Below the pieces are notes generated by a model that ran no database searches, had not been told where the DNA came from, and saw only the letters and a list, made by a program, of their open reading frames with translations. A stretch of DNA of 64,000 bases from Podarcis filfolensis (lineage: Eukaryota), in NCBI GenBank assembly GCA_964270895.1, contig OZ185439.1; one strand, written 5' to 3'. Position numbers and translations under genes: made by a program. Positions 1-64,000 of the stretch are shown here, in pieces (within the stretch, counting starts at the first letter, position 1; each line of letters begins with the position of its first letter).

Positions 1-749
1 TAATATTGCTTAGGCCAACCTGCTATCTAAAGCCTTAGTTTCTGATTGTCTGGTGAGAGCTGTACAGCATATGCTGCAGGCACTATTTTGATATTCATCT
101 GAACACATATAGAGTAGGAGCAGTGTACACAATCACATTGCAGTCTTCATCTTTTCTGTACATTAAAAAAGAGTCTCTAAAAAAGACATTGCTTATACAG
201 TATAGGCAATCTCTTTTGCAGGTCTTCTGTATATGTACAGGACACACACTCTCTCTCTCTTTCTCTGTGTGTGTGGTACCCTGAAAATATAGTACATAGG
301 CAGTTCAGAAAGAGAAAGAGGATAATTCCATCATCATTGTTTTAGTTCAGTAATGATAGCTTGAGTTAGGATTAGGTGAGGGGACTGAGGTAGAATCTAC
401 TAGGTGCCTCTATTTGCAGCAGCTTAAATGCTGACTCCGATTTCAGGTCTAAGATGATGTAATGCTATAGGATTGGGGGGATGGTAGTTGAAGGAACTGC
501 TGAATTGGTCAAACCAATTTCTTTGTCAAGCTGATGGCCAGTTAGGTATCCCCATCTCCAAAGGGGAAGTGATACGCATGTTACCATAGAGATAACTGGA
601 GATGTTTTCAGGAGGAGGGGTGGGCCTTTCCCACCTCACCTGGCTGGATGCCACATCATCCTAGGAAGGATGTGTCATGAGTTTGGATGGACTGCGAGCT
701 AGAGACACAAAGACTTGACTCAGGGCCATCTTTTCTATTTGGCTTAGTG

Positions 750-1350
750 GCGCCATGCGCCACGTGCCTGCCCAGCAGGGGCATCCAGCAGTGGGACGTG
801 GTTTGCCGTGTTTAAACTCATTCCTGTTATTTACACCTGTCTTTAGCATTCTAATTACTTGCTTTATTACTCTGGGAGGGGGCACCGAGCGTTGGAGTCA
901 GGCATGGCTTACCCATAGGCGCCCGCTGCTGAAGCCGCCGCACTCCCCAGCTGCAGGGTGGGACGATGCGAGCCAAGCAAACGAGGCTTTTTTGCTCGTC
1001 TCTCTCTTCAAGCGGTGCGCTCACCCCAGCCTCAAAACCCGGTCTGGAATCGGCTTCCTGCACTCGCCCGAGCCTCAAAACCTGGACTGAAATCACCTTC
1101 CTGCTGCATAGGTGGCCGCCAGCGGGCAGCTGCTGCTGCCAGGGGCGTCGCAATGTGGGGGCATGGGAAGCAGTGCCATCCAAAAGGGGGGGGGGGGACA
1201 AAATTCCAATTTGTTTTTCTATTAAAAGAATCTCCATGTATCCGACCGTCGTGGATATGGGTTTCTTTTCTTGAGTAATGGGCTGTGTTTTTGAAGTTGT
1301 GACACTCGCAACAGGATGACTCTCTGTCTCTCTGCCCTCTCCCACCTTTC
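750..1350 (-). promoter_or_regulatory. CpG-rich segment, probable promoter/first exon of a minus-strand host gene running off the left edge
   Basis: GC/CpG-rich relative to AT-rich flanks. Minus strand reads ...GGCGCCT ATG G|GTAAGC (ATG 916-914, donor GT 912-911), with a second donor-like site AAG|GTGATT near 1097. No downstream exon identified. Confidence 0.4.
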
Positions 1351-1450
1351 TACATCTCCCTTCTTAACTGTTTCCTGCCTCGCTTTAAATCCTTTCTCAC
1401 GTGGAAAGACACCTTTGGGAGGCGATTTTGCCCTTTTGGCTCCTTTCCCC

Positions 1451-2060
1451 TAGAATTATAGTACAGTATTGTAGAGTTGGAAGGGACCCTGTTGAGGATC
1501 ATCAGTCCAGCCCCCTGCAATACAGGAATCTTAACTAAATCATCCATGACAGCATCCAACGTCCGATTGCAAACTTCCAAGGAAAGAGAGTGCAAAGCCT
1601 CCTAAGGGAGTCTGTTGCACTGTTGAAGGGCTCTTGCTGTCAGAAAAGTTCTTCCTGATGTTTCGTCAGAATTGCCTTTCATGTAACTTGAAGCCATTGC
1701 TTTGTGTCCTATCCTCCAGAAAACAAGCTTGTTCCAAATATTTGAAGATGGCTGTCATAGCTCCTCTCAGATCCCTTGTTTCCAAGCTAAACATACGCAG
1801 CTCCTTCAAGCACTCCTCATAAGGCTTGGTTTCCAGACCCTTGATCATCTTGGCTGCCCTCTTCTGCACATGTTCCAGCTTGTCAATGTCCTCCTTAAAT
1901 TGTGGCACCCAGAACTGCAAACAGTATTCCAGGTGTGGTCTGACTAAAGCAGAGTAGAGTGGTACTTGATCTAGAGACTAGATTTTTGTTGATGCAGCCT
2001 AGAATAGCATTAGCTTTTTTTGCTGCAGCAACACATTGTTGACTCATATTGTGGTCTACT
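1451..2060 (-). mobile_element. CR1 LINE 3' fragment (ORF2 C-terminus + 3' end)
   Basis: Translations [29 protein letters not shown] and QQCVAAAKKANAILGCI are typical CR1 RT C-terminal motifs; ends in an ATTCTA-type tail. Confidence 0.9.
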
Positions 2061-4855
2061 AAGCAGCGATCATTTTTTATAAGGGCTGGCACAGGCCATT
2101 TAGGAGTCTTCATTGTCAGCTTCCTTGCTGGTTCCTTGAATTAATAAAGGGTTCCTTTCAAATTAAATGCTGTGTTTGTTCATTTCTGATCTTGAGCTTT
2201 TAGGGAGGTTTAAAAAAATAATAATTTGCCTTGTTACTGCACTGGATTGCTCTGCAACTCAATTTATTAGTTTGCTTGCTGGCATAACGGCAAAGGAATC
2301 TATTTAACTAACCTGCCCCTTTTTTCTTTTCCGGAGCAGAGAGAAGCGTGGTGTCAGTTCCTTAAAAAAAAAGATGACAACTCTGGGCAACCTGGGGGGG
2401 GGGAGCGCCAGGCAGATCTTTGCACCCCGTCACCACATATGCTTAAGCCGGCCCTGACTTGACTTGCTCTCTGTACTGTACTGTACTGAATCCAGAGCTA
2501 TGGCTTTGGTGGTGGTGGTGCTCCCTGGAAGCTTAATGGGGAGACAAAATCTGCTGGAGGGTTCATGCTGTGAGCCCTTCATTCTATGCTCAGGTTGTAT
2601 ATATGCATATTTAAAACCATATATCCTAAAGACACCACCTTTAACCTTTGTTCCAAGGAAACTGAACACTGGGTAATCGCTGGCTCCCCATAATCCTTGC
2701 TTCTCAGAGACTGGAGTGTACACAGCAGTATAATAAAATCTTTAAATTGACTTCCGTACTTATCTGTATAATTTATTTTGTGAACAGAATTTCTTGCCAA
2801 ATAATGTGTTTCCATCTTGCAGTTTGGTCTTTTTAATGAGTAATGTGAATAAATAAAGAACACAGAATTCATATTATGCAAAGCTATAAAAATTAAGCCT
2901 TAGGTATTGACCTAGAAAAATAGCATGGATTTGGAATCCAATTTCTGTATTTTCTTTTCTGAAACTTGAAAATCTTCGTAGTGCTGAGAGTCCAGTGTTG
3001 TTGATGTCAAAATTTGCTTTGCTTCTTTCCTCTAATGATATTTCTGCTGTATACAAATAAAACAAAGAGTTCAACTGATTTTCAGGGATTGAACACATCT
3101 ACACTAGAAAATCTTTATTTGCATGTTATCAAATTATATCCCACTTTAATTTTACATAATCTTCAGGAACTGTAAGTAAGTGATCATGAACAAGTCCACA
3201 GCAATCCTGTACTAATTTGGGAATTCAGAAGTGCTCATGTAGATCACTTTGTATCAGACATTTCAGCTGGTGCTGCACTGTCATCTTTCAACATTGCCAA
3301 TACGGAAGATTTTTTTGGACCAAAAAAATCATACTGTGCTGCCTACAGAGCCAGCTTCCAACTATTGATATGAGGGTGTACTGGCGAAAAGGCCTATGTG
3401 TTTTCCACTAACGTGTTCCACACCTTGAATTGACCATCAACAGCACCAAACTGAAAGCATGGGCAGCTGAATTACAGGCATGCCCCAAGAAGATTGTTGT
3501 TAATCAGGCATTGTCTGGGTATTTACTTCACTCATATTGCCAACACTCAGTAGATTTTGGTTCCTCATGCCAATGAGACCTCTGATGATGTGTAAACTGT
3601 CTATGCAGAACAGAGTTGTGTTTGAAGTCGTTTCAGGTGATACAGAAGGCTCTTTCTGATGTTTGATCTGTAATGGCAATTTCACACGTCATTTAGTTGT
3701 TTATTAAACCGATGAATAATCCACTTTCCTGCCAGAATACTCAAATCATTGTACAACTAATGATCACTTCATGTTATGGCTATTGAGGAGTGAACATGCA
3801 TGTGTGAACTCTGCCTTATAAGATTACTTTCAAAGTGTGCGGTTGTTGGTTAAGGGGGCAGGACATTGGGCAGGGGAGTGGTTTATTACAAAATGCTTCC
3901 TAGCTCATATTTTATTATGTACTTTAGTCTACTAGTCTACTCATTTTATGAGTGACAGCAGGCAGATGGAACTAGGTCAGGTGAAAGTCTGGAGATAGGT
4001 ATTGCTTAGCTTTCTTGCTTATGCCAATGAGATTTTTGACAAAGGAAGAAAGCTGTGAAAGTGTAACGAGAAGAAACAAACATGGATAAGACTGATAAAA
4101 TAATAATTGCCTCCCAGTGCATGCTTGCATTCAGATTTTGTTCCTTAAAAGAATTTTTTTTCTGGAAAGAAAAGCTATACTTTCAGTTTTGTTGGGAACA
4201 GTGGGAGACTGTTTTGTTTATTTATAGTCGCAGTCCAAAGCGAAATGTACTGAAAATGCAGGTGGAAGTGTACAATTATCATTAGCTGTGAAATAGATCA
4301 GTTATTATTTCTATTGATACAAAGAAAACAACAAAATCTATTCCTTTTGAGAGTTTCCTGTAATAGCTTTTCATGCCTCATTTATGACATACTTTAGCAT
4401 TAAGGCAGTGAAAGATTGAAGTATATAGTGCTGGGGTGACACATGGTTTATTATTAATGACGACTATTATTTCTAATGAAAGAGTTTTCTCCTCCAAAAG
4501 AGCACATGATTAGTAGATGCAATATCTTACTCTCTCTGACTTTGAAATAACATTAAGAGCAATACAATCACTTTATAGTGCAGGTAGGCAAGCAGTGATC
4601 AAAGGCTCTGTTTGTCCCACAATGCTGCCCAATTCCAGGGATACTGCCATGGTAATGCATTGATAGGCCCTTTGAATGAATGATTAAGTTGCTTTAAGGG
4701 ATTGCTATGACAAAGGCTCTGTAGGAAAGGCTTTTAGAATCATTTGCTTGTGGCAAAAGGAATGGCACCCCACCTTTGGTGGGGGCACGTTTGCCCCACA
4801 CCCCTCTCATTGGAAGAGACTTGAATTGATCTCCCCTGAGGGGGTGGGCTATATG

Positions 4856-4860
4856 GGAAC
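4856..4860. repeat. Left target-site duplication GGAAC of the provirus
   Basis: GGAAC at 4856-4860 is repeated at 10914-10918, directly outside both LTR ends. Confidence 0.95.
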
Positions 4861-5434
4861 TGAAGCCTTAGATTAGCAGTACCCGGAGGTCCAGCGGTCC
4901 GCCAACCCCGTGGCCAGAGGGGAAAAACAATTCCAGAGACTTCTTGGTCAGAGAAAAGAGATTTATTGAGATCTGCGCAGAGGCAGCCAGTGGAGTCCTC
5001 TCCAAAGACTGGCTACAACGATACAAGTAAACAAGCATTTTTATACCTGAGAGCATGTCCATCTCCCCAATTCCCTCCAATCAGCTGGCAAGGTTAAGCT
5101 TATTTCCTTATATGGCATATGGCTATCTGACTAGCTAAGCCCCCCTCCTTCCCTTGTTCGTGTGCTCCTCTCTTGCGTTACTGCAATAGGAAGCTGCAAT
5201 AGGAAGCGTGTGCAGGAAGCGGCCCCCTTGTCCTGTCTGACCACATACGGTAAATAGATGCGGTTTCTGCTTAGCTGGCAAGCACAGGAAATGGTCTTGC
5301 TGCTGTTTGCTAGCAACTGCAAAGCAAGATTAAGAGAGGATTTACTGAATTTATTTCAAGTACAAGGTGCAGGGATTACTGATAGCAATCCCCTTCCTTA
5401 GGCACAAAGTGCAATCCCTACACCTCTCCCTTCA
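4861..5434 (-). repeat. 3' LTR (574 bp)
   Basis: Direct repeat of 10340-10913 (offset 5479) with no difference found by eye. TGAAG/CTTCA terminal inverted repeat, AATAAA at 4967-4962, TATAAAA at 5045-5039, U3 tandem 13-mer CTGCAATAGGAAG x2 at 5181-5206. Confidence 0.97.
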
Positions 5435-5449
5435 CTCCCTCCTCTTCTT
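5435..5449 (-). promoter_or_regulatory. Polypurine tract
   Basis: AAGAAGAGGAGGGAG on the minus strand directly abutting the 3' LTR. Confidence 0.9.
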
Positions 5450-5465
5450 ATGAACAACCTAATAC

Positions 5466-5672
5466 TTAGGTTCGTTCTGGTCGCTCGGGTTCATAGTATC
5501 CCTGGAGGAGAGCAATGAGGGTCATGACACGGGGCCCCATCCTGCGGGACATCATCTTCCCCATCATATTTTGCATACATTGCATCAAGCAGGGCATACA
5601 GAAGCAGAAAAGCAGTAAGATTATTCCTACCCACCAACCCCAATCTGTCCATGGCTCCTCCCACCACTCCAT
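5466..5672 (-). CDS. 68-aa Trp-rich single-pass membrane microprotein (env-TM tail remnant or accessory protein), 'ORF-B'
   Basis: MEWWEEPWTDWGW-WVGIILLLFCFCMPCLM-QCMQNMMGKMMSRRMGPRVMTLIALLQGYYEPERPERT. ATG in strong context (GAG ATG G). One hydrophobic span with clustered Cys; stop 16 nt before the PPT. Confidence 0.6.
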   Translation of the reverse strand: MEWWEEPWTDWGWWVGIILLLFCFCMPCLMQCMQNMMGKMMSRRMGPRVMTLIALLQGYYEPERPERT

Positions 5673-5675
5673 CTC

Positions 5676-6020
5676 TTAACCCTGTAAGGCCAACTGAAAC
5701 TGTGCTTCTATAAACGCCTCACCCGTAGGGGTGGGTCGCCAAAGTATCTCCTCCTCCCCTATTACTTGAAGCAACTTTCCTGCTACCCAACCGTCATGAA
5801 CGCAAATTGCGTAACCCCACGGTCGCCTATAAGAATCGTAGATATAATGGCAACCACAAGAATAAACCCAAGCGTTCAAGGGACGTTCAGAAGGGGTCAG
5901 CACGTCAAGAGGGGTAAAGTTGTCTGGGCTTAATAAAATCAGTCCAGGGGGAGCTGCGCCTGGATTGTCTGGTTGTCGGGTAACTACGGTGGGAGCGCTG
6001 CCTGCGGGCGCCCCTCCCAT
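5676..6020 (-). CDS. 114-aa ORF of unknown function in the env position, 'ORF-A'
   Basis: ATG three codons after the pol-frame stop (TGA 6032-6030), in the same frame. Pro/Gly-rich N-terminus and a WVYSCGCHYIY...WGYAICVHDGW core; no signal peptide or env motifs recognised. Confidence 0.5.
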   Translation of the reverse strand: MGGAPAGSAPTVVTRQPDNPGAAPPGLILLSPDNFTPLDVLTPSERPLNAWVYSCGCHYIYDSYRRPWGYAICVHDGWVAGKLLQVIGEEEILWRPTPTGEAFIEAQFQLALQG

Positions 6021-6029
6021 CCACCTTCT

Positions 6030-6868
6030 TCAGCCGTGCGTAGAAGGGTCAGCGTCCGGAGTGACCCTAGCAGGGCGGTCGTCTAGCGCTCTTCTGGAGA
6101 TGGTTAGCTTCAGAGGATCATCAGGATTTGGTGTAACTGTCCAATCTAAAATAGCCTTCTTCACTTAAGTGTGGTGGACCCAAGGGGTGAGGTCAGCAAC
6201 TTTAACAGCAGTGGGCCTGGGTCCACCTGTTAAGACAGAGAGAAAATCTCGGGAGAATTACTGCACATAATTATCAAACTGCACATTTTGACTAGCATGG
6301 AGGGTTATTGCAAAACTGAGTGGACAAAGGCTGGTCCATTGTCAGATCCTATTGACCTAGGTAGTCCATAGCGGGGAATGATCTCCCTAAGCAGGCACCT
6401 GGTTACTTCAAATGCCTTTTCAGTTCTGGTAGGCCAGGCTTCAACCCATCCTGTATACGTGCAGACCACCACAAGCAGGTAGCGGTATAGTCCACAGCGG
6501 GGCAATTCAGTGAAATCTGCAACAAGGTCTTCCATGGGTGCAGTTCCAATATGCTGGATCCCCGGGGGAGCCAAGGGTCCGGTTCTGGGATTATTCTTTT
6601 GACACAGCGGGCACTTCCTGGAAATCTGGGCTGCCAGTTGATAAAGGTGGGCTATGTAGAAGCACTGCTTCAGCTGTCTCGTTGTGGCATCTGGTCCCAT
6701 GTGGGTGGACTCATGGTATCTCTGAGTAATCTGCCGAGAAAGGGACTCTGGAATCCATATTCTGTCATCATGAGTAAGGTACCATCCTTCTTTGGACATA
6801 GTCAGCTCCTGAGCATCTGCGGTGTCCCTTTCCTTCTTGGTGTATATTGGCTTATCAGCGGTGTTCAA
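6030..6868 (-). pseudogene. pol: Integrase remnant (HHCC zinc finger, first two catalytic Asp motifs, deletion, C-terminal piece)
   Basis: HESTH...CPLC, DFTELP, WVEAWP, IGSDNGPAF. Stop at 6305, then only PTAVKV...PWVHHT*VKK remains; the catalytic Glu region is absent. Confidence 0.92.
6227..6250 (-). promoter_or_regulatory. Env-type splice acceptor
   Basis: GATTTTCTCTCTGTCTTAACAG|GTGG on the minus strand (AG at 6228-6227), inside the IN C-terminal remnant, the usual position of the env acceptor in gamma-like ERVs. Confidence 0.7.
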
Positions 6869-7757
6869 GATCCTTCCAGGGACCAGTGCTCCAATAACTG
6901 ACGCTGGGGGCTGGTTCCCGGGCTGCTTCCTTGGCCACTCTGTCTGCTAGTCGATTTCCTCTGGCCACTTTCCCTGGTCCAGTTGTGTGTCCATAACAGT
7001 GTACCACTGCTACTGCCTCGGGTTCCCATACTGCATCCAGGAGGTCCAATAAGGCTTGTGGGTGGGCCACCTGGTTTCCTCTGGAGGTGAGCAAACCTCT
7101 TTCCTTCCATAAGGCTCCATGGGCATGTAAAGTCAGAAAGGCATACTTAGAATCAGTATAAATGTTTATCTTCTGTCCCTTTGCTAGGGTCAGGGCTCTG
7201 GTGAACGCTGTTATTTATGCCAGCCGGGCCGACGTTCCAGGCGGGAGTGGCTGCACTTCGATCACTTGGTCTTCCAAGGCTACCACTGCATAGCCTGCTT
7301 TTCGCTGTCCAGCCTTAACAAAGCTGCTTCCATCCACAAACCACGAAGGCCAGTGGGGGTTTGCTTCATCTTTAAGGTCAGGCCTGCTAAAATATTCTTC
7401 ATCCATTACTTCAATGCAATCGTGCATCTGCTCCTCACCTTCTCCTACCGGCAACAGGGTAGCTGGGTTGAGGGCGGTGGTGACCTGAAACTTCAAACGC
7501 GGATGCAGCAGTAACATCTGGCACTTTCTCATCTTCGCTTGGGAGAGAAAATAGGTACCCTTCATGTCAAGCAGAGTTGGGACTGCATGCGGGGTCACAC
7601 AAACAGTGTCTTGGCCAAAAGTAAATTTGTCTGCTTTGTTCAGTAGGGTGGCTACTGCCACAACTGCTCTCATGCACGGCGGTAAGCCTTGTTCTGTAGG
7701 CGTCAGGCGCTCAGATAGGTATGCCACTGGCTGTTGCCAGCTTCCCAATTTTGGCAC
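6855..7757 (-). pseudogene. pol: RT connection / RNase H remnant
   Basis: PVAYLS, ALNPATLLP, WFVDGSSF...AGYAVV, LPPGTSA, VAVVHC, GNRLADRVAKEAA; interrupted by a stop at 7215 and frameshifts. Confidence 0.92.
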
Positions 7758-8245
7758 AAAACCCCTTTCGCCGTCCCTTGGTCCTCATGCACGAATAGAG
7801 TAAAGGGTTTCTTAGGACTTGGGATGCCAAGCGCTGGGGCTTGCTGTAGTGTCTTCTTCAAATCCACGAAGGCTTGCTGTTGTTCTGTGCCCCAAACAAA
7901 GGGGTCTCTCTCAGTTCCTCTGGTTGACTCATGTAGAGGCTTGGCAATGATGCTGTAATTAAATATCCATATCCTACAAAATCCTGCAGACCCCAGAAAG
8001 CCACGGAGTTCCCTACGGTTCTTTGGCTCTGGTATCAGGATAATAGCCTGCTTCCTTTCTTCACTGGTAACAAAAGGGGTGTTCCACTGTGATTGGCATT
8101 GCCTCAAGATCCTATGTTGGAGCAGTCGCTCTAGATGCACCCACACTCCTTCAGTCGCCCTTCTTGGGATGGGATACTTATTTACTGCAACAGGATTGAC
8201 AAATGGCTTGGGCTTCACAATTATTGGTGGGATATTCTTTGCCAT
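7703..8245 (-). pseudogene. pol: RT remnant: N-terminus fused to thumb, catalytic core deleted
   Basis: KYPIP...WNTP joined directly to SEERKQAI...RELRGFLGSAGFCRIWI; no LPQG or YxDD motif. Confidence 0.92.
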
Positions 8246-8940
8246 TCCTGGGGGGGTTCACTTGTTCCAGAATACTGGCGGGGATGGGTCCCTCCTCTTC
8301 TTTTACCATCATGAGGCGCCAGTACTCCCTCAGGGGTGCCTCCACAACCAGTTCCCCAAGTGACATAGTGGACAATGTGGCTTCTCCCGATGGCTTAAAG
8401 GTAATTTGGGCTTGCAACTTTGCCAACAAGTCTCTTCCTAATAATAGAATAGGGCATTCTCTCTTCCAGTGCCCTTCCTGTCGGCAGATGGCGCACTGAC
8501 TCCGTCCGAGACGGCTTCGCCCTCCTCCCCGGGCACTTCCTCTTTCCTGAGGGGTGGGTGTGGTAGCCTGTAATGCCATCAACTTCTCTGTTTGATACTT
8601 CTCCTTTTTTCTCTGGGCCTCCTCATCTCTCTGATTGTAAGTGGTTTGAGCTATTTCCAACATCTATTCCAGCCCATGATCGATGCACCCCTCATGCTTC
8701 TGGATTTTTTTTTCTTTTGGCGAATATCGGACGCTGCTGAGCTACAAAGGCAGCCTTTATAATGGGGCGCTGGCAATATCATCTGGGTTCTCCTCAAAGG
8801 TAGGGTTCTAATTTCTCCAATTGCACACATCAGCACTTGAAAAAGGCACATGTTGGACTGTATAAGTGCATGGTGGTGCTTCCCCACCCTGTCCTGGGGG
8901 GGGCTGGTGGGTCATACACTCTGCGTAGAGGCATCATTGC
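8178..8940 (-). pseudogene. gag: gag CA remnants, NC zinc knuckle and protease C-terminal tail
   Basis: VQHVPFSSADVCNWRN*NPTFEENP (CA start) jumps to IKAAFVAQ..DIRQK (CA end). CAICRQEGHWKRECP (CX2CX4HX4C) is fused to ILLLGRDLLAKL (PR end); no D(T/S)GA motif. Confidence 0.9.
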
Positions 8941-8999
8941 AGTCCCACCCTTTTTCTGTGCCTTATGGGACTTATAGAGGGACGCCCTGGTTGCTGCTT

Positions 9000-9648
9000 C
9001 TATTCATTTCTTTCGCATAGGGTTGTACATACTGTTGCAATCTCAATTGTCTGATACTGTGTCCACATTTTTCCTTTCTTTGCTAACTCAATTAGTCCCT
9101 TCATAAACTCATCATCATCCTCTTCCTCTTCGCTCTCTAATTCATCAACCTTGGAGGGTTCAGGCTGAGGGCCGGCTCCTCCCTGGTCCTGGGGCCCTGG
9201 GCCTGGGGGATTCGCTAGAGGGGCAGTTGGTGGAGCATAGGGTGGCGGCGGTTTAATGACTTCCCCCTCTTCTCCTTCTGGCTCTGGTATCACCGGGGGC
9301 TTTTCTGACTTCCCTGCCGGTCGGACTGCACAAATTGTATTTTGTGGGGCGTCGCCTCGGCAGGCTTTCAGCCACGGTGGATTATTTTCTACATTGATTT
9401 TCCAGGTAGAAATATAAGGGATCTGGTCTGGGTGGACGTTCAAGTTATTTTGATATAGTGGGTTGATTAGTTGCAAATTAAAACTGCCCTCCAAGGGCCA
9501 ATTAGTTCCTTGGGTGGGCCAATCAACCTCACATAATGTCCTCATCCTCTCTCTTCTCAATTTGAACCCCATCATCATGCTTCGTAGCTGCTTTCCAGTT
9601 GGTTAAAAAGCATTTCAGAGGACTACGTTGGCTTGCCCCAGACCCCAT
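9000..9648 (-). pseudogene. gag: gag matrix + late-domain region with a +1 frameshift
   Basis: ATG at 9648 (MGSGASQRSPLKCFLTNWK, Gly2). Removing one G from the run at 9570-9567 joins it to FKLRRERMRTLCEVDWP...WPLEGSF...PDQIPYI...PPWLK...PPPPY; stop at 9000. Confidence 0.88.
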
Positions 9649-10120
9649 TTTTCAGATACTCCGCTCCTAACCGGGCTTACGATCCTTTCACACACCAACC
9701 ACTACAGGCTGTGACTTAGCGAACTCGCGTTGCTAAGAAATGCACAGCCCTGCAATCGCTCGGCCAAGGGGACGCTAAGCCCCGGCCCACACTTGACAAT
9801 TCAACCACTGGAGTATCTGACATGCAACATACAAAACACACCCCAATATAATTCCAACATGCAACACACAAAACACACCAAAATAATTTTCCCTCTGTTT
9901 CCCCTTTCCCCAACCTTACTGGCGGCACTCTACTGCCACCTCTGTTTCCCCTTTTCCCTTTTCCCTGTCTGGCGGGGCGGCACCTTATTGCCACGGCCAG
10001 TTCCTTTGTTCCTTTTCTGGCGGCACTCTACTGCTCACAGCCAGACCCTTTCCTGGCGGCACTTTACTGCTCACAGCCAGGTGAAGCTGATTAGGCTTCG
10101 TCCCTTGCCCTTCCCTTAGG

Positions 10121-10130
10121 GCTTACCTGC
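10121..10130 (-). promoter_or_regulatory. Candidate major splice donor
   Basis: GCAG|GTAAGC (GT at 10126-10125) between PBS and gag; an alternative donor CGG|GTGAGC lies at 10269-10268. Confidence 0.6.
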
Positions 10131-10316
10131 TCCGCTGCGGACCCCTCCTTCGGCCGTCCTCTTTTCTCTCCCGACTGGGTGTCTCGGCTCAGGCACAGCG
10201 TGGCGATCTCCCCCTACGAACTGGCAGGGTGCGCGCTGGAGATTGCGAGCGATGGTCCTGGTTGCTCACCCGGTCGAGTCTGGCCCCTCGGTCCACCTTT
10301 CGTGGGGTGGGGACCC

Positions 10317-10336
10317 ATCCCGGACACGAGCCCCCA
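10317..10336 (-). promoter_or_regulatory. Primer-binding site, tRNA-Pro type, with a 2-nt insertion
   Basis: TGGGGGCTCGTGTCCGGGAT versus canonical PBS-Pro TGGGGGCTCGTCCGGGAT, 3 nt after the 5' LTR. Confidence 0.9.
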
Positions 10337-10339
10337 AAA

Positions 10340-10913
10340 TGAAGCCTTAGATTAGCAGTACCCGGAGGTCCAGCGGTCCGCCAACCCCGTGGCCAGAGGG
10401 GAAAAACAATTCCAGAGACTTCTTGGTCAGAGAAAAGAGATTTATTGAGATCTGCGCAGAGGCAGCCAGTGGAGTCCTCTCCAAAGACTGGCTACAACGA
10501 TACAAGTAAACAAGCATTTTTATACCTGAGAGCATGTCCATCTCCCCAATTCCCTCCAATCAGCTGGCAAGGTTAAGCTTATTTCCTTATATGGCATATG
10601 GCTATCTGACTAGCTAAGCCCCCCTCCTTCCCTTGTTCGTGTGCTCCTCTCTTGCGTTACTGCAATAGGAAGCTGCAATAGGAAGCGTGTGCAGGAAGCG
10701 GCCCCCTTGTCCTGTCTGACCACATACGGTAAATAGATGCGGTTTCTGCTTAGCTGGCAAGCACAGGAAATGGTCTTGCTGCTGTTTGCTAGCAACTGCA
10801 AAGCAAGATTAAGAGAGGATTTACTGAATTTATTTCAAGTACAAGGTGCAGGGATTACTGATAGCAATCCCCTTCCTTAGGCACAAAGTGCAATCCCTAC
10901 ACCTCTCCCTTCA
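10340..10913 (-). repeat. 5' LTR (574 bp)
   Basis: Apparently identical to 4861-5434. TATA box at 10524-10518, AATAAA at 10446-10441; followed by the PBS on the minus strand. Confidence 0.97.
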
Positions 10914-10918
10914 GGAAC
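10914..10918. repeat. Right target-site duplication GGAAC
   Basis: Matches 4856-4860. Confidence 0.95.
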
Positions 10919-11364
10919 CACCTGTGCAGGAGTGCTCTCTCAGAGGAAGCCATTCAACCCTGCTGTGTCACTTCCTCTCCTTCCTTTCACGTTGCAGCAT
11001 TGGTAAGAGTGGTTCACGTTCTCTCTCCATGCTGTGGAGGCTAGCTCCTTAGGTACTCTGAGGCGCAGCTGGCTGGCTGATGGTGAAGAGTAGGAGTGAG
11101 CACGAGTGTCTCACTTTGAATAGGACTATGCTTCCTGCCTTCAGTAGGAGCACAGCAGGTAACTGCCCTTTCAGTCATCAGTTTGGTCATCAGTATTGCT
11201 TATGGCATTTGGGGCTTGCACAGGTGAGAAATCCACTAGCTGACCACGTAGGACTGGACATCAGGATGTTTATGTGCGAACATCAGTCTAAACCCCACGA
11301 ATGGCCAAGCAGGCCCACCATGTAGGCCTCACTATCAGAACATCTCCCCTTGCCCATATAGGTC

Positions 11365-11705
11365 CATACCCTCCAAGATTTCTCCAATGAAAATAGGGAC
11401 GACCCATTCCATAATGATAATTTTACTGTTTATACCCCACACATCTTATTGGTTTGCCCCAGTCACTCTGGGCAACTTCCAACATATATACAAACATAAT
11501 AAAACATTAAACATTAAAAAGCCTTCCCTATACAGGATTGCCTTCAGGCAGCTCAGGAGTCAAGTAACTCCATACCCTCCAACATTTTGACAATGGAAAT
11601 AGGGATGTCCTAAGGAAAAGTGGGACATTATGGGATCAAATCAGAAACTGGGATGGCTTCTCTAAATCAGGGACATTCCTGGAAAATAGGGACACTTTGA
11701 GGATT
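11365..11705. mobile_element. Degenerate hAT-like MITE pieces (CATACCCTCCAA...GGGAC family)
   Basis: CCATACCCTCCAA...AATAGGGA(C/T) starts twice (~11365, ~11570); an inverted relative lies at ~12990-13110. Confidence 0.5.
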
Positions 11706-11883
11706 TGTAGGTCTCACTGCCTAGATGTGCTTGTCGGTTGTGTGAGCCCAATTTTCCATCCTTGCAGTTTGGCTCCTTAGGTCCTACCATAACTTCTCCA
11801 TCTTTGTCTGTGTTGAATTCAGTTTTGGACCTGCCATCAGGTCATTTAGGCCTTGCCTGTGTCCTGCTCAGCCCTCCTTTGGC

Positions 11884-11884
<1 letters not shown>

Positions 11885-11919
<35 letters not shown>
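11885..11919. repeat. (AAT)n microsatellite
   Basis: Direct reading. Confidence 0.95.
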
Positions 11920-11920
<1 letters not shown>

Positions 11921-12169
11921 AGTCATACCTTGGGTTAAATATGCTTCGGGATGATTATTTTCGGGTTGCGCTCCACAGCGACCCAGAGGTAATGGAGCCG
12001 TTACTTCTGGGTTTCGCCGCTCGCATATGCGCAGACGCTCAAAATGACGTCATGAGCATGCGCGGAAGCGGCGAATTACGACCCGCAGACGCACGGACGC
12101 AGGTTGCGTTCGCTTCAGGATGTGAACAGGGCTCTGGAACAGATCCCATTCGCATCCAGAGTACCACTG
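11920..12169. mobile_element. Tc1/mariner (Tigger-like) MITE
   Basis: TA|CAGTCATACC ... GTACCACTG|TA imperfect terminal inverted repeats with TA TSD, sitting in an AAT run. Confidence 0.75.
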
Positions 12170-12481
12170 TAATAATAATTTATACCCCAGCCACTCTGCT
12201 CTGGGCGGCTTCCAGCAAAATATTAAAATACAGTAATTCATCAAATATTAAAAGCTTCCCTAAACAGGGCTGCCTTCAGATGTCTTCTGAAAGTCAGATA
12301 GTTGTTTATATCTTTGACATCTGTCATCCCAGCCTCTGTTAAAAACTAGGAGCTGAGCAGTTTTCTCCCCACAGGAGTCCCATTGCACTGATTTTCTGAA
12401 AGACATAGTGCTAAATCTCTCAGCACCACACCATGTTAGATGTGTATATTCACATTTATCAATCAGGTTTGGTACTCCAAT

Positions 12482-12610
12482 NNNNNNNNNNNNNNNNNNN
12501 NNNNNNNNNNNNNNNNNNNNNNNNNNNNNNNNNNNNNNNNNNNNNNNNNNNNNNNNNNNNNNNNNNNNNNNNNNNNNNNNNNNNNNNNNNNNNNNNNNNN
12601 NNNNNNNNNN
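12482..12610. other. Assembly gap (129 N)
   Basis: Run of N. Confidence 1.
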
Positions 12611-14202
12611 CACTGTGGTTTTGAAAAACCAGCCCCTCCCTGAAACAGTTCTTTACCCTGGGAGGGAAGCTTGGTTCTGGTGTCAACAGCAGTTTCTCTT
12701 CTGGGGTAAATAATAGCTTCAGGGAGGTTATTTCCATTGGAGCTATGGCAGGGCTAACTTTCTCCCCATGCCTTGCAGCCTTGATTCTTATTAGACTCCC
12801 TTGTGGCTCCAAAAAATACATGTTAAATCTGTTATTGTATTTTAAATATCATGTAGATTGGCCCTTGGTCCTTAAAAAAGTGTTAAGCAATCTTTCGCTT
12901 TTCTCCCGTTCTGTTCCTCCCCTGGAAAATCATTTAGACCAAAACTTTAATGTGTGAAGGGAATGACCAGGGTTCCACCTGCACTGGCAAACCCTCCAAT
13001 TTTCCCCTTTTTCCAGGGACAGTCCTGGATTTACAGAAGCTGTCCTAGCTTCTTATTTGACCCCAGAATGTCCCACGTTCCCGTAGGATGTCCCTATGTT
13101 GGAGGGTATGCATTGGCATTGGATATTTCTCTCAAGAGTCACCTGCTATGGGCTATGTGGCATTCCTTGTATCAAAAAGCAGCTGCTGTCCACCATTGTC
13201 TCACTAGAAGTTTGACCGTCTTTCAGCTGGAGACCTTTCGGTATTAATCAAGATGTAATGCATCAGTAAGGTAATGTAGTGTTAATTAATGCTCACTTGT
13301 AGATGATTATCATTACATATGTAATATCAAAATTAGTGGCACTTGGAAATATTCATCATCATGAATACATTAGACCTTTGAGATAAAAGGACTTAGTTAT
13401 AATGAAGTCAATGTTGCAGGTCATTTCCCACTACTCAGTAGAATCTATGTTGTAGTTAACCATCTAAAGAAACACCTTAAAAAGTAATTTATGTGCAAAA
13501 TTGAGGTTAGTAGACTGGTAAGGTCTGTGTCATGTGGAATTTTCACAGGTGCATTTGCTGCACCTTCAGTTTATTTGAGAATTCTCAGTGTTCCAGTGGA
13601 AAACACTGAAATACACTAATTCCTTTGATATTCATTAAAATAACATTAATCTTGATGAACTCTGCTGGTGTTAATGTTGATTTATTCTGAAACCTTCTAA
13701 TTAAAATAAATCAGATTCTATAATTAGCTAGAGGGGAAAATAGGCACTGACCTAGTTACTCTATGCTACACTATATAGTGAGTTTAAACTTGGAAATATT
13801 TTGTGGGATGAATTTAATAACAAGAAATGGTTTTAAGGATTGATCTGTAGAGGATAGGAGATTTTGTGCACCTCTTTGGCTGGAAGTACTAAAAAAATCA
13901 TTTCAACAATATACTTAGAAAGATGCAGCAGTGTTTTGTAGCAAATACATTTGTTTTACAGCAAATAAACTATTTTCCTAATGATTTGAGCCTAATGATT
14001 TGGATTGACTTAAGAAATTAGTAAATGCATTGGCTCTAGAGACACTGGAGTTTGTGATTGCTGCAACATACACACTGTAATTCCCAGGGGCTGAGAAATG
14101 TATATCCAGTTTTCATATTTCTCATGCTCCAGAGGGGGCCCTCAGGAGCTAGGGTCTCAGTCTCAGGAGGCATAAGCCTTTTACCAAAATATTCATCAAC
14201 AA

Positions 14203-14704
14203 TGACAGGGTTGCAAGTGCAGTGCATTCCAGAGAAACCAAGATCAAGTGTGGAGAATCGGTCTAGGTCCAAAATGTGATCCAGAAGCAGGGTCAGGCAA
14301 CAGTCCAAGGTCAACATCACAGGGAGTTCAGGCAAGGTGCAACACAACAAGGAAGGGAAACAAGAATCAGGATCAAGGAGCCAGAGACATGTGTTCTTTT
14401 CAGCAAATAGAAGGCTCAAGAGGGAGACCTTATGTTCTCTGGTTCCCTAGATCATACCCTAACTGTAGCTGCTAGTAGGGAAGGAGTTTCAGGAATTTCT
14501 TTCTGGGCCAGTAGATGTTGTTGCTCTTTAGCCCAGACTTGGACCTTTTGACATCAGCATTCTTGAGAAGGTTGGGGAGGGATGTTTTCCACCTCCTCTG
14601 ACAGCTCCAAGGGTTCTTTAGTGGGTCTCAACTTGATGGGCCTCTCAAGAGGATCCTTAGCATTGGTTCCAGGGGACCCTGCCCGCCCCTCTGTGTCCTT
14701 GACA
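14203..14704. mobile_element. Possible solo LTR (gypsy-like)
   Basis: TG...CA bounded ~500-bp segment containing short repeated CAGG/CAAGG units typical of vertebrate gypsy LTRs; no clear TSD. Confidence 0.35.
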
Positions 14705-14734
14705 TGTGAGGTAGTCGCATACTAGGTCAGGGTT

Positions 14735-14990
14735 AGGCATTTTATTAAAATATTTACATACTGCTCTTCATAATTTACAATAGCCATACATAAAAGCATA
14801 CAATAAAAACCATATTAAATGTGAAAATCAGAAACCAACTATTATGTACAGATGTTTTCTTAATTGTCTGCTTAAGCCTAGTGGAAGAGAAAGCTTTCAG
14901 CAGCCATTTAAAGGTTGAAACAAGGTGCCTGCTGAATCTGTATTGGCAGAGTATTCCACAGGACTGGAATATGAATTTTCTGCCAGAAAT
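14735..14990 (-). mobile_element. L2 LINE 3' fragment
   Basis: LWNTLP-type coding remnant and AT-rich tail on the minus strand; appears to continue at 16233-16460 beyond the L1 insertion. Confidence 0.6.
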
Positions 14991-14994
14991 GAGC

Positions 14995-16232
14995 ATATAA
15001 TATGAAGCATCATGTCTGTGCTGGTTGAAGGAATGGTTGTTATTGAAGAATTCGAAAGTATACGATAATATTTTTGGTTGGCATGCCTATTTGTGGTATG
15101 AAAAGGCAAAAGTACATAAAGGTTTCACAAACCATATAATTAGGAAAAATTTGTGTAGATTATGGGATAAATATAAAAACTTACTGGAGACCAAAATACC
15201 ACTTTGGCTTTAACCTTTGGAAATAGTAGTGAAAAATAAAAATATGATGGAGAGTTGGGCAACTTATAGAAATTTGCTAAGAGAGGAGGGTGGAGAATTT
15301 AAATTAAAAGAGTTTAAGGATTTATCTGGGTTGTTAACAACATGGTTACAATATGGCCTAGGACCCTCGTATCTACAGGACCGCCTCTCCTGGTATACCC
15401 CACGGAGGACCTTACGGTCTGCAAATAATAACATCTTGGAGATCCCGGGCCTCAGGGAGATTAAGCTAGCCTTGACCTTTTTGGCCTTGGCCCCGGCCTG
15501 GTGGAACACTTGTTTAAGAGCAAATTATATGAAAATGCTATATAGATGGTACCTAACACCTAGTAGTTTGACAAAAATGTATAAATCAAATTCGAAGCAG
15601 TGTTGGAAATGTAAAGAGAAAGAAGAAACCTTTTTTTTATGTGGTCTTCTAATAAGGTTAAAGCTTACTGGGAAATGATATATAATGAATTGAAAAAAGA
15701 TGTCTAAGATAACATTTGTTTAAAAAACAACAACCCCAGAAGCTTTTCTCTTGGGAATTATGGGATCAGAACTACCTAAGCAGTATAGAAATTCATTTAT
15801 GTACGAAACTACAGCTGCAAGAATGTTGTATGCCCAAAAATGGAAGGAAGAAGAAGTCCCGATGAAATTAATGGAGTATGCAGAAATGGCAAAACTTACC
15901 GGAAGAATAGGAACTCAAGATAAAAAGTTATTTAGAAAGGAATGGAAATGGTTTATTTGTACAAGCAAAGTGTAAACAGATTAAGACAGTGGCAGGATTA
16001 CTATAAAAACCTGCAGTTTAAAAAAAGGCATATGAGATACATATGGCAATAGATGAATAAAAAATAAATTAAGATAATTTGGAGTATGCAGGAAAGGATG
16101 AAAATAAATGTAAAGAACCACAGAAAGAGGGAGAAGGGAGTCAGAGTTTGAAATGTTAGAATTATATTTGAATAAGTGTTGAAATGCATATAAATAAAAA
16201 TTATTTTAAAAAATTAAAAAAAGAAAAAACAA
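14995..16232 (+). mobile_element. L1-clade LINE 3' fragment with poly(A) tail, containing an L2-like insert (~15350-15490)
   Basis: KMLYRWYLTP...CWKC..E..F (ORF2 C-terminal Cys motif), WKEEEVP..LMEYAEMAKLT and an A-rich tail at 16205-16232; internal GLGPSYLQDRL...APAWWN is L2-like. Confidence 0.8.
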
Positions 16233-16460
16233 ACAAGGCTCAATGGCAGCCCTACATAGAGTACACTGCAGTAATCCAGCCTCAAGATTACATGAATCAC
16301 AGTGGTTAGGCTATCCTTGTCCAGGAATGGCCATAACTGGCAAACCAGACCAAGCTGCTAAAAGGCACTTGTAGCCAAGGATTCTTGGGCTTGGAGTGAC
16401 AAAGTACCCCCAAACTGTGTACTTGCTTCTTCAGAGGGAGTGCAACCCCATTCAGAACAG
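16233..16460 (-). mobile_element. L2 LINE fragment
   Basis: Reverse complement resembles the L2 RT C-terminal region (RLDYC..LY.GLP). Confidence 0.6.
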
Positions 16461-17561
16461 GTTCAGTGACTATTTTCATAGGACTCAGCTCAGTGTTCTT
16501 AATTGGATATTTTCATTGTGCCTCAAAGTTTGCTTTCTTCATACCTGTTCTTCTCAGCAGCTGCTTGCTATAAAAACTGCATCATTATTGTCATTTTCAT
16601 TTCCTTCCTGTTCTTTAATTGGCAGGGAGTGGGATGCCATCACATCTCAGATCATATACCACCTGCTGTCCCAGCCACCGATTCAAACTGAAGGCAATCA
16701 GATTTGTCCTCTGAATTGGCTTTGTGACAATTTTACATCACAAGGCAGATTTTCACTAAGGACAGGAAACATCCCTCTCCGTCTCAGTTGGTATTGGGAA
16801 AAGAGGACAATGTGGCTATGGATAGCTACAGTGCTCCATTAGTGGGCTTTCACCAGCAGCAAGGTTGGATAGGTGAACGCTCTTCTTCTGTTCACAGGGC
16901 CCTCTCAAGAATCACCAAAATAAGTGCTCATTATTTAACTGAAAATAGATCTGCAAAGGGGGTATGTGTGGTGTGTTTTAGGTCAGCACTAGTTGGAACA
17001 AATGTAGGAACAAAAACAACCATATACATTTATCTTCGTTGTTAGAAGGCAACTACTGTTCTTTCACTGCACTGTCTGCCCTCTTTTCCATACTGTAGAT
17101 ACCTAGAAAAATCCATGAACATAACCATTGTTTGCATGAGTCATTCATTGTAGGGGATTGGTGGATGGATCCTGTTAGATATTTGCTGTAAAAAGATCTC
17201 TGAGATGCTAAAAAGAATTATCCATGACTGAACCCTTTCAGGAAAAAAAATCAGGTATTCCCTCTCTGTGATGTGTTTTAAGATTAATAGAGAGACCTCT
17301 GGATGGCTAGTGTTAGAATATCTTAGTGCTGGTAAAAAGTAATCAAAAAAGTGAGCTTTTCCATGGTCACAGTCCAACACAGAGCTTTGCATGTTTCAGC
17401 TCATCAATTTTATTGATTTTAAGTCCCTTAACTGTGGACTGAATGTATGTCCTGCAAGTATTCCTACAGATGTTTGCACCCTACAGATGCAAAATATTTA
17501 TTTGGAGCTGCAAATTCTCAATTGCAAATTCTTCCACTATGAATCTGCTCCCAACATGTGA

Positions 17562-17700
17562 CAGTGCCGGATTTAGGGTGGTTCTTCTGCACAGGGAGCC
17601 AAGCCAAGGGGCTGCAAAATTGCAAAGATCCATTGGGCGTACCAAATTTTGGCCTTCCACAAGGTGCCATATTATGAAAGATTACCAAAGTCCGCTCTGC
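17562..17700. mobile_element. hAT-like MITE
   Basis: CAGTGCCGGATTT ... AAGTCCGCTCTG imperfect terminal inverted repeats. Confidence 0.5.
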
Positions 17701-19640
17701 ATGTATGAACATGTATGAACAAATATCTCTTTTTAGCACAACTCTCTGCTACCTGATTCCCAATGAAATAGAATATTCTCACTGTGGTCTTTTTCAAATG
17801 ACGAGTGGAGTAGAAATCTGATTGAGCAAAACGCAGATGAAATATGGCATATACTAAAAGAAGCTTTTTCAGAGTTAGAAGAGGAGAAGCATGGAAAGTT
17901 AACTAGACATGCCCATTGATTAATGAAGAAATGAGTGTGTTGCAGATACTGTAGTTCCTTGTTGAATAAATGTGTTCACTTACTACTTTTGATAAAAAGC
18001 CCAGTAAAAACATTTCATTATTAAGACTGACTATTTCAAATAATCCCATACTTTCATGCATAGATGTAAAACATTTGTGGGAGCTCCGGAAGACCTTTAT
18101 TCCAGAGTTCTTAATACTTTAGTCCTGGATTCTTAAAGAGATGAAACCAGTAGAGTCTCTGTTCACAATCTCTTTCCTTCACCTCTTGGGGCCTATCTAT
18201 GTGCTATATTAAATGCATGTTTACTTTTAAAAAGAAGAATCGGGGAAGGGAATCAGTATTCGGGCTGTATTGTTTGTAGAGGAGAGTCAAAGTGCCAGGT
18301 TTATGCAGACAATTATGAAAATCATTTTCTATAGTAGCTGATGGTCTGTAACTTTAGATCTTTAGATCTCTATGTGGTCACCCACCTGCACACATTTATT
18401 GAAAACTGCTTTGATACTGGTTTTATGAAATTGTGGTACATATGAAATGCCCACGTCGGCATAAAAATAGCTCAAAAACAGCAAAAAAAGAGCCCAACAA
18501 CTTTTCTGTCTGGATTTTCACTGTTTGAAATATGACACCCCTACCCAGGAGGGAAGCTGCATTTGAAGGGATGGGTTTTAACTGGACAACAGAACAAAGG
18601 TTATATCCTACACATGCTTCAGTCCACGTTTGAACTCTTCTGGGGCTGCTTTGGGTTAAAACAATGTTGAGGTGGGTAAGTGCAGGGGTGATTGGGAAAT
18701 CTAAACTTCTCTGTTAAGAAGACTAGAGCTTCATCTCTTGGCCTAATGTGCAGATTGGATCACTGAATTATCCACTGACTTTTGCAATTCCACAATATCC
18801 CATTGTAGTTCTTGGCTAAAACAAAATTATTGAAATGCATATTCTGAGAGAGAACAAGTTCAAAATTCTCCAGAAGTTTGTCTAATTCTCTTTCATAGCC
18901 ATTCCCTATGTAGTGGGAAGTTGGCCATATATTTGATGAAGATAAGCATTAAAAGTCCTTGTTTTTTTTAATCCCTTTTCTCTTATGTGTGCATGTTTCT
19001 TTTCTCCCCCCCCCCCCAATAATAATAATATAAACTCTTCAGGGACAAAGTGTTCTTCCCAAGTGTCAAGCCATTCATTAACGATTGCTGATGCATTCAA
19101 TTGTAGATTTTCTTGAGGCCAAGGATTTGTCTTTCTAATGACTGCTTATGCAACCTCTTACAGCCACTGTTGTTGGTACAAGAAGTAGTGAAAAGAAGGG
19201 GTGAATGATTTCTGCTTCAACTTTTGTGCCTCTGGTGTTTTGTGGTGATGATGGAAGACTTTTAGTGTTTTTCCTATGCTGAGAAAAGAGAGTTGCAGCA
19301 TTGCATCTCATCAAAAAGAAGATGCCCACGTCCTATTCCCCCATGTTATTTTTTAAATGTTAAAAAGGGAAACATGAAACGCAAAAAATCACTTATGTTT
19401 TGCACCTTCTTTACATGCTTTTAATATGCAAGGCCTCTTTTATTTGAACAAATTACTTATTTAGAAGTGTTTTTCCTTAAGCAACTTACTTGTTTACCTT
19501 TTCGTGCATTCTTAACAAGTGTTGTACATTCTCTTGATGGCTGTTGTGAGTACTTCAGCACACAGCACCACTTGCTGTAGCATCACCTCTCAATCTTCCT
19601 TGTATTCAAGATCACTGTGACATCTTCGCACCTTCATCGC

Positions 19641-19712
19641 TTAGAGATGCAGAGGACCCAATGACACTTTGTGAGCCTCCACAATTCTCATTCTAGTGAG
19701 TGTGAAGATTTG
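19641..19712 (-). CDS. Candidate terminal coding exon of an unidentified host gene (QIFTLTRMRIVEAHKVSLGPLHL*)
   Basis: Strong acceptor TTATTTCATGTTCTTCTTAG; phase 0 matches the preceding candidate exon. Confidence 0.4.
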   Translation of the reverse strand, partial: QIFTLTRMRIVEAHKVSLGPLHL

Positions 19713-20492
19713 CTAAGAAGAACATGAAATAAGCAGTTTATACAACATATAGCTTGCATGCAAGGACATTGTTAGCTTGGGTGGTACTACAGCATCACAA
19801 CCCAGTTGTCCAAGACTCAGTTAATGTTAACAGCAAAGGAAAACATGTTATTTCATTATTTCCTCTCTCTTGCACAGCAGCAGCTGAAGAAAAAAACCAC
19901 ATTAAATGAAAAGAATATATTTTTTTCTATAAAGTGCCTTTCTTTCTAAGGAAGAACCCAGTTGCCCTGTAGCCCAGTGTTGTAGTGAACTGGAATTCAG
20001 CTCCTAACCATGTAATTAGTGGCAGGGACATATGAACCGGAATATTTAAAAGATTTGCACCAGTGTCTCTTGTGAAATACATTTAAATAATTTTTTCCAC
20101 TTCTAGTGCATTTTCAGAATTGATGCTGGTTTTATTATTGCCTTATTTATTTATTGTAAGCTGCCTCAAATGTGTTTTATACAGAAAGGTGGAATATAAA
20201 TTAATAAATCAAATAAACTAAGCTAAAACCAAGTATTCCAGCTTCTAGTAGCATTTATCCCAGCTGTTGTAGCTCTTGTTTCACAAGGATACAGCCAAAC
20301 ACTGAGTAGATTTTACCTGTCTTTACTTAGAAAAACATTAGCATATCCTTCAAGTTTATGTGACCAGACCACTGTTAATATCTAGGAAAGCTGGCTTTGA
20401 GGTTTGCTAAGGCTACCAGAATCTTTCAGGAGTTAATGCTGAGCTCTGGAACCTGAAGTCTCCTGCATAATACAGAAGCTGGGAATGCTTAC

Positions 20493-20560
20493 TCTGTATC
20501 TATAGAGGAAATAGTCTGTTGGCATGCTCAGGCTGCCTTCTACCCCAGCCTGGGTGGAAT
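20493..20560 (-). CDS. Candidate coding exon (DSTQAGVEGSLSMPTDYFLYRYR)
   Basis: Acceptor TTTTTATTTGTGTCTAG and donor AGA|GTAAGC; phase 1 to 0, compatible with both neighbours. Confidence 0.5.
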
Positions 20561-21351
20561 CTAGACACAAATAAAAAATTTAGTGAAAATGCTTTTTTTA
20601 AAAAAGTTTTGAAAAATATATATTGAATTTGCCATAGCTCACCATCATCATCTAGTGTCACATTTGTATAATGCACTTTACAACACACTTAAAACGTTTT
20701 ATTTGCAGCTTTATAGCTGAGACCCTGCATATTTTTGGAAATGTGGTTGGGGTTCTTCTGCATCTTCTGTGTGATCTTGTGATTCAGTGTGAGAACTCTG
20801 GAGAGCTGCTGTTTGTCATTGTAGAGCTGTAGATAAAACTGAGCTAGATATAGACCAGTGTTCTGACACAGGGTAATACAGCTTTCTGTGTGCATCTTTT
20901 AAAATTAAGGACATAGGGCTGGATTCAGCTAAGTAGGCGCAGTAGCTGGAAACAGCACAGTGGGTCCCAGCAGTGCAATGTGACTTCCCCCCTCTCTTCC
21001 TGCTCCATGCCCTCTCATAAGCTCTTGGGGATCGGGAGATCCCGTGGGGATTGGGAGCACGTGGGGAGGCAGAGAGAGGAACTCATTCCATCCGGCAAGC
21101 TGAAATGCTTGTGGTGACTGAACCATTGGAAGAGGACAACATTGAATTCTTCCTTTAATTGTCTATTAGAGAGCTACACACCCTGATGGCTAGGACAAAT
21201 GGATTTATTTCTTGTCTTCTAGTAATTATTTAATATCTGAAGAAGTGTGCATGCACACAAAAGCTGATACCAGAACATGCCTAGTTGGTATATAAGGTGC
21301 TACTGGAAATTTTTTTTTTTTGGACTGCATCAGACCAACACAGCTACCTAC

Positions 21352-21461
21352 CTGAATATTTAATTACTGCATGCCATGTACACTGGGATCCAGAGCACAA
21401 ACACATCTGCATGTATCCTGGGTTTCCCCATGCTTTCTCTGCTATTTTTGGAAGAAGGAAC
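21352..21461 (-). CDS. Candidate coding exon (FLLPKIAEKAWGNPGYMQMCLCSGSQCTWHAVIKYS)
   Basis: Acceptor CCTTTCAG and donor CAG|GTAGGT; only one frame is open (phase 2 to 1). Confidence 0.5.
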
Positions 21462-21947
21462 CTGAAAGGATCCATTGTGCAGATGGCCCTTCTAATCTTG
21501 GCTCATTGCTTATGAACTATCAACAGTGATCACATTAGAATGAACAGCATGCAGGTGGGTGTAGTATCTACAGCTATCCGTCATCCTTCCAGAAGAGAAG
21601 AGGCTGATGGTTTTGAACGTTTTCATTAATTTAACAGCTACTGAAAATTTCCATTAATAAACTGAGTTCCCAATTATTTGATTATTGCACATTGTATGAT
21701 AAAATGAAAGCGGCACCCTAGTAATAATATAACTAGTTATTTGAAGGTAATTACTGGGCTACAAATATGAAATGTGTCCAGCATTATGAAAGCCAGCTGA
21801 AGCTTCTGCATAGCTTAATCCCAGCAAGCAAATGACACCCACCCACCAGCGTTATATTGTGGCCTGTCAGGTGCTTGATTATCCATTGTCTCCCAAGGCA
21901 GACGGATGCCAACAGCAAGAGGAGCAGCAAAAATTCTGTATTCAGTA

Positions 21948-22478
21948 CCGTATTTTTCACTCTATAAGACGCACTTTTTCCCTCCTAAAAAGTAAGGGGA
22001 AATGTGTGTGCGTCTTATTGAGAGAATGCAGGCTGCACAGCTATCCCAGAAGCCAGAACAGCAAGAGGGATCACTGCGCTCCCTCTCGCTGTTCTAGCTT
22101 CTGGCTTAGCGTGCTGTGTCCCTTCCCCCACCTCCCGCAAAAGCCAGCAATAGCCGCGCTCCCTTTAAAGAGCGCGTGGCTCTTGCTGGCTTTTGCAGGA
22201 GGTGGGGGAAGGGACAGAGCGTGCGGTTCCTGCCTCTTCGCTCAAGAGGCTTTGCATTGCTTTCGCTGAAGCCAGAAGAGCAAGAGGGATCGGTGTGCAC
22301 CGATCCCTCTTGTTCTTCTGGCTTCCGGGATAGCCACACAAAGCCTCTTGAGTGAGGTGGAAGTGCTCCTGCCTCTTCGCTCAAGAGGCTTTGCATTGCT
22401 TTCTTGTTTCTTTTTTTTCTCCTCTAAAAACTAGGTGCGTCTTATGGTCGGGTGCGTCTTATAGGGCGAAAAATGCGG
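21948..22478. mobile_element. Tc1/mariner Tc2-like MITE
   Basis: TA|CCGTATTTTTCACTCTATAAGACGCAC ... GTGCGTCTTATAGGGCGAAAAATGCGG inverted termini; internal duplicated and inverted GC-rich blocks. Confidence 0.85.
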
Positions 22479-22617
22479 GGATATGCTTATTTTGATGCCA
22501 TGGTACAAACAGATAATAATTCTTTCTTCAAGAAAGAGAGAGCTTTTCATTTAGCTAACAGGAAATAGAAGGCTTCTTTGTGGTAAGAGAAAATGGGCAC
22601 TCCTATTTCCGCCTCAT

Positions 22618-22972
22618 GGGACGTGGGTGGCGCTGTGGTCTAAACCTGATCAGGGCTTGCTGATCATAAGGTCGGCGGTTCAAATCCCCATGACGGGGCG
22701 AGCTCCCGTTGCTCGGTCCCTGCTCCTGCCAACCTAGCAGTTTGAAAGCACGTCAAAGTGCAAGTAGATAAATAGGTACCGCTCTGGCGGGAAGGTAAAC
22801 GGTGTTTCCGTGTGCTGCTCTGGTTCGCCAGAAGCGGCTTAGTCATGCTGCCACATGACCTAGAAGCTGTCTGCGGACAAACGCTGGTTCCCTTGGCCTA
22901 TAGAGCGAGATGAGCGCGCAACCCCAGAGTCGTCCGTGACTGGACCTAACGGTCAGGGGTACCTTTACCTTT
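22618..22972 (+). mobile_element. Sauria SINE
   Basis: tRNA-like head (GGTGGCGCTGTGG A-box, GGTTCAAATCC B-box), CCTAGCAGTTTGAAAGCAC core and (ACCTTT)n tail. Confidence 0.9.
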
Positions 22973-24640
22973 ATTTCCTCTTCAATAAGGCTGGATGAGT
23001 ACCTCACATAATTGCTCTACAAACCAACCCCTTTCATGTCCTCATTTGGTTTGGTGCTCTTGAGAGGCAAGAGGCTTTCCAAAGGCCACCTAAGCTCTTT
23101 TTAGATGTTATAGTAGAGCCAAGTTAACATATTGCAGGTGGGGAGCACCAGTATTGAGGCAAATTCCTCTCCAAACCAATGCTCACTCTTTGGAACATCT
23201 GTGGAAAGCATGTCTATGCATAGGGATCTCTACATCTTTTAATCATCACATCTAGGTATGTGGAGGAGCTTTCTATTACAGTTCTGCCTCTTCCCCCATC
23301 ATATTGTGCACCCATTCAGCCCTAACAAACATCTGAGGAGTGTAAGTGTGAAGCCATATGAAGGCTGACTTTATAAGTTGTTTGAGGTTCAGCATGGTAG
23401 CTACTAATAATATTGAACATGGAGGCCTTTCCTTATGTGAAGTGCATAGATACACATAGGTGCAGCAGTTTTAACCATGCCAACATACCCCCTCATAGTC
23501 ATAGAAAGGCATCCACACAGTTCTGTTTTTAGTAGCTAGTGACTGTGCTGCTGTAGTAACATATGAAGTGGTCTTCATGAGCCAACAGTGAGGAAAGAAC
23601 ATAATATTATATTGGTTTGTTACTGAACTTGTATTTTTTGTTACCAGACTCATAATTTGGGAACACTGAGATTTCCTCTAAACTCAAACCCATCACAATC
23701 AGATAAATTAATTCCATACTTAAACTATATACTTAAAGTAGTCAAGGTCTGGAAATGTTTTTTCTCGTGCAGTACATGTGAATACAGTTTCCCCCCACCT
23801 CTTTTTACCACCCACTGCAAGTAGCTAAATCCATTTTCAAACCTCATGGCTCTGGCCCAGATTATTAAATGAAGATCAGAAATCCAAGAATCATTATGCC
23901 AATATAATAAAGAAACCAGAAACTGAAAAGCTTATGAAAGTTAGGATGAATTTTAAAAATGACAAATAAAATATTTTGAATAGCAAATAATTTATGCAAA
24001 ATATGTTACAAAATCTAGGATGCTAAATAAATAATACAGTGTACTCTTTTTTGACATTTTGTATTCCCATATTTCTTTTTAACAATATTCCGAAGGTAAT
24101 TTTTCCCCAATAATAGTTGCTTTATACAAATGGTGGATTTCATAGTTTTTAATTTTCTTTCATGAAGTTACTGTAAAATATTTGGGAGAAGTATTGAAAA
24201 AAATAGATTTGTGGTTAAATAATTTCTCTTTATTTATATATAAAAAGAAGATATTTGTTACTACTGTATGAAACGTTTTGCCCTAACCTTTTGGAAAACC
24301 CAGGTAATCCTGAATACTTATCCCTAGTCAGAACCCCAGAGGATGAATCTTTTAACTTATGTAACCTTCCATATTTTTAAAGTAATTGTACTGTAACCTC
24401 TGTTGCTATAGCCCAGTATTGTTATTGAAGCTAAAATATGAAGATTTCCTTCTCAAAAACCAGTAATTGTGTGGCAATCAGTAGGTTCTGTATGAACAGC
24501 TAGAATTCATGACCAATTTATTTAGATTTTAGACATCTTAAATATTTAAATATTATTTAGAGATCTTTCTCTATAATTGGTTCTGTGATACAATAAAACA
24601 TTTCTTACTTTTTGGTCAATATCTTTCCTTATTAAGTTAC

Positions 24641-24751
24641 CTGTAAATATAGAGGAGAGGGGGATAATCTCATTATGGTTTCAGGGGCTTTCTTTTTGTC
24701 GGACTTATTTTTGTCATCTTTAACTGAATATGGAGGTAAAGTAGCTGTAAC
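24641..24751 (-). CDS. Candidate coding exon (VTATLPPYSVKDDKNKSDKKKAPETIMRLSPSPLYLQ)
   Basis: CCTACAG acceptor and CAG|GTAACT donor; 111 nt, phase 0-0, open frame. Confidence 0.55.
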
Positions 24752-26441
24752 CTGTAGGCAATCATGAGCACAGATCCAAACTGGGGGCTGGTTTCTGCAT
24801 TAGCTTAAAGTAGGATCCAACTGCAAGAAGGTTGGATGGTGGCTGCATAAATGCCTCCTATCACACTTGTTAGGCAATGAGATAATGCGGGTTCTGCGTG
24901 TAAAGGGCACATCCATATTTAGTTCCAATTCATATAATCTTTCCCACTTGGCCACAGCTGTGTGTGTGTGTCAGATGATGTCAATCAAATCTAAAAGCAA
25001 ATGAGCCTGTGCATGGAACATTCAGGTTATATGCATGTTGCACAATACGTACAAAGGTGCAAATATGCATGTTGGAAGGGTAGGAGGCTAGGTAATGTGT
25101 GAACCTGCCCTTAGAATCCATTTCTGTGGCTGTGCCAAATAAGGATCTGTGCCCTTGAAAACTGTTTGGAGGATTAATTTACTACCTTTTCATTCAGTCA
25201 GAGATAACCCCTAAAAAGGGCAACATGACTGAACCCTATCCCCAAAAGGATATGTGTGACTTGTCTCTACATTTTATTCTCCATCTGTAATTTGTTATGT
25301 CCAAATGGCATTTCCAAAAGCCAACATTCAGGCCTCTTTAGATAACTTTTTATATGCATTGTACTATGCATCCCAAAACTTATTTTTAATTGTAAAACCA
25401 GGGAATTGGCTTATTGGCTAATTTTCAGGACGAAACAGCCATAAAAGCATACTGCTGGTGCTTGTGCTGATTGAATACTTGAAGAATTAAAATACATCTA
25501 ATTGTCATGGCTACCTGGTTGCTTTATCTGAATTACTTAGAAACTAACTAAAACTGCATCCTGGTCAGACATTAACTGAATGTAACTTTGTTGCTTTGGT
25601 TACTTCCTTTGTCATCAATGCTCTTATTCTCTGTGGTGTGTTTCTCTGTTTTTTGATGCAGTACTACATGAAGGAATAGGACAATGAGTCATTCATTCAC
25701 AGATGCATTGATAAAATATCCCTCTTTATCATTACATTTCATTGCTTTACAAACCAGGCTGCAATACAAGGCAACAGTTAATTCTGAGAACTGTTTTAAA
25801 AAAAATTTGATTCTTTTTTTAATAGGGGGAAAAATTGTCTCTGTAATCTTGTACAATCCACCCCTCCATTTGGTTAATGGATTATTTCTGGAACAAATAG
25901 ATAGAATTTCCTGCACAGTCAGTGTGATAACAGTTGTGCAGATTTTGCACAGCACAGAATTTCAGAGTGAAGTTTTCTTTCTGGGCACAAAAGCAGTAAC
26001 AAAACAGTTTCTACAAAACTGAGAAACTCTGAATATAACACAAGATAAAACTTTTGTTAATTTAAAATTTTAGAAACTGAAATTTGCAAAGTAAAATGTA
26101 ATTAAATCATGGTCCTGTACATACCAGTACATCTCAGTATATTGAAACTTTACAATATGAAAAAATACATTAGATCTGTACAGTTTTGTTTTTTTACAGG
26201 TAGGTAGGATGAGTTTTGAAAAAAGATTTATTTTAAGGATTGTACTCTGTTTTTAAAGTCAAAAAATACTGCACAACTTAGCTAATTATAAATTGTAGAC
26301 ATCAAACAATCTGTATCTGAATGTGTAAATTTCAACAGAACAGGAATTTTGGAATCCATTACTGAAGAAATCTTCATTTCATCCTTCATGTGAAAAAAAA
26401 ATGGTGGCAACCCTTGGCTGTATTTCAGGCCACTGAATGTA

Positions 26442-26630
26442 TCACTGATTCCGTGCTACTGTTGTGATTGTGCTCAGATCCAAATCAGTCTCTAAGTGTG
26501 TTTCCATTGTTTCTTCCTGTGCATTAGATTCATAGGGCTTATGAGCAAGAAGTTCATGGTGTACACCACAGTAACTTATTGTAGGCTGGTCATATGCAAG
26601 AAATGTTGACACGTTCATAGATAAAGGTAT
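26442..26630 (-). CDS. Candidate coding exon, possibly an alternative terminal exon ([34 protein letters not shown]...VARNQ*)
   Basis: Acceptor TATTTATTTCCACCTCTAG, 62 open codons, AATAAA at 26232-26227 downstream. Confidence 0.5.
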
Positions 26631-27402
26631 CTAGAGGTGGAAATAAATATGAAAAGTAGTTAGTAAAGAGGCAGTTGAGCACTAAACTAGATGTAATATT
26701 GAAAGACCATGATTGCATTTTCTGCTTTTTTTTACAGCTTCATTAGCAGCTACAGAAGGGAGGTGGGGGAGATTCGAATAGAATTGTGATGCTGGGGAGA
26801 AGGGTTTTTTTTCTGTTTCCCCTCCACATTCTATACTATCTATTAAATATCTGTTTTTCACATAAAAGAACTCTTAACTAGGAAAAAAACCAAGCCGTCT
26901 CTCTCCCTCCCATCTATTTTTAATTTCATTATCGATTTGATATTCCATTGTAGACTACTTGGTCTCTAAATCTATTATCCCACAAATATTATCCCACAAT
27001 GGTAAAATGTGGACATTTCTTTCATAAATGTAGTCATCTCCCACAAAGACTAATGGTAGTTTAGCCAGACTTAATTTATTTCAGCTAATGGTATTTCATC
27101 ATCATTAATCTGTAATAGATTGTTTGAATACATCAATTACACAAATGTTTCACCAATCTATGAACCACTTAATACAGTTTTCAAATTAATACATTTTTAC
27201 CATTGTTACAGCCAGAAATACGTTTTTCTTTTATTCCTATATATATTATTTTATTCCATTTCCCCCAAAATATTTTTTCCCTGGACTGTTTTCATAATAG
27301 TAATCATCTCCTCCACTCTAATTGCTGTTTGCCTGATGGGACAAATAATTTTTCATTAGGAAAATTAGATAGAGGGTAGGGTTAACTTCACTTTCCAAAT
27401 AC

Positions 27403-27451
27403 CATGGTCCTCATTGCATCACACACTCCTTGCGTGGTGGCTGCTATTAAT
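27403..27451 (-). CDS. Candidate coding exon (LIAATTQGVCDAMRTM)
   Basis: Phase 2 to 0 links 30241-30332 to 26630; donor ATG|GTATTT. Confidence 0.45.
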
Positions 27452-27989
27452 CTTTATTAGAAAATAACAACAGCAGGAGGATGATCACAGCTCTCCTGTC
27501 ATTTCTCATTTCATAGTTACCATTCTATTTAATAAAGACTTCTAGAGTCCATGCGCCACTCATAGTGGCTTATAGCAATTAAAAAACTTTTTATATATTA
27601 TATTAGCATGGTTGTTTGTGAAAAGGCGTAAGTGAAAGTGATGATGAATACCTATAGAGTGCTACAGTGTAAGAATGCCTATAATGACGAAGCTTGGCCT
27701 TAAACAAATACACAATGCATAATGTGTCTTTTAGCTACCCTGTCAAAAAGCTCAGCTAAGAGGCAAGTCTTTATTTTTTTATTAGTTGTCATAACAATCA
27801 TGTGAGAGGTATCAGACTGTGAGGCCTTGAATTAGGAACTGTTAAAAAGCATAGAATCGTAACTCTGGAATTCTAACAAATGCTGGTGGGGTATAGCAAT
27901 GGCTATGCTACTCCAGCATTTGATAGAATAATTCCAGTGAAAATCTCATTTAACTCAAGAAGAGAGTGAATATGCTTAAGGTTATGCTG

Positions 27990-28195
27990 TGAGCTAGACA
28001 GTTATTGGCTCAAATCTTACCTCATCGCTAGAAGGCCTTGGGCAGGCCTCAGTTCTCTCAGCCTCAGCACTCCCTCTCCAGCAGCAATACAATTGAATTA
28101 CTGACTTACCTCACATTTTGGGGGGAGGCTTGTGAAAATAATGTATGTGAAGCAGTTTGAACACTAAAGAAAAGCTATATAAATGCTAAGTATCG
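27990..28195 (+). mobile_element. Old CORE/MIR-like SINE fragment
   Basis: CCTTGGGCA...TCTCTCAGCCTCAG core-like motif and TATATAAATGCTAAGTAT tail. Confidence 0.45.
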
Positions 28196-29012
28196 CCAAA
28201 CCCAGTGCCCAATCCAAGCATCTCCTCTCCCCCAACTCAGATCAGCATATTTAAGCAGAGCATAAGAAGAAATCAGGTGAACTATCCCAAATGACTCAAG
28301 TTGCACACACCAGGGAAATCAGAAAGTAGAAAAAACTCCAGAGTTACTCAGCTAGTTTGATCCTAAGCAGTAAGCAAAACCCACCTACAGAGTCTTCTTA
28401 AAGAAAAAATTGCTGAAAAACAAGTCCGGCCATTCAACAAGCAAATGAAGAACACGTCACTTAGCGACGATAGAGAATGGTCTCCTTTGGCTATAAAGGA
28501 AGAGTCGGAGACCTCTAGCTGCTAATTAGTTGAGAAACTCTTGTCTCACTATCCACCCCCACATTATGAAATACTTTCATTTGACATATGATGTATGTAA
28601 GCTTTTTGTGGCAGCAGATAATGACCTTTTATGAGACCAAGCTGTGTTGCTGAAATGGCAAGCAAAGGAACTGAGATTTTTTTTGGAAAACTAAAATATA
28701 AATCAGAGAATGCCAAAAAGTCGTGATACTTCATTATATGAGAACAAAGAAGCTCGCTGATTCTAAAAAGAGCTGAATAAATGTATGAAATGTGATTTTG
28801 GTTCTAATGGTAGAGATATGGGTGAGCCATTAGGGTAAGGGAAGAAGTTCCTAGCAGCTTCACCTTCATAGATGTTGAAAGGACCAATATCTAGTGCCAT
28901 TCTGTGATACCAAACTACCAACAGAAGGACTCATAAACCAGACTCAGGTGCTCCAACAAGCAGGAATCAGTCATAGAATAGTGACTGTGCCTACAACACA
29001 AATAGCTATCAA

Positions 29013-29400
29013 TAAGAACATAAGAGCCCTGCAGGATTAGACAAGAGGGTCACCTAGTCCAGCATCATGTTCCCACACTGGCCAAGTAGATCCCTATGGA
29101 AACAATCAGGATATGAGAGCAATAGCTCCTTCATGCTTGGATGCGCCAACTGGTGGTATTCAGAGGATACTACCTCTGATACTAGAACTAACATATAGCC
29201 ACTGTAACTAATAGCCAGTGATTAGACAAATTCAATGAGGAAAAGTATCACACACACCCATTTAAAGCCATCAATATATATTGTGGTAGCAAATTACATG
29301 GCTTAGGTATGTGCTATGTGAAGAAGCACTTCCTATTGTCTGTCCTGAATCTCCAATTCACCTTCATTGTGTGGCCCTGGGTTCTCCTATTATGAGAGAA
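29013..29400 (-). mobile_element. CR1 3' fragment
   Basis: AAGAACATAAGA...CTAGTCCAGCAT signature of CR1 3' ends. Confidence 0.6.
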
Positions 29401-29854
29401 GGAGAAAAACTCCCCCCATCCACTTTCTCAACATCATACAGATGATTCAAGAAAGTCAGTGAGCTATAGTCTTCAAGTGGCTCCCATACAAATAAAGTAC
29501 CTCTGTCTTCAACAGCTCTTCTTAACATGAATCTTCATAATAAGCGTTGCATCATTTCCCAGTACATGGTGGGGAGGCATATCATACAGCCACCTTGCTA
29601 AATCTAAGGAGATCAAAGTCAACTCAGTGCCTGGATGGTGGGGGAACAGCTGGGAATCCCACACAGCAAGAGTGGAGATCCTGTGGCCCTCCAGATGTTG
29701 TTGGATTCCAACCTCCACCAGCTCCAGACAGCACAGGATGACTGGAGATGTAGTCCGAAAGTGCCTGGAGGACCACAGGTTTCCCCTTTCTGACTTACAG
29801 GCTGTGGAAGACAAACAGAATATAAATGCAATAAGCAAAGAAACCTATGTAGTA

Positions 29855-30095
29855 CAGTGGTACCTCGGGTTACAGACGCTTCAGGTTACATACGCTTCAG
29901 GTTACAGACTCCGCTAACCCAGAAATAGTACCTCGGGTTAAGAACTTTGCTTCAGGATAAGAACAGAAATCGTGCTCCGGCGGTGCGGCGGCAGCAGGAG
30001 GCCCCATTAGCTAAAGTGGTGCTTCAGGTTAAGAACAGTTTCAGGATAAGAATGGACCTCCAGAACGAATTAAGTTCTTAACCGAGGTACCACTG
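29855..30095. mobile_element. Tigger-like MITE
   Basis: TA|CAGTGGTACCTCGG ... CCGAGGTACCACTG|TA; internal repeated (C/T)TTCAGGTTA units. Confidence 0.92.
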
Positions 30096-30240
30096 TATTT
30101 CCAGTCATAAAGTAATCTGCCTATTCCACCATTTCCATTTAAATGTTATAAATTTACATTCACAGACAGCTTTATCCTTTTGTTTTGTGGTATCAGCTGA
30201 TATGCTGGGCATACTTGTGCATTGTTCAGACATCATCCAC

Positions 30241-30332
30241 CTTGCAAAAGCATAGCCGTCAGGATTTAACTGACTGCATATTTTGCAAAAGTACGGCCGC
30301 GCCAATGTAGTGGTCTCACCGTGGTGCTTATC
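30241..30332 (-). CDS. Candidate coding exon (DKHHGETTTLARPYFCKICSQLNPDGYAFA-R)
   Basis: Acceptor CTCCCTCACCAG and donor AAG|GTGGAT; phase 0 to 2, compatible with the next candidate exon. Confidence 0.45.
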
Positions 30333-33194
30333 CTGGTGAGGGAGCTGATGAGACAGGAGTGGAACTCTAGACATGGATGGAATCTAGATGGATGGAAGAG
30401 GTTCTATACTTCTTTGCTGTAGTAATGCTGCTTTCCTTTTTTTCACATTATACTACACAATTTTTGTGCCCCAAGGGAGGGTTAGGTTCTTCATTTGTGG
30501 GACAAGGTGGGTCAAGTAATAGTTTTCATGAGACTAATGCCTGCTGTAGGCAAGATGAGCTTAATGAAGGATTAAGTGTTTTGAAAGCTATTTCACTTGG
30601 TTTAATTATCACTGAATAGTCCTTCATTTGGGAGCACTAACTGAACATTCTAACTTCCGATATTCCCTGTAAAGCTCCAAAGTTTGGCATATCTTAGTAA
30701 ATGAGATCTCTTGGGCCACATGTTTTACTTCCTGTATTCCAAGGCCATTATGATAACATCCCTGCAGTACATACGTTTCATTTCAGTATATGTTTCCTAA
30801 TAGAAGACAACAGCTCATTTCATCACAGTGGAAGCTGTGGCCTCAGCATGTTGCAAATCAACATCAGCTGTGTTCTCAACTGTGTTGGTATGTGAGAATT
30901 TTATTAACATTACAGAAGCCATGGCTCCTCTCAGAGGGGAACATATTAAGCATTGTTTTGGACAAGATGAAGAAACTCAGGGATTGGGACTGTGGTGGCT
31001 GGAGCTCACTGGAAGCAGCAATAAGAGGAGGCAGAACCGATGACAGGCAGAAACAACTAATTTTAGTTTTGTCCACATCCTTGCAGAGTTCTACAGGGGC
31101 AACATTGAGACTGAGGAAGATTAAGCTAACAGGCAGGGCTACTCCCTTGACTGGTTGTAAATGAGAAGGCAGGCAGGTGAGAGCTGATGGAAGTTACTGG
31201 GATAGTGCTCCAGCCATCTAACGGACTAGCCTCCACTGTCTGTTTCCTGTTCACCCCACTCATTTGCACATTCAAAATGCGCTTCACGGCAAGGATTTTT
31301 CCAGCTTTGCTACCAGAGCCTTTAACAGTGATGTAGAGGCTCCGTCTGTGACCTCCAACATACATCACTGTGTTTTTATTAAGTTGGGAGCCAGCCAGAG
31401 TGGCTGGGGCAACCCAGTCAGATGGGCAGGGTATAAGTAATAAATGAAAATTATTGTTGTTATGCTGCAAGCATATGTTCTATCACTGAGGGCAATGACC
31501 TGTTTATTGAGTGTTAATTCTGATTTGTTTGCAGGGAGATTAGATGACCGCTATTTAGTGAACATTCATTCTGATATGTTTGTAGGGGAGGTCAAAGCAA
31601 GTATCATCCCACACCTTCCAGTGCATTTTCATGCCCCTTTGCAAAATATGTGATCTTTTGGCGAAGTGGGTTTGTTGTGCAAGACCTCCCAATAATTATG
31701 CATCCTGAATTTGCAAGTATGTGATTGAATCCCACCTGGAAATAGAAATAGTCTGGAAGAATCCTGAGTTAGTGGTAGCCCAAATAACATTTTCCTACTA
31801 CTGGCTAGAACAAAATTATTGGATTTTTCTTCCTAGCAAGTTGTGTTAAGATGAACATCTTGTAAACTTTATTACTGTTGTTGTTTTTTAAAACCAATAC
31901 ATTCTGATTTATGTCATCATTTACCACTAAGATGCACATATGGATTGTGCTTTGTTTGTGTATATTAAGGAAACATTAATTTTGCAAAGTATGTTGTCCT
32001 AGAATTAAAATTGTCACACATTCAGTCCACATTATAGGATGCAGTGCAGGAGTTTGTTATTAGTCATATAAACTATGTTTGTAGGGTTTTTGTGATCTGT
32101 AATAAAGAAACCATCTGGAATGTAAAGGATCCTCATATTCTTGGCATTCAAAAATATAATTTGGAACTTTTGAAAAACATATGTCTATAGAACCGTCTGT
32201 TTCTGATGGAATACATATGAAATGTTAAGACCAGGCAGAGTGGTTAACTTATAGTGCCTAAAAAGTAGGCACATTGAGAAGTCTGTGTCGTCAGACTGTA
32301 AGTTATAAATAAAGCAAGCTTTAAAATTGAATACTAAATCCCATTAGAGATATGTATATTCTTTTTCATTTTATCTTTTATTCTCCTGTGCAATGAATCC
32401 AAAATGCTTATTGGGAGTAAAATTTCTATAGTGTACTGTGTATGAATAGCGATCCATATCTGTTTACTCATGAAAATTCATGAACCAGAATCCATGATTT
32501 CTGGTTATGAAAAACTTTGTTTTCTTGGATTAAGGGTTGAGGAGATGGAGGGGACTAAGTGCAGATGTGAAGCATGGAGCCGAGTGTGGTGCTTGATTTA
32601 AATGCAACTGCAATTTTCATTCAAACTTTTTTTTGTAATTATGTGTTTTCATGTTTTAAACCACCCTGTGATCTGTAGATGAAGGGCAGTATATAAATTT
32701 ATTATTATTATTTTTTTATTTAATCACTGTTCATTTATAAAAATAATTATGTGCTATCCTAAATAATAACACTATCATCCACTATGAAGCTAAGAATGAC
32801 AGTGGCAGGAATGTAACAAATCATTTAAAACATGAGCCAATCAAAACACATGAAATTAGTATAGAATACAGTCTCAATATCAGGATTCCTGTTTGGGACA
32901 AGTCCTTAAGCAAAAGGCCTCAATTAACAATTAAAGAAAGTCCAAGAATTGTTATGTGTTCAAAGGTAACGCCTAATAAACTTAAGCAAAAGTAGAAGGG
33001 AAGCCCTTTTCAAGCAGAATGCTTTAGTTCTGTGCCGTCTGGTGTAAAGCTGTATTTATTATGAATAATTTCACTTCAAGAGATGAAGCAAACAGTAAAG
33101 TGAAGCAGTAAAGCAGTAAAGTGTTAACTGGAAACATCAGTAGGAGAAGTTGGTTGTTAAGGACTCTACATTCTGTAATAAACTAGGAATTTTC

Positions 33195-33350
33195 TACATA
33201 ATTGGAAATAGTATACCTCTGAATATCAGTTGCTGGGGAATATGAATGGGTAGAGTGTTGTTGTGCTCATGACCTGCTTGTGGGCTTCCCAAAGGCATCA
33301 TTGAGAGAACAGGATGCTGGACTAGCTGGGACATTGGTCTGATCCTTTCC
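33195..33350 (+). mobile_element. CR1 3' end fragment
   Basis: GATGCTGGACTAG...GGTCTGATCC signature. Confidence 0.55.
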
Positions 33351-34140
33351 ATATATAGTAGGAGAGAATGGGATGTTAACATAGTGACACATTTCTTTAA
33401 CTCTGATATACATGAACAAGGTAATAATAATGATGCTTATGAAAATGGCATGGGATTATTACAGCCTGTCAAAGTGGGAGCTGGGCTTCCCTGTGGTTAT
33501 CTAGTTAATTCATAAGGGAGGTACAAGTTCCTCTCCTTTTCCTGCCAGATCATTTTTGTGTATATTATATAGCTGAAAGCAGATCTTCCCATCTCTTCCC
33601 AGTCAGCATAATGTGACATCTATGATGGTGTGTTGCTAAATGAAATGAATGTGCAAAGGATAGGGAAGGAAAACCGGAGGAAGTCTAACTAAGCAGCCTG
33701 TCTTCAAATTTGCTTTTAGAAGGAGACATATTTTGCTGTGACAGAGATAGGCAGAGCTTTTAAAGAACTGACTGAAAATGCAATCCAATGCATGTCTACT
33801 CTGAAGTAAAATCTATTAGGTTCAATGAAATTTACTCCAAGATATCTTTGTATAGGATTGCAGTCCAAAGCTGGTTTTTGTCTTTAGAAATCATCCACTG
33901 CTTGCTATTTATGTTAATATTGTCATTTTATTATTATGCCTTTATTATATTATTTGAGAACTCAGTGAGCAAGAAATGGTGGTATACATACTCATATTTG
34001 TCCCATGAATTACTGTTGGTTGCCTTTACCCTTCAGAATGAAAGGATTTAACAGAACTGTAGATGTCCATCTTGTCGGTCTGTGTCAAAGTCCTTGATTT
34101 TTAATTTTTCACTTTGTGCTGTAGATGTGCAAAACATGCA

Positions 34141-34142
<2 letters not shown>

Positions 34143-34171
<29 letters not shown>

Positions 34172-34172
34172 T
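34143..34172. repeat. (ATGT)n microsatellite
   Basis: Direct reading. Confidence 0.9.
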
Positions 34173-35642
34173 GTTCAATCTTTTTTGGTTTATAAACAAA
34201 ACATCCATTCACCTTGAAACACCGATACACAAAAGCATTTTTCCCCTTTTGTATTGGTAGTGGTTTGGTTTATTTATTTATTGTTATCTATTGCTACAGT
34301 TATATCCCACATTTCCTGCAAACAGCCCAGGTGGCATATCTGATTCTCTCCTCTCCCATTTATTCTCCCAACATCCCTGTGAGGTAGGTTAGGCTGAGAG
34401 CATACTCAGTCCCTTGCTAGTACTGTCATGCAGCAGGTGGAGTGACCTGCTTCATTTGGCAACCTGATTGAGGGTAGAGGGGAGTGGAATAACATGAAGG
34501 CAGGAACTGGTGTGTGAGAAGTAAAGCGAAATGTTTTAAAGGGTTGATTCTTCTTGGGCTCTGCTTCAAGAAGCACAATTGGGGCCAGCACTAGAAAGAG
34601 GATCGTATCAGAATTGTTAATATGAATAACAGGAAGAATGAAAATGGGGTCTTCACAGAAAGTGATTGAGAGATTTAAAGAGCAGTGCAGGGTTGTTGGC
34701 CTTTCAGACAGTCCCAAACTGCACTATGAAGCAGCACCAACAGGTCTGAAGTTTGAAGTCCAATCATGCATACGTAACCTAAATGCATAGAGTTTGTACA
34801 CAGGCAGACTTCATGCACAAAGCATACCCAACTCCATGCATTGATTGCGTATTGATTATATTCAGTTTTTAGAATGTTTGGTTAGTGATTCCCTGGTAAA
34901 GTGATTCCCTAGTAACAGACTTTATGGATCTTGAAAATAAAATGAGATATATATTTTATTATACAAACGTAATAAAATGATAGAATAAGTTATATATATA
35001 TAACCTACTGAGAAGTTGGCGCTGATTGCTCCTGCCTCTCTTCATATTCCTAACCAACTTTTGTTTCATTTATATTTGCTTCTTCCTCCCCATCCCCTTC
35101 TGCTACAATTTTCCATCCCCTTGTTTTCAATGTGATTTTCTTGTTTGTTTGCCTTATTTTCATACAAAGTATTCTGTTAACACAAATTGCAAGTTAGCAA
35201 TAGTTGTTCTCTGCCCCTCCTAACCCCTACTCTTCAATCTCTCTCACACTAATTCATATACTTAGGCTTTTGGGCACTACTGATGGGCGCTTATTATTGA
35301 TCACCCTTATTTAGGGCAGGATCAATCAATGCTTTTAATATTGGAAGGTTCAGTAAAACATACAGTGTGAATTCCTCCAAGGCTAAACAGGAAAAGCAGT
35401 TTTTCCTTCAGACTTCGCAGGTGTGGGCTGTTCAGTCATAGCATGTACAGCTCACTCCCCCAGGAGCCTTCACTAAGAATCTTCTGAAGAGCTGGAGGAA
35501 AGGTAAGCATTCCACTGTTAACAGTTGGCTTATTTTGTATCCCTGGAGAGCCCACTTTAGTCAGATTTTTGCTGCCCTTCTTCTTGCCGAAGCAGAAGTA
35601 ACATATGGCCCCATATCTTCTTAAGCCTGCACGTTGTTACAC

Positions 35643-35819
35643 CTCCATTTGGAAACCAGACAAAATATTACACAATCTGGCTTTAAATGCTAGACACGGC
35701 ATTGCCCATATTTCAGTTGCAACTGTTAGTGAGGAGACATTTAACACTGCATCTCTCAAGACAGATGAGAATTTTACAGGATGCTGCTGCTTTATGTAAT
35801 TAAAATATGTGCCTCCATG
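35643..35819 (-). CDS. Candidate coding exon (HGGTYFNYIKQQHPVKFSSVLRD...NILSGFQME)
   Basis: Strong acceptor CTTCTTGTTATTTCCAG and 59 open codons; weak donor GAG|GTGTAA. Confidence 0.4.
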
Positions 35820-37551
35820 CTGGAAATAACAAGAAGTGATTGGAGTACATTGCTGAACAGCTTGCTTGTAGCCATGCAGATGGCAGCCTAAACCTGAATA
35901 AATGTGCCTGTTTGTGTTGCACCCACGTCTTTTCAGTCTGAGGTTGTGTACACATTACCAGTTTAAAATGCAGCTAGATTGTTCTTTTTCTCAAATCGGT
36001 TTGAAGCTGATTTGGTGGAAATGCATCAAAATGCAGTTTTTCCCAATAAAGTGCAGACAGGATAGATATGGATTGTGGCTAGTGTGTTTACACTTCTTCC
36101 CAAACCTGTGGTGGGACTGTGCTGGATGCAGACTAAATAGGAGTGTGCACACAGCCTGAGTATGATGAAGATGATTTTATTTATTACCCACCTTTCACCC
36201 TAAGGTCCCAGGGTGGGTTGCGCAAAACACAACATTAAAAGCAGTTTAAAACAACTTGCAATTTCCAATATCTGGGCTGGTGTTTACTAGACCCCCCGCC
36301 CTGGTGATGTTTCTTTCATTTCCCCTATCAAGCCCTGTACCCAATACAGAGTCAATATTCTGTCAAGTTGTTAGGCATCTTATACATTAAAATGCTTTTG
36401 TATCCAAATAAAAATGATAAATTATCAGATGGCACTGAAAGATTGTGGTGACAGAATGGCCTGGACCACTTGAGACTGCAGATAGGGTTTCACATTTTGG
36501 GTGCTGTTTTGTGTTAAAGATTCCCCCTTGTAAGCAGAAAATAATCCCAATCCCCTTTCTTTCTGATGTGCTAGTTTACCTTCACTTGCTATATTCTCCA
36601 CTTAAAGTCTGAAAAATATTACTGTTCATTCTACTGCATGTGTTCATCAGGTCATATACGTATTTATTTTAAGGCTAACTTGAGATACAGTGAGGCAGGT
36701 CAAAAAGGCGTGTAACATAAAAAACAAAATGAGTCCAATATTGAGCAACCACATGCCACTTTGGCATGCAATAATTTGTCAACTGATTGTCACTAAACAA
36801 TCTGTGGTTGCTTGATGACACAGAGAGGCTGTGTCTCCATCTTCCATGGCATGCAGGGGGAGAAGTGGATTTGTAGATTGTAGCAAGGAAGCCTGGCCTA
36901 AATGCTTCAAGCTTCAATGAGGCAAAATGAAACAATAAACATGATACTGGTAAAGTTGTGGGTTGATATCTGATCTCAAGGTGTGATTTGTGAGCTCCAA
37001 ACTGGTAACAATAGTTTAGGCCATAATCCCACACTTACATGAGAGTAGGCCTCCTTGAACTCAGTGCGGCTTACTTCTGAGTAGGTATGTGTAGAATTGT
37101 TCTGTTAACCTCTTGTTACAATATTGTGCCCCAAAACATATAAATAAAGTAGTATTTTTGAATAGGATTAACATCATTTCTTGCAGCTGCAAGTTCACAG
37201 TGGGTGTTTTAGATTTTTTTTTAACTCAACCAATAGTTTTCTAATAACTGTGAGCAATGCCCAACTGATCAGCTTTATAACTGCAAGCCTGTTTGAAGCG
37301 ATGTATTTTCTCTATAAAATATAGAAATATAAAAGCATTTCAAAGCTCCTTAGCTAGAAGTGTCTTTTCTGTTCACAACAATCTTGTGAATGAACAGATG
37401 CAGAATGTCTAAAAGGTCTAAGGTATTGTCATATCAACAATATGCTGAATAAAGCTCTACTGCTTGTAGAATTCATGTCGAGACACTGAGCTCCCGTTGA
37501 TTATTTTTCACCTTGTCAACCTTCAACTTTGAATTGTTACAGGTAACTTAC

Positions 37552-37601
37552 ATTAATGGCAGAGCTGTTGAATTCATAATATTTAAGTTGCTAAGCAGGC
37601 A
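37552..37601 (-). CDS. Candidate small exon (frame/acceptor ambiguous)
   Basis: Acceptor TTTTTCTCTTGATGTTTTAG and donor AT|GTAAGT; an alternative acceptor 11 nt downstream gives QLKYYEFNSSAIN. Confidence 0.35.
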
Positions 37602-38429
37602 CTAAAACATCAAGAGAAAAAGATCAGATACTTCTGCCTGTTGACTATAAGTATGTAAGAAGAGGGCAGAAAACATGGATGGAATAAAATCAGTTTGAGA
37701 CACGCCTCTTAATTTACTGTCTGAACTACTATATTCTTCATAAATAAGAAGGGAAGCCACAGATCTGTCTGAAGCTGTGATCAGTTTTTAACAAACTAAC
37801 CTCCAATTTTAAGTAAAATATTTCTAACACTTAATATCACAAATAGCATTTGGAATGCAAATAATTCCAATAATTACCGGTGGTTTTATTGGCTGCAAGC
37901 TATAAAACACTGAGAAATTGCTGCTTATGCAGCAGAGCACTGAATACCAAAGCAGTGGCCCAACCAGCTAGATTTTTCCCCAAGATGGGGGGCTCTTGTA
38001 TTTAGTGATTAGTGATATTATACATACATTGGGCTTTGTTTATTTAATGTGGCAAGTTCAAAGTGGAGTGGGTTCAAGGTTGTCAAGTTACCATGAAACT
38101 TAGGAAATCTGCACCCTCTTCTTCTTGGAAAAGGGTAATTATAAGCATTTAATTCTATCTTCTGTCTTTCCCACTTCATAATTTTTGCAATGCTTCTGCC
38201 CTAATGTGGTCCAGTTGTCTTATTTGCATTCAAGTATTCTTCCTGGTGCATTTAGGCCTCCAGTACAGCCAGCCAGATTCCTAGTACTACTCCCCATCAT
38301 TATACAAAAGCCATAGGATTCCCTGCTTCTGTCTATTTCCTATATTAGGAACAAGTGAAGTGTAGACAATGGTTTGGATTGTCAGTCTCTCTATTTGAAC
38401 TGATCATTTTACTTTTCTTTAAACATTAC

Positions 38430-38486
38430 ATTTGGTGCTTCAAGCCACAAAACCGTTTTCCATGCTGACTTCTTGCCACTTTGATT
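38430..38486 (-). CDS. Candidate coding exon (NQSGKKSAWKTVLWLEAPN)
   Basis: TTTATTTACAG acceptor and AAT|GTAATG donor; 57 nt. Confidence 0.4.
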
Positions 38487-39210
38487 CTGTAAATAAACAC
38501 TTTTCTATCTTTAAATTCAGAATTGAGACTTAATGCATTTTGCTAATTCACCCAAGTAATTAAGGCAAGTAACAGGACAGTACCAACGTGAGGAGCTCCA
38601 GATTAAAGATCCTAAATATCACACTTCCATGGCCACATGTGTAATGCTCAAGTTCAAGTAGTGTTTGACTAGGAACATATGCAGACTTGGTAAGAGGGGT
38701 GTATTTTTTATTAACCAGAATCCACATCAAAACCAGCTTTATTACTTGAAAGCTCCACCATGTTCAAAAAAGCTCTCAGTACACAAAAAACATGGAAGAA
38801 TGGAGAGGAGCCAGTTCTATCATGATCTCCACTCCTATAAGTGCAGGGCAAGTCAGTCTTTCTTCTCCAACAGTGTGTGAAAGTTTTGGAAAACATTAAA
38901 TGAGTTCTCTTGCCTGTCTATTTATTTATTTGCAAAAATCTCTATGTTGCCAGCATTAAGGGGGGAGCAGAATACCATGAAGATGAACAGCATAAAATCA
39001 ACAAGAAATTTACATTCAAAAAACAAACAAAAAATATATTACAAAATTGTACATAAGTTCAATACAGGACCCCTTAGGGGAAGCCTGGATGTAGCATTAA
39101 ATATTATTTAAAGCAGTGGTTCCGAAAGTGTGGCCCGCAGACCACCAGTAGTCTGTAAGTTTCATTTAGATGGCCCATGGAGTGATGTAGCTACATTTGT
39201 GTGTAGAATG

Positions 39211-39211
<1 letters not shown>

Positions 39212-39245
<34 letters not shown>
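39212..39245. repeat. (TG)n microsatellite
   Basis: Direct reading. Confidence 0.95.
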
Positions 39246-39248
<3 letters not shown>

Positions 39249-40289
39249 CACAGGCACAGTGGCTTCTCCATAGTTCTTAGAACTCAGCAAAGGTGAGCAG
39301 GATGAATGAACTGGAAGTGTCAAGGGAAAGGAAGCTCCGCCTTTCTCGAAGGAATAAAGCTGCTGCTGGTAGCATGATGTGGGAAGGTGAAGAGAAGCTG
39401 ACGAGGTGCTTGAAAGGAGTGGAGAGTTAGTACTTTGATAGAAGCAGAATGAATACTAAATCCGACCAAAGATTCAAGATGACAATTCTTACTCTGAATA
39501 TTGAAGAACTTTAGCATAACAGGCACATCCATCATATTAAAATATTCATATTGATTTTTGATTGTATTTAAATTGCTTCTTTTATTTCTTACTATATTTT
39601 ATTGTATTAAAATTTGAATTTCATATATTAAAAAAATACTTTAGCATCTAGCACAACATAACTGTGAAACAACAGATAGGGGGAAATCATTAAATGATCT
39701 GCCAAGATCCTCAGCAATTTTCAGGTGGTCTGGTGGTGGTGAGTTTGAACCACTGATCAAAAGCAGTGGTACCAAGCATATGTGTCCTCCTCCTTGTGGG
39801 ATATGGCTGGCAACCCAGGATCTGTGACAATATTGGATGTGTTCTTAACCATGTCAGAAGCTCTCAATCTGTGTGTCCATATGTTGTATTTGTGGTGCTC
39901 AGCTCATTTTCATAGTCTCCATGACTTGTATAAGGAGTCTCATGTAAAGAATTTTTTTAAAAAATACAATTAACTGCCTTACTAACAAATTTTTGCCAAG
40001 GAACACTAGCTAAAAAGGGTTTTAAAAATTGCCAGTGAGACATAATGTGAAAGAATTTCAGAGAACCTCCTCCTGCCCCTGAAGTGGCCAGGAAAGAGGT
40101 GAGCAGAAAGGTGTTTATCTTATCACTGCGCTTATGCTGTTAGTAGTTTGTCAGTTGACTGTGGAATTGGGAGAGAAGTACGTGGTTAGCAGAATTTGGG
40201 ATTATACTGAGGCTGCTTTCCAATGTTTGGGTCTGTGCCCTTTGAGCCCTTAGAATTTAAATACTTAAAATATTATATCTTGCAGATTC

Positions 40290-40588
40290 TGTTACAAAGA
40301 CTGTATGGGCAGGAAAGACACTATTGAAACTCCCCTCCATGTTTATAGCAACAGATGGGAAAGGTTTCTTCATGTAAATTGTTGTGTACTTGATGTTTGT
40401 CCAATACATGTTGCAACATTTTGAGATGAAAGCCTGGTAGTGATTTAGCAAAGTACAAACCAAAGGAAGAGGCAGATGGCTAAAAGTGGTTGGGTACACA
40501 ATGCAGTAAGTGAACTCCCCTTTCATATTTCCTACAGCAGTTTTAAACTGAGGTATATCTTCTGATGCAGGAGGCCTCAAATGTAATC
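40290..40588 (-). CDS. Candidate coding exon (LHLRPPASEDIPQFKTAVGNMKGEFTYCIVYP...); donor not resolved
   Basis: Strong acceptor TTTTTATTTTTAG; ~110 open codons in AT-rich DNA; phase 1 matches exon 47192-47228. The lower coordinate is approximate. Confidence 0.55.
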
Positions 40589-43556
40589 CTAAAAATAAAA
40601 AGTATGTTTAATATATGTTCATAACTTGAATTGATTTACAGAATGAGTAAGTATCTTTTAATGACAAACCCATGTATTTCCAACAGAGATTATGAAAAGA
40701 AATTAAAACATTGTAATTTGTTGCTAATTGAAAAGGGCCGCTCACTGCCACAGCAAAGCCTGCTGGGTGAAGGGAAGATTGCTCAGAGCATGTGGATGTT
40801 TGCCTGTGTTTTCCTGGGATTTTATGTGACTGCAAGTGAGAGGCAGAAAAAGAGTTTATAATAGCATCCTTCTCATGCAGCTGGCAGGATGAGTCAGGCA
40901 AGCATCACCAAGCATATTTGGATTTGCACCAACTGAGGTTTCTTGGTAGGCAGACTCCGCTGGAGGCACAACAGCTGGGATAGTTTGGGGGTTTGTGAGC
41001 CAAAAGGGTTTGAGGTTTGTGGGCCAGTGTCTCCTTCAAGTGCTGCTACTCCTCTAACTCCACTGCTTAGACCTTAAATACTACAAATTCTACTAATAAT
41101 ACTGCGTGGAAGAACTAAATTTTGTATTTGGAAAGGGTCACTGTGACTCATAGTGAGGATGGTACTGTGATGCTATTGATAACCACCTCAGTATTTGCAT
41201 ATTGTAATGCTTCAGAGGCTATAAAAAGAGGCTCAGTTGGCCACAGAGGGGTTTTGGCTATAGAAAATCCTGTGCTAGGGTGATTCAGAGATGCATTATC
41301 CAACCATGTCCCCACTATGTATGCTACTCTGTGCTGTGAGTTTTACTTCTGCATGCTCCAATGCACGCCACCAGAAAATACAAATTGGGTTGCTTCCCAA
41401 TGCTTTGTTATGGGCATATAGCAATACATTTTGATTTAGAGGGTTTTACCTTAATCAATGGCATGGGCTACATGCACAACAAGGAAAAATAATGTATGTG
41501 TGCCATATCTCTCTCTGAATGCACTCTTAATGCAGTGGTTGGATTAGATTGCTTTTGGATTCCTTCCAACCCTATGATTTTATAGGTTTTTTCCCCTTTT
41601 CAGTTGGCAACAATCCAAGTTCGCTAATGACTGGATAACTAGCAAATATAAATGTCAGATCCAGATAAAATGGGAAAGATACACAGTGATATCTGAGTTA
41701 TAAATATACTTATTTATAGATAATGCTTGTGTCCTTGGCTTTTGAAAGAGATTGTGGCTGTTATGCCAAGGGAAGTGCAAGAATTTTTTTTGGAGTCTGC
41801 TTTGTGCTGCCTGAGTGCTAGTTTATGCAGTCCTAGGGAAGTAATAGAAGCTTGTATAATGCTTTTAAAGTAATCTCTATAACTAGCAGGTGTCTTGCTT
41901 ATCTGAGTTATGTTGAGGAATACTGAGAGAACATTTAAAATATCTTATGCACATTCTTGGAAGAAACTTCAGAAAATCATGCCTGTACAGGTGGCGACCA
42001 TTTCACGCACGGGTTCCGTTTCCACTACATTTAATGGAAATGGACACTACATTTAAAATGTGTGTCTATCTCCACCATCACTATCAACTGCCAGGGTATG
42101 GAAGAGTCTGCAGATCAATGGAAGAGCTGTTCCCATGGACTGGCATTTGCCCTAAGCAAACTACTGAGTGAGCCTGCAGCTTCAAAAAAGAAAATAGTTT
42201 TCCTATCAGGCAGTAATGTGATAGTTTATGTTCTGTGAAAAGTATTTTGAACACTGAACAAACAGAACTATCCCCCTCCTGATTTGTGGAAATGAATAGC
42301 TGCAAATAACTTCATAGGTATTTTTTGATGGAAACTTAACAAGAAAATAAAAGAGGTCTAGACACTAGGAAGATAATTCATATGGGGAAAAACAGGTGAA
42401 ATTCCTTATATCAGCTTCAGTGTAAAAAGTGAAAAAGTCTGATCATCATTAAACTTGTCCAAGTCATTTGCTTGGATGTTTCAATTTTAGTGATGTCCAT
42501 CAAAGTTATGGGTAAAATTTGGATTCAGAGGCTTGCTGTTCCCCAAACTCTTTACATAGCTGAAACTATCATTTCACTGCTGAACTCTGTTGCCTCTTTC
42601 TCTATCAAACATAAAAGTAATTGGTACAAATGTCTCTGAATGAACATTAAGTATGGTGGAATGAATGGCATTGGAGTAGTGGGAGATTCAATTCCAATTT
42701 TACTTGGAAAATACACAGATCTTTTGGAACTTTATGTAGAGCTATTTTTATTTTACTTTATTACTTTCAGTTCTCTCATTCAAACTCAAAATGTTACCAA
42801 GTAGCTATGAAACAAATCTGTGCAGCTTTTTCAAAAATAAAATAACTAATGGTGTTGAACAAAAGGCAAAGTTAAGATTTAGTTGGGTGGACTAATAGTC
42901 TTCTGAATTAAAAATAAAATCCTCATCAGCAAGCAAATTATGTCTATATTAAAAGGACAGTTTCTTTCAGGTATTATTTTTTTCAGTTCAAGTATCACTC
43001 ACTACATAACAGCTCTCAGATCAGATAAACAATAAAACTAGGAAATCTGATTGCAATTTTATAGAGATGTGTGCACTTAATGGAAGAAAGCAAGTAGATT
43101 TTATATACTTTGATATTAAGAAGGTACTTGATGTTATTTGTAATGAAATCATACTCTCAATTTATTTCATGCCAGATTGAACATGAACAGTCTTGTGACT
43201 AAAATATGCATATCATCACACAAATAGGCAATGAGAAACAATCATGTTAAGCTCCTTTTGTTGTTGTTGTTGCCTCTTTAGAAGTGTCACAGCTAACTAC
43301 TGAGCTGGATTCTGTTCTGTAGATAAAAAGGAAACTTGAGACAAATTCATCTTCCACATTCATAAACAATGCCATTCAGCACTCCAAAAAACAAACTGAA
43401 CATAATTTACTGTGGTAGAAGTTGCTGGGCTTTTAAGTGGATTGTCCAAAGTGCTGTGCTTTTGTTCTCCCCCCCCCCCTGCCAAGTGATATGTAAATAA
43501 GCTTTCTTTTGAGTGTTATTTAAAAGAAATTATTGAAGAAAATAAATGTTACACAA

Positions 43557-43559
<3 letters not shown>

Positions 43560-43603
<44 letters not shown>
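43560..43603. repeat. (CT)n microsatellite
   Basis: Direct reading. Confidence 0.95.
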
Positions 43604-43606
<3 letters not shown>

Positions 43607-45904
43607 CTTTCTGTCTGTCTGTAGACACTCATGGTACCATGTGTAAAGCTGCAGCAAACTATTAGATTTATGCTCAGTTAAACAGGCTTTGAACAGTTTT
43701 GTCCCTTGGAACAGAGTCCTGTTCATTGAAAGAGACTACTGTATATTTCTTCCTCCTGTAGCTCTCTGCAGCCCTGAAAGTCTTCTCCTCAGGTCTGGGG
43801 GTCTCCTTGCTGAAGAGTATCTTAGGATACCTGCCATTGCTAAAAAAATACTTCCTTAGATCTTCCTAACATGTATATTTAAAAGTGTTTAATAAAAAAA
43901 TGTAATATTAATTACATGTATGTATTTAACCAAGTCCTGAAAATGTTGCATGGTTTACATTAAGCAAAGAGATTTAAAACAAAAATAATAAGAGACATTG
44001 CCCACAAGTCCCCATGTTTTCATCTGAAAGCACATTTTGAAGCTGAGTTTTTCATGTGTGAGTCTATTCAGTGATGGGATGGGAAACCTTCTGGGAATCT
44101 CAAGCCCACTACTTTGAGTTCTATGGTGGAGGAAAGTGGGAATAGAAATGTGCTAAACAAATTAATAAAATACAAATACCATGCTTTTTGAGCCTACCTC
44201 CTTTGTCACAATTTACCTTACCACTGGAGACCTTTCAGAGCATTTCACAAACCATACACCAATTTAAGTACCTGTGAACATTGCACCTTTAGTGGTGGTT
44301 TATTTATCAAATATAGAACATTTCAGCTAAATATTAGTGAATTCATTCAAATAGAATTATTTTCAGGGATAAAATGCTAGGGTAGATCCCCCCCCCGCCA
44401 CTCTTCACAAATATCTCAGCCCCTTATTGTCAGTTTCGCTTTTACTGTCAATTTTCCATGTCAGTTATAGAAAAAGTTATGAACAGAAAAAGGGCTGGTC
44501 ATGTTTTTCCTTTGAAACAGATAATGGGAGTAGAGAGAGAAAGCATAATGGACCCACTTAAGGAATTTAGCATTAAATATTTCAGTTGAAGAAATGAGCA
44601 TAAAAGTTTAAGTGATGTGCCACAAAACTAATATATGTGCTGCCTTGTTGCGAACTGTTACAGTGCTGCTAATTCTTCTGCCTTTGATGCGTGATGATGT
44701 ACTGTCCCCTGATCATCATATAAACTTCACATTCCTAATGCCTGTCCCTAGATACACATAGTGTCAGTAACACATTCCCTGGATTTAGTCTGTTGTCTGT
44801 TTCCCCCTATAGTAATCTGATTTTTCACATGCAGGAGAAACCAGATTGTGCTTTCTGACACATTTATTATACTTCATTCAGTGATAACTGCTCCATGGGC
44901 CCAGGGGTTTGAATGACATTGATCCTGACACTTGTAGCTTAGAAATAAAGCCAGTTTTGTCCATGAAGAAATCTTACGACCTGTGCCTGCCGGAAGATCA
45001 TTAAGCCTTGCAGCTTATTGACGGTGGGGAGGGGGCAGGGATAAATGGACAAGGAAAAGGCAACTTAGCTAAGTGAAGCATGATGCAACAGCTAACAGCA
45101 CAATTGGTGCTGGTGGAACAATGCAAGAAATGTTTGATGAAGGCATGAATCAAGCAGACAGCTTTGGGAGGAAAAACCCAAATCTACACTATTGCCCTTG
45201 GCTTTAGCAGCTGTAGAAAAACATATTCTTTGAGTGAAATACAGATGTAAACCTTACTTTTGAGCTTTCTGCTTCTAAACAACCTTCTCCATTTACGGTA
45301 ACTGGATTGATCCAAGCCTTTGTGTTTTGTTAATTTCCTTGATGAAAAATGTCCCATTTTTAGAGATTCACAAGTAGTCAATTTGTCAGGAAAATACTCC
45401 AGTAAGCATGCCATTGTTTAGTTTAAAAGCTTGGGGTTTTGCTTAATCATGGCTCTATTCCATGTATAAATGACTTGGGAATTCTAGGATACATTTATCT
45501 GTGGAATAAGGACAGGTGGAGAGATGTTATTTAACTATTTATACTTTGTGGCCTTTCTCCAAGTCAGAAATACTCTTGCCAAGCTGCTTTTTCATCTGCA
45601 AGATAAAAGATGTAGGCTCTCTGTATCTTCCTTGTATCTTCCACTCTCTGTGTGAAAAAGCAGTGCTTGGGATGGTGTCATGGGGTCTGTACTGGCAATG
45701 ACAGACCAGGAATGGGATCATAGTGGATAGCTAAATGCAGATGTTTGACCTAGGACTCAGGTGCATTAGTAAAGAAAAATCTTTTTATATGTGTTATAAC
45801 ACTGTGACACCAGATGGTGTGGAGTTCTGTCTTTCGCCAACATGATTTCCCAGTTTGAGGTTTGCAATGTGTTTTCCTGAAACACTTTTTGATGTGTCTA
45901 GATC

Positions 45905-46330
45905 CAGCCCCAGTGTGCAGCAGCTGTGAAAAGGGAAAAATCCATGCTAGGTGTCATTCGGAAAAGAATTGAAATTGAAATGCCATTATACAAATCTATG
46001 GTGTGACTTTACTTGGAATACTGCGTAGAGTTATGGCAATCTCAGCCTAAAAAGGATGTTGTGCAGTTGGAAAGGGTTCAGAAAAGGGCAATGAAAATTA
46101 TCAAGGGGATGGAGCAACTCCTCCAGAAGGAGGGTTTGCAACAATTGGGGATTTTAAGTTTAGCAAAAAAGGTGAGGCAGAGGCAATGTGATGGACGTGT
46201 AGAAAATTATGCATGGTATGGAGACAGTGAATAGAGAATCCCACCCCTCTCTCATAAGACCACAACTGGGGGACAGCAATGAACATTCAGGACAGACAAA
46301 AGAAAGTGCTTCTTCATACAGCTAAACTAT
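45905..46330 (+). mobile_element. CR1 LINE ORF2 3' fragment
   Basis: LEYCVELWQSQPKKDVVQLERVQKRAMKIIKG CR1 motif. Confidence 0.85.
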
Positions 46331-47191
46331 GGCATTAACTTTCTGTTCTGCCTCCGCTATTGGAGGCAGGCTTCCAAAGCCAGGAGAGTCTATCATGGTT
46401 GCACAATGGATAACAAAGTTTTGTTTCCCCTCATCCTGTTCTTTGACTAGTATCACACCAGGTCCCCCCCCCCCATGTGTTGCTTACTACAGAAGCAAAA
46501 ACAGATATCCTTAAATTGATCTCTAGGCTCCTGGTGCTAATTTAACAAAGGCAGGTTTACAGCTGTGCAACCCTTGATTAAAAAAAAGAGCAAAATCTTA
46601 CTACAAGTGATTTGACAAGAAACGGGAAACTTTGTCTATTGTAAATAGCTGATATGTGGGATTTGGGGGTGGGGTGCTGTATGTGTGCAGCACCAGGTGC
46701 AGAAATGGGCCAGGGAATCACATTCACACACTTCGTTCCCCATCCAGGTAGTGATATGCATGCAGAAGCCTTTTTCACCTACTCCCTTAACTGGAGCAGG
46801 GCCACTGTCTTTGGGGGGTAGTTTGTTAAATTTGGAAGCATCTGCCTAATTATCTGCCTAAGCATCTCACCCTCATCACTTGTGCATAATTTTATTCTTG
46901 GACCATTACTGTTAATACTTTCCAGATGCTTTTTCCTAAACATTTCTCCTCAGTAAGGGCAGCTAAAGGGAACAGAACAGGTGGCTGCTTAAGCAGCAAA
47001 ATATTTAGCATGGAAATTTTAGCGTGTTCAAATACTTAAAAGGCTTTCTTAGGGCTTCGGGCAATCCATTGTTCCCTTTGTTTAGCAGTGCCATTCTGCA
47101 ACTAAAAAAAACCCACACACAAAAACCCACCCATCTTCACTAGTTTTAACTATACTTAATCCAAAAAAAATTAAACATACATACATATTAC

Positions 47192-47228
47192 CTGCATATA
47201 AAATGTTGTGAAACAACAGAGGTGAAAT
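47192..47228 (-). CDS. Candidate 37-nt exon (ISPLLFHNILYA-G)
   Basis: CTTTCCACAG acceptor and CAG|GTAATA donor; phase 0 to 1 joins 40588 in frame. Confidence 0.45.
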
Positions 47229-48794
47229 CTGTGGAAAGTTACAGTTCCTTTTATATTCTACAGATCCATTTCATTATACTGAGTATATTTTAGAGATTGT
47301 TTTCTCAATATTATAACCATATAATATTGGTTAGTAATTCAGAAGGGCGGGTAAGAGTAGGGATGGCTACCTTCTGTGAAGAAACTACTTTTCTGAGAAG
47401 TATAAATGAAAGAATTCTGTTCTGTACTGAACGCTGTTTAGACTGTAGATAGTTTACTGTGTTAAAGGGGAAAACCTGGTCTGACCAAAGTTGGTGACAT
47501 CCATTGTACTGGAGTTCAGTTGGCGGTCTGCCAAGAAGCAGTTAAACTGGTAGAATTGCTGAAGAGATGAGTAGGTAATTTCTGAGGTTTCCGTTATGGC
47601 AGTTGCTGTAGAATTCAGATTTTAAATGGAATTCAAAAGGGCAGAATGTGATAGGTCATTTTGTGGACATTCCTTTCAAATTTATTGGTCCATAGATCTA
47701 GGCCAAAGAGAGTGTGGAATTCAAGCAAGAACCTGATGGTTGGTTAGAGGGTTCTGAATGCATACTATAAAAGGGCAAGTTCAAGACTGTTTAAGGACTA
47801 GTCCAGTAGTGGCCAGCATTGCTCACTTGTCTTCCCAACACTGCCCCATACTGAGCTCCCCTATGGTTTTGCTCCTCTTCCTTCCAGTAACCAACAGCAG
47901 TGCATGGCATTGGGGAGCCATGTGAGCAACACGGCACTACCCTGCTGGCTGCTACTGGCTCTGCCATATGGGCAATTTTGGGGAGAGTGTGACGAGGGGC
48001 CAGAGAAGCAAGCCTGAGAGAGTCTGGAGCTGAGAACAGCAACAAGAAAAGGAGGGATCCAGAACGGGGCCAGGAGCTTGAGAAATCCTTGCGGTACCAA
48101 GCAGCTGCTGAAGGGAGAGGAGTCAGTTCCTTAAAGGTAAAATTACTGAAGGTAGAAACTAAGAAAGTCTGTAGGGGGTGGCAATGAATTTAGCAGCAGT
48201 CTTTGGGAAGAGCTGGAACAGTGTGTCAGTGGTTGGTAGTTAAACTTGAAGAAACGGCAAGTCCCTGACCAGACATCTAGTATGAACTTCAACAGTGCCT
48301 GTAAGAGAGAACAGGTAAAGTCTGCTAAACAACCAATGGCTTAATTTAGGTGGAGATTAGCAGGGTATTTGGCTAATGGTGTCATTGGAGTAAGAAATAG
48401 AGCAAGTCTATCTTTAAAGCAACAGTAACATAATTAATGTAAATGGAACATCTTTAAGGCAATCGTAATACATTTAAAGTTATTCTTATATAACTAACCT
48501 GCAAATAAATTATAATGTATTTGACTTTCAGACCGTAGTCTCTTGGACTGTTCATCTCATACAGTACATAGGTACTGTATGTGATAAAAGCTACACAAGG
48601 TATTATTTATATGAAATAAATGATCGCATCAGTGAGATACAAGCAATTATGATAGTAGGTACTTTTAATCAATGTAATTTGTGGCATAGATTCTGCATAC
48701 AGTAATAAAGTGATGGGATAAGTAAACCATAGTAATGATGTGATTGTGAACCAGCCCACCATTGGTGCTATTTGTGAGATTGTAAGATCACAGG

Positions 48795-48957
48795 CAGTGG
48801 TGGACCTTGGGGCCTCAAATTTCAGCGGGACCCTGTGTGACACCAAATTTCTGTGTCCCCTGCATCTCGCCTTCCATTGTACATTATAGTTGTAGCACCC
48901 CCGAGGCTCTGAAACCAGTGCAACCAAACCAGTTGTGCTGCCCTAAATCCACCTCTG
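48795..48957. mobile_element. hAT-like MITE (relative at ~51832-51986)
   Basis: CAGTGGTGGA ... TCCACCTCTG termini; shares CTCAAATTTCAG...ACCCTGTG with 51832-51986. Confidence 0.55.
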
Positions 48958-50619
48958 CCACAGCCCATCATACCCGCAAGTGTTATCAATTTATCCAGGG
49001 GAGATTAGTTGTTTATTTATCAGGACACCCCATTATTTTATAACATCACCCACCACCCAAATATGTCCAATCTAAATCCTGTTCTTAAGCCAGGATGAAA
49101 TCAGTTAGTGAAATTTGCAGCCACAAGATGTGATGCCTCTGGGCTTAGATGGCTTTAAAGAGGGTTATAGAAATTAATGGAGGATAGGTCTGTCAGTTGA
49201 TATTGGTCCCATGATAGCTTGTTGAAATCATGTTCAGAACAGTGATGCTGCTAGGGCAGGACCACCCAGGGGGGCACACTATGGGTCAGCATGGGTATTT
49301 TGGGCCCACTTGGGCTGATGTTGTTCATCACATAAAATTTCGTGTCATTCTAAAACACGTTTTATAGCTTGAGGAGACATCTGGGCATATACAAATACTC
49401 TGTTTCTTATGAATAATCATTTTCTGCAACAAAATAATGCATATTTCCAGATACTTGTGTTTAGCCTCAGGACAGCAGAAGCAAACTCCATTTTATTGTA
49501 GTAATAATCACAGTATGTTTAAAAGGAGTGTAACATGCAAAACTGCACATGCTCACAGTATTGTGTGTGTGTGTGTATAGTGGGATTGGCAAACCTTTGT
49601 TTGTTTTCTTTTATCAGGACAGTATAGGGAGTGCCGTGTAAAGCATAGAATGGCAGGTGGTGAGGAAAGACAGTATGTATTGTTTACTTTGCATCATGGG
49701 CACCTAAAGAGGGCTCTCCATAAGATAATTGTCTCTCCATAAGATCATCTAGCTGCATTGTGGGCCCAAGTGCAGGAAGCATGGGGCCCTGGTGTGGGGC
49801 CACCCAAAGTAGAAATGAGACTTAGGACATCAGTATTGAGTTGAAATTGGCTGCCACTTGGAAAGGTGCTATGGCCCATTAGTCCCTGTATGGACTCCTG
49901 GACAGAGACACCCCTTCCCAGATCCCTTTAGTGGGGTGCCCAATAGGATAAAGATGGGACCCAATGCCTTATCTGCCCAAAGTTGTGAATGTTGGACGAA
50001 ATGGATCTGTGGTCTGATTCAGCAGGAATCTTAATTTATTTTGGATCAGAATGTATGTGATCCAGCACTGATCTTTTAATGTTAACTTATATTTTAGCAT
50101 AATATTATTCACCCATTTTTAATAAAAAAACCCATCAATGATTTATTACGCCAGAGGATACTTCCACAATCAAACAAAAATGTTAAAAACTCTCTCTCAC
50201 ACCCCAAACTGTTAAAAATCACACCATGATCTGAATCTGACATACTGCACCGTGTGTAATGTCAGACTAATGTAACAAATCTCAGAAGTAGGGGAATGTT
50301 GAGAGAAATAACATCATTCCACATTTAGAACCCCCATATCTCTTTATACTATTAGTCTCTGCAGAACCTGAAGGGTTTCCTAGGGCATTTGTTATCTCTG
50401 ATATAACCCTTGGCATAAAATTCATTTCCCCTATGATGATATGTCCCATCCATGAAATATTTCTAATCCATTTGTCCAAATCTTTTATTTGTTGACAACA
50501 CATATTAGGACAATACTTTTATTAGGCCAATGAAAAGGACACAAAGCATGTGTTTGAGTTTCCTATAACTCTTCTTCAGGCTAAATAGTAAAAAAAAATA
50601 TGCAAGGGTGTATGTGTGA

Positions 50620-50625
50620 GAGAGA

Positions 50626-50677
<52 letters not shown>
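50620..50677. repeat. (AG)n microsatellite
   Basis: Direct reading. Confidence 0.95.
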
Positions 50678-50679
<2 letters not shown>

Positions 50680-51089
50680 TCAATCCATCCTTGTCTGCGT
50701 CCAGTAAGAGTCTTAAGATGGAATGTAGGAGGGGGAAGTAGATATTCACAGGTTTCAGGGCTCCTGGGAAGGAAGGAAGGCACCCCTCATCTCAGTAAAT
50801 ACAGCCAACTGTCACTCAGCTCTGCCTCCATTTTTAGGCAAAACATGCAGGAGAACAGGAATAGATAGAAAATTGAATTTCTTATCCATCTGTCTTGAGA
50901 CAGCTGTTGTGCATATGCAGATGATGCATTCATGAATAGGAGTAGAAGAGCAGAGAGAGGTTGCAGGCATGGGGAAACCAAACAGGCAATGCACATCAGA
51001 TGAAGATGTACCAGTCCCCTCTCTGTGTGTACAGTGATATGACTTGAAACACAATGTGGTGGGGTGGGGTGGGGGAAACAACCTTGCTG

Positions 51090-51460
51090 CATTTTAAGCC
51101 GCTATTGTGTAGGTAGCCTTAGTAAGAGGTAGCTTCCTACATTCCCCATGATACAGGGGGAAAGGCTGCTTTGTTCAAACACATCTGGGAGCTTGAGAAA
51201 ATGGCTAACACAAAGGTCTGTCCAAACAAAAAAAAAAATTGCCTCCTGGTGAAGGGTAAGTAGAGAGGGGGCCAGCCTAGCCTCCTGTGGAGGGAAGTCC
51301 CACAATCTGGGACCAGCCACTGAGAATGCCCTCCTTGTGTCCAAATATATCTATGAGGGTGGTGGGACTGAGATAAATACTTTCTCTGGAGATCTCAAAA
51401 CCCAAGCAGGCCCATATTCAGCACTTTGAGTTGTGCCTAGAAATGGACCAAAAACCAGTG
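51090..51460 (-). mobile_element. L2 LINE 3' fragment
   Basis: TRRAFSVAGPRLWDFPPQEARLAPSLL is the typical L2 RT C-terminus. Confidence 0.75.
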
Positions 51461-52494
51461 GAACTGTTGTAAGAATGAGTTTTTGTTCCTCCTGTAACTG
51501 GCTCCAGTTAGCAGTCTATTCATAGCATCTTGAACCCAATGAAGTTTCTGAACATTTCCCAAAGGCAGCCTCACATAGAGCACCTTGCAGTGATCCAAAC
51601 AACATCCCTATCTCACACAGGTACAGGACCCACCCCACTGCCAGTTCCATTCAGACCAAGGAGGAGGCGCACTGCACAACTCTCAGCTGTGACCAAGATG
51701 CTTCTAGCTCCTCCTCTGCAGAGTTGCTAACCAGCATTTGAACCCTGCATGGGCTGACTGGTTGGCAAATTCATCTTTGTGGGATCAGCTCCATTACGGA
51801 TACAGTTCATTAAAGACTGTATATGGGTCTGCAGTGGCACACTTTGGGCTCTCAAATTTCAGTTGCACCCTGTGAGACGATAAAATTTTATGGCACCCCC
51901 CCCAGCATTGTTCTACAGCATTGTGTTGGTGCCCCCTGCAGCATGGCGGCCAGTGTGACCGCACCAGTTGTGCCACCCTAAAACTGCTTCTCCTCTCAAG
52001 GAGAACAAGGTGGGTAGATGCTGTTTGAGGCAGTCAGTGGGGAGTGGGATGATCCAGGAAGGAGGCTTGCTAGGATGTTCCCCTCATGAACTGGGCCGGC
52101 AAACCAGCTGATAGGGGTGGAGTGGGTAAGGATTGAAGGTGCCAACCACTTTCACTAGTATAGTAATTGGTGAGCAAAAAGCACAGTAAGAAAACTGGAT
52201 TTTCAGAAAAACAATGGGGAATCCTTCTTTAAGGTTGCTGTTGCTGTTTACTATTTGTCAATACACTCTGCAGTCTTGTGTTGCCTGGCTGACTTGGGAC
52301 ATGTTTATTTGGAAGCAGTGGCAGCATCCAGTAATGAGTGATCCCCTTGAGCTTTTACTGGCTATGCCTCTGCCAAGTTATCAAACTTTAGTGTTTTATG
52401 AGCATTGTTAATTAGCTGTGTTTTCTGCAGTGAAGTAAAAGCAATCTGTTATTTTACAAAACATGTTCGCTCATGAATTTGAACCTTCTTTACA

Positions 52495-52660
52495 GCACTG
52501 GTCTTCAACTAGTGGGTTGGGACCCACAAGTGGGTTGTGGCCTGATCCAAGGTGGGTTGCAGCAGAAGTACTACCACCATGCAGATATTTAGGAGGGGGA
52601 AAGAAATGGGTCTGCCAAATGCATGTTTGAGTTAAAAGTGGGTCTTGGGTCTGAAAAGGT
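52495..52660. mobile_element. hAT-Charlie-like MITE
   Basis: GTGGGTTGGGACCCACAAGTGGG internal motif and AAAAGGTTG...AACCTG end. Confidence 0.5.
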
Positions 52661-53429
52661 TGGCGATAACCTGAAATATTGTTTGCGAATCAATCAAATT
52701 ACATGCTAGTTTTGCATCATATCACATTATAGCAGTTCCCCCCTTAAACACTACATTGCTATATATTACATTACTCATGCTTCACTGGGGTCAACGCTGT
52801 AAGCTTTATGTGCCTGTCTTCAGTACTTATGAGGATATGGAACTGAGATGCTGCATTTTTTGCTGTGTTGGAACTGAGATGATTGAGTTGTTTTTATTTC
52901 TTCTCCCTGGTTAACTATTTCTAGCGGTTGATGGGCATCTTTCCCACAGATTTCTGCCATATAACAATGAGCCACTTTATATATAAGCAGCACAGTTTTA
53001 AAAAATGATCTCCTTGGCGTGTTATGCTGACTATCTGGAGACTTCACAACTAACTAACAAAAGAAATAAAAGTTCAGTTTGAAAGTCATCTTCATACCCC
53101 ATATATATATAACTACCACCTAGAGTGCTGGTACCACAAGCCTATAAAAAAGTTGCTTGCTCTGTAAGTTATTACAAATTTAAAAAACCCCCAATATTCA
53201 TGAATACATATTTTATTGGGAGATGAGGGGAATAGGAAGAGTTGGGGAAATAGGAAGAGTTCAGAAATAGATAAAATTGACAACATCCTTAGAGATGACG
53301 GTGCAAATGTCCTAGGTCCTCATAGTAGGGATCCCAGTGTATAATTTCACAATGAGAGAATACAAAACGAAATGCCTGCTATTTAAAGAGAACATAAGAG
53401 AAATTGCACAATGGACATTTGGGAAGGAT

Positions 53430-53710
53430 TTAATGTATAAGTGTTTATATGCTAATTCTAGAAGCCTGAAACATACGGTAGGGCAACAGATGGCACTAAT
53501 AGAGAGCATAGATACAGTGGACATATCAGAGACCTGGTGAACAATGGGATTCAGTTATCCCTTAAAAAAATCTGTAGGAAGGATAGGGAAGGGCATATTG
53601 GAGGTGATGTTGCTGTATCTTTTCAAATAGGGCATACATTTCAATAAACTTGGCAATGTAAGAAAAACATCATACGATACAATGTCACTGTAAGTGGAAA
53701 TGGTAGCCTC
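53430..53710 (+). mobile_element. Degenerate CR1 ORF2 endonuclease fragment
   Basis: KCLYANSRSL ... ISETW ... RKDREG..GGDVA resemble the CR1 APE-domain start. Confidence 0.6.
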
Positions 53711-55430
53711 CAAAAATAAGGTAGCATTGGTGACATACTCTCTGATGCACACACCTCTGACAAAATAAATAAATAAATAAATGTGAGGTCCAAACTGTTT
53801 GTGATAGTCACTTTAATTTTTCCCCCTTTTTACCAAATGGAGCTGCAATTCTACCATGGAAGACCAGAATCTTATATAGCTATGAATATATGTGTGCCTG
53901 TGTGTAATTCTTAACCCCTTTCCTCCGGTATTCTTTCTGACTGAAAATCACCCCCCTCCCCCACAACACCATTCTAGCTGCTTTTCCTTTTGCAAGAGAA
54001 AGTAGACAGTGCTGAATATTTTCCCCTCTGTGGAGAAAGCTGTAACTAAAACTGCTGGGGTGGGTGGGACTCAATTACCTCTCTTTGGGACTTTAAAAAC
54101 AAAACAAAAACAAAAAGTGGGACATGGAAGAAGACAAAATCATAACAAAATTATGAATAGTATAGAGAAAGTGGATACAGATTCCCCACCCCCTGTTATA
54201 ACATGGGGGGCCATTGCCCTGCTTCTGGGCTTCTTGGAGGCATCTGCCTCTCACCTGTTTGAAATACAGTCCTGAACAAGATGATCTGATCTGACTTTTT
54301 AATGATTTTTAAGATGTTCCAATAAGCTGTTTTGAGGTTTAAAGAAAAAAGTCATCTTACATAGAAACTGCTATCATTTGATCAAAAGTACTGTTGAAAT
54401 AGGATGATTCGACACTGATCTTATTAGCTGTTTGCCTATTGATGGAATTTAGAAAGACAAAAGTGTTACTTCTGTAGAATAAAAACAAAATAAAACAAGT
54501 TCTCCATCAACTTTGCTGAAGTTGTCAGTAGGTGACAAGTTTGTTTATGAGATCTGAAGGCAGGGTAATAACAGAGGCCTTGCCTCTTCAACAGATTTTG
54601 TATTGCTTAAGGATCAGCTTCTCTACAGGATGTGGAAGTGAGAAAAAATAGTGAATTTGTGGACAATAATACCACTACCATCCCATTTTCATCTTTGAGT
54701 GTGAGTGGGATTTCTTGTCTCAGCTCTCAAATCCATTATGACATATAGATTGGGTTGGTTGCTTTTGTTGTTTCTGGTCATCAAAATGTATTAATAGTTT
54801 TATGAGTTCTTAAACATGTCCTATGAAAGCATTTAGAAGGCAAAGTCAGCCAAGTGCTACTTTTATGCAAATCTCATTGATTTTAGTGGATTGTAAAACA
54901 GCTTGGGAACTGCTCTTTTGGAGTATATATTTAATTCCTTACCTCCAACATCAAAACTTTTGATATAAGGTTAGTGTGTTTCTCCATAAGCTCTTAATAA
55001 TGTCCCTCTTTTAGATGCTACTTACTTTTACCAGATATGAAAGTTAGTTGTGTATTTAATTAACACAGAAGTAGAGAAGAAAAACTGTGAGAAGATAGGG
55101 ATTTTTGTGAATGCATCATATTAACTATAGAAGTTGGAAATCACAGTGTAAAGAAAGGAGCGGTAGTTTGGGAAATGATGGGTAGAACTACATGTCGTTC
55201 CTCAGACCTTTTAATTTCCAGAGATGTGACTTAGAAAAATATAAATTTAGCTACTTGCTGGAATTGCTGTCTACAGGTGAAATGAGTAGTGCAAATTACA
55301 AGTGAAATGGGAAATGCAAATTTCAGCAGTAAGAAAGGAACTCTGAAACCACTTTCGGTTTACCCTGGAAATGTCACTCTTTAAGGAACTAGGATTCCTT
55401 GGGCCCATGCATGCTTATCATCTGCTACAT

Positions 55431-55564
55431 CAGGCATAGGCAAACTAGGCCCTCCAGATGTTTTGGGACTAAACTCCCATCACCCCTAGCTAATAGGACC
55501 AGTGTTCAGGGATGATGGGAATTGTAGTCCAAAACATCTGGAGGGCCGAGTTTGCCTATGCCTG
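55431..55564. mobile_element. hAT MITE, 134 bp, with 8-bp TSD TGCTACAT
   Basis: CAGGCATAGGCAAAC ... GTTTGCCTATGCCTG perfect terminal inverted repeats; TSD at 55423-55430 and 55565-55572. Truncated copy at 57984-58078; relative at ~29665-29790. Confidence 0.95.
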
Positions 55565-57983
55565 TGCTACATACACCCACCTGTGCAGTTCAGACCATAG
55601 TATACCACACACAAAAATGGCCAAAGCAAAAAAGTCAGATGATTCAAGCAATTCAAAAAAATATGCTACTGTGGGAAGGGAAAAGGTCCCCATAGTCAAC
55701 TGTTCAACCTGACTTGAAGGCAATGCTGAGTGAAAGCAATCCACTGACGCATCCTGAACACTTAATTGGAGGCAGCTCACACTACTCAGGAACATCGTCA
55801 GTATCATCAATACCGGAGGCATGCCTAAGTGTTGGTGAAACTGGCCCGCTCCAGAGGTGCAGGCCCAGCGGAGGAAGGTGCAAAAATCATGTATCAGACT
55901 ATGGTGTATAGACCATATGTGTGTGTAGCGATGCAATGCCACTGTTGTGGTGAGATCAAACAAGGGAGATACTTCCTGTCCTTCTTGCACCGTGACACAA
56001 AGACGTGTGAATTTGTTTGCCCTTCCTCCTCACCTCACCCTCTCTCCAAGTACTTGGGCCACATAAAAAATAGTAATATCTAATGTGGCTATTGCAGTAA
56101 AATATTTTTTTTCCTGAGTGGGGTTGCTGATACAGCTCCTTTCCAAGGATGCAAAGAACCCCAGGTATGCCTCTGATCAACACAATATTCACCAGTTGTT
56201 CAATTGTGTTGTTCAAATCTGGTCTCTATCTGTGGCAGCTGCATTTGTCAGGTATAATAGCAAAATTTTCTCTAAAGTCAGAAGTCCATTTGGGCAAGCT
56301 CGCTTATTTAATCCCTTTAGGTCATTAATTTACAAAATAAATTTTGTGTCACTTCTTTGACAGCAGCTTTTTAATTGTCTGATGTGTGAAAAGAAGTGAC
56401 CTTGTGCAAGACACAAGACCACTACATTGCACAGTAGAGTAATGGTATTAACATAATTATAATGTGAAATACGCCAGAGGTGAATTATTTTAAAACAAAT
56501 TAAACAAATGACATTCTTATATCATAAACTGCATTTAATATCATGCATGACTGTCTTTATGATAGATCTTACAGCAATATAGCAAATTAAATATACATGG
56601 AAGAGTAGCTGATGCATTCATGGGCAGATGTTTTGCATTTGAATTAAATCTGATGAAGGTGTGAAATATAAGTCATTCAGGACAAACAAGCATAATTTAC
56701 TGACTATTGCAGTGAGGGGAAGGTGCCCATTGGCAAAGTAAGAAATATAGTTACCCATGATGAATGCTTAATGTTAGCAGAAGAAGAAAGAAGATAGATT
56801 GTCCTATTTTCTGAATGGGAAACTGAAACAAAAATGGAATTACTGAATTGGTGAAATAATCCCTAAGGGTCTTTCTTTAGAGTGCCAGTTTTATCAACAA
56901 AAACTCTGAGGAACTAGCTGGGAAGGGGGAGAAGGGATTGAATGTATGTGTATGTGGCAAGGGAGAGAACTGAGGAGGAATGACCCGGCCAGTTGACAAA
57001 ACTAAAGAAAATGTTATATAGAACAATGAGATATTGAAGAACATACCATTAGTATCATTATGATTTAAACATTGGCCTATACTGTATAGCTATTTCACAA
57101 ATAAATTGTGCACCCTTGTGTGGGTTGTGGGTGTGGTTTTGCTGAGCGTGCTTTATCATCTCTATCTGTTCAAAGTTGCAAAGCTGTCTACAGCAATTCA
57201 GAATAAGATTTCATTATCAACGTTATGTACGTCAGCCCACCCCACTTGAGTAGTAGGAGGCTTTGCTCTGGAGACACTGAGCAAATCTTAATTAAAAAGC
57301 ATAATTGCATATCCCACTTCTCTGAGTTAAGAGAGTCCTCAATACATTGCTGGTGGCAGAACGGTACTGGTTTAAATATTGTGAAGTACTGTTGCAAGGA
57401 CACATTCACATATGGCATAATTACTAATGCTACAGTACTTCTAATGATTGCATTTTATTCAGCTATGACAGCTCTCATTAAGAGTCTGGTTAGTGCAAAG
57501 AAAAGCTAGCTCTGAATAATTAGAGTTGGAAGGAACCATTCTCTAGTTAGAGTTACTTCTCTTTCATTCTCATTTTATATAGCTTATTTTGAAAATGCCC
57601 TCATTTAGGAGAAAGAGAAATCTTATCCAGAAAAATGCCACACACCATTTATATCAGGAGTGGGATGCTGCATGCATTATCTCAAAATTATGCAATAAAT
57701 ATGTTTGATTCAAAGACTCTTTACGTCTTTCAGGTGATGACTTTGAACAGTGTAATGCAATTTGTAGAAATAAAATAAGGCACCCCGCCAAAAAAGATAC
57801 ATTTTCAAATTATTTAGCATGGGTATGACCCTAGTATTCCTTAGACAGGGCAACTCAGGGCTTTCTTAATACAGTGCCCATGGAAAACCAAACAACACAT
57901 TTCATTAGTTTTGTATTTTGCTCTTGTGTATACAAGATTTTTCTGTTCACAAATCACCACCATGGGGGCCCCATAATCTAGAA

Positions 57984-58078
57984 CAGGCATAGGCAAAGTC
58001 AGCCCTCCAGATGTTTTTGGCCTACAACTCCCACCATCCCTAGCTAACAGGACCAGTGGTCAGGGATGGTGGGAACTG
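57984..58078. mobile_element. Truncated copy of the same hAT MITE
   Basis: CAGGCATAGGCAAAG..CCCTCCAGATGTTTT...GGACCAGTG.TCAGGGATG matches 55431-55564. Confidence 0.85.
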
Positions 58079-60013
58079 CAATGATGCATTTGAAGAGCCT
58101 GCCTAGGGGTCAGAGTAGACACAAAGAAGCTCATGTGTCCACATCATTCAGGGTGGGGGAAGGTTTGATTTTGATAGTGAAATGAGCTATAACTGAGGGG
58201 TTGGAAGCTTGTGGTCCTGGGCATTTCTAGTTAATAGAATCTGGTAGCAAGTAATGGGAAAGTTCCTGTGCTTTGATACCTTGGAGTGCAGCTGCCAATC
58301 AAAGTGAACATTACTGGGCTAGTTATAGAAGCAGTCATAGTATAAGGCAGTTTACTAGGGTCATATAAGTACAAATGAGAGGGATGCTGAACCTGAGCCC
58401 CACCACTTCCTACCTTCTCCCTCAATCTTGGATCAATGAGTTGGGGGGTGGTAAAATGTGGTAATGATGAATGTTTCCGTGTCCTCCTCCCCCCTGTATG
58501 AACATAAGTATCTTGGAGGATAGGCACATGAAAAGAAACCTGTGACTGCACTGTTGGATCTAGTTTGGCTCTAAAATGAATGGTGTAAATGAAAGAGTTT
58601 GTTCCAGAATTATTCTACTGTGGAGATGGTGGTTGCTGTGGAAATTCATTTTGCTTTTTAAAACATATAAAGGAAGGTGCACCTCAGGAAAAATGTCTTT
58701 TGAAAAGAAGCCTACTTTGCATCATAAAACAGAGCAATGTTTCCCACTCGTATGATATAACACAAATTTTATTGTTTGGTCACAGATCCGGTAATCCCAA
58801 TCATATTTATAAAAAAAGATGCAACGTAAGGGGTTTATTTTATCAACTGCTCCTTTATCAAGTTCTGTTGCTCGCTCTGACAGCCCATATAATGACAGGG
58901 TCATAAACTTGATCTTGCAGAGTCTAAGAATATTGCCAAATTCACAAATTCTTTTGAGTTCAGACACATACATCTAAGTAATACCTCTCTCGCAGTTTTT
59001 TCCAGAGTTTGCTATAGGTTGCAAAATCATTTTTGTTTTCTCTTGAACCCTGCTCTTAGGTTCTCTAGCTGTGCTGCGGAAGCTACTGTTGCTTTTGGGA
59101 GGAAATAGACACCCATGTTCCAAGTCTGCATCTATGTTTTCCTTGCCCAAAGGGAAATTACTTACTCTACCATGCTTTAAAAAAGTACTCTTGCATCATA
59201 ACAAATCCCAGAGGAACAATTGCCCTGGGAGGGGCTGGGATATACGCATTTCAGTAGGAAAAAATATCCACAACCCACAATTCTTTGTGATTTTTTTAAT
59301 ACCTTCTTTTTCTACTTCTGACAGCATGCAATAATAACCTTTCAATCAACAGCTTCTGCATTGATTACGGATGTGAAAGAGAAGGCAAGCTAATGCAGAG
59401 TACAGAAGGAAACAAACGTGGCTTCAGCTTTTTGGCCTTCTCTTTCTACTTAATAAATGCGCAGGAAATATCAGAGCCAGACCATAGTCACCTACACCCA
59501 CACAATGATTATTTATCCTTGATGGCACATTTACCTCAGCAATCCACTTACAATATATAATACACTTGAAGGCCAAACTTGTTCACACTGGCTTGGTGCT
59601 GACCAGCAGTTTTCTGCAGTTGCTGATCAAGTCCTGCTTCTTGATAAATCTGCCTTTTGGTTTATAGGCACACACAGCTTATATGGCAATAAAACAAGCA
59701 CGTTCATTAACTGCTTGAGCAGTGGCAGAAGAGTATAGATGCTTGGCATTATTTTCCACATTCAGGCTTCAATGCTGGAAACTGCAGCACCTCCTAAGCT
59801 TGGCTGCTAGCAGGCATTGACGCTGCTTGCACCAGCCTTGAGCAGAAATCCCTATGCAGTGCAGAAATGACATGCAACTGGTTTTCAAGGTGGCGGTGGT
59901 AGAAAGATGTAACTAGTGGGGTCATCTTATGCCACATCCTAAGGGCTCAGGAGTCTCTCCAAGCTCCTTCCCTGGACTCAGTGCTAGCAGTGAAGTAGTT
60001 AGAGCAGAAAATA

Positions 60014-60093
60014 CAGGGTGAGTTTTTTAAAAGAGGCCCCGTGAAACATGTGTACTCTGTATCCACGGGGCCTCTTTTAAAGGACTCGCCCTG
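60014..60093. mobile_element. 80-bp palindromic mariner-type MITE
   Basis: TA|CAGGGTG... 30-bp arms, 20-nt loop, ...CGCCCTG|TA. Confidence 0.85.
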
Positions 60094-60795
60094 TATCAAA
60101 CTGGTCTAGGTAACAGGACATAAATGGCAATTGCAAGTGCACTCACGGCATGTTCATCGCAAGCACAGTTTTGGTTTTATTTATTTTTAATGCATGCACT
60201 CAGGTAAACCATGTCTGGGTCCAAGCATCATTTTTGAGGCCTACTACGAACTTGTACAATCGCCGCCACCCCCATCTTCCACAATCACACTGCACATGCA
60301 GTCTTATGAGTCATGAAAGAAAGAAAAAAAATCTGTTTTAATACTTGCATGTTCTACATTTCTCAGTTACAATATGACTCATACAGAGGCAGTTCTCTCA
60401 TATCCCAACCCCCTCCCCTATTTCCCTTTTTGTTTAACATAATATACAGACTATTTTGTCTATTTTGCAACTTTGGTTTGTCCATATAAAGGTATATTTT
60501 TTGTTTCTTGCTCTAATAGACAATCACATTTGCAAAACAAACCATTTCACTTTACAACTTTACTTATCTGGCCTTTTCCATTGCAAAATCATGAATTACG
60601 CATTATGTTTTTAGGCCTTTGAAAAAACATGAATCCAGAAGTGTACCACTCCTGCTCTTTGTTGAACATTCTTCTGAATGTAGTCATGCTAGTGGTAATA
60701 TTACCTGACTGTCTTCTAAAAGTGCTACGTTGGTGTCTCATGATGCATCTAGCAGCTTTTCTTCATCATTGGTTGCCACAGACACTGTCCCTATA

Positions 60796-61018
60796 CAGTG
60801 GTACCTCAGGTTACAAACACCTCGGGTTACAGATTCCACAAACCCGGAAGTAGTACCTCAGGTTGAGAACTTTGTCCCAGGATGAGAACAGAAATCGCTC
60901 CACAGTGGCGGCGGCAGCGGGAGGCCCCATTAGCTAAAGTGGTACCTCAGGTTAAGAACGGTTTCAGGTTAAGAACGGACCTGCGGAACGAATTAGGTTC
61001 GTAACCAGAGGTACCAAT
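60796..61018. mobile_element. Tigger-like MITE, same family as 29855-30095
   Basis: TA|CAGTGGTACCTC...; shares GGAGGCCCCATTAGCTAAAGTGGT and CAGGTTAAGAAC; right end slightly eroded. Confidence 0.9.
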
Positions 61019-64000
61019 ATATTGAAATCATTTTCATCTTGATTTTATTAATCTATTTCTGTAGCATACTGCCTGATCTAGACTGCAGAAAATGTTTGGA
61101 CTCCTTCAGATGACCTGTTTTTAAAGCAGTTATTCTGATTGTCTTGTGCAAAGCTTATGCAGTCTTACAATCAATGCTCACTATAATTTAAGTGTTCATT
61201 CTGATTTGTTTGTAGGGAGGTTATACGACAGTGAGTTTTCATCTTCATTGCTTGCATGGAGGTGATATGTCATCCCATCAATCATTTATCCCACACTTTT
61301 TAGTGCATTTTTTTTGCCGCTGTCCTAACCTTAGAAAGGCAATTTATTTTAAAAAGTGGATTTGCTGTGCAAGTGCGCTTTAATTCAGTTTAAATGTGCA
61401 GACCTAAATTTCTAGAATGTGATTTAATACCTCCCACAAAGTACTAACAGCCTGGAGGTGACCCTTGTCTGTTTTGAAAAAAATGAGAGGATTTATTGGT
61501 ATTCTTTTGCTTCTTTTTTCCTTTGTTTAACCATCTTACATTTTTCTGGCTGCCTGATTTGTACTTAAAGCCAGACATGGTAGTTTGATGTGTGCGACAC
61601 AGACCAAACTAGACATTTACTCACATATAATTTTGGCCTGTAATTCCTATGAGCAGCACTCCCTCCCACTGTTCCTGGGATCCTGGTGCTTTCTACCTCC
61701 CACCAGATGCTCTTCCCTTTGGGTTATGCCCAAGGAGCTGTAGGAATGGCAGCTCTTGAGTATGTGAGGGAGCATGCCACATAGGGAAACACAAATCTCT
61801 CTCAGTTCACAAACTACCATGCCCTATATTAATCTCACAAGCAGACATATCCTTTTCTAGGGAAGGGTCTGGACCAGCAACTCAGAATGTCATGTCCCCT
61901 GACTGAAACCCTGGAGAGCTGCTGCTAAGTGTAGACATCACTGAACTTGATGGTCTGACTCAATATTAGATGGCTTTTAATATTGGCAAACCTAGTGATT
62001 CTTGCCATAGACACGATTATGGAAGTGTCTGTTTACAAGGATGTTCTCTCACCTGTGCTACCATAACTGTTGTGTTAGAAAGTCACTAGCAAATCATTCT
62101 TCAAAGTACACAGTAAATCTTGCCCTACTTTTTTTGACTGGCAAGCAGTAGGCAGCACACTTCATTTCCCTGTCACTAAACAAGTTTAGGTCATAAAAAG
62201 GTCTACTTATTTGAACAAAATCAAAGTAAATCTGCTTATGAAGTTATGATCAAAGTGAAATATGGCTGCAGGTGTTTTCTTTTTAAATTACGGATCAGCA
62301 CTATGATAAATAATGTACATTCATCTCTAGCCCAAATCATCTCTTCATTTCTTTGCTCTTTTTAAAATTCACAAATCCATAGAAAATGAAAGCAAAGGAA
62401 TTCTCATACGTTGGTTAGGATACCAATACATACACAGTTATGGTGTGCACGTCAAATAAGGTCTGTTTTCTACAAAGGCAACTTATTGCACAGTATAATG
62501 GCAGCTAATTTATTTAAAATTACAAAGGTCAAAATCTATTCAGTTCAGAACTGTACTTCAGGACCTGTGGGGTTCCAAGGCAGTGGATTATTTTGACACA
62601 AGTTACAGTCATTAGCTGCTATTCAGCCTACATTTTTGATCCTATCAAAATGGATAAATTTGGAGTTATATACGCTGACCAGTTTTGGCAAAAAGGAACC
62701 ATATGCAATGGAGGAATTTTTTTAGTGTAATAAAGGATCCTCTCTGTTCTTACTGCATTACCATCTGCTTTCAAAGTGTGCCTTTTTTGCCTCTTACATG
62801 CTAACAGAGAATGATGAATTATGCTGAGTCAGTGCTTGATCAATAGCCAGACAACTATGGATGAGTAATTGACTTGGGTGCCAAGCCATCAAGTTAAATT
62901 TCCTCTATGCTTCAGTCCTAATGAAACTGTAATAATTCCCGCCCCCTGCTGTTGTCATGCTGTCATCTCCACAGATTTTTTTCCCTGTTGACTTACTTCC
63001 ATGTCATCAGCACTGACATTGCTTGACTGCGGCATAGAATTTTCTTTCATTTTCTTTGTCATCTTCACAATTTGTTTTTAATGCATATTATTTTGATAAA
63101 AGAGCATTAGTTGTGAATAAAAAAAATGAAGGCTGGAAAAGTATTTTCTGTTTTGAGGGGGATGGAACTGTTTTCTCTCACTTCACTAACACAGTTACAA
63201 GGAACCTGATTGGAAAAAATAACTTTGTATCAATATTATTATTTATTACTATTTTTATTCAATTTATATGCCGCTATTTATCAAAAGATCTCAGGGCAGT
63301 GTAATACATTAAAAACACATTACAAAACATCAATGGTAAAACATAATATAACATAAAAGAATGGAAAATAATCTCTGGTATGTTTTATTATGCCTGATCA
63401 ATGTTGAACATGAACTTTCATCTGAGAGAGACCAAAAAGCCATTCTCTTCCAGTTTTTGTAGGAACAGATTTGAAAAAGTTCATCTCTGAAAGTGGCCAA
63501 AACATATTTACTTGGAAGTAAGTCCATTTCATTACCAGTGTCTTCAAAGTAAATATGTGTAGGATTTGAAGTTAAGGGATGTCAGCTCTTCTGATTGCTC
63601 TGATTGCTCCTGCTTGCAAAGTCAAGTGATCTTCCCACTCCTCCCCCATGTACTGTTCTGGGAGTTCTTCTCGCGTTTCTGAGCAGATTTGGGGGAGAGG
63701 TGGGAAAGTGCCATTGCACCAGTGGGAGCGCTTGTATTGGCTTCTACTAGCACATTTGATTCGTTTAATTCAGGCCTTTGTGTTGATGCACACTACTAAA
63801 AAGGATGAAGCTAACTCATAAGCAAGATCACATTATACTTTGTAGTTATGTAGCATAGTTTAACTGCTTGCTAACATTTCTGCCATTCCTGGACATTTTT
63901 TCCCCATTTTCTCAGGATGGGTGATTTATTTTTTTAATATATTTTTTGTGCAAGGCCACATGAGAAGGTGACAACCTATTTCCCCCTGAACCCAGCTACG

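Follow-up and report, generated by a model that had tools for sequence, protein, structure and literature searches.

The 68-aa ORF on the minus strand, from 5672 to 5466 of the window (the whole stretch of Podarcis filfolensis DNA analyzed here, 64,000 nt), is, as judged by comparison with its copies, an in-frame chimera in which the start of a retroviral Env is joined to its end, and it is neither a plain stub of the transmembrane subunit (TM) nor a separate FAST-like gene. We consider it probable that this mini-env is what one internal deletion left of the env of a defective gamma-like endogenous retrovirus (ERV), the first 18 codons being carried in frame to the last 52, and that it persists as a passenger without selected function. 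As a passenger the ORF has little importance by itself, and it is a warning for searches for FAST-like ORFs, since a single env deletion can yield a small single-pass ORF with cysteines and a basic tail that passes several of the published filters.

The protein sequence is the one quoted in the original prediction, and the features described there were recovered on the minus strand, the plus strand reading of 5466..5672 being interrupted by a stop. The ATG lies in a strong context (G at -3, G at +4), positions 1-12 hold 4 acidic and 0 basic residues, and a single hydrophobic span covers residues 15-33 with a Kyte-Doolittle peak of 2.33; the cysteines are at 23, 25, 28 and 32, and the basic residues are K39, R43, R44 and R48. 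The mini-env is the last ORF ahead of the polypurine tract (5449-5435), in env orientation and between pol and the tract. As had been predicted, no SU, furin site, fusion peptide or CX6CC motif was left in it and, lacking receptor-binding, fusion-peptide and six-helix parts, it has no Env fusion machinery. In MuLV the uncut Env tail inhibits fusion, according to PMC3917443. Pfam gave sub-threshold matches only for the mini-env, comparison with the PDB returned nothing better than E above 2, searches of protein collections found no homologues of similar length and the exact 68-aa protein was absent from a 15-billion collection.

A splice acceptor is predicted at 5682..5700 on the minus strand, where a pyrimidine-rich stretch ends in CAG 9 nt ahead of the ATG; it was read directly from the sequence, is absent from the output of the acceptor pattern scan, and is missing in the copies that have no ATG. 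A putative major splice donor, assigned by motif only, lies in the leader at 10121..10129 (near 10127) on the same strand. If a spliced env mRNA is made, it would code for a 68-aa single-pass protein with its N-terminus outside, its C-terminus inside and its cysteines possibly palmitoylated; this orientation is predicted because both parent helices would have it. The retained end of env gave no support for structured RNA (z -1.45, 16/200 shuffles equally stable).

The host element occupies 10913-4861 on the minus strand (6.05 kb), is bounded by 574-bp LTRs that are identical inside their ends (5' LTR at 10340..10913, 3' LTR at 4861..5434) and is flanked by a 5-bp target-site repeat. Its primer-binding site at 10318..10339, which we take to be tRNA-Pro-like, and its polypurine tract at 5435..5449 are on the same strand. 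Between them lies a broken gag-pol (6030..9647, minus strand) in which Pfam recognizes pieces of MA, zinc knuckle, RNase H and integrase, with deletions in CA, protease, RT and integrase. The element is a defective, helper-dependent gamma-like ERV: its cis signals are intact, internal deletions are held in common among copies and LTR pairs are near-identical, as in helper-dependent ERVs, and it does not have the complete gag and pol of an autonomous env-less LTR retrotransposon. Its description as an env-less ERV was accurate as to the deletion of env but incomplete, since there are further deletions in gag, protease, RT and integrase.

The origin of the ORF can be read from one less-deleted copy in the same genome, L020/L109. 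Its env begins in the same way but runs on through a longer leader, and downstream it retains part of TM with CX6CC and the true membrane-proximal region, together with a complete anchor and an identical tail. The mini-env consists of the first 53 nt and the last 159 nt of this env, with 5 nt common to both pieces. The 5' part (5620..5672, minus strand), identical to L020/L109 and homologous to the Env N-terminus of L040/L041, contains the initiator ATG, the Trp/acidic stretch and the start of the leader's first hydrophobic segment. The 3' part (5466..5624, minus strand) is identical over its 159 nt to L020/L109, where it lies downstream of the CX6CC region, and codes for the second half of the TM anchor, the Cys cluster and the cytoplasmic tail; it is collinear with that part of the L020 frame. 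Copy comparison and read-derived contigs place the 5-nt microhomology at 5620..5624 (minus strand), at the deletion junction. The L020 env frame matches Pfam TLV_coat with an E of 5e-10, and the full-length env frames of L040 and L041, relative to which about 1.33 kb of env is missing, open with the same Trp-rich motif (BLASTP E 7e-10). A search of 1.84 billion proteins gave 2 matches, both Env, one of them matching in two stretches.

These results bear on several points of the original prediction. Its simplest reading, an env remnant, was right, both halves being identical to the L020/L109 env. Its start codon had been called independent; since full-length Envs begin with the same Trp-rich stretch, the ATG of the mini-env is env's own. 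The Trp-rich N-terminus had been assigned to the TM membrane-proximal region, a stretch (DPWSWLYSW...) that has in fact been deleted, and it corresponds to the beginning of the Env leader. The refutation proposed for a functional ORF, that family copies would expose it as the tail of a full-length env with an internal Met, was borne out in substance: longer copies identify it as an env deletion product, although the ATG is the initiator.

The junction is neither a chance similarity nor an assembly error, given that its 21-mer occurs at 23 exact places (1 for the reversed control) and that the same joint appears in contigs from two public runs of one sample, where 427 nt are skipped and 5 letters fit both sides. 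Contig depth, which is a rough guide only, was 614 at the joint against 36 in a stretch unique to L020 in one run and 1782 against 131 in the other. None of the candidates (146/146 scored, next best 73%) was a full-length version of the direct parent env, and a run from this leader into an SU was sought in the read contigs and not seen, contigs being unable to prove absence.

The deletion probably arose by template switching during reverse transcription, with an in-frame outcome by chance in roughly 1 in 3 such joins. In our data, 29/79 possible microhomology joins are in frame, and of the 8 env-junction forms examined, 3 lead into the tail without a shift of frame. The idea that microhomologies between segments coding for hydrophobic residues favor in-frame joins was rejected (4/11 in frame there against 29/79 overall). 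Defective RNAs would then have been packaged and copied by a helper and would have recombined with one another, and it is this recombination between copies that would have moved the block of ORF-X, mini-env and polypurine tract between backbones.

A DNA search for the mini-env, in which 40 of 95 candidates were scored, gave at least 18 full-length matches; the 23 places of the junction pattern correspond to these 18 carriers and 5 copies without the ATG, and a pattern at the 3' end of the mini-env was found at 31 places. The LTR pairs are 99.65-100% identical in 18/18 carriers, which agrees with the young, recently spread element that had been proposed. We compared 60 stretches of 9.8 kb with the window (61 sequences in all) and defined the recombining pool as the 48 that have at least one deletion junction in common with the window copy, the other 13 rows being left out of the count. 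Mini-env is present in 18 of the 48 and absent from 30, which are mostly as young as the carriers; among these 30, 5 have the same junction and have lost the ATG, and 23 have another env deletion that removed the leader (LTR identity at least 99.3% in 21 and 91.7% in one, the remaining one having no LTR pair in the compared stretch). Spread therefore does not need the mini-env in cis. The carriers retain 47-71% of gag and 58-92% of pol, with the RT YxDD motif in 1/18 and the protease motif in 5/18, and losses of this kind mean that they need a helper. Their common deletion junctions occur in mosaic combinations, from which we infer repeated co-packaging and recombination under that helper. A helper that gives Gag-Pol could give Env as well, relatives with open env frames being present in the genome. 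Every env deletion seen leaves at least the last ~150 nt of env. Several young ERV families in the genome have long open env frames (467, 506, 532 and 678-704 aa), and for some of them there are more than 20 near-identical copies. In the other env-less form (L124-L145) the tail frame stops at different lengths (82-109 aa) downstream of an A-rich run, as slippage and a tail free of constraint would suggest.

One sign of something other than passive carriage is the block that contains the mini-env. Over 590 nt, comprising ORF-X (an accessory-type ORF of 114 aa between pol and env, at 5676..6020 on the minus strand), the mini-env and the polypurine tract, diversity is 0.39%. In these copies it reaches 5.75% in the U3 and 7.45% at the end of pol, and the corresponding block of the other env-less form has a diversity of 3.3-5.4%. 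The flanks of other deletion junctions are also more varied (median 1-8 differences per 150 nt vs 0), and a tree of the LTRs of 46 copies needs 5 label changes, at least 3 of them forced by starred branches (the bootstrap has not settled). The block is of recent origin and spread quickly, and selection could be the cause. The pattern can also be explained by a single recent origin together with the choice of copies for comparison by the block itself, or by an advantage coming from ORF-X or from cis signals; as the block contains an intact ORF-X and the polypurine tract as well, its low diversity does not single out the 68-aa ORF. The mini-env is open in 18/18 copies that retain the ATG, and the carriers show 5 distinct changes, 5/5 non-synonymous, a test of low power in which ~25% synonymous changes are expected and the P of seeing 0 is 0.25 under neutrality. 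In the TM part of the other env-less form 10/22 variant codons were synonymous against ~25% expected (p 0.03; counted in 21/23 copies, two divergent ones left out), a hint that recombination with intact envs could explain.

A functional mini-Env, translated from a spliced env mRNA and aiding the defective element or affecting the host cell through its span and tail in the manner of SFFV gp55, is a possibility that we regard as doubtful, and the same doubt attaches to the forms it might take, for example competition with the helper Env or binding of a host membrane protein. Its own ATG in strong context, the retained acceptor-like and donor-like sites, the near-invariant block in at least 3 starred LTR clades and a second lineage (3 copies) in which ORF-X continues without a frameshift into this anchor and tail (176 aa) speak for it, and PMC3185572 on gp55 offers a precedent for such products gaining activity. 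However, 30/48 pool copies do without it, the carriers' changes are all non-synonymous, the leader core FCWHERHR and half of the anchor are gone, and the intact ORF-X or the polypurine tract could be what spreads. Were the ORF translated and also under selection, it would illustrate how Env can give a new viral microprotein in one step. The stronger version, in which one deletion between two Env helices produced a translated 68-aa microprotein that is advantageous to defective proviruses and is sweeping the recombining pool, seems to us improbable; if true, a new viral membrane gene would have been caught at birth, and Env might in this way give rise to FAST-like proteins. Co-option of a single copy by the host as a microprotein gene is suggested by the open frame and the predicted expression signals, but it is extremely unlikely given that 18/18 LTR pairs are 99.65-100% identical, too young for evident co-option, and that the exact protein is missing from the 15-billion collection; contigs from a second organism did not cover the start of the ORF, which is no proof of absence. 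Co-opted envs of the syncytin type are old, fixed, orthologous loci under purifying selection, whereas there are 18 young copies here with no synonymous excess.

Env-independent spread through a FAST-like cell-cell fusogen, as the original prediction had put forward, is very unlikely. The layout does invite the comparison, being small and single-pass, with a span predicted (from hydropathy and charge only) to be N-out/C-in and cysteines adjoining the membrane, those at 23, 25, 28 and 32 being candidates for palmitoylation of the p10 type. In 10.1101/2025.03.14.642691 the size range is 63-107 aa, within which 68 aa falls, and the polybasic rule requires 3 or more K/R in the 15 residues that follow the span; the mini-env has a marginal 3-4, scattered, the number depending on where the span is ended. 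However, these basic residues, the helix and the cysteines are inherited from Env; the protein starts M-E-W and has no MGxxxS/T myristoylation motif; and its ectodomain of ~12 residues, acidic and Trp-rich, has no Cys and no polyproline, compared with the ~20-40 aa of FAST proteins with a cystine noose, polyproline helix or amphipathic motif (~30 in 10.1101/2025.03.14.642691, and ~20 for the short p15). The endodomain is ~35 aa long (40-140 aa in FAST) and its helix moment on the Kyte-Doolittle scale is 1.6-1.8, below that of the intact Env tail (up to 2.1). No FAST match was obtained in Pfam, protein or PDB searches, the carriers cannot replicate alone and relatives with open env frames are in the genome. 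A plain TM stub, with the Trp-rich start as membrane-proximal region and the ATG as an internal or newly made Met, would account for the C-terminal 52 residues, which are TM anchor and tail, but the true membrane-proximal region differs, is present in L020 and is absent from the mini-env, and the match of the first 53 nt to the 5' end of env refutes this reading, to which we give almost no credence.

The closest precedent for the mini-env is, by analogy, Friend SFFV gp55. PMC3185572 describes a gammaretroviral genome that depends on a helper, each of its structural genes carrying deletions, with an in-frame env deletion joining an N-terminal part to a C-terminal part of TM, and in both respects the mini-env is alike. 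On the other hand, gp55 keeps an N-terminal SU domain, has lost the tail and has proven activity (PMC3185572), whereas the mini-env, known here from sequence alone, has lost all SU, keeps 18 leader residues and retains the tail. By this analogy it belongs with the in-frame env deletion products already known from gp55, here in a young, non-autonomous lizard ERV. The element itself is similar to recKoRV, for which PMC6112702 reports env loss, microhomology at breakpoints, the success of copies without env and young copies spreading by recombination and trans-packaging, and in which the 'superspreader' idea for env-less copies is cited. Reovirus FAST proteins and sORF2 of the MDG1 group, as described in PMC7412057 and 10.1101/2025.03.14.642691, are also small and single-pass, with predicted N-out/C-in orientation and, beyond the span, basic residues together with a helix; unlike them, the mini-env has no myristoylation motif, a far shorter ectodomain without a fusion-peptide module, an origin from env by deletion and no sequence similarity. 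Direct homologues of both halves are found in the Podarcis muralis Envs XP_077783391.1 and XP_077790221.1 ('syncytin-1-like'), which have the same Trp-rich start and the same anchor and tail but are 465-517 aa long, with SU, furin site and CX6CC. IAP, VL30 and ETn are env-less or defective ERVs; the present element differs from env-less ERVs in that its deletion keeps the env ATG in the reading frame of the anchor and tail, and from IAP in that gag-pol function is lost too, so that it is not an autonomous retrotransposon. Among titles and abstract beginnings, a coverage that leaves out most subscription papers, no description of the lizard ERV family or of a leader-anchor env fusion was found.

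ORF-X and the Env leader are better leads than the mini-env and may repay study more. ORF-X follows directly after the pol stop, is 103-114 aa long and has relatives in L026, L032 and L123; identity between 4 lineages is 33-70%, and the MGG-x-P-x-GS start and the SCGC motif are invariant. Its ATG and frame are intact in 17/18 carriers and broken in the other env-less form. It had no Pfam, homologue or atlas match, and its structure model (pLDDT 49) was too poor for a fold search. From its sequence, ORF-X seems to be a genuine accessory gene of the retrovirus, as yet unnamed, and its M-G start may be myristoylated. Literature searches found no description of this conserved accessory ORF or of the two-helix Env leader. 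The latter, ~65 aa long, carries a conserved FCWHERHR-x-CG/WG-basic loop between two hydrophobic segments (L020:1026-1226; L040:331-540; L032; L072; L121) and precedes quite different SU domains. It is reminiscent of long or two-helix signal peptides such as the arenavirus SSP and betaretroviral leaders.

Other forms were observed in the same genome. The three copies with the 176-aa fusion, L115-L117 (L026-L028), include the Env membrane-proximal region between ORF-X and the anchor and tail, all in frame, and represent a mini-env that arose independently of the one in the window. In the full-length relative L123 another accessory-type ORF, 135 aa long when counted from its first ATG, lies between pol and env, and L119 (L035) contains a 462-aa open frame in which gag pieces are joined to the 3' half of env. 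Elsewhere in the window, short inverted-repeat hairpins at 22113-22363 and 55431-55564 are probably small non-autonomous DNA elements or SINE pairs.
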